The notes beneath the pieces were generated by a model that saw only the letters and a list, made by a program, of their open reading frames with translations, was not told where the DNA came from and made no database searches. The translations under genes were made by a program, and so were the position numbers. Positions 1 to 39,575 of a stretch of DNA of 39,575 bases are shown here, piece after piece. Every line of letters starts with the position of its first letter. Within the stretch, counting starts at the first letter, position 1. Source of the DNA: Neoconidiobolus thromboides FSU 785 (taxonomy: Eukaryota > Fungi > Entomophthoromycota); NCBI GenBank assembly GCA_025603075.1, contig MU626434.1, positions 1 through 39,575 on the forward strand, written 5' to 3'.

Positions 1-283
1 AAAAGAGTTTACAGAGTATAATAGTTCGAGGCTTTTTAACTGAATTAATCCCTGATATCTCGAACATTTAATAAAGCCACTAAGTTTTCTTAATATTATT
101 TTACATAGATTTTACATTAGTATTGTCTATTCTATTTGTCTTATATAGCTTGTAACCTATTACGTGCTATTCCTCATAATCCAAGTCTATCTTAGTCACA
201 TAAACTAAGACCTTTCGACTTATAGTGTAGTCAACCCAGCAATAGCTGTTCTTGACTCCAAACCCTGAGTACCAGATTTCACA
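1..283 (+). mobile_element. Solo-LTR-like element, copy 1 (5' part outside window; strand is relative only)
   Basis: Positions 1-283 are the reverse complement of 441-723 with about 6 substitutions counted by eye; ends in ...AGATTTCACA like the other copies. Confidence 0.7.
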
Positions 284-291
284 CCCCATAT

Positions 292-389
292 GGTGATGTT
301 TTTTTTTGACTTCATCACTTTTTTCCTCTTTTAAGCACTATTTGAGCAGAAAGATTGTTGGTAAAATTCTTACATAAAAATACATCCTC
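292..389 (-). mobile_element. GGGGATG-family MITE
   Basis: GGTGATG...CATCCTC ends, family core (aagcactatttgagc...gtaaaattctta), ATAT direct repeat at 288-291 and 390-393. Confidence 0.85.
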
Positions 390-440
390 ATATTATATTT
401 TTAATATATTTTTTAACTATTTCATTGTTATAGTTACAAC

Positions 441-840
441 TGTGAAATCTGGTACTCAGGGTTTAGAGTCAAGAACAGCTATTGCTGGGTTGACTACACT
501 ATAAGTCGAAAGGTCTTAGTTTATGTGACTAAGATAGACTTGGGTTATGAGGAATAGCACATAATAGGTTACAAGCTATATAAGACAAATAGAATAGACA
601 ATACTAATGTAAAACCTATGTAAAATACTATTAAGAAAACTTAGTGGCTTTATTAAATGTTCGAGATATCAGGGAATAATTCAGTTAAAAAGCCTCGAAC
701 TATTATACTCTGTAAACTCTTTTATACTCTGAAAAGTATAAGTATCAAAATGAGAAGATAATATTCTTTTGGGTGGAACTAGAAATTCTCATAATAAATC
801 AAAATAATTAACCATGGGACTGACAAAGCGATATTTCACA
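441..840 (-). mobile_element. Solo-LTR-like element, copy 2 (complete, 400 bp)
   Basis: Starts TGTGAAAT and ends ATTTCACA (TG...CA, 8-bp inverted ends); flanked by an exact 4-bp direct repeat CAAC (437-440, 841-844); no ORF. Confidence 0.75.
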
Positions 841-889
841 CAACTACCTCTTTTGCATTTTTGTATTTGTTTTAATAAACATAGTATTT

Positions 890-1001
890 AGAAGTGTTTT
901 CTAGTTCCATCGCTTTTTCCATTTTCCAAGTGCTATTTGAATAGAATAATTGTTAGTAAAATTTTTGAACAAAAAAATAAAGTACTTTAATAAACATCTC
1001 T
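890..1001 (-). mobile_element. Degenerate GGGGATG-family MITE
   Basis: Core tttttccattttccaagtgctatttgaa...ttgttagtaaaattttt matches the family; termini eroded, boundaries approximate. Confidence 0.6.
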
Positions 1002-1097
1002 AATAAAGTAAAAATATAAAATAAAATATAAATAGTAACAAATTAATATTAAAATTAAAATATTTACTAAAACATTTTATATTTGTACTGCTAATAT

Positions 1098-1194
1098 GGA
1101 AATGTTTTTTTGACTTCATCACTTTTTCTATTTTTTAAGCGCTATTTAAGTGAAAAAATTATTAGTAAAATTCTTAAACACAAAATACATCCCC
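1098..1194 (-). mobile_element. GGGGATG-family MITE
   Basis: GGAAATG...CATCCCC ends, family core, ATAT duplication on both sides. Confidence 0.85.
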
Positions 1195-1302
1195 ATATAT
1201 TTAAAAAGTATAAAAAATCATATAAATATATAATTAGTTTAAAATAAATAATAATAACAATAAAACATAATATTTCTTTTAATAAAATTAGTTAGAATAT
1301 AT

Positions 1303-1763
1303 TGTGAAATATCACTTTATCAACTCCATGATTGATTATAGCATAGTAACCATATAAGTTGTGCTCTTGAGCTCAGAGACAATCAATCCCATGCTCTTAA
1401 TTTGATTTGCTATGGGAATTTCTAGCTTCATCTCAAAGAACATTATCTTCTCCCCTTGATATTTATACTTGTCAGAGTATAAAAGAAATTTTAGAGTATA
1501 GTAACTCAAGGCTTTTTAACTGAATTATTTCTTGGTATCTCGCACATTTAATAAAGCCGCTAAATTTTCTTAAGAGTATTTTTCATAGATTTTACAGTGA
1601 TATTGTCTATTCTATTTGTCTTATATACTTTATGGTATATTACTTGCTATTATTCGTAATCCAAGTCTATCTTAGTCACATAAATTAAGACCTTTCGACT
1701 TATAGTATAGTCAACCAGATGATAGCTCTTATTGACTCCAGTTACTGAGTATCAGATCTCACA
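1303..1763 (+). mobile_element. Solo-LTR-like element, copy 3 (461 bp, more diverged)
   Basis: TGTGAAAT...ATCTCACA; colinear with the reverse complement of 441-840 plus ~60 bp of extra sequence; flanks ATAT/ATAC (4-bp TSD with one mismatch). Confidence 0.7.
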
Positions 1764-1825
1764 ATACTAAAACCAATTAAGTAATTAAAATAAACTTTAA
1801 TATTTTAATAAATTAACTAAAATAT

Positions 1826-1924
1826 GGGGATGTATTTTTGTATTTAAGAGTTTTACTAACAAATTTTCCGCTCAAATAGCGCTTAAAAAATGGAAAAAGT
1901 AATGAAGCCAAAAGAAACACTCCC
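1826..1924 (+). mobile_element. GGGGATG-family MITE
   Basis: GGGGATG...CACTCCC ends; core ttttccgctcaaatagcgcttaaaaaatggaaaaag; ATAT/ATAT flanks. Confidence 0.9.
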
Positions 1925-2073
1925 ATATATTAGTTATTCAGAAATTAAATTGCTTTCAAAAATTTTAATAGCCTTTTTATATACATTAATAATCAAAGTT
2001 ATTTATGAGAAATTTTGTTTTAAAAACAACAATAAAAAATCAAATATATGTAAAATTATATTAAATTAAATAT

Positions 2074-2174
2074 GTGAAGAATGTGTTTCCATGTTTGAGA
2101 ATTTTACTAATAATTTTTCTGCTTAAATAGTGCTTGAAAATAGAAAAAGGAATGAAATCAAAAAAAACATACTC
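2074..2174 (+). mobile_element. Degenerate GGGGATG-family MITE, followed by a partial right-end duplicate (~2179-2208)
   Basis: Family core gaattttactaataatttttctgcttaaatagtgcttgaaaatagaaaaagg; ATAT/ATAT flanks; then gaaagtaatgaagctaaaaaaacactttc. Confidence 0.75.
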
Positions 2175-2482
2175 ATATGAAAGTAATGAAGCTAAAAAAA
2201 CACTTTCATATCCTTTCAAAGATATTGTTTAATCAAATAATGAATATGATCATTTGAATATTGTGGATAAACATTGCCTAATTTTTATTGATCAAAATAA
2301 AACTGTAACAAATATTGCTCCTACAGTTTAAATCAAATTAACTTTGGGCATCAAGTATTAAAAAATAATAATGTAATTAGTGAAATCGATTAGAAATTAT
2401 GGTCTAATCGAACAGAATCTTTTGAAGTCCCCAATGCTCACATGGTTAACTGATTCTTTTTTAAATTTTCATCTTAATAAGT

Positions 2483-2577
2483 GGGGATGTATCTTGTGTT
2501 TAAGAATTTTACTAATAATTTTTTCGCTTAAATAGCGCTTAAAAAATAGAAAAAGTGAAGTCAAAAAAAACATTCCC
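2483..2577 (+). mobile_element. GGGGATG-family MITE
   Basis: GGGGATG...CATTCCC; exact AAGT duplication at 2479-2482 and 2578-2581. Confidence 0.9.
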
Positions 2578-2886
2578 AAGTAGTCAAAGTTTGGTATTTA
2601 AAAACATGTTCTATTCTTTTTGTATCGATTAACTATTTTTATAAAGATATATCAAATAGTTTAAAGAATAATAAGATGATTTAAATTAATTTTGATACTT
2701 TACAATTTATAATTCTACTCTTACATCTTTGTCAGTAAAGTAACTAAACTAAAGCATCAAAAATTTGTTCTTCAATAAAAAAATAATCGACAAAATCGCA
2801 GCTTTAAAAAAGAATATTGAAAAAAATTAAGGAATTTATTTTTAGCATTTTTTTAAACTATAAGACGTTAAATAAAACTTCAAATA

Positions 2887-4146
2887 ATGGAAGAATACAA
2901 GGGAATAACTATCAAGGGGAAGGAATTAAATTATTACGAATTTCTGGGACTGGATATTAATGTTAAAGAAGGAAAAGAGATTACCAAAGCTTATCGAGCC
3001 AAATCTTTAATTTATCATCCAGATAAAAATCAAGAAGATCCAGATGCAGGTAATTTATTTTAATTATTAATTATTGATTATTAACTATCAGTTATTAATT
3101 ATCAGTTATTAATTATTAATTATTAATTATTAATTTTAATTTATAGAACAATTATTTGTGTCTTTAAAAAAAGCATATGATACCTTAAAAGATGAAAATA
3201 AAAAAAAAGAATACGATAATTATTTAAAAAACACATTAGAAAAGAAGGAGAGAGTTAGGAGGATGGACACTACTCGTAAGAGAAACAAAGATGGTAAATA
3301 TTTATATTTTTTTATGTGATCCTTTTTTAAATAAAAACGATATTATTTTTTAGATTTGGAAAGAAGAGAAAGAGAAGCTAAAGAACAAAGGATTTATAAA
3401 CAACAACAGCAAAAAAAACAAGAATCAGACGTAAGTTTATTCTATTTTTTATATTCATTTTTTATATTAAAAACCTATAGATTGATAGACTGAGAAAAAA
3501 CTTTGCTGCTGGAGTAAATAATAATCCATCAGAAGCACCCTATCAAACATACGAGAAAGAAGTATTACCTGAAATTAAAACGGAAGTAGAATTAATTAGT
3601 TTAAAATTAAAAGTATTAGAGAAAGAAATCAAAGCTTCGGATACAAGTATAAAAATTAAATGGTCCAAAGAGGAGAATATAAATGAAGAAGAATTATATG
3701 AATTATTTAATTCTTTTGGTACTGTTGAACATATAATTGGTAATTATAAAAAAAAAGTGCCAAATGCATTAATATCGTTTACTAATGTTATGGGACCTCA
3801 TGCTATAATGCAAAATAAGTTAAGAAATGATAAAAGGTTGGAGAAATTCACTGTTTCTTGGGTTAACTCGGAAAATAAAGAACCAGAAAGAGTAACTCAA
3901 ATTATTAAATTGATGGAAGAATTAGAAATTGCTATGAGTAAAGAAAATAATAGTAATAAAAACAATAAAAAAAGAAAGAGAAGTGAAATTCCAAAACAAC
4001 TTTTTAAGGTAAATTGAATTCTAATTCTAATAATTAATTATATAATAATCATTTTATTTTAGAAAACAGCTTACCTTTCACTTAACGAACTTGAAACTAT
4101 GGTTCATTTTAAAGCACAAAGATTTGACCTTAAATATGGACTCTAA
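2887..4146 (+). CDS. CWC23: J-domain + RRM protein, CWC23/DNAJC17-like spliceosome co-chaperone (5 exons, ~332 aa)
   Basis: Manual splicing 2887-3049, 3147-3293, 3354-3430, 3481-4008, 4063-4146 stays in frame: NYYEFLG...KAYRAKSLIYHPDKN (HPD motif)...KAYDTLKD...KEYD, coiled coil, then IKIKW...LYELFNSFGTVE...ALISF (RRM-like). Confidence 0.8.
3057..3135. repeat. (TAATTAT)n-type minisatellite inside intron 1 of the J-domain gene
   Basis: Repeated ttaattat/ttattaat units expand this intron to 97 bp versus ~50-60 bp for the gene's other introns. Confidence 0.7.
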
Positions 4147-4289
4147 AATATCAAGTAAAGTTATTTATCTTATTCTTTTTTTTAAATATATAATCTATAA
4201 AATTAAAATTTATTATTATTATAAATTTTATTAATATACAAAATAGAAAATAGAGATATTAAAACTTAACATTTATTTATTTGTCTGTT

Positions 4290-5723
4290 TCAAGTTAATT
4301 GATCTTCCACAGGTATAAAACTTTTCATAGATTCCAAGAGATCTTTAATAACTGCTTTTGAAGTAGAAGAGGATATAATTTGATACTGATCAAATAAAAA
4401 TTTATAAACTTGAACTAAATTCAATTGTTCTTGAGTACCTGCTAATTCTTTTTTATTAAATCCTTTTAGTTTTTTATTAATTGTATCAGATAAAGTATCA
4501 AAAAACAATTTTAATAAATTATTTAGAAATGAATTTAATTCTTGTTCACCTTCAATGAAATAAGAGCGAAATAATGTTTCTTCATCACGAATAATAATAG
4601 TTAAATGAGCGATTCCATCTAAAGTTGATATTATTAAATCGTTATGACAAGCTAGTTGAGTAATAAATGAATTTAAACTATTTAATCGAAAGTTTATATA
4701 ACAATCGAAACAATCTAATAATAAATTATTATAATCATTATTTAACATATATCGACTTTCAATTTCAAATATTAGTGGTCTTATTTCACTAGCTAAATAT
4801 CTTAATTTTTGTTGTAAATTATTAATATCATTAATACTAATATTGTTATTATTATTGTTATTATTATTATTTAATTCTAATTTATTAATACTTTCATAAA
4901 AATTTAAATGAATAATAGATAATGCTCTTGTCATACATTGTTGATATTTATCTAAATAAAGCTTACTATCTTTATAATTTAAATTTAATTTCATAAAATT
5001 AATACAGTTGTCTAATAAATATAAAGTAGGTTTAAATTGAGAATGATAACACATATCTGTACCTGGAGAAGATAAAAATTGATAAATTGGTGTTAATTGA
5101 TTAAAATAAACTAATTCTTTTTCTATTATTTCTATTTTATTTATTAATGTTTCATTTTCTTGAATAATATCAAAACAAATCTGTTGTATACTTTGATTAT
5201 TAATTTCCATTTTTTGATATTGTTTTGTTAAATTATCACTTGTTTCTTGAAGTTGCAATATGTTTTTTTTAATCTTTTGAATCTTTTCAATATACAAATT
5301 TAATTGATTAATATACGATTGATAAATGTCTTCTTTTCCTTGAAATAAATAAGGTTCTAAATTATTAAACCAAAGCTGAAATGCTTGAATGGAGTTAATT
5401 TCTTTAGTTGGTAAAAACATAGAATTACTTAAACTTATTTCATTATTTGTATCAGATAATGGTGATTTTGATAAATTGGGGCTTATTGAGTTTACTAGTT
5501 TTGGCGTAAGAGTTGTAGTTGGTATATTTAAAAATGGGGAGCCTGTTAAACTTCGAATGTCAGTAGTAATATCTTTAATAACTTCTTCAGGGATAGGGGG
5601 TTCTGAGTACAAACTATCGATATATTCTAAAGATTGAAGATGATCTGAACTTAATTTAATTTCATTAAATATATCTTCAAATAAATTATTTTGTTTATTT
5701 TGTTTATTTTGTTTATCTATCAT
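4290..5723 (-). CDS. COG3: COG complex subunit 3 (Sec34)-like, only 477 aa
   Basis: Single ORF with Sec34-type segment LVYFNQL...LSSPG...LDNCINFM..N.NYKDSKLYLDKYQQCMTRALSII, then LIFEIESR and LLLDCFDCY; stops after IPVEDQLT. Confidence 0.8.
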   Translation of the reverse strand: MIDKQNKQNKQNNLFEDIFNEIKLSSDHLQSLEYIDSLYSEPPIPEEVIKDITTDIRSLTGSPFLNIPTTTLTPKLVNSISPNLSKSPLSDTNNEISLSNSMFLPTKEINSIQAFQLWFNNLEPYLFQGKEDIYQSYINQLNLYIEKIQKIKKNILQLQETSDNLTKQYQKMEINNQSIQQICFDIIQENETLINKIEIIEKELVYFNQLTPIYQFLSSPGTDMCYHSQFKPTLYLLDNCINFMKLNLNYKDSKLYLDKYQQCMTRALSIIHLNFYESINKLELNNNNNNNNNNISINDINNLQQKLRYLASEIRPLIFEIESRYMLNNDYNNLLLDCFDCYINFRLNSLNSFITQLACHNDLIISTLDGIAHLTIIIRDEETLFRSYFIEGEQELNSFLNNLLKLFFDTLSDTINKKLKGFNKKELAGTQEQLNLVQVYKFLFDQYQIISSSTSKAVIKDLLESMKSFIPVEDQLT

Positions 5724-5887
5724 TTTTTATTAATTTTACTCAATTGTTAATTTGAATTCTTACAAATGAAAAAGCTTACAATTAGATATTTTATTCGTCA
5801 TTATTGAAATCAGATTGAAATTAATAATTTTATGCAAAAAAAGAATTCCATTCAAAAAGTTTATTTTACTAAATATTAACTTTACTA

Positions 5888-6214
5888 ATGTTAGCTCATC
5901 TTAAAGCAATATCAACAAGCTATCGTATCTTTCAACTTCCGTTACTTAATTGCAAATTTTATACAAAAACAAGTATTATGTGTGAAAAGAAATCAAATTT
6001 ACCATTAGGATTACCTAGTATAGAAGATACAACTAATGAACAAAAAGATACAACGGTTAAATTAAATGATTTAGGACCAGTAATTATTAATGTTGATGGT
6101 ACTATATCAAGAGTTAATAATTGGAATGCAATGAGTGATATAGAAAAAGAAACATTTAATCGATTAATATTAAAACGTAATAAAGAGAGATTAAATCTAT
6201 TAAAAGATAAATAA
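5888..6214 (+). CDS. Small conserved protein of unknown function (108 aa)
   Basis: LGPVIINVDGTISRVNNWNAMSDIEKE...KRNKERL resembles a recurring uncharacterised eukaryotic motif (recalled, not searched); N-terminus is basic/hydroxylated with no acidic residues for ~30 aa; divergent from COG3 across 164 bp. Confidence 0.75.
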   Translation: MLAHLKAISTSYRIFQLPLLNCKFYTKTSIMCEKKSNLPLGLPSIEDTTNEQKDTTVKLNDLGPVIINVDGTISRVNNWNAMSDIEKETFNRLILKRNKERLNLLKDK

Positions 6215-6652
6215 AATTTAAATTAAAAATAAAAAATAAAAATAGATTATTTCTATTAATTTCAATTTACTTATTTTTAATTTAAATTCTATTCTTTTTA
6301 TTCATATTTGAAATTTATTTGTTAATTGTTTGAAATACTTTTTATTTGTTAGATATTATCACATATTAATTGAAAAAATAATGGATTAAGGGTAAACTTA
6401 AAACGGAGTGAATATTATTTTGTATTTCAAAAGGGTTGGAAGGAGGAGTAGGGAAGAGCGAGTGAGGTTAAGCTAAAAATAGTCAAGAAAAAAAATGATA
6501 TTATACTATAATGAAGAGAATATTCTTTGTATCTCAAAGAAATGAGGAAGTGAGTGAGTGTATGTGATTGAGACTAGTTAAAAATAGTTAAATGGTTGAT
6601 TGGAGATTATATTATAATTATAATTTTTGATTTTATAAAATATCAAATGAAA

Positions 6653-7762
6653 TTATTTAATAGTTGGATAACAAGAACCTAATTTACGTTGTCCCATAGA
6701 TTGAAAAGAATGAACTATAATAGCTGTTTCAATACCTGAAAATGAAGCAGATATTTTTTCTTGTTCAGTAAGGAAACAAAGGGTATATAAAGCCATTTCA
6801 AATTCAGGTGATGTACCGATAAATCCAGAAGAAATAGGCTTAGAACAATTTTTCCAAGTGAATTTGGTTTGTAATAAATGTTCTTTCCCATTTGGATTTT
6901 GTAAGGGATGAGAATGATGAGGTGCTACATAACCATGATAATTAAGTCGATTAGCTTTTTCTTCATAATAAAAATAAATCCAATTATGAAACCCTAAGAT
7001 TTCTTCATTTCTGGTTTCTCCTAAAAATACATGTTCAAAAGCAGAAGAATCATTCTTTGTTTCTCTTTTATATAATTTAAACCAAATATCATACATCATA
7101 CGTTGAAAACTAGTGGGATCCCCACTGCATAATCTTTTAGCTACTAAATATTGATGTAAATACATACCAGGTTTAGTGGATGCAAAAGCTTTTAAAAATT
7201 GTTCCATTTCCCCAATTTCCTTAGTTCCAAAGCTTTCTTCAATTCCAGTAGAACTATTATAATTATCTAATAAATCATAGAAATATTTGTAAGTTGGAAT
7301 GGTAAGGATACGTGACTCATTAACATATCGAAATAATTTCTGGGAGCCTGAATCTCCGGTTCTAGAATTTTTTAAATATAACTCATACTAAAAACAATTA
7401 ACAAATTTAAAATATTTAATAAATAAACTTACGTCTAAACCAGGATTAAGTCGATTACTATCTAAATTCCATAATTTTTCAATTGCTAATCGAATATTAG
7501 AAAGTTCATCTGAAGTTGGGTTAATTTGAGCTTGAGAAGAGTTAGAAGATACACTTGAAGTTGGATAACTAGTAGGCTTTTGAATCGGAGTAGGTTTATA
7601 ATTAGCTTGACTATTATCATGCCATTCACCTAAAGGTATATCATTTAATGTTGGATAGATTTGTTTATTTGGTTTAGTTGCTTGAGAATAAGAATAATTA
7701 TTATTATCTTCATTGTTTGATGAACAACATAACGATTTTAGTAACCCTGATAAAAAATCCAT
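6653..7762 (-). CDS. EndoU/XendoU-family uridylate-specific endoribonuclease (2 exons, ~354 aa)
   Basis: Exons 7762-7433 and 7387-6653 (45-bp GT-AG intron) join in frame; motifs LWNLDSNRL, LFRYVNE...TYKYFYDLLDNY, SSAFEHVFLGE, GFHNWIYFY, KPISSGFIGTSPEFEMALYTLCF. Confidence 0.9.
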
Positions 7763-8343
7763 CTTTCTTCTATAAAAACGTATTAAAGAAATTAAGTTTA
7801 TTAACAATGAAAACTATTGTTGTTTGATTTCTCTTTTTTAAATAAATAAAATTGATACAAGTGTTTATTTATGACTAAAATAATACTAATATCGAAATAG
7901 TTGCCCCAGATCTTTATAGCCACTGTGTGATTTGAACCAATTAAAAATCAAGAACTTTAATGACTTCCAATCAAATTCAAAAAGAAACCTTGGCCAAAGG
8001 TTTAGTTCCAATTTAAGACAAAACTTAACAATTCAAATTGAAACTTATTGGATCAAAATCAAAATAATAGTATAAAAATATATTTAAATATCCAATTATT
8101 ATTAATATTATCAATAATAACTTTTAAAAACTATCAAATCCTAAATCCAAATATCTTACCTCTAAACCCCTTTTTTGATAATTAATTGATATCAGCCAAT
8201 CATCTGTTGCTATTAATAGTTTCTAGCTTAAATATTTACCAATTAGATTCATTTCAATAAAAAAATTAAGCCTAATTCAATATTAAAACACATGCAAAAG
8301 AACCTAAATCAATAATTTGATATTGGAGTATTGATTTCACTTG

Positions 8344-8381
8344 GCCTTATACTGAGATCAACAGCCTTATACTGAGATCAA
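8344..8381. repeat. Local tandem duplication (2 x GCCTTATACTGAGATCAA, period 20)
   Basis: Exact 18-mer at 8344-8361 and 8364-8381. Confidence 0.9.
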
Positions 8382-8823
8382 TAATGTTGTATATTATTGA
8401 ATTAAAATCTAGATGAAATAATTTGAACATTAATATTAAGTCTATCTACTTTATTTTTTAACAAAATAATATTATTCTAGCCTACTATTATATATATTTT
8501 TAGACAAAACTTCAAGCTATTAATTTTATCGATAATAAAGTTCTTTATTAAATCATAATCTTTAAACATATCTATGTTAGTCATGACATCTAGTATACTA
8601 ATATTTATAATATCTAAGAGTAACGGATGAGTTTTATATAAGAGTGATACTTAACGATATTTGTAAGAATAGAATCAATTATAATTTTGACGTAATGTTT
8701 GAAAATTGCAAAATAAAAATAGCATAATTACATTCCAAAACAGTAGTATAATATAAAATTAATAACATATTAAATAATAATAATTTCCAATTTCTAAAAT
8801 TATCAATGTTATAATTAGTATCA

Positions 8824-9435
8824 ATGACTTACAAAATTGACAATATATTAAAATTAATATTAAAACTATTAAGTTATTCACCAATATTGCTATTTTTTTT
8901 ATTAATACCAAAATGGTTGACTTGTTTATGGCACTTTGATTTATTAATCGGAGCTGTTAATAATGCAGTACTTAGTTATTTTTTGAAGGGGATTATAAAG
9001 TCAAAAAGGCCTGGGAGTAAGAGCTTTAGTTATTAGTTAGTATGGAGATATTTATTTGTATTTAGTTAAAAACAGATCGAGTTATGGTATGCCTTCAAGT
9101 CATTCTGCTTTTATTGGTTATATCTGGTCTTTTCTATTTCTAGAAGAATATAATAATAAAATAGAAAGGTAGATTAACTATAAGCATGTTATATATATTC
9201 TAATATCGCATTTAGTATAAAATTAAATAATCGAATAATATTACTACTATGGGGATTATCAGTTATTTATTCTAGGTATTGTTCAAATAGTATTTTTTTT
9301 AAATAGTTCTATTAATATTATTTAAGGTATCACTTTAAACACCATACTATTGTTCAATTATTAGTTGGTATACTTACCGGTAGTTTGTTGGCCTTTTTTT
9401 GGACAAACATCAAGCTATCATCGATTATAATTTAA
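8824..9435 (+). CDS. PAP2-family membrane lipid phosphatase (4 exons, ~154 aa)
   Basis: Exons 8824-9016, 9066-9168, 9216-9275, 9327-9435 splice in frame to give all three PAP2 motifs: KGIIKSKRP, YGMPSSHS, SRYHFKHHTIVQ. Confidence 0.85.
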
Positions 9436-9588
9436 TTCAATTCAATTTAATTTGATTTAATTTAATCTAATAGATTGAATTTATAACTAAATACAAAATT
9501 GCATCAAAGATAATCAGTAAAAAATAGACAACACATTCATATATTCATTACTTGTTAATGATTTGTTTACTTCCTTTTTTATTATTAT

Positions 9589-10420
9589 TTATTGTCTTTT
9601 ACTTTTGTTTTTAGTAATTGATTCATATTCCATTTTCCAAATATTATCACTATCTCTTGAATCTCGAATGTAGAAAGATTGACAAATTTCGAATTGTTGA
9701 ATATTATCAAAAAATGAACTAGTTCTAATTACTTTTTCAACAATGATATCCCATAAGATACCAAACAAATTGCCTATTATATACCCTATAATCACTTGTT
9801 TTTGAGTGTGATAATTTAAATAAACTCTATATAAAACAAAATTATATATTAATGCATTGTCATAGTACTTAATTAATATTTACCTTGAATAACAAACCAA
9901 TAAACTCCATAAAATCAACCCAGTGGATATTATAGTATAATATAAATTATTTCTACTTTTCAATCTTTAAAACAATCATTAATTAAACAGGTAAGTGAAT
10001 AAAATAGAATAAAATCACCTAAACCAAAGATAGATCATTGAATACATACAAGTGTAACCCACAAACATGGCATGAGAACTAGGCATACCATGCCCTTTAC
10101 CTAAGAAATCTAAATTTCAAAAATCAATACCACTTTCATATACCTTTATTTCAAATATTAATAAACTCACCAGTAGGCCTATTTTCTTTGATTATTCTTT
10201 TCAATACAAAGTTGACTCCTTCGTTAATCAATTGCCCTAAAAACATTAACATAACAGCAAATTCACGACGAGAGATGGCAATAGATACATAGGCTACTAA
10301 GATTGCTAATGGTGATAAAGTTAAATAGGCTAATAACTTGCCAATGATATCTTGGTGATTGTATTGTACATGAGTTAAGGAAATGGTAGCTAGACTATTG
10401 TTAACTATATTGTCAGCCAT
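9589..10420 (-). CDS. CAX4: Dolichyldiphosphatase (DOLPP1/CAX4-like, PAP2 family; 4 exons, ~219 aa)
   Basis: Exons 10420-10171, 10109-10019, 9964-9884, 9826-9589: SLTHVQY...GKLLAYLTLSP...GQLINEGVNFVLKRIIKENRP, GMPSSHA, SRVYLNYHTQKQV. Confidence 0.88.
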
Positions 10421-10747
10421 TTTTTATAAAACTAAGACTTCAAAAAAAGAGAATTCATTAATTGAACTAACTGTCCAATTTGGTCTAAAAAAATTGAATG
10501 GAATTTTATTAGAATTAATGAAATATTAATAATGTTAAAAAATAAGTACTTTTAGAAATTATGTTTTAACATAAAACATCACCTATTTGTTGTTTTTATT
10601 TAATACTTAATACTTAACTATTTATTCGAAACAATTCTATCATATACTACTTTTAATACTTTAAAAATAAAATAAATAAAATCAAAAAGTAAATTCTTTA
10701 ACCTAATATAATTAATTTTATATCAAACAAATACTAAACCGTCACAT

Positions 10748-12635
<1,888 letters not shown>

Positions 12636-13561
12636 TATTTTTTTTAATAATTTGATAATTTTGATTTCTTACAACTTTCAAAGTTAAAATTTTAAATGAT
12701 TGAGATATTTCTAATTTTCACGTTTTATAATTTAAGCTTTTTCGTGCTCATTTTTTGCAAGCAATTTTGCATAGCTTAGTGCTATGATTACCACATATTC
12801 TTCTATTAACAACTATTAATCGAACCCCGTAATGTTTAGAGTAACAAATCTGTTAAACATTGTCGGATTTTAAAGCGTTAGATCATTTCTATTCATTTTC
12901 TATCTCTTTAGATTAGTTTAATTATTATGTAAGTTTATTATAACACTGATCAAAAGTTCGCTATCAGCAACTTGAAAAAACCGATGTTTTTAATAAAAAT
13001 GTACTTATTGATATCAAAAATAGCTAGCTACATGTTATCAAATGATAGTTTTAATGGCACATATGAAGTTTTAAACTTTCTATACAAAAAAAGTAGAATT
13101 TTAGTTATTGACTATATTGATTTTAGATTACAAAATAAAACTAAAAATAATTAGTTATAAATCCTAACCAATCATCATAATTTTGGATTTTCAGCAAATG
13201 AAATTGGAAAAATTGAAATATAGGAGGAATAGTTTTGAATTGTATATTGCAACATTTTATTTGAAATAAAATAATTTTTATTAAATTTTAATAGTATTAT
13301 TTGGCATCAATTATTTATAATGTATAAAAAATCCCCGCTATTGATTGATCTAAAACATTTTATAAATCTTATAAATCTTTATAAATCTCTAAAAAAATCT
13401 AGCTCTAAATTAAGAATATTGACAAATAGAACTTAACCAATGATAAAAAATAGGCTAAATGATTTGAATTCAAAAAAGGAAGTCGAGAAATTTAATGACG
13501 TGAGTATAAAACGAGTTAAAACTTACAAACACTCATTAAATTTATTACTTTTTATTTAAAG

Positions 13562-14734
13562 ATGTCGGATCACACTCAAACCAATATTATTACTTTAACT
13601 AGACATATCGTCACTGCCCAAAATAAAATTAAAGAAGCTTCAGGTGATTTAACTTTATTATTAGCTGCTATTCAAGTCGGTTGTAAATTTGTTGAAGCCT
13701 GCGTACGTAAAGCTTCTTTAGTTTATCTGTAAGTTTAATAGAAAATCTGTTAAGTAGTATATTTGATATCTAATATTTCATTATAGTACCGGTTTAGCAG
13801 GTATGCAAAATGTACAAGGAGAAGATGTTAAAAAATTAGATGTATTAGCCAATGAAATATTTATTCAAAACTTAAAAGCAAGTGGTAAATGTAAAGTGTT
13901 AGTAAGTGAAGAAGATGATGAGGCTATTTTTATTGAAGGAGAAGCTGGATGCAAATATTGTGTTGTTTTTGATCCTTTAGATGGTTCTTCAAATATTGAT
14001 GCTGGTGTTAATGTTGGTACTATCTTTGGTATCTATCTTGTTAAACCAGGCTCCAATGGTACTGTTGAAGACGTACTTCGTCCTGGTAATGAAATGGTAG
14101 CTGCCGGTTATTGTATGTATGGCTCTTCTTGTAACTTAGTATTAACTACTGGTCAAGGTGTTAATGGCTTTACTCTTGATCCGGTAATAATTTCCGCTTT
14201 TTTATTTTTTTATTCTTTATTAATTAAATTTTTAGGCTATTGGTGAATTTGTTCTCACTCATCCAGACGTAAGTAATTATTTTAAAGTAATTTTTATATT
14301 CATTTGTAATTCTGTTTTAGATTAAAATCCCATCTCGTGGTAAAATTTACTCTGTAAATGAAGGTAATGCTGCCTATTGGGATAAACCATGCACAGAATA
14401 CTTCAATAGTATTAAATTTCCTGAATCCTCAAAGAAACCATATTCATCCCGTTATATTGGCTCTATGGTAGCTGATGTTCATCGTACATTATTATATGGA
14501 GGTATCTTTGCCTATCCAGGAGATAAAAAATCACCTAATGGTAAATTACGTATATTATATGAATGTTTTCCAATGGCTATGATTATGGAACAAGCTGGTG
14601 GTAAAGCTACTACTGGGGATTTACGTATGTTGGATTTTGTTCCTAAAGGGATTCACGATCGTTCCCCTATCTTTATGGGTTCTAAAGAAGACGTTGAAGA
14701 CATTGAAGCTTTCTACAAGAAATTTTCAAATTAA
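13562..14734 (+). CDS. FBP1: Fructose-1,6-bisphosphatase (multi-exon)
   Basis: ATG 13562 ([16 protein letters not shown]...), [69 protein letters not shown]. Confidence 0.97.
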
Positions 14735-15849
14735 AAATAAGTTAATTGTTTATGATTTAGCTTTAATAATAGTTGTATTTAATTATGCTATTGCATATAT
14801 ACTTTGTAAAATAGGTCAAGTATTATAAAAGTGTAAGTCAATATTTTCATTTTGTTTAATTTAATAAACAAAATAGAAGTCATTAAAATATTTCAATTAT
14901 TCCAATGTACTTACAAAACCTATGCTAATGTTTTGTACAATATTAAGAATCGATAACTAAGAATTAAAGCTAAAGTATAATAGTTTAATATAGTAGTCTA
15001 TATCATAGTTTAATATAATGGCTTAATATGATAGTTTACAATTTAATTTTTGTAAATGAATTTTTTAAAGAATTTGAATTAGTAATAAAAGGTTAAATAA
15101 ATCCGCAAGTTGAAGAATCATCATGTGAATATTGTTTATCAAGCTTTTTAGTACTTTCATTGAAAACATAACCTTATATTAGCATACAAAACATAATGTC
15201 CTTTTTGTTTCATTGTTTTGGTTAATTTTGTATAGTATAAGTTCGAAAAAAATTAAGTCAAAATTAAAAAAACAATTCTCATATGGAAAATTTTGTTTCA
15301 TTGTTATCTACTTTTTGGTCAACAGTTCTAAAAAAAAGCTACTAGTTCAGTGTCATAATAAAAACAATACCTTTAAAAATTTTATTTACAAAATTTAATG
15401 AATACTTTCAAGTTTGATTTACAAACATATTGAATAATTATAAAGAAGTTAAACTATAGAATATAATTTTTGATTCATATTAACTATAACTCCATACTTT
15501 GATGGTCACAACACCAATACGTCAATGCACTCAACTTAGTTTAAACATTTGAAAAATAGAAAAGGATAAACTAAACATTCTAAAATTTAAGAAAGATTAT
15601 TGGTTGAGATTAAAAGAAATGACAAATTAAATTCACATGAAAGAGTTAGACACCAATTCCAACGTCAATGAATTTTAAAAGCCAATAAAATTTAATAAAT
15701 AAAATTGGTTTGCTGAAAATAAGAAGTATTATTGATTCAAATAAAAGTCACACTCACACGGAAAATGAAGCCTTAAAATAAATATAAAAACTATCATTTT
15801 TACTATTTTTTTATATTTTATTTCAAATTCAATTATTGTATATTTATAA

Positions 15850-18818
15850 ATGTCTCCTGATTTACGCTTTGATAATCAAGTTGTAATTGTAACTGGTGCT
15901 GGGGGTGGTAAGTAATTAAAATATTTGCTTTAAATAGCAATTAATAAGTTATAAGCAGAATGCTAAGTTAAATTTAATAGGACTTGGTCGTGCTTATGCA
16001 TTATTGTTTGCCTCAAGGGGTGCTAAAGTAGTTGTTAATGATCTTGGAGGAGGTCGTGATGGTAAAGGAAACAACTCGAGAGCAGCTGATGTAGTAGTTG
16101 AAGAGATTAAGAAAGCTGGTGGTGTAGCTGTAGCCAATTATGACTCTGTTGAAGATAGTGAAAAAGTTGTTGAAACTGCTATCAAAGCCTTTGGCAGAGT
16201 AGATATCTTAATCAATAATGCTGGGTAATTTTATTTCTATTATTTATCCCAATTGCTGACTGTTAAAAGTATTTTACGTGATCGTTCTTTTGCTAAAATG
16301 GCTGATCAAGATTGGGACCTTGTAATGAAAGTCCATCTTCGTGGTTCATATAAGATGTCTAAAGCTTGTTGGGAAATTTTCAGAAAGCAAAAGTTCGGAA
16401 GGTAATTTAAACATTTGTTGTATTAAACTTTATTCAATCTTTCAGAATTATTATGACTGCTTCAGGTGCCGGTCTTTATGGAAACTACGGACAAGCTAAC
16501 TACTCATCTGGTAAATTATCAGCTTTATATTTGGCTTTATACTAAAACGTTTCATAGCTAAACTTGCTCTTGTTGCTTTGAGCAACACTTTAGCTAAAGA
16601 AGGTGCTAAGAACAATATACACTGTAATGTTATTGCACCAATTGCTGCTTCACGTCTTACAGAAGATATCATGCCACCAGAGATTCTTGAGGCTATGAAG
16701 CCTGAATTTATCTCACCATTAGTAGCCTATTTATGTCATGAAAACACAGCAGAAAATGGTGGTATATTTGAATGTGGTGCTGGTCAATTTTTTAAACTCA
16801 GATATGAGCGTACTAAAGGATGTACTTTTAAAGCAGATTCAACATTTTTACCTGGTGCCATTGCCGCAAAATTTGATAAAATTATGGACTTCTCAGAAGC
16901 TAATCATCCATCAAGCATTGGAGAAACTGATTGGATCAATCTACTTGAAGAAGCTAAAACCCTCACAACAAATGAATCTAAAGCTGATATGCGCTTAGAT
17001 GGTCAAGTTGCCATTATCACTGGCGCTGGAAATGGCCTTGGTCGTGCCTATTCCCTTTTATTTGGTAAATTAGGTGCCTCTGTAGTAGTCAATGATCTTG
17101 GAAAAACTAAAGATGCTTCCGGAAACCTTGTATCTGCCGCTGATCTTGTTGTTGAAGAAATTAAGAAAGCCGGTGGTAAAGCTGTTGCAAATTACGATTC
17201 AGTAGAATTTGGTGAAAAGATTGTTGAAACTGCTATTAAAGCTTTTGGACGTATTGACATTGTTGTCAACAATGCAGGTATCCTTCGCGATCGTTCTTTT
17301 GGTAAAATGAATGACCAAGATTGGGATTTGGTTTACACTGTCCATCTTAAAGGCACATATAGCGTATCTAAAGCCGCATGGCCATATATGCTTAAACAAA
17401 AATATGGTCGTATCATTAATACTGCTTCTGCTGTTGGATTATATGGTAACTTTGGTCAAGCCAATTACTCTGCCTGTAAATTAGGTATCCACGGTTTGAC
17501 CCAAACCCTCGCTTTAGAAGGTGCTAGCAAGAATATTAAAGTCAATACTATTGCTCCAAATGCAGGTACTGCCATGACCGCAACTATTATGCCACCAGAA
17601 ATTGTTGAAATGTTGAAACCTGACTACGTTGCACCACTTGTAGCCTTTTTAGCTCATCCAGATGTACCAGAATCTGGCCAAGTTTATGAATGTGGAAGCT
17701 GTTGGATCTCTAGAGTACGCTGGCAACGTACCAAGGGTGCAGGTTTACCAGTAAATAAGGGAATTGCACCAGAAGATGTTGCTAAGATTTTTGATAAAAT
17801 CACTGATTTTACTCACCATACCTACCCAACTTCTCTCAATGAATCTGTAAGTACTATGTATGAAAGCTTCCAAGCACTCTCAGGCGGTGATAGTAATGAA
17901 TCATCAGAAGATTTAGTTGGTAATATTGAAGCAGCTCTTAAATACCGTAGTGAAGTAGCTGATTACAGCTACACTCAAAGAGATGTCATTTTATATGCAT
18001 TAGGATTAGGAGCTAAACGTACTGAATTGGATTTAGTGTATGAAAATGCTGATAATTTCTTCACGCTCCCTACCTTTGCTGTTTTGGCTGGATTTGAAAA
18101 TGGTGCTGAATTTAATAAGTTCATCCCTGAATTTAACCCAATGATGTTACTTCATGGTGAACAATACTTAGAAATCCACAGTCCTATACCAACTGAAGGC
18201 ACCCTCAAGACTCAAAGCCGTATCGTTGATGTTGTTGACAAAGGCAAATCAACCATTGTAAGTGCTGGTATTGAAATCAAAGATGAATCTGGAAAACTTT
18301 TAGCTGATGCTCAATCTACTGTGTTTATCCGTGGTGTTGGTAATTTCGGAGGTCCAAACAAGGCCAAAGATCGCGGAAGTGCAACCGCTTTAAATACCCC
18401 ACCTAAACGTGAACCTGATTATACTGAAATTTTAGCTACCCATGAAGATCAAGCAGCACTTTACCGTTTGTCTGGTGATTATAATCCACTACATATTGAT
18501 CCAGCTATGTCTTCAATGGGTGGTTTTAAAACTCCTATTTTACATGGTCTCTGCACATATGGTATGGCTGGTAAAGCCTTACTTAAAAAATATGGCAGAA
18601 ATTCACCAAATGCTATGAAATCCATCAAAGCTAGATTCTCAAGTCATGTTATACCTGGCGAAAAATTATCACTCCAATCATGGATTGATCCAGAAAACAA
18701 TAAAAAGGTTTTATTTGTTGTTGAAGTATTAGGTCGCCCTAAGAAATCATACGCCATTACTAATGCTGCTGTTGAGTTCAATGAACCTGTTCAAGTTCCT
18801 TCCTCATCAAAACTTTAA
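15850..18818 (+). CDS. FOX2: Peroxisomal multifunctional beta-oxidation enzyme (two SDR domains + hydratase-2)
   Basis: [26 protein letters not shown] after splicing; second SDR ([31 protein letters not shown]); hydratase motif [14 protein letters not shown]...ILHGLC; C-terminal SKL (PTS1). Four short introns in the 5' part. Confidence 0.96.
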
Positions 18819-18938
18819 ATTTCTATCTAAATACATTTTTTATTTAAAGCTTAATTTGTTTTGTTTTGTTTTGTTTTTAACTGAAAGTGATCTAAATCAA
18901 ATATATCAACCAAAAGACGTATAAACTATTTATCATAT

Positions 18939-19033
18939 GGGGATGTATTTTTGTGTTTAAGAATTTTACTAACAAATTTTCCACTCAAATAGTACTTAAA
19001 AAATGGAAAAAGTAAAGTCAAAAAAACATCCCC
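18939..19033 (+). mobile_element. GGGGATG-family MITE
   Basis: Intact GGGGATG...CATCCCC ends and family core; ~120 bp after the FOX2 stop; flanks ATAT / (T)ATAT. Confidence 0.9.
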
Positions 19034-19259
19034 TATATTAATAGTAAAAATAGTTTAGATATTAAGTTAAACCAATTATTATAATACTAAATTTATAGTA
19101 AGTTTTCTTATAAACTCTTGAGTAAAGTTTGATAAGGGAGTAAGTAATCACTTATTTCATATATTATAGACTCTTGATTAGATAAAGTGACCTTATATAG
19201 GTACTAAGTATAAGAAAAGTAACGAAAATAAAGTATACTTTTAAAACAGTAATATACTT

Positions 19260-21027
19260 AGTTATAGATATTCAATGTAAAAGATGGGAGTCCTTAAATG
19301 ATTATTATTTATTTTTGTATGATATGTTTGAAGATCAAGTGATAAGTTCAATTAGCTCTAGGTTGAATACACATTTTCCTGTAGCAGAAGGACCATTATC
19401 CGAGATTTTAGAAATCCTTTTGCTTTTTGAACATAAATTTTATTCCCATTCATCTCTTTCATAACATATCACAAAAATTAAAAAATAGAAACGACTGGGC
19501 AATCAATGGTAAAAATATTTGTGAGATTTCAGTAACACTATTAGTAACAAGCATAATTCTTTGAGTATGATTTCAATATGACTTGATTTTTTATTTTCAC
19601 TTTTATTATCAGTTTTGTGTTCTCCAAAATCATGAAATTCCTTTTCTTTAGATATATTAAATTGAATAGTGTGTATAGTAAATTTAATGTGATGAAAGAA
19701 ATATATAGTACAATTTTTTTAATCACTAACCGTTGATTATGTGCTTTGATTCTCTGTTTCTAGTAAAATATTATTCATAACTCGAATACTTTTCTCTTTA
19801 ATTATAATTTGAATGAGAGCTTCTTTAAAATAGTATGAATTTTTAATTGATCTTCACCTTGCTTAATATCTTTTAATTAAACGTAAAAAAATACCACTTA
19901 AAACATAGTGGAACCCTTGTAACTTCAAGTATTAAAACTACACTATACCCTTATTATTTATATTAAAAGCAAACAGGGACTGGGAAAGTTTGCATGTATA
20001 ATACCTAATTAATTTTCTTAACTTCAAAGCCAGAATATAGGTTCAGTGATATAGGATCCAGCTAATAATAGCACTCTATCACAATAAGAACTTAATATAA
20101 AGTAGGTATAAACTCGCTCAATATTCGTCTTTTTGGACAGCTTTATCAAAGATTGATGCAAGCCTATTATAAATGATATTCTATAGCAGTCGAATTGAAG
20201 AAATTATTTAAGCCCATTAATCTATGAAATGTAAGTTATATCCTATACTAATGTAAGGATTGTCTGTATACTTTATAAATTAAGTTTAATTACATGAGCA
20301 TTTGAAGCAAACATACAAAGCCTTTCTTCAAAGTGTTTCTTTAATTCCTTATAATTTCAGTTTTTTCCATAAATAAAAGGTTAGGTTAATAGGATTGTTG
20401 CTTTTGATTCAGATGAACGTGAAGGAAAATTGAATTGTGTTTCCTAACAAAGGAAATGTCGCGTTAACAAATTTGAATCAATCTATTAGAGCTTCTTTTA
20501 ATATCGGGCCTGATATTGAATTTAATTCGCTTTGGTACTTCAGGTATAAAGCTTAATCTCGTAGGTTTGAACGCAAATAGAGCTAATTTATCTGTCAATG
20601 TAACAAAAAGATTTTTAAACCTTTACTGGGAAAAAATGGAAATGGATTTCGAGTAAACTTTAACAAATTTTCTAACAATACTTTGAAATTTATCAAAAAT
20701 TCCTAAAATACTGTATAAAAAACTAAAATCCTTTGGTAATTTTACTGGTTGCAATTTAGCCCTTTTTAATTGAGGTTACTTTGAGTTAAATTTACTATCC
20801 TTTATATAAATGAAATTGAGAGCTTCCTTGTCTTTATATTTAGCTTCGATTTGATGTTTTTTCGATTCATATTCTATATTTTCGTTCTTATAATGTACAA
20901 TTTCTCTAATAAAAGTATATTCGGTTTTCCTTTTTATATATCTTGAACATATTGGTAGTAATCTATCGCACTTAACACGACTTCTAAAGCCTTGGCCACA
21001 TCTATGCCTTTTTTTATTCAAACACAA
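19260..21027 (-). pseudogene. Degraded Zn2Cys6 (fungal zinc-cluster) transcription factor gene
   Basis: C-GQ-[G]-FRSRVK-C-DRLLPI-C-SR-[Y]-IKRKTE-[Y] at 21000-20917 has exact C-x2-C-x6-C-x6-C-x2-C-x6-C spacing with 3 of 6 Cys lost; the same frame continues as protein-like text interrupted by stops (20776, ~20620, ~20465). The 3' boundary is a guess. Confidence 0.6.
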
Positions 21028-22063
21028 ACTATTTCAATCCTTACCTATAGCAAAAATGTATAAAAAAATCACACATCACTACAAAACAACTAGTAACTTC
21101 AGATACCTCATTTAGTAGCCAATTAAAAAGTAAAACCCACGTATATAGGGTTAGTATCAGTTGTCCATTTAAAATACTGCCCATTAAATCAAAATTAAAC
21201 AAGCATTATTAAATTTTGGAATTATTTCAATTCTAGAAGAGCATTTAAACTAATTGGTTGTTTTTTTGAATGTATGCTTATAGACACTATCTTTTACTTT
21301 GTGCTATACATATAGTATTTGGACTTATTTTTAAATTCAAAGACGATTGAAGTAAAGCATATTTAATGCTAATATTTAATCATTATATCGATTTACTAGA
21401 CTTTTGATCCTATTTTTATAATTTAGACTTTATAGATATTTCAAATCAATTTGATTGTTAATACAGTATGTGATAATAATATGGCACTACTTGATATTTT
21501 AATTTAATAGTTTTAAAAAAAACATGAATTTAATTACAGCTTTTATGTTTGCTCCTTCAGCTTTTATATTTTCAGCTTCAAGTTAAATACTCAATATTTT
21601 ATTAATTATCAAAATTTAGGTATAGCTATAATAAGCAAGGTATAAATATTTGTATAGTAAGAAAATATGTTAACGAAAATATTTTGAAGCTGTCATTATC
21701 TTTACTAAATAAAAAATAAGAATAGATAAAATCATAAAAATAGATTGTAAACTTTAACTCTTTGTATAAAAATAAATACACAATGTAAAGTTTTTATGTA
21801 ATTAAAATCTCTTGTTAAAATTCTACATTACCATGTATATTTTACTGTTATGATTATAAATACGAAAAGAAACTACAGAACTCTCTTTAAAGTTTAAAAC
21901 AACTCTTAAAATAACCAACTAATATAAAATTAGTTTAATAAAAAAAGTAATCATCAAAACAGTAAAATACGATAGCGATAATAGCATACGAAGTATAAGT
22001 AAGTTTTCTGATTGATAGCTTTTTAATAGTGATAATAAACAAAAATAAAGAATAACTTCAAAT

Positions 22064-22158
22064 GGGGATGTGTTTTTTGTTTAAGAATTTTATTACAATC
22101 TTTCCACTCAAATAGCGCTTAAAAAATGGAAAAATAATGAGACTAAAAAAACAGCCCC
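22064..22158 (+). mobile_element. GGGGATG-family MITE just downstream of the ABC transporter stop
   Basis: GGGGATG...CAGCCCC; exact AAAT duplication at 22060-22063 and 22159-22162. Confidence 0.9.
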
Positions 22159-22190
22159 AAATGTTAAAATATAGGAAATTTTTAATTAAA

Positions 22191-25100
22191 TCAAAGTGAT
22201 TGATTTTGAACCAAGGATGTATAGAAACCATTAAGTGCCAGAAGCTCATCATGAGTACCCATTTCTACTTTTTTACCATTCTTCATAACAACGATTATAT
22301 CGGCATCTTGGATAGTGGATAAACGATGGGCAATAGTAATTGTAGTTCTACCTTCTGAAGCTTTATCCAAAGCATCTTGCACAACTTTTTCAGATTGGGA
22401 GTCCAAAGCAGAGGTAGCTTCATCTAACAATAGTAATCTTGGATTACGAATAAGTGCTCTAGCAATAGCTATTCTTTGTTTTTGACCACCTGAAAGTCTA
22501 CCACCACGTTCACCACATGAAGTATTGTAACCATCTGGGAGATCCATGATAAAATCATGTGCATTAGCCATTTTAGCTACATGGATAATTTCTTCTTTTG
22601 TAACATCTCTTTCTGCTCCATAAGCGATATTATCCATAACTGAAATATTGAAAAGTACAGGTTCTTGACCAACGGTAGATAATTGACTTCTTAAATAAGG
22701 TACATTCCATTCGCCGATATCTTGACCTTCGACTTCAAGCTTGCCAGAATTTAGGGTATAGAACATTTGGATAAGCCCAATGATAGTTGATTTTCCAGAC
22801 CCAGAAGATCCTACTAAAGCTACTTTTTTATCTCTAAGTACTTCTAAATCTAAGCCATTTAAGACTTTAGTATTGGGTCTGGATGGGTAAGCGAAATGAG
22901 CATTTTTACTTGAAATATTACCATATAGTTGCTTGCTTTTATTACCATAAGCATCTGATTGATTGATTTTGGGTGTACGGTCTAAAAGACTAAACACTTC
23001 ATTTGCTGCAACTTTAGATTTAACAAAGGAAGTTAATTCGCTAGAAGCATACCCAAAAGAATTTCCCATAAACATAATTGCAGTGATCACTTGAAACATA
23101 TTGTTATAGGTATATTCCTGATTAATTACCAAGGTGGTGCCATACCAAAATAGTAAAGCGTTGATGAAATGGGGGATGCCCATAGCAAATGAGTACCCTA
23201 TCGCCGATTTAAGATAGCCAATTCTGGAAATTCTGTGAGCTTTTTCAACTCTTTCTAAATAGTCCTCGAAGAAAAGATTCTCTCTGTTTAATGAGCTAAC
23301 AGTACGCTTATTAAGGATAGATTCCATAGCGAGTTGAGACACTTTTAAATATGCAAGCTTTGTTTTCTCATTGACATCAGATAAAGCGGAAACTTGAACA
23401 AGTTGTCCATAAACAGTGAGTGGGGCAGTGACTAATGCAACTAAAGTGAGTTTCCACCCACTAGAGAAGGCAATACTCAAACTAGCGATGGCGCAAGACA
23501 AAGCACTAAAAATCGGCCCTAAAAATTTGCCAACCAAACCTTGAACGTTTTCGGCCTCAGTTGATAGTTTACCAGTGATAATTCCAACCGAATTCTCGGG
23601 AGCATCATAAAAACCGACTTCTTGAGTTAGTAAAGAACGAAAACATTTTTTACGAATTTCGTAAGTAAGATACTCTCCTAATGTATTGAAACCAGCGTAT
23701 CTCATAAAACCAGCAATTAAGCAACCAATAGCCAATGTTAGAAACATAAGGGACCAGAAGTTGATATTATCCTGTCCTTTCTCTATTAACCCTGGAGTAG
23801 TCAAATCAAAGAACGATTGCGTTACATTAGTAAGAAAAATTGAATACATGGGGAATGCGACACCATCCAATAATGCTCCAATAGCACCGATAAGCCCAAA
23901 ATACCAATGTGATGATACCATTTTCAAGCATCTCATTAACGCCATTGAGACCTTTCCTTTGTTCCTTTTGCTCTCAATTAATTCCTTTGGAAGGGTCTTG
24001 ACTCGACTTGTCATCTTAAATAAGCCCTCATCTAATTCCTCAATTCCATCAATATCCAACACTACCTCCTCTTCACTTGTGTCTTTAATGATTATATCAT
24101 CACCTTTGGTTGCTTCTTCTTCCCCACTTTTTCTAATCTCTTGTTGTTTAACTAAGTTGGCATAAGCACCATTGAACTCAATCAACTCACTATGACTTCC
24201 TTCTTCAATAATAGTACCCTTATCGAAAACAATAATCTTATCTGCTTTCTTAATAGTAGATAGACGATGTGCAATCACAATAGTGGTTCTATCTTTAGCA
24301 GCATTATCTAATGCTTTCTGAACAATTCTTTCTGACTCAGTATCTAAAGCTGAGGTAGCTTCATCAAGTAATAATATAGTTGGATTCTTAATTATAGCTC
24401 TAGCAATAGCTATTCTTTGCTTCTGCCCACCACTTAATTGAGAGCCACGATCACCAACCATAGTATCATATTGTTGCGGTAATTTCATGATAAAATCATG
24501 AATATTAGCTAGTTTGCAAGCACTTACAACACGATCATATAATTGCTTAGCATCAGCTTTAAACTCATCATCATTCTTTAAGCCAAATAATATATTCTGT
24601 TTAATAGTAGTACCAAACAAACATGGTTCTTGACCTACTAGGCCAACGTGTTCTTTTAAGAATTTATTCGAGATTTTAGATATATCTATTCCATCTAACA
24701 AAACTCTTCCAGATGTTGGGGCATAGAACCTTTCTATCAATCCAATACAAGTACTTTTACCACTACCAGAATGACCAACTAAAGCAACCGTTTGTCCTTT
24801 TGATGCTTCAAAACTAATACCTTTAAGGATCTGAATATCCATTCTAGATGGGTAACTAAACTGTACGTTTTCAAATGTTATATTCCCCTTTACTGGTGAC
24901 ATTTTAGATTGATTTTTTATATGTTCCTCAGTCACTAAAAATGGATCAATGCTTGACTCCCTTTCAATGATTTCAAATAACTTAGTAGCAGCACCTTGTG
25001 CTGTAGCAACTGCACTAATATAAGGAGAAGCCATGCCCAATACCATGGAGCCAGTTAACACATTAAAGAATACTGTTAACACGTCGCCGGCCTCTTGTTC

Positions 25101-26033
25101 CCTGTCATGAATTAATTTGCCACCATACCACATAGCTAAAGCGTAGCTTGAAAACGTTATAAGCAAAAAGATGCCATTACCTAAGCCCGTAAAAAAGGCC
25201 TTACGAAAGCCACTTTTACGAGCTATCTGTAATTTATTTTCGTATCTAATTTGTTCCTTTTCCTGAGTGTTAAATGAGTAGATTGTTTTTATAGCTGACA
25301 ATACTTCTTCAGCTATCGATCCTGCTTCACCATATATCCCTTGTCCGCCTTTAGAAGAATCTGCTACCGTTTTGCCTATTAAAATACCAGCAAGTACTAG
25401 CAACGGTACTGAGCTTAACATTACTAAAGTTAATTTCCATCCTTTCATAAAGGCTATAACAAAAGCACCAATAAAACATGTAATATTTTGTATAAGCATC
25501 CCAATTTTATCAGATATACCATCTTGTACCATATTGATATCACCAGCTATGCGTGAAGCAATGTCGCCTGAGGAGATAGAATCAAACCAACCCATCTCTT
25601 GGCTTAAAACTGAATGATAGTATTTATTCCTGATCCTCACAGCTTGACTTTCACCAACCATTAACCAAAGTGACAACTGTAAGTAAGCAGCAATTGCTGT
25701 GACACTTCCAGCTACGACAAACATAATACATAAGAAGTTAATTTCGTCTTTCAATGTTGCATCAGCAAGATCTGGGCTGACGGGATAATTTTTTTGATAA
25801 TCCCCGAATAAGCCAATAAGTTGGGAAAATAATAGAAATAAGAAAGGTTGAGATAGACCATTGATAATAGCAGCTAATATAGCTAAACCGATTATTACTT
25901 TATCATTTTTTGTTGCAAATTTAAACAGTTTGAGCAATGGTACATTTGGAGTTTTCGCTTTTTTCTCTTCTAGTTCAATACTCTTTTCATTGACTCTATT
26001 TTTACTCTCCTTCTTTTTCTTAGCTTTAAACAT
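22191..26033 (-). CDS. Full-length ABCB (MDR/P-glycoprotein-type) exporter, 1280 aa, intronless
   Basis: TMD-NBD-TMD-NBD layout; Walker A GHSGSGKST and GSSGSGKST, signature LSGGQKQRIAIARA twice, Walker B LLLDEATSALD twice. Confidence 0.97.
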   Translation of the reverse strand: MFKAKKKKESKNRVNEKSIELEEKKAKTPNVPLLKLFKFATKNDKVIIGLAILAAIINGLSQPFLFLLFSQLIGLFGDYQKNYPVSPDLADATLKDEINFLCIMFVVAGSVTAIAAYLQLSLWLMVGESQAVRIRNKYYHSVLSQEMGWFDSISSGDIASRIAGDINMVQDGISDKIGMLIQNITCFIGAFVIAFMKGWKLTLVMLSSVPLLVLAGILIGKTVADSSKGGQGIYGEAGSIAEEVLSAIKTIYSFNTQEKEQIRYENKLQIARKSGFRKAFFTGLGNGIFLLITFSSYALAMWYGGKLIHDREQEAGDVLTVFFNVLTGSMVLGMASPYISAVATAQGAATKLFEIIERESSIDPFLVTEEHIKNQSKMSPVKGNITFENVQFSYPSRMDIQILKGISFEASKGQTVALVGHSGSGKSTCIGLIERFYAPTSGRVLLDGIDISKISNKFLKEHVGLVGQEPCLFGTTIKQNILFGLKNDDEFKADAKQLYDRVVSACKLANIHDFIMKLPQQYDTMVGDRGSQLSGGQKQRIAIARAIIKNPTILLLDEATSALDTESERIVQKALDNAAKDRTTIVIAHRLSTIKKADKIIVFDKGTIIEEGSHSELIEFNGAYANLVKQQEIRKSGEEEATKGDDIIIKDTSEEEVVLDIDGIEELDEGLFKMTSRVKTLPKELIESKRNKGKVSMALMRCLKMVSSHWYFGLIGAIGALLDGVAFPMYSIFLTNVTQSFFDLTTPGLIEKGQDNINFWSLMFLTLAIGCLIAGFMRYAGFNTLGEYLTYEIRKKCFRSLLTQEVGFYDAPENSVGIITGKLSTEAENVQGLVGKFLGPIFSALSCAIASLSIAFSSGWKLTLVALVTAPLTVYGQLVQVSALSDVNEKTKLAYLKVSQLAMESILNKRTVSSLNRENLFFEDYLERVEKAHRISRIGYLKSAIGYSFAMGIPHFINALLFWYGTTLVINQEYTYNNMFQVITAIMFMGNSFGYASSELTSFVKSKVAANEVFSLLDRTPKINQSDAYGNKSKQLYGNISSKNAHFAYPSRPNTKVLNGLDLEVLRDKKVALVGSSGSGKSTIIGLIQMFYTLNSGKLEVEGQDIGEWNVPYLRSQLSTVGQEPVLFNISVMDNIAYGAERDVTKEEIIHVAKMANAHDFIMDLPDGYNTSCGERGGRLSGGQKQRIAIARALIRNPRLLLLDEATSALDSQSEKVVQDALDKASEGRTTITIAHRLSTIQDADIIVVMKNGKKVEMGTHDELLALNGFYTSLVQNQSL

Positions 26034-27412
26034 GTTTATTAATTAAATTTGATATTCTACAATAGAATTTTCACTTGTTTTTATATACACATTTCAGCCA
26101 CTGAATATAGGGAATATTTGACTATATTCGACCTCTTTGAAGTAAACAATTGTAATTCTAAATCCAAGTGCCTATATTCTAAACACCGAAAGTCATACCC
26201 CGAAGGCCAAATTTACCCAAATTTAACGGGCGACCCTTGCCTAAATTTTCTACAATTCTACTTTAAATTTTCTAGCCGATGAAAAGTTATTCCGGCAAAA
26301 GTTCTTTATTATTCTTTTAGCTAATTTTATGCATATGATAGCTGAAATTGAGCAATAAATAGATGAAAAAGTCTTCCTTATCCTTTGAAATCAACTGGTT
26401 ATTAATAAAATATTGAAAATGATATATAGTAGCCTCATATGGCCTTTTTGCCTTATTAAATTAGTACCGATAGTGTAATAAATGATTTCGGCTTCTACAG
26501 ATCATTATTTTGTTTAAAACCAAAACCCTTGGTTACTTTGGGAAAAACAATAAAATATCAATCAACAACACTTTAATATGCTCTTGAAATTAGTTAGTTT
26601 CAAGGCTTCTTTCTTATCAATTTTACCTTATAAGAAACATCTACCAAGTTCAAGATTATTTTTTCAGAGTTAAATATTAAAGTCTTAGTCAATTATGAGA
26701 GTTTCATATAAATTCGATTTATTTATAAAATCCCTAAAAATTTAAGTATACCATTTAATACTATTAAATATTAAGATCCAAATAGATGGATACACAGCAA
26801 AAACCAAAATAAATATGCTAAAGTAACATATTTTAAAAAAAGTAGGCTTTTTGTTAAATATCAGCAACACCTTTAATGCACAAATGCTAAGCTATTGTGC
26901 ATCTGTAATATTAATTATCAGTGTCTTAAATTATTCAAGAATTATGAATTTGTTTAAATCTCGGCTTTTGTTAAGTTTTCCCATAAGTTCCCATCTTTTT
27001 TAGCAAACCCACTATCTATCTAGAATAGCTTATATTTTAGATGATTGGACTCTTTTTTATGATTTCCTTGCAATTAATTAGCTGAAATTCATACAGTGTA
27101 TTGCAAATTGATTTCAGGTAGATAATTTAAACCACTATTTTCAATAATTTTACAAAAAGGCTATAAAAAAGTATGAAGTAAAAAGCAGGATGAATATTCA
27201 GAACTAGAACTCTTTAAAAAATTTGAAATTATTAGTCGGTTAGTTGCTGAGATACAAAATTCCTAAAAAAATTTAAGTTAGTACCAAAATATTACGTTTT
27301 TTTTAAAAGAATATAATTGTATAATTTTAAATTTTAATAAAAAATTATTTTAAAAAAATATTTTTATTCACAATTATTAATAATGATTATTTTCATATAT
27401 ATATAATAATAT

Positions 27413-28201
27413 GGGGATGTCCAAATTATTTATTTTAATTTGCTTATTTCAATTTTTGATAATAGATTATAATATTGATATTTTATTATAACTGTTTTTA
27501 AACGGGCTATACTGATTTTTGCTTATATTAAATTCAAAAATTTTACATTTAAAAAAATATACCGAAGTTATAGTCAACAACAATACTACTTGTTGGTCTT
27601 TATTTTTTGTTTCTTTTAAACCATTAGTTTTACATATTATTTTATTAAATTTTTTATTATTAATAAACTTTAATATTTTATTTTATTTTATTTTATTCCA
27701 AAATTCTGTAAACTCTGAATTATTATAAACAATTATTGAAACTAACGTAAATGAATTACAATGTTTATATTGTATGCTTTTTTTATTATAGTAAAATTTT
27801 AAAACTTTATTTTGAAGTTTAATTATAAAAGCTTATATTTTGCTTTTGTTTTAATGGAAAATAAAGTTAAATAAATATATGAGGATGTATTTTTGTGTTT
27901 AAGAATTTTATTAATAGCTTTTCCATTTTTTAAGCGCTATTTAAGCGGAAAATTTGCTAGTAAAATTCTTAAACGCAAAAATACATCCCCATTTATTAAA
28001 CATTTAATAAAAATTATATAAAACATATAATCAAAAAAAGCAATCATTTAAAAATAATAAGGCAATCAAAATAAATCTCAAGTTAAATAAAAAGGTTTGT
28101 TTTAACCTTTTCAAATTTAACCAATCACGTTAAAGACTTAACTAAAAGCTTAAATTTGGACTAATTTTTAACTAAATTCTGAAACCAGTTTGGACATCCC
28201 C
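27413..28201. mobile_element. 789-bp non-autonomous TIR element related to the GGGGATG MITEs
   Basis: Perfect 13-bp TIR GGGGATGTCCAAA / TTTGGACATCCCC; flanks ATAT/ATAC; AT-rich non-coding interior containing a nested short MITE. Confidence 0.75.
27881..27990. mobile_element. Symmetric MITE variant with two 'left' ends, nested in the 789-bp element
   Basis: gaggatgtatttttgtgtttaagaattttatta...tagtaaaattcttaaacgcaaaaatacatcccc gives ~33-bp inverted ends; flanks ATAT/ATTT. Confidence 0.85.
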
Positions 28202-28314
28202 ATACAATAATAAAAACAGTATGTTAGAGTAGTTTTCACAAAATAATACTAGCTTTTAATAGATTATCTAAAAGTATCAAATTTAGAAAGTGCTTTAATT
28301 TATTGCCTCTATCT

Positions 28315-28401
28315 GGGGATGTTTTTATGGTTTCATTACTTTTTCCATTTTTTAAGCGGGAAAATTGTTAGTAAAACTCTCAAATAATAAAATACATTCC
28401 C
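28315..28401 (-). mobile_element. GGGGATG-family MITE with a ~10-bp internal deletion
   Basis: GGGGATG...CATTCCC; core reads ttttaagcgggaaaa instead of ttttaagcgctatttaagcggaaaa; flanks ATCT/ATAT. Confidence 0.85.
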
Positions 28402-29274
28402 ATATGTTATTTGATATTTATTTTTATTGCTTTTCCAGACTTCATAGTAATTGATTTAAGATTTTAATAGAGTTTGTTGGGTTTAGTGTAAAATATAAAA
28501 AAATAATAATCAAGTTTGATAATACTCAGTTTTAACTAAGTTGTTTCTTATTTATTGAAATGATGTTTGATGAAGATTGGAAACAAAGCCCATTATTGAT
28601 TGAAGGCTTCTTTCATTTCTATTTTTTTTAAGAATTTCTAAAATATTACAATGTTATAATTATTATAAAAGAGACTTAAGTCTTATTAATAGTAAAAATT
28701 AAATTTGACTTATAGTGATTACTTATGGAAGTAATACTAAAAAAACGATAATATAAAAGCTATAGATTGAGTTGGGATGTAATATTATAATGATGCTAAC
28801 GTAACTTTCATCTTTACAACCATTCTCACTGAAAATTCAAAAAGCTTAAAATTGTGTGTTTTCGATGACTTCCTTGTTTAATACTATAATGTGAAGATAT
28901 TATCAAAACTTTTATTGCAGTTTGTCTAAATTTTTTCTTGCTATAGCAGTGATGTAAAAAAAATACTGTACTATCTTTGGTAGTAGATGTAACATTTTAC
29001 ATTTATAGCTACTCAGAATCTTTTTAAGTGATCTTAATAATAATAATTAATTGATTAATTTATAAGAGTAAAAAGGGAGATGTTGGATTCTTGTTATACT
29101 TTAATCTATAAATAAATATAAAATTTATGGAATAACGCTCCGCCTTGGACAGCTTTAATATATTTTATATTATATTATTTTCATATATAAAATTTAATTA
29201 AGAATAAGTTTTATTTTCAAAATAAGCACATCGTATTAAGTAGAGAGATTAAAGAAGTAAAGAAATGAAAGTAA

Positions 29275-29805
29275 TTAAGGGGTCATTCTTCTTGAAGAAT
29301 AAGCTTGATGAGGAGTAGCTATAACTGGAGATGGAATTACTTGAGGTGGTTCTAAAGTCTTCACTGAAGCTAAATTAACAAATACCAGATTTGGCGATAA
29401 TACTCCTAAAGTCCTTTGGGAATCCTTCTCAAGGTAGCCTACCAGTAAGCTACTTGTTTGGCCCAAAATACAAATTGAATCACCTGGACGAAAGTGCAAG
29501 TGTAAATTGTGGTGTGAATCAAGCATTGATTCGGTGTCTGCTCTAGAGCGTACTAAATCTTTACGCGAAGGGTATTGGGATTTTGCACTTACAGTGCACT
29601 GCACTGAGGTGGTAAAGGGGTTAATATTGCCTATAATATCCATAAGCAAAGGCTGATTCTTAATCTTATTTGGTGAGGGACGTATTGAATATCTTTTGGG
29701 ATTTTCTCTCATTGAAGGTGTTTCCTTCATAAGAGGTTTTTCAGATATAGAATCAGTATCTGACGTTGAACCAAATAAACAACTAAAACAGGAGAAGAAA
29801 CCCAT
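29275..29805 (-). CDS. Small protein with N-terminal acylation-like motif and degenerate SH3-like domain (176 aa)
   Basis: Intronless ORF with higher GC than the flanks; MGFFSCFSC start; LHLHFRPGDSICILGQ...GYL...GVLSPNLV follows the SH3 pattern but lacks the conserved Trp. Confidence 0.7.
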   Translation of the reverse strand: MGFFSCFSCLFGSTSDTDSISEKPLMKETPSMRENPKRYSIRPSPNKIKNQPLLMDIIGNINPFTTSVQCTVSAKSQYPSRKDLVRSRADTESMLDSHHNLHLHFRPGDSICILGQTSSLLVGYLEKDSQRTLGVLSPNLVFVNLASVKTLEPPQVIPSPVIATPHQAYSSRRMTP

Positions 29806-31695
29806 ATATGTGATTATTGAGTACTTGATAAGATAGAATTAATATTATGGACAGTCGATTATTGAATCAACCTTTGAAATGAATAGGATATTTGTATTAA
29901 CTTGATACAAAATTTTGAACAATATAACAAACCAGTTGATATAAATGATACTTATTTAAAATAAAGATTTGACTAGTAATGAAACAGAAAATACTTAAAT
30001 ACCAAAAGTATGCTCAAGTTGATATAAACTATAGTTATAACTTATAATTACTGAGGATCAATAGAACCGCTAACACTTAAAATATTATTGTATTATTTGT
30101 TCAACAAAAATGAAATAAGCTACAAGTCAACTTAGTACCCAATACCAATTTAACTAAAATTCCTAATTAAAAGAAAAAAGATGAAGAAATATTTTTGATT
30201 CCTCTTTTCTTATATAAGTTGGATAATTTAATTTATTGGAACCCAATTTATTAAGGCTTGATTCTGAATAACACCAACAAATTAAATATTGCTATTTGCG
30301 AAAATAAATGGCTTTTATTGGCATTTTTAATTGTTGTTTTTTAAGTCATCTATCTCTAATTTTAGATCTGCGAGTGAGATATAGTGTCAAACTTATAAAT
30401 AACCTTATATTTGATAACGATATTTAATTAGATGTTGAGTTAAAACTATTATCATATTAAAGTATAAACAATGCCATAGTGTGTTAATATCTAACATGAA
30501 TTACATTTAATAACATCATATTTCAAGTATGTTAATTTAAAAAATTGTTATTTAATTATCAATATTTTAGAAACATGGCTATTTGCTCATCATTCTCAAT
30601 AATCGAATACACAGGTACACTTTAATAATTGCTTTAAATATATTTATTAATCTATAGTAATATGTAATACATTTATTCTAATTAATACCCTTAAATTTTT
30701 TTATAGAAAGGTTACAAAACAAAGCAGAAAATGTTAAATAAGTTATAATTATTTTATTAATTAGCTTCGATATAAACGATAGACACCTAAGAAAAATAGA
30801 TTATTATTTGAACAGATTGAATGTTAAATTAAATATGATAACATCAGTGTTAAAAAGCCAAAAGTGTTTTAATCCACATAAAAGTTCAGGTGAAGAAATT
30901 CAAGTTGCATGTTGTTCATCATAATCAGCAAAATAAATTAAAGTTTGTACTTACGTTAGCATATAATATATAGTACAGATTTAGCTTCTAAAAAACAAAG
31001 AGTAAGTATTTGTGTTTAAATTAGATTGAAAATTAATTAAAACTATTTCAGAGAGAAGAACCGTAATTGTTGTTTATCAACATGAAAATTCAGTTGAAGA
31101 AATTCAACATTGTTTACAAAATTCATCACAGCTTTGAGTTTAAATGTTAGAAATAAAAAAGTACCTTATAAATAAAAAGAACTCTTTGTCCATCAAACAA
31201 CACTATTTATTGTTGGATATCATACTAAGATTAAAACAAACAACATTAGAGTTTTCTTAATAAATAAGACGTAAACTTGTGGCGCTTATGATTAAAACCT
31301 AAAGTGACAGCACATTGAATATAGTTGTTTAATGTACAAAGAATTGACTATCAAAATTTAAAACTTATTAATATTTATACTTTGGAATTTCATCTGCAGG
31401 GGTAAAAATTTTAATGAAAATTCTTTAACCAATCATATCCTCACATTTGTTTTTGAAATAAAGTTATTTAATTGGATATTCGAAATTTGAATTGTTCTTG
31501 CAATTTTAAAATTTAATAGCTTAATCTGATTTAAATTAAATATTCCAACTACAGTTATATTAATAGCTGGCATTACCAATATGAATAATCAAAAGTGATA
31601 ATTTATTAAAAAGTTGGTATCTTTTGTTTTGTTTTTAGACATAGGATACTTTTCAGCAACAGCAAAATACCGGCTAAATGCATAAATAAAAGCCT

Positions 31696-31794
31696 AAGGA
31701 TGTATTTTTAGTTTCAATAATTTATCCATTTTTAATAGCTATTGAGTGGAAAAATTGTTCGAAGAATCTTTATATAAAAAAGATGTATTCATCT
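31696..31794 (-). mobile_element. Old degenerate GGGGATG-family MITE
   Basis: aaggatgtatttttagtttcaataatttatccatttttaatagctattgagtggaaaaattgtt matches the family; far end eroded. Confidence 0.6.
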
Positions 31795-31960
31795 AATTTA
31801 ATAATACTATTATTTATCAGATAAAGAAAGATCTAATATTGGCCATGAGTTTGTGTGTTAAGATTTTTATTTTATAGTTGAAATGTACTTTGATAAAACA
31901 AGTAAAAAATCATGGAAAAACAATAAAATAAAAGGGATTTAAACATCAACCATTAAATGT

Positions 31961-32644
31961 TTATAATAAAAAGTATAAACTAGAAATAAGTAATAAAAAT
32001 TGAGAGCTGACCAATGTGGTGGAAGAGCTACCCTTTGCGCCATCTTTACCAGAAGAGCCTTTGGTAGCTTCGTCCTTTGAAAGAAGTTTGAAAGAAGCTG
32101 GTGGGTATTTGGGGTCTTTAGGATCAGTCCAATTGAGCCATTGGTTATTTTCACATAATTGGGAAGCCTTGAAGTAAAAAGTATTATTTTTTTCTTTAGG
32201 TAAAGCAGAAAGAGATGGAAGCTTGAAAGAGAGAGGGAAATCAGCAAACATGTTATAAGGTATCTTTCCATCTGAATAAACAACAGCGATAGTTTGACCT
32301 TTTGGCTCACTATGACCATCTGCTTTATTGTCAGTTGGCTTTTGATCATCTTTTTTGGGTGCATCATCTCTTCTTTCAACCTTTTTCTCTTCGGCTTTTG
32401 GTTTTATTTTAATTTCAGCTTTCCAACCTGCCACTATACCTGCAGAGAATTCAGTCTTAAGATCAAGGACGTCTTGATCAAACTCAATGATTACTTTGAC
32501 AGTATCTGACTTATCACAACCATGAGGAATACGGATACTAGTACTGGCGTAAGTTCCTTCAACACCTTGATTTGGGCTAACAGTTACGTGGGAGTTCACC
32601 AAGAGTGGTAATGCAGCAATAGCTAAAGTACAAAGGAATTTCAT
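31961..32644 (-). CDS. YcnI/DUF1775-like secreted copper-binding protein with GPI-like tail, paralog A (227 aa)
   Basis: Signal peptide ending VNS then HVTVSP; IRIPHGCD..DTVKV; GWK; VVY..G; F...FKLP; YFKASQLC...W....PPASF; Ser/Gly stretch plus hydrophobic C-terminus; intronless. Confidence 0.8.
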   Translation of the reverse strand: MKFLCTLAIAALPLLVNSHVTVSPNQGVEGTYASTSIRIPHGCDKSDTVKVIIEFDQDVLDLKTEFSAGIVAGWKAEIKIKPKAEEKKVERRDDAPKKDDQKPTDNKADGHSEPKGQTIAVVYSDGKIPYNMFADFPLSFKLPSLSALPKEKNNTFYFKASQLCENNQWLNWTDPKDPKYPPASFKLLSKDEATKGSSGKDGAKGSSSTTLVSSQFLLLISSLYFLL

Positions 32645-32701
32645 TATTAAATGATTTAAATTAAATCCTAAAAGATAATAAATTACCTTCGGTTTCCTCT
32701 G

Positions 32702-32709
32702 TATTTATA
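32702..32709 (-). promoter_or_regulatory. Candidate TATA box of paralog A
   Basis: TATAAATA 58 bp upstream of the ATG; paralog B has the same 8-mer at a similar distance. AT-rich background limits significance. Confidence 0.4.
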
Positions 32710-32990
32710 TATATCTTTCCTATGATATCACAAGCTAGAATAATACATTTAGTGTCAATTCATCTCATGTTTTTCTAGAAAAAAAGAATAAACTTAATCC
32801 TTCCATGATTTGATTGATTTCTAAAACTGTTCAATTTACGATATGTCATAGTTCTTTTTGAAAATAGCCAACCTTTGCTGTTATTCTTAGAAATTGAAAT
32901 AAAACGAATTCTTAACAAATATATTTGGTTTTAACGAAAATATACTAAATTTAATTCATTTAATGTAAATATTTATATTAATTTAACAGA

Positions 32991-33734
32991 TTAAAGTAAA
33001 GAGTATAAAACAGTGGCAAGTAATAAGGCTGGGGAGCCATATACTAAAGATGAGGAACTACCTTTTGCACCATCTTTACCAGCACTCTTAGCAAGAACTT
33101 TGAAAGCTGGTGGTGGGTATTTAGGGTCTTTAGGATCAGTCCAGTTGAGCCATTGGTTATTTTCACATAACTGAGAAGCTCTGAAGTAAAGGGTAGAATT
33201 TGCTTCTTTTGGTAAAGCAGAAAGAGATGGAAGTTTGAAAGAGATAGGGAAATCAAGGAAAAGATCAGCAGGTACTTTACCTCCTGAATAGATAATCTTA
33301 GTGACTGGACCTTTCTTTTCAACTGGTTTAGTTTCATCTTTCTTATCAGTAGGTTTAGGATCATCTTTCTTATCAGTGGTTTTTGTGGCATCCTTAGTTT
33401 CGGATGATTTGACTTCAGTTGTTTTGATCTCATCCTTCTTTCCTTCAGTACTATCGCCATGTCTTCTTTCTAATTTCTTTTCGACTGGGGCAGTTACAAG
33501 CTCAGTAGACCAACCATTAACATAACCAGCAGAAAAAGGAGTTTTGAGATCAATGAGGACTTGATCAAACTCAATTACTAATTTAACAGTGCTGGAACCA
33601 TCACAACCATGGGGAATACGAAGATTAGCGCTTTGGTAACCTTCTTCAACACCCTCTTTTGGAGATACAGTAACGTGGGAGTTGACTAAGAATGGAAGTA
33701 AAGTAGCAGCAAGAGTAGCAAAAGTAAATTTCAT
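32991..33734 (-). CDS. YcnI/DUF1775-like secreted copper-binding protein with GPI-like tail, paralog B (247 aa)
   Basis: Same architecture as paralog A (VNS-HVTVSP, RIPHGCDG, FKLPSLSALPKE, SQLCENNQWLNWTDPKDPKYPP) with a longer Lys/Asp/Thr-rich insert; tandem, 346 bp from paralog A. Confidence 0.8.
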   Translation of the reverse strand: MKFTFATLAATLLPFLVNSHVTVSPKEGVEEGYQSANLRIPHGCDGSSTVKLVIEFDQVLIDLKTPFSAGYVNGWSTELVTAPVEKKLERRHGDSTEGKKDEIKTTEVKSSETKDATKTTDKKDDPKPTDKKDETKPVEKKGPVTKIIYSGGKVPADLFLDFPISFKLPSLSALPKEANSTLYFRASQLCENNQWLNWTDPKDPKYPPPAFKVLAKSAGKDGAKGSSSSLVYGSPALLLATVLYSLL

Positions 33735-33796
33735 TATGTAAGAAATATATGAGAGTCCTAGTAAAAAGGTGAGGTAAAGTGGATCGATCTAGTTTC

Positions 33797-33804
33797 TATT
33801 TATA
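33797..33804 (-). promoter_or_regulatory. Candidate TATA box of paralog B
   Basis: TATAAATA 63 bp upstream of the ATG. Confidence 0.4.
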
Positions 33805-34537
33805 CTTTTCAGAACTAGTAACATGGGTTACAGTTTTGTTTGTGTTAATTTAAATGTTCTATACTTTTTTAAATAAATAAAAATTCTAAATTTAGTAAGC
33901 TTCTGGCACCTTCTTTTTGAACCAATTTATTCTTCGCTTCTTATTAACCCACTTTGTAAAATTAATTACCCTGATTTAATCAACCTTTTATGGGCCTATG
34001 TATCAAGTTTGTAGTAGTATAAGCTATCATAACTACGTTATTTATACTATTTGCCATATTTTGAATGCTATGTGAAATAGTATTGTATTTATAATTAGAT
34101 ATTACATTTCTCAAGTTGATTTATAAACAAGATTAGAAAATATTAGAAAAATATTTAGAATTTTTTCTTCTTAAATTAGCATCAGTCATTCTTCACAATC
34201 AATTAGTAGAAGCATTATTCCTTCGAGAAAGTTCCAATCAAATTTCTTTAACTATTCTACATTGATCTTGGTTAATATATAGTATTAAAAAAAATTATAT
34301 GTAAATCTCTTAATTATCCTTTATTTGATTTTGAAATCATGGGGTTTATATGTGACCTTCTAGAAGGATTTTTAAGAAAAAAGAACGGATCATTCAACTA
34401 AAATTATAATTCTAAGTACCCATCCTTGATTTATTCTTAAAGAAACCTTGAATAAATATAAATTTTTGTAAATTAAGTGGATACAAATTTACAATCATAT
34501 ATCCGATGTTAGTTTAGCATTCTCGAATGTACCATAT

Positions 34538-34633
34538 AAGGATGTATTTTTTTGTTTAAGAATTTTACTAACAATCTTTGCACTCAAATAGCCCTTGAAA
34601 AATAGAGAAGTAATGAAACTAAAAAACATCCCC
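34538..34633 (+). mobile_element. GGGGATG-family MITE
   Basis: AAGGATG...CATCCCC, family core, ATAT/ATAT flanks. Confidence 0.9.
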
Positions 34634-35101
34634 ATATATTCAAATTAATTATTGTATGAGCCAAAAGTAATATATAAAATATCAAAGTATTAAGGGGTAT
34701 GCAACCTTTTTAGAAGCATTTGAGATATACCAGATAAATCGATTATTTTTTTCAAATTGGCATCTATAATCAAGAATTAAGAGTATGGAAAGAGTAGAAA
34801 CCTGGGAAATAACAATAAAATATAATGTTTAATAGTATTGTATATATTATTATTGCTTAGGTGGTATTAAAAGACCTTGGATAAATAAATTTATTTAACT
34901 TCGTGTAAGAGTTTACCATAGTTGCTTTTCTAAATTAATAATAAATATTTGGCAAAGTATAAAAACTAGCAGATTTTAAGTGTCAAAGCATACAAAGAAT
35001 AATAAACTAATATAACTAAACTATAATGTTTATAAATTAACGAAAAAAAATAATCCATAATTTTTTAGAATAAAACTATTGTTTATGTAATAAAATTATA
35101 T

Positions 35102-35197
35102 GAGGATGTTTTTTTGGTTTCATCATTTTCTATCTTTTGGGCGCTATTTGAATGCAAAGATTGTTAGTAAAATTCTTAAACAAAAAAATACATCGTT
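35102..35197 (-). mobile_element. GGGGATG-family MITE
   Basis: GAGGATG...CATCGTT, family core, ATAT/ATAT flanks. Confidence 0.85.
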
Positions 35198-35790
35198 ATA
35201 TATATCAGTATAATAATTCTAGATTGATCATAAGTTATTTTGATACTTCGATTTTATTAAAGTTAACTTCAAAGATGTCAATTATTTATTTTATTTTTAA
35301 TTACTAAATATACATACTTTATTTTAAAAACTTACAGTGAATGTAAAGAATATTTTTATTGTGATTACAAAATATGTATATTGGTACCATAAATTGATTT
35401 TTACACAAAATTATTTGAAATAAACTATTTAACTGTAGTTATAAAATTTTATAAAAAAATATTTATTTTTTCAATATTTCTCGTTTTGTAATGATAACTT
35501 AATATTTTGCATTGTTTCTAATAAAACTAAAGTGTCAAAATAATTTATGAATAGTCTAGAAATATCATACTAATTTTTTTACTTAATTGTTTTTATTACA
35601 ATCATCATGATTTTTCAAAAAGTATAAGTTTCTATACTATCTAAATTACTAAAGTCTTTAATTTTAAAATCACTAGTTATTAATATTTAAATAAGCTTTG
35701 TAAATTTAATTCATTGTTTTTAAAAAACAACCCTTTATTTGAAGCTTTAAGAATCATGACATTTATATAATAGTAGTTTATAAATTTAAT

Positions 35791-35881
35791 AGGGGTGTTT
35801 TTTAATTTCATTACTTTTTCTATTTTCAAGTGTTATTTAGGTGGAGAGATTGTTAACAAAATTCTCAAAAAACACATCCCC
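35791..35881 (-). mobile_element. GGGGATG-family MITE (diverged)
   Basis: AGGGGTG...CATCCCC, family core (tttttctattttcaagtgttatttaggtggagagattgtt); TSD not clean. Confidence 0.8.
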
Positions 35882-36262
35882 ATATATTTTGCTAGTTATT
35901 TAACCTTCATGATCTCTATCTTTAATTTTAAATCATAAGTTTTTACAAAAATTCGCACAACTTTTAATAGTATTAACTTATTATGGGTATAGTAAGAAAA
36001 GAATTTCAACAAACTAATAAAGATTTTCAACGTAAATTTCCTCAAAAGTGAACAAATAGGGAATTTTCATGTGCTATTTGATTTAGTTACTTTTGTTAAC
36101 TATAATTGAATTTTTTTCTCTAGTTTGTTAAAAAAATTTCTTACTATAACTATAATAGATTGAAAAATATAATAATTGTTTTTTGATTTTTTTTAAAAAT
36201 TACATGCCTAGGATGGTGTTAATTAAAAACATGATAGTAGTAATCGAATTTACTAGGAGTTA

Positions 36263-36720
36263 ATGGCAGCTTCTATAAATATTAATAAACCCAAAGGGGC
36301 CCTAACCAAGGATGATATACTTGGGTTTCTTAGACGATTTGAGTTTGATAGTGAAAAATGAGAATTCCCTAGCCAGGAAGGATCTCTACTCGGAAATGCA
36401 ATCCTAGGCTCATCTAGAGGTTATCTTTCAATATTAGTGATAGATTACTCAAATAGTACAAATTATGAAGAAATAGTTTAAACTAGAAAATGTGAGAAAT
36501 ATCATGGGATAAAAAGGAATTCGTGGTACCACTTCAAATGAATTTAAACACAATAGGGTTTATATTACTATTGGAAAAGCGACAAGCTCCCAAGAGATTC
36601 ACTAAAAATAAAGCACAATTGAGAAATCTAATAAAAGAGGGAGAAGGGTCTGGAAACTGAGACTTTTAGATCTTTATTACTTGTTGTTAATCTACACATA
36701 GTACAGAGAGATCTGTTTTC
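36263..36720 (+). pseudogene. Possible decayed coding fragment (retroelement gag-like?)
   Basis: GC-richer patch reading MAASININKPKGALTKDDILGFLRRFEFDSEK-[TGA]-EFP..., then multiple stops. FLRRFE...W loosely recalls gag N-termini; weak support. Confidence 0.25.
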
Positions 36721-37926
36721 CTATACTATTTATAAATTTAATAGATTGACGTACATCATGATTGTGTATAGATATATACAACTACTGATGTAGTATAAAA
36801 ATTATATGTTCAATTGAAATAAGTTTAAGCATCTACGTGCGAATCTTCCTTTCAAGCAATGTAGACTTAATATTCATAAAAATTAATTCTAGCGAAAACT
36901 ACTATTATTGGAAATTTTTACAAAATTATAATAAATATAAAATACATTGTAAAATTCAGTTATTATGAAATCAAAGATAACACATTGCTTTCTACAAATA
37001 AACTAACAATTTACTGAAAGTAATCAAGATAGACTACTAGAGGTTTGGTATATTTTTTATGTTATTATTTGGTGGTAACTTTTAATATGCATCTTGTTTG
37101 TTTTTGATTTACTGACTTCGTTATAAAAATTAAAACCTTATCAACATAAATAGAACTTTCGAAGTTTTTATGAATGTTTTAATCCTATTGATATATTTAA
37201 GTATCGTTAGAGTCTTTATTTTTTTACTATTTTCCACCTTATTCTTTAATATATTCTCCCTTAATTTTTTTTAGAGAATTCTGCTCTCATGGTTTAATAA
37301 TGGCCTTTTATTGGCTAACATTTTCCTTATTTAATTAAATTCTAATAGTTTAGACTCTTAATAAAATTATAATGCTGCCAAATAACTTTTAGAATTAGGA
37401 TTTAAACACACTAAAAACTCAATTAATTATATACAAAACATAAATGTAATAGTAAAGATTTGTATTTTTTGAGTAAATTTAAAATTTGCTATTAATAAAC
37501 AGAACAAGCTATCTTTTGATACGATTCTAGTTCAGATAAAAACAGGAGGCTTAATTAGAGACCAATAGAATATTCAAATAAAAGACAAGTTGTAACAAAA
37601 GTATTAATGGAAGAACTACGGGTCATGAGAAAAAAGTGTCCAACATAATACGAATACCTATCTATAACAGTTTTAAATATTAACTAGTCACGAAAATAAA
37701 CATAGTAATCCCAATTTAAATAATATAGTTTTAAAGTAAATATACCTTAAGAGGCTGAACGCGTATTGGTAAAATTTATAATTGACTATAATGTGATTAA
37801 TGAGCATAACTTTTTAAAAATATATGAAATAATATGTCAATAAAGAAGTATAAAAAGGAACTAAAAAAGATAAGACATAAATAAAAATTTAAAACAAATT
37901 TGTTATAAGTTTTGGTATTATCTACA

Positions 37927-39575
37927 ATGAAATTATACAATTACATTTTATTAGGTGGCTTGGCATTACATTCTAATGTCAGCTCTCAGAATATAGTTGA
38001 AGGGAGCACTGATCCTCAAGATTATTTGTTCAAGCTAAATAATCAGACTGAATTCATGAATTGGAGTAAGCAAGTAGAGCAGGCCGCCAAAGATATAGAG
38101 AGGAATGGAGGAAACAGTCGTATTGGGATATTTGATAAGGTATTAATGGTTTTATCTGGATTGTTTGTAGATGGAAAAGAAAAACTAAAATGTGAAGCAT
38201 GTAAAGTTGGCATAGGTGCTGGTGCACTAATCACTCATGTTCCATTTACTAAATCAGCAGTTATATCAGCAGTTGGTGAGATATGCCAAGTAGTTGCTAA
38301 ACAGCCAAAGTCGGTTTGTGAAGGAATCGCTCATTCTACTGGTTCTGAAGTTTATGATGTCTTATACTCAATTAATAGAGATGATCCTTATGTCCGTCAG
38401 GTTGCTTGTGTTTCATTAGGTAATTTGTGTCCGTTCCCAAATATACCAGTTACACCTTTATCTTTACCCTCAAAAAACGAAGCCCAAATCAAAGAAAAAG
38501 AGTCAAAAGATTTCAAATACGTATTGCATTTAAGTGATCTTCATTACGACCCAGACTATTTTGTTGGTGCTGAAGCTAATTGTAATAAACCAATTTGTTG
38601 CCAAAAGGACAGTAATAGTGATCTTAAAGATCAGACTGTCAAGAAACCAGCTGGAAAATGGGGTGACTATAAATGCGATGCTAATAAAGATTTATTACAG
38701 TCATTATTGAAAAATGCTGTAAAAGTAACTAGTGAATATCCTTTAGAAATGACTGTATTCACAGGTGACGTACCAGCCCATGATTTTTGGAAGGAGAGTG
38801 TTGAACGTACTGAAAGTGTGGAGAAAGGAGCATTCAATATATTAAGTAGTTACTTAATACCAAAGAAGAATAAGCTATATCCTACTATTGGTAATCATGA
38901 AGGAGTCCCAGTTAATCAGTTTATGGTAGATGGAAAATCAGACAAAAAGTTCTTAAGGTTGTATAACTTTTTGTCCCAACAGTGGAAAGAATGGTTACCA
39001 CAACAAGCTTTAAGTACTATTCAAAAAGGCGGATATTATTCAGTAGAACACAATAGTGATTTAAAAATAATATCCTTAAATAATAATTTGTGTTATATGT
39101 TTAATTTTCAATTATTCTTAGATCCCTCTAATTCAGATGTAAACAATATGCTAAAATGGTTTATTGGAGAATTAGACCAATCAGAAAAGAAAGGCCAAAA
39201 AGTGTATATAATTTCACACATTTCATCTGGTACTTCAGACTGCTTTAAGCATTGGTCATTACAATATAACTTGATTATTCAAAGATACTACTCAACCATT
39301 AGTGCACAATTCTTTGGACATGAACACTCTGATACTTTTGAAATTAATTATATCTCAAACAAGCCAAAAACTGTCGAGAACGCTATCTCTAATTCTTATT
39401 TAGCACCTTCTATGTCTACATTAGGTGGTCATAATCCATCCTTTAGAATTTACAAAGTAGATGCATCAAACTACAAAGTAGTTGATTATTTCCATTATTC
39501 TGCTGATTTGAAAGAAGCTTCAAAATGGACTAATGACATGGAATGGAAGTTGTTGTATACTGCTAGAGATACTTA
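37927..39575 (+). CDS. Secreted acid sphingomyelinase-like metallophosphoesterase with saposin-like domain (3' end beyond window)
   Basis: Open frame from ATG 37927 to the window end (absent from the ORF track, probably because no stop is reached): signal peptide, CEACK...IC...VCEG...AC...LC, LHLSDLHYDPDY, CNKPICC, GKWGDYKCD, TGDVPAHD, GNHE, SHI, FFGHEH, HNPSFRIY. Confidence 0.93.
   Translation, partial: MKLYNYILLGGLALHSNVSSQNIVEGSTDPQDYLFKLNNQTEFMNWSKQVEQAAKDIERNGGNSRIGIFDKVLMVLSGLFVDGKEKLKCEACKVGIGAGALITHVPFTKSAVISAVGEICQVVAKQPKSVCEGIAHSTGSEVYDVLYSINRDDPYVRQVACVSLGNLCPFPNIPVTPLSLPSKNEAQIKEKESKDFKYVLHLSDLHYDPDYFVGAEANCNKPICCQKDSNSDLKDQTVKKPAGKWGDYKCDANKDLLQSLLKNAVKVTSEYPLEMTVFTGDVPAHDFWKESVERTESVEKGAFNILSSYLIPKKNKLYPTIGNHEGVPVNQFMVDGKSDKKFLRLYNFLSQQWKEWLPQQALSTIQKGGYYSVEHNSDLKIISLNNNLCYMFNFQLFLDPSNSDVNNMLKWFIGELDQSEKKGQKVYIISHISSGTSDCFKHWSLQYNLIIQRYYSTISAQFFGHEHSDTFEINYISNKPKTVENAISNSYLAPSMSTLGGHNPSFRIYKVDASNYKVVDYFHYSADLKEASKWTNDMEWKLLYTARDT

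What the first reader, a model, noticed from the sequence alone, without database searches (positions are those of the whole stretch)
31961..33734. Tandem bacterial-type YcnI/DUF1775 His-brace proteins converted to GPI-like fungal surface proteins
Seen: two intronless paralogs, each with a signal peptide whose predicted cleavage (V-N-S/H) exposes an N-terminal His, a PHGC motif giving a second His, a conserved late Trp (QLC...W...PP), and a Ser/Gly spacer plus hydrophobic tail instead of a bacterial membrane anchor. Established: YcnI of Bacillus subtilis binds Cu(II) through its N-terminal His plus a nearby residue and Trp, works with the YcnJ importer, and the family is mainly bacterial; fungal GPI-anchored His-brace proteins (Bim1/X325) use a different, LPMO-like fold. 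Inference: a horizontally acquired, duplicated cell-surface copper capture or buffering system convergent with Bim1, potentially relevant to host copper stress. No YcnJ/CopCD partner is visible here.
Basis: partly seen in the sequence, partly recalled or inferred. Interest (0 to 1): 0.8.

Follow-up and report, generated by a model that had tools for sequence, protein, structure and literature searches.

The report
Fungal surface copper-binding YcnI gene pair
Two neighbouring genes of the insect-pathogenic fungus Neoconidiobolus thromboides encode cell-surface versions of the bacterial copper-binding protein YcnI; they are not a recent bacterial import but belong to an old, unstudied fungal branch of that family, which in three other fungi lies beside copper-importer genes.

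Summary
Two intact head-to-tail genes on the minus strand (31961-32644, 227 aa; 32991-33734, 247 aa; 56% identical) match Pfam DUF1775/YcnI (E 2e-21 and 8e-24). The predicted fold matches YcnI crystal structures. Both have a signal peptide ending just before a His, a PHGC motif, a conserved Cys pair and Trp, and a GPI-like tail.

Recent horizontal transfer is not supported. The closest relatives are all early-diverging fungi (Entomophthorales, Zoopagomycota, Mucoromycota, chytrids, Blastocladiomycota) plus an oomycete, and all share the His start and GPI-like tail. Subclades follow taxonomy, and composition and codon use match neighbouring genes. The GPI "conversion" is therefore an old trait of the whole clade. 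The tree alone cannot exclude a bacterial placement of the pair.

New here: in Synchytrium, Calcarisporiella and Mortierella the homologue lies beside a Ctr copper importer. In the first two it also lies beside a DOMON (in Calcarisporiella DOMON/cytochrome b561) reductase-type gene. This supports a capture, reduce, import role, analogous to Bim1 with Ctr1. The window itself holds no such partner.

The second His is unproven as a ligand, because B. subtilis YcnI uses a Glu there. RNA-library contigs cover both genes and do not support the annotated 75-nt intron.

The scan also noted a third copy elsewhere in this genome.

The parts
32991..33734 (-). Paralog B gene, 247 aa, YcnI/DUF1775-family protein (upstream copy)
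   Evidence: ORF. Pfam PF07987 E 7.8e-24. Identical to database protein P0001. AF2 model matches YcnI and 3ESM. Covered by RNA-library contigs.
31961..32644 (-). Paralog A gene, 227 aa, YcnI/DUF1775-family protein (downstream copy)
   Evidence: ORF. Pfam PF07987 E 2.2e-21. 56% identical to B. 39-40% identical to the Massospora cicadina homologue. High depth in RNA-library contigs.
33675..33734 (-). B: signal peptide (residues 1-19, ending V-N-S) plus the His20 codon (33675-33677), the predicted mature N-terminus
   Evidence: Hydrophobic core with mean KD 1.9. V at -3 and S at -1, read from the sequence. His20 is invariant in 30 eukaryotic homologues and aligns with residue 1 of mature YcnI.
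32588..32644 (-). A: signal peptide (residues 1-18) plus the His19 codon (32588-32590)
   Evidence: Same reasoning as for B.
33603..33614 (-). B: PHGC motif (P41 H42 G43 C44). His42 is the candidate second ligand; Cys44 is the candidate disulfide partner of Cys190.
   Evidence: H42 is invariant and C44 nearly invariant in the eukaryotic alignment. The motif occupies the place of Ser49-Glu50 of B. subtilis YcnI. HGC and the later QxC co-occur in 104 of 115 sequences, whereas the Glu class lacks QxC in 29 of 30.
32516..32527 (-). A: PHGC motif (P40 H41 G42 C43)
33141..33167 (-). B: Cys190 to Trp198 (C-E-N-N-Q-W-L-N-W). Trp198 is the equivalent of YcnI Trp137 and lies in an N-W-T sequon.
   Evidence: W198 is invariant and C190 nearly invariant in 30 eukaryotic homologues. 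The Trp137 role in YcnI is from PMC8424229.
32129..32155 (-). A: Cys164 to Trp172, the same element
33309..33485 (-). B: Lys/Glu/Asp/Thr/Pro-rich loop (about residues 84-142) inserted between two strands of the domain. It holds a 27-nt (9-aa) tandem repeat and a KKLERR motif.
   Evidence: About 45 residues longer than in other fungi. pLDDT 49-60, no secondary structure. Repeats D3/D4 at 27-nt spacing.
32297..32401 (-). A: shorter charged loop (about residues 82-116) with KKVERR. 32306-32380 is the in-frame 75 nt that NCBI's model removes as an intron.
   Evidence: P0002 compared with the ORF. RNA-library contigs cover 32204-32369 at the depth of the flanks, with no joints.
32994..33062 (-). 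B: GPI-attachment-like signal. Small-residue stretch K-G-S-S-S-S, short spacer, 12-residue hydrophobic end.
   Evidence: Tail KD 2.32, no basic residues. The same architecture occurs in all full-length named eukaryotic homologues, whereas bacterial ones end in a TM helix plus R/K or in soluble His-rich tails. No dedicated GPI predictor was available.
31964..32032 (-). A: GPI-attachment-like signal
   Evidence: Tail KD 2.50.
32645..32990 (-). Intergenic region and promoter of A, with a TATAAATA box at about 32702-32709
   Evidence: Read from the sequence. Depth near zero in two of three RNA libraries. No Mac1-type CuRE.
33735..33900 (-). Promoter region of B, with a TATAAATA box at about 33797-33804
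   Evidence: Read from the sequence. No Mac1-type CuRE.

Best explanation
The two genes are a lineage-specific tandem duplicate of an old eukaryotic branch of the YcnI/DUF1775 copper-binding family. That branch is mostly found in early-diverging fungi.

Proposed mechanism:
- Each protein enters the secretory pathway.
- Signal-peptide cleavage after V-N-S leaves His as residue 1.
- A C-terminal GPI signal tethers the Ig/cupredoxin-like domain to the plasma membrane or cell wall.
- The N-terminal amine and imidazole bind one Cu(II). The invariant PHGC His probably takes the place of YcnI's Glu50, and the invariant Trp stacks over the metal. A Cys44-Cys190 disulfide holds the site together.
- The bound Cu(II) is handed to the reductive uptake route: a surface reductase, then a Ctr Cu(I) importer. 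This makes the protein the analogue in early-diverging fungi of Dikarya's Bim1/X325.

Shown: family membership, fold, conservation of the site residues, architecture, presence in RNA libraries, wide fungal distribution, and Ctr/DOMON neighbours in three other fungi.

Inferred: cleavage site, GPI anchoring, copper binding, the ligand role of the second His, the disulfide, and the direction of copper flow.
For: - Family: Pfam DUF1775 E 2e-21 and 8e-24. Profile hits to 3ESM (1e-10) and YcnI 7ME6 (1.5e-8).
- Fold: AF2 model pLDDT 80. Foldseek's six best PDB chains are 3ESM and YcnI, TM by target 0.75-0.86.
- Site residues: H20, H42, W198 invariant, and C44, C190 nearly invariant, in 30 eukaryotic homologues. 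HGC co-occurs with QxC and excludes the Glu motif. The Saprolegnia homologue lost both Cys together.
- YcnI chemistry: Cu(II) through the N-terminal His, Glu50 and Trp137, Kd about 2 nM; membrane tethering is needed in vivo.
- Distribution: 24 named eukaryotic relatives, all early-diverging fungi or Saprolegnia, all with the same architecture. ESM Atlas has a eukaryote-only YncI cluster of 92 members.
- Neighbours: a Ctr gene next to the homologue in Synchytrium, Calcarisporiella and Mortierella. DOMON or DOMON/cytochrome b561 next to it in the first two. ZIP next to it in Syncephalis. Pfam checked here.
- DOMON-b561 proteins reduce Cu(II) (PMC10784544). Bim1 works with Ctr1 (PMC7924993).
- Both paralogs are intact, with dN/dS about 0.4, and are deeply covered in RNA libraries.
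Against: - The window has no Ctr, DOMON or ZIP gene.
- Seven other homologue loci show no such neighbour, although two of them could not be judged: Massospora has no gene calls and Backusella lies at a contig end.
- No Mac1-type copper-response element lies upstream.
- No copper-dependent expression data exist.
- The pair sits on a long branch and carries a large charged insertion, so its role may have drifted.
- Glu50, a YcnI ligand, is absent, and no PHGC-class structure exists.
- GPI anchoring rests on rule-of-thumb reading only.
- YcnI's own direction of action (uptake accessory or chaperone) is still debated in bacteria.
Confidence: 0.6

Rival explanations
1. One reading: a recent horizontal transfer of a bacterial ycnI into this fungus, followed by duplication and local replacement of the membrane anchor by a GPI signal.
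For: - The family is overwhelmingly bacterial.
- In the careful tree the pair sits on a long branch next to an unnamed, bacterial-looking sequence, P0026 (94/75).
- The AU test does not reject holding the pair with the bacterial cluster (p 0.37).
Against: - The eight best hits are all fungal. Massospora scores E 4e-34, against 1e-10 for the best bacterial-looking hit.
- A GPI-like tail, and in most relatives many N-glycosylation sequons (the window pair has two each), are shared with the fungal homologues and not with bacterial ones.
- The window pair shares a loop insertion with Massospora, Calcarisporiella and Mucorales.
- Holding the pair with Entomophthorales costs only 1.7 lnL (p 0.47). 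Holding all eukaryotes as one clade costs 0.07 lnL.
- GC, GC3 and RSCU equal those of neighbouring genes.
- A third copy in the same genome groups with Massospora and Conidiobolus.
Confidence: 0.05
2. The protein binds copper at the surface, but its job is to buffer or sequester excess copper (for example against host or environmental copper), not to feed uptake.
For: - Same site and architecture as above.
- High apparent expression and several gene copies suit a stoichiometric sink.
- The Asp/Glu/His-containing charged loops could add weak metal binding.
- No importer gene lies nearby in this window.
Against: - One high-affinity site per protein is a poor sink.
- The conserved neighbours in other fungi are importers and a reductase type, not exporters or metallothioneins.
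- The bacterial ycnI mutant phenotype appears under copper limitation.
Confidence: 0.2
3. It is a copper-dependent redox protein: an electron-transfer partner of the DOMON/b561 protein, or an oxidase acting on wall or cuticle polymers.
For: - If His42 binds copper, the site would be a full histidine brace, as in LPMOs.
- It neighbours DOMON/CDH-type cytochrome genes, which are known LPMO electron donors in other settings.
- The review PMC10952591 lists electron transfer as an open possibility for YcnI.
Against: - No LPMO or X325 structure appears among the significant fold matches.
- No catalytic activity is known for any DUF1775 protein.
- The small Ig-like domain shows no obvious substrate surface (inference).
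Confidence: 0.08
4. It is a structural or adhesive GPI wall protein that has kept the Ig-like fold but no longer uses metal.
For: - Long branch and a large disordered charged insertion inside the domain.
- Loss of the Ctr/DOMON neighbourhood.
- More distant fold matches are cohesins, adhesins and pilins.
Against: - All site residues (His1, PHGC, Cys pair, Trp) are intact in both paralogs, under purifying selection with dN/dS about 0.4.
Confidence: 0.07

Closest known systems
YcnI of Bacillus subtilis (DUF1775, PF07987; PDB 7ME6/7MEK/8UM6) and the Nocardia farcinica homologue 3ESM
   Same: - Same Pfam family and same fold.
- Signal peptide followed by an N-terminal His aligned to His27.
- Conserved Trp equivalent to Trp137.
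- Extracellular domain tethered to the membrane at its C-terminus.
- Relatives are encoded next to a copper importer.
   Different: - Eukaryotic host.
- Glu50 ligand replaced by a PHGC motif plus a Cys pair. Many bacterial members share this subclass, but none of them has a solved structure.
- GPI-like signal instead of a TM helix.
- N-glycosylation sequons.
- A 35-60-residue charged loop inserted in the domain.
- In relatives the partner genes are Ctr and DOMON/b561, not CopC-CopD (YcnJ) or PCuAC. No partner lies in this window.
Bim1 / X325 LPMO-like GPI-anchored copper proteins of Dikarya (e.g. Cryptococcus neoformans Bim1, Laetisaria LaX325 6IBJ)
   Same: - Fungal and secreted, with an N-terminal His copper site.
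- GPI-type tether.
- Proposed to serve Ctr-dependent copper uptake.
   Different: - Unrelated fold: no LPMO or X325 structure appears among the significant fold matches.
- Different taxonomic range: Dikarya, against early-diverging fungi among the named hits here.
- Bim1's role is shown by genetics; this one is inferred.
Unstudied eukaryotic 'YncI copper-binding domain-containing' proteins (Massospora cicadina KAI0219288, Conidiobolus coronatus KXN70832, Calcarisporiella, Mortierella, Synchytrium, Saprolegnia and others)
   Same: - Direct homologues with the same architecture.
- C. coronatus also has a tandem pair.
   Different: - The window pair has the longest charged loop, a second Trp three residues before the conserved one, and no metal-transport neighbour.
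- These proteins are named automatically only. No paper on them was found.

Membership tests
YcnI / DUF1775 (PF07987) | Match to the family HMM above the curated threshold | tested here: met
   77.2 and 85.1 bits against a cut-off of 25.
YcnI / DUF1775 (PF07987) | Ig/cupredoxin-like beta-sandwich fold of YcnI | tested here: met
   AF2 pLDDT 80. Top Foldseek PDB hits are 3ESM and 7ME6/7MEK/8UM6, E 5e-8 to 3e-7, TM by target 0.75-0.86.
YcnI / DUF1775 (PF07987) | His as first residue of the mature protein (after the signal peptide) | tested here: inconclusive
   His19/His20 follows a signal-peptide-like segment obeying the -3/-1 rule and aligns with residue 1 of mature YcnI. Actual cleavage cannot be tested with these tools.
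YcnI / DUF1775 (PF07987) | Glu50-type carboxylate ligand (mono-histidine brace) | tested here: not met
   The position is occupied by H-G of PHGC. The proteins belong to the Glu-less, His+Trp subclass described in PMC8424229.
YcnI / DUF1775 (PF07987) | Conserved Trp over the metal site (Trp137) | tested here: met
   W198 (B) and W172 (A) are invariant in 30 eukaryotic homologues.
YcnI / DUF1775 (PF07987) | C-terminal transmembrane helix anchor | tested here: not met
   A hydrophobic C-terminus of 12 residues with no following basic residues, preceded by a G/S stretch. It is GPI-like, as in all full-length named eukaryotic homologues.
YcnI / DUF1775 (PF07987) | Gene neighbourhood with CopC/CopD (YcnJ) or PCuAC | tested here: not met
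   The window's neighbours are COG3, XendoU, MFE-2 and an ABCB transporter. Eukaryotic relatives sit next to Ctr and DOMON/b561 instead.
YcnI / DUF1775 (PF07987) | 1:1 Cu(II) binding | not testable with these tools
   Needs ITC, EPR or a crystal structure.
Bim1 / X325 LPMO-like proteins | LPMO-like fold | tested here: not met
   No LPMO or X325 chain among the PDB matches with E below 1e-3. Pfam gives DUF1775 only.
Bim1 / X325 LPMO-like proteins | Functional link to a Ctr importer | tested here: inconclusive
   No Ctr gene in the window. A Ctr gene is adjacent to homologues in 3 of 10 other loci. No genetics available.
GPI-anchored fungal surface proteins | N-terminal signal peptide plus C-terminal signal (small omega residues, polar spacer, hydrophobic end) | tested here: inconclusive
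   The features are present by inspection and hydropathy. No GPI predictor or experiment was available.

The most novel reading that the evidence does not exclude
Early-diverging fungi (and some oomycetes) may use a three-part copper-uptake module:
- a GPI-anchored YcnI-type Cu(II) receptor;
- a DOMON/cytochrome b561 cupric reductase;
- a Ctr Cu(I) channel.

This module is still encoded as a gene cluster in Synchytrium and Calcarisporiella. It would be the eukaryotic counterpart of bacterial YcnI-YcnJ. In Dikarya it would have been replaced by Bim1/X325 and Fre reductases. In this module the PHGC His would turn YcnI's mono-histidine brace into a full histidine brace.
Probability: 0.35. Interest if true: 0.8.

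Novelty: new variant of a known kind. Interest (0 to 1): 0.62.

Why it matters
- Copper capture at the fungal surface is known only from Bim1/X325 in Dikarya. How chytrids, Mucoromycota and Zoopagomycota collect Cu(II) before Ctr import is not described. These groups include insect, amphibian, plant and human pathogens.
- A conserved, GPI-tethered YcnI-type protein clustered with Ctr and a DOMON/b561 reductase gives a concrete, testable candidate for this step.
- It extends a 'bacterial' copper-protein family into eukaryotes.
- It offers the PHGC subclass as a possible new full histidine-brace site on a non-LPMO fold.
- For this window specifically, it corrects the recent-HGT story and one gene model.

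Tried and rejected
- NCBIfam scan: nothing meaningful.
- PDB sequence search with the two-paralog profile: no hit. It worked only after two bacterial homologues were added.
- Word-index homologue searches were insensitive or saturated. The exhaustive HMMER search was needed.
- Mac1-type CuRE (TTTGCKCR): one match in the window, none upstream of either gene, and fewer than chance.
- AU test to exclude a bacterial placement of the pair: not rejected, p 0.37. The case against recent HGT therefore rests on hit ranking, shared architecture and indels, composition and the third paralog, not on the tree alone.
- Search for a YcnI-DOMON fusion protein suggested by AFDB hit A0A507DG15: not retrieved. 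It may be a merged model of adjacent genes.
- Metagenome scan: the first try had no usable pattern. The second returned bacterial contigs or eukaryotic contigs too short to show neighbours, with no further Ctr or DOMON.
- tblastx of Ctr, DOMON and ZIP genes against the window and the other loci: no hidden partner.
Full report
**What is there.** The window is a complete 39,575-bp contig of Neoconidiobolus thromboides FSU 785. NCBI's protein for one of the two genes carries that name and sits on a contig of exactly this length. Its other genes are ordinary eukaryotic ones: COG3, XendoU, peroxisomal MFE-2 and an ABCB transporter. The contig is therefore fungal, not a contaminant.

On the minus strand lie two head-to-tail ORFs. 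Paralog B is at 32991-33734 (247 aa). Paralog A lies 346 bp downstream at 31961-32644 (227 aa). They are 56% identical. No third copy or fragment is in the window.

Both match Pfam DUF1775 (PF07987) far above threshold. A profile that includes two bacterial homologues finds the only solved members, 3ESM and B. subtilis YcnI. An AlphaFold2 model built on 30 eukaryotic homologues has mean pLDDT 80. Its six best PDB matches are those same structures, with TM by target 0.75-0.86.

**The metal site.** In B. subtilis YcnI, Cu(II) is held by the amine and imidazole of the N-terminal His27, by Glu50 and by water, with Trp137 stacked on it (PMC8424229).

- His20 of B (His19 of A) aligns with residue 1 of the mature crystal chain.
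- Trp198 of B (Trp172 of A) is the invariant Trp of the eukaryotic alignment.
- Glu50 is missing. Its place is taken by H-G of the PHGC motif.

The proteins thus belong to the 'His and Trp but no Glu' subclass that the YcnI authors left open. Across 170 collected family members, HGC co-occurs with a later QxC (104 of 115), while the Glu class lacks QxC (29 of 30). The Saprolegnia homologue has lost both Cys together. This fits a Cys44-Cys190 disulfide and a His that substitutes for the Glu ligand. Both points remain inferences, because no PHGC-class structure is solved and I could not read model coordinates.

**Anchor and loop.** Bacterial relatives end in a TM helix followed by Arg/Lys, or in soluble His-rich tails. 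All full-length named eukaryotic relatives, and both window proteins, end in a short hydrophobic stretch with no basic residue, preceded by a Ser/Gly/Ala/Thr-rich stretch. Most of the relatives also carry many N-x-S/T sequons; the window pair has two each. That is the layout of a GPI-attachment signal, but no predictor was available.

Peculiar to the window pair is a charged, disordered loop inserted between two strands. It spans about 59 residues in B and 35 in A, with pLDDT 49-60. In B it has grown by 27-nt tandem repeats. Both loops keep a KK(V/L)ERR motif.

**Expression and gene model.** Contigs of three RNA-type libraries from a slightly different strain cover both genes at word depths of hundreds to thousands. 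Depth in the intergenic spacer is about zero in two of the three.

NCBI's model of A removes 75 in-frame nucleotides (32306-32380) as an intron. That stretch is present at the depth of its flanks, and no joint was reported, so the 227-aa ORF is the better model. The caveat is that these are assembler contigs, not reads.

Between the paralogs the domain has dS of about 0.63 and dN/dS of about 0.40. The duplication is therefore not recent, and both copies are under purifying selection.

**Origin.** An exhaustive HMMER search of 1.84 billion representatives gave 182 hits. The best hits are, in order: Massospora cicadina (E 4e-34), Calcarisporiella, Hyaloraphidium (a three-domain protein), Mortierella, a third N. 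thromboides copy on another contig, Syncephalis and Conidiobolus coronatus.

Further named relatives are:
- Basidiobolus and Tieghemiomyces;
- Umbelopsis and four Mucorales;
- six chytrid genera;
- Allomyces and Blastocladiella;
- the oomycete Saprolegnia.

No Dikarya appeared among the 24 named ones. This is an observation, not proof of absence. ESM Atlas likewise holds a eukaryote-only 'YncI copper-binding' cluster of 92 members, mostly Mucoromycota.

In a careful ML tree all eukaryotic rows lie on one side, and their subclades follow taxonomy:

| Subclade | Support (UFBoot / SH-aLRT) |
|---|---|
| Mucorales + Umbelopsis | 100/96 |
| chytrids | 99/95 |
| Conidiobolus + Massospora + N. thromboides copy C | 94/92 |

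The window pair is a long branch. AU tests gave:

| Constraint | lnL cost | p (AU) |
|---|---|---|
| Pair held with Entomophthorales | 1.7 | 0.47 |
| All eukaryotes as one clade | 0.07 | 0.50 |
| Pair held with the bacteria | 7.3 | 0.37 |

The third constraint is not rejected, so the tree alone is weak. Other evidence carries the conclusion:
- hit ranking;
- the shared GPI-type tail;
- a shared insertion before the L-Y-F strand;
- native GC, GC3 and codon use;
- the third copy's placement.

An ancient transfer from bacteria into an early eukaryote or fungal ancestor remains plausible but is not shown.

**Function.** The window holds no copper gene. Homologues elsewhere do have such neighbours:

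| Species | Arrangement |
|---|---|
| Synchytrium microbalum | Ctr (divergent, 228 bp away), YcnI-like, DOMON/CDH-cytochrome (162 bp away) |
| Calcarisporiella thermophila | Ctr, three small genes, YcnI-like, DOMON + CDH-cyt + cytochrome b561 |
| Mortierella claussenii | Ctr (plus a second Ctr-like gene) about 2 kb upstream of YcnI-like |
| Syncephalis fuscata | divergent ZIP metal transporter next to YcnI-like |

I confirmed these domains by Pfam on the ORFs. The Ctr genes are mutually homologous, as are the two DOMON genes.

Seven other loci showed no partner: the window, C. coronatus, Hyaloraphidium, Saprolegnia, Phlyctochytrium, Backusella (at a contig end) and Massospora (no gene calls).

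As a rough estimate from general knowledge, a fungal genome has a handful of Ctr genes among thousands of genes. Three adjacencies in ten loci, across the chytrid-Mucoromycota split, are then far beyond chance. If the arrangement is inherited, its retention argues for selection.

DOMON-b561 proteins reduce Cu(II) as well as Fe(III) (PMC10784544). Bim1 works with Ctr1 (PMC7924993). In B. subtilis, YcnI needs its copper site and membrane tether and exchanges Cu(II) with the importer's CopC domain (PMC12362106).

The most economical model is therefore: Cu(II) capture by the tethered YcnI-type domain, then reduction, then Cu(I) import by Ctr. For the window pair this is inference by homology. Its long branch, inserted loop and lack of partners leave room for drift toward buffering or another role.

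**Novelty.** Databases already auto-name fungal members: 'DUF1775-domain-containing' and 'YncI copper-binding domain-containing'. I found no paper that discusses eukaryotic members. The family papers describe it as bacterial.

The window's genes are thus members of an unstudied eukaryotic variant of a known family. The Ctr-YcnI-DOMON neighbourhood appears to be a new observation.

The scan's own notes record another YcnI-like gene elsewhere in this genome. That agrees with the third copy I found independently.

Noticed in passing
window 32365-32389 and 33458-33482 (KKVERR / KKLERR codons): Both charged loops keep a K-K-(V/L)-E-R-R motif while the rest of the loop has diverged. It is a dibasic, Kex2-like site. 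In B, cleavage after R-R would expose another His (H-G-D), and the two halves could stay joined by the proposed Cys44-Cys190 disulfide. In A the next residue is Asp.
   Followed up: partly
window 33141-33146 (B) and 32129-32134 (A): The conserved site Trp lies inside an N-W-T glycosylation sequon. About 11 of 30 eukaryotic homologues have N-W-T here. A glycan next to the metal site would be unusual.
   Followed up: no
window 33311-33371: A 27-nt (9-aa, P-T-D-K-K-D-x-x-K-like) tandem repeat inside B's loop, with one related copy in A at 32323-32356. The loop has grown by repeat expansion.
   Followed up: partly
window 32306-32380: NCBI's gene model of paralog A (202 aa) removes an in-frame 75-nt GT..AG 'intron' that RNA-library contigs retain at full depth. 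This is probably an annotation artefact.
   Followed up: yes
L008 6531-10602; L007 3454-10770; L006 521-6395: A Ctr copper transporter, a YcnI-like gene and a DOMON or DOMON/cytochrome b561 gene lie together in Synchytrium microbalum and Calcarisporiella thermophila. One Ctr gene plus a second Ctr-like gene lie upstream of the YcnI-like gene in Mortierella claussenii.
   Followed up: yes
L012 4977-8609: In Syncephalis fuscata the YcnI-like gene is transcribed divergently from a ZIP-family metal transporter.
   Followed up: partly
L005 7467-12211: Hyaloraphidium curvatum has a protein with three tandem YcnI domains and one GPI-like tail (P0007, 529 aa), next to a single-domain copy on the opposite strand.
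   Followed up: partly
L004 10001-12566: Conidiobolus coronatus also carries a same-strand tandem pair of YcnI-like genes (203 and 209 aa) about 1.3 kb apart. Tandem duplication of this gene recurs in Entomophthoromycotina.
   Followed up: partly
AFDB cluster representative A0A507DG15: A 616-aa 'DOMON domain-containing protein' whose residues 1-226 match the YcnI-like model (E 2e-11). It is either a real YcnI-DOMON fusion or a merged model of adjacent genes, as in Synchytrium. The sequence could not be fetched.
   Followed up: partly
P0164 / L027 and L026 (marine metagenome contigs, GC about 0.52): Eukaryote-looking YcnI homologues with a type-I TM helix instead of a GPI tail. P0164/L027 also carries a His/Met-rich juxtamembrane stretch reminiscent of Ctr ectodomains.
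   Followed up: no
P0081 / L009 8001-8591: The Saprolegnia parasitica homologue sits among the fungal sequences and has lost both conserved Cys. This may be a fungus-oomycete transfer.
   Followed up: no
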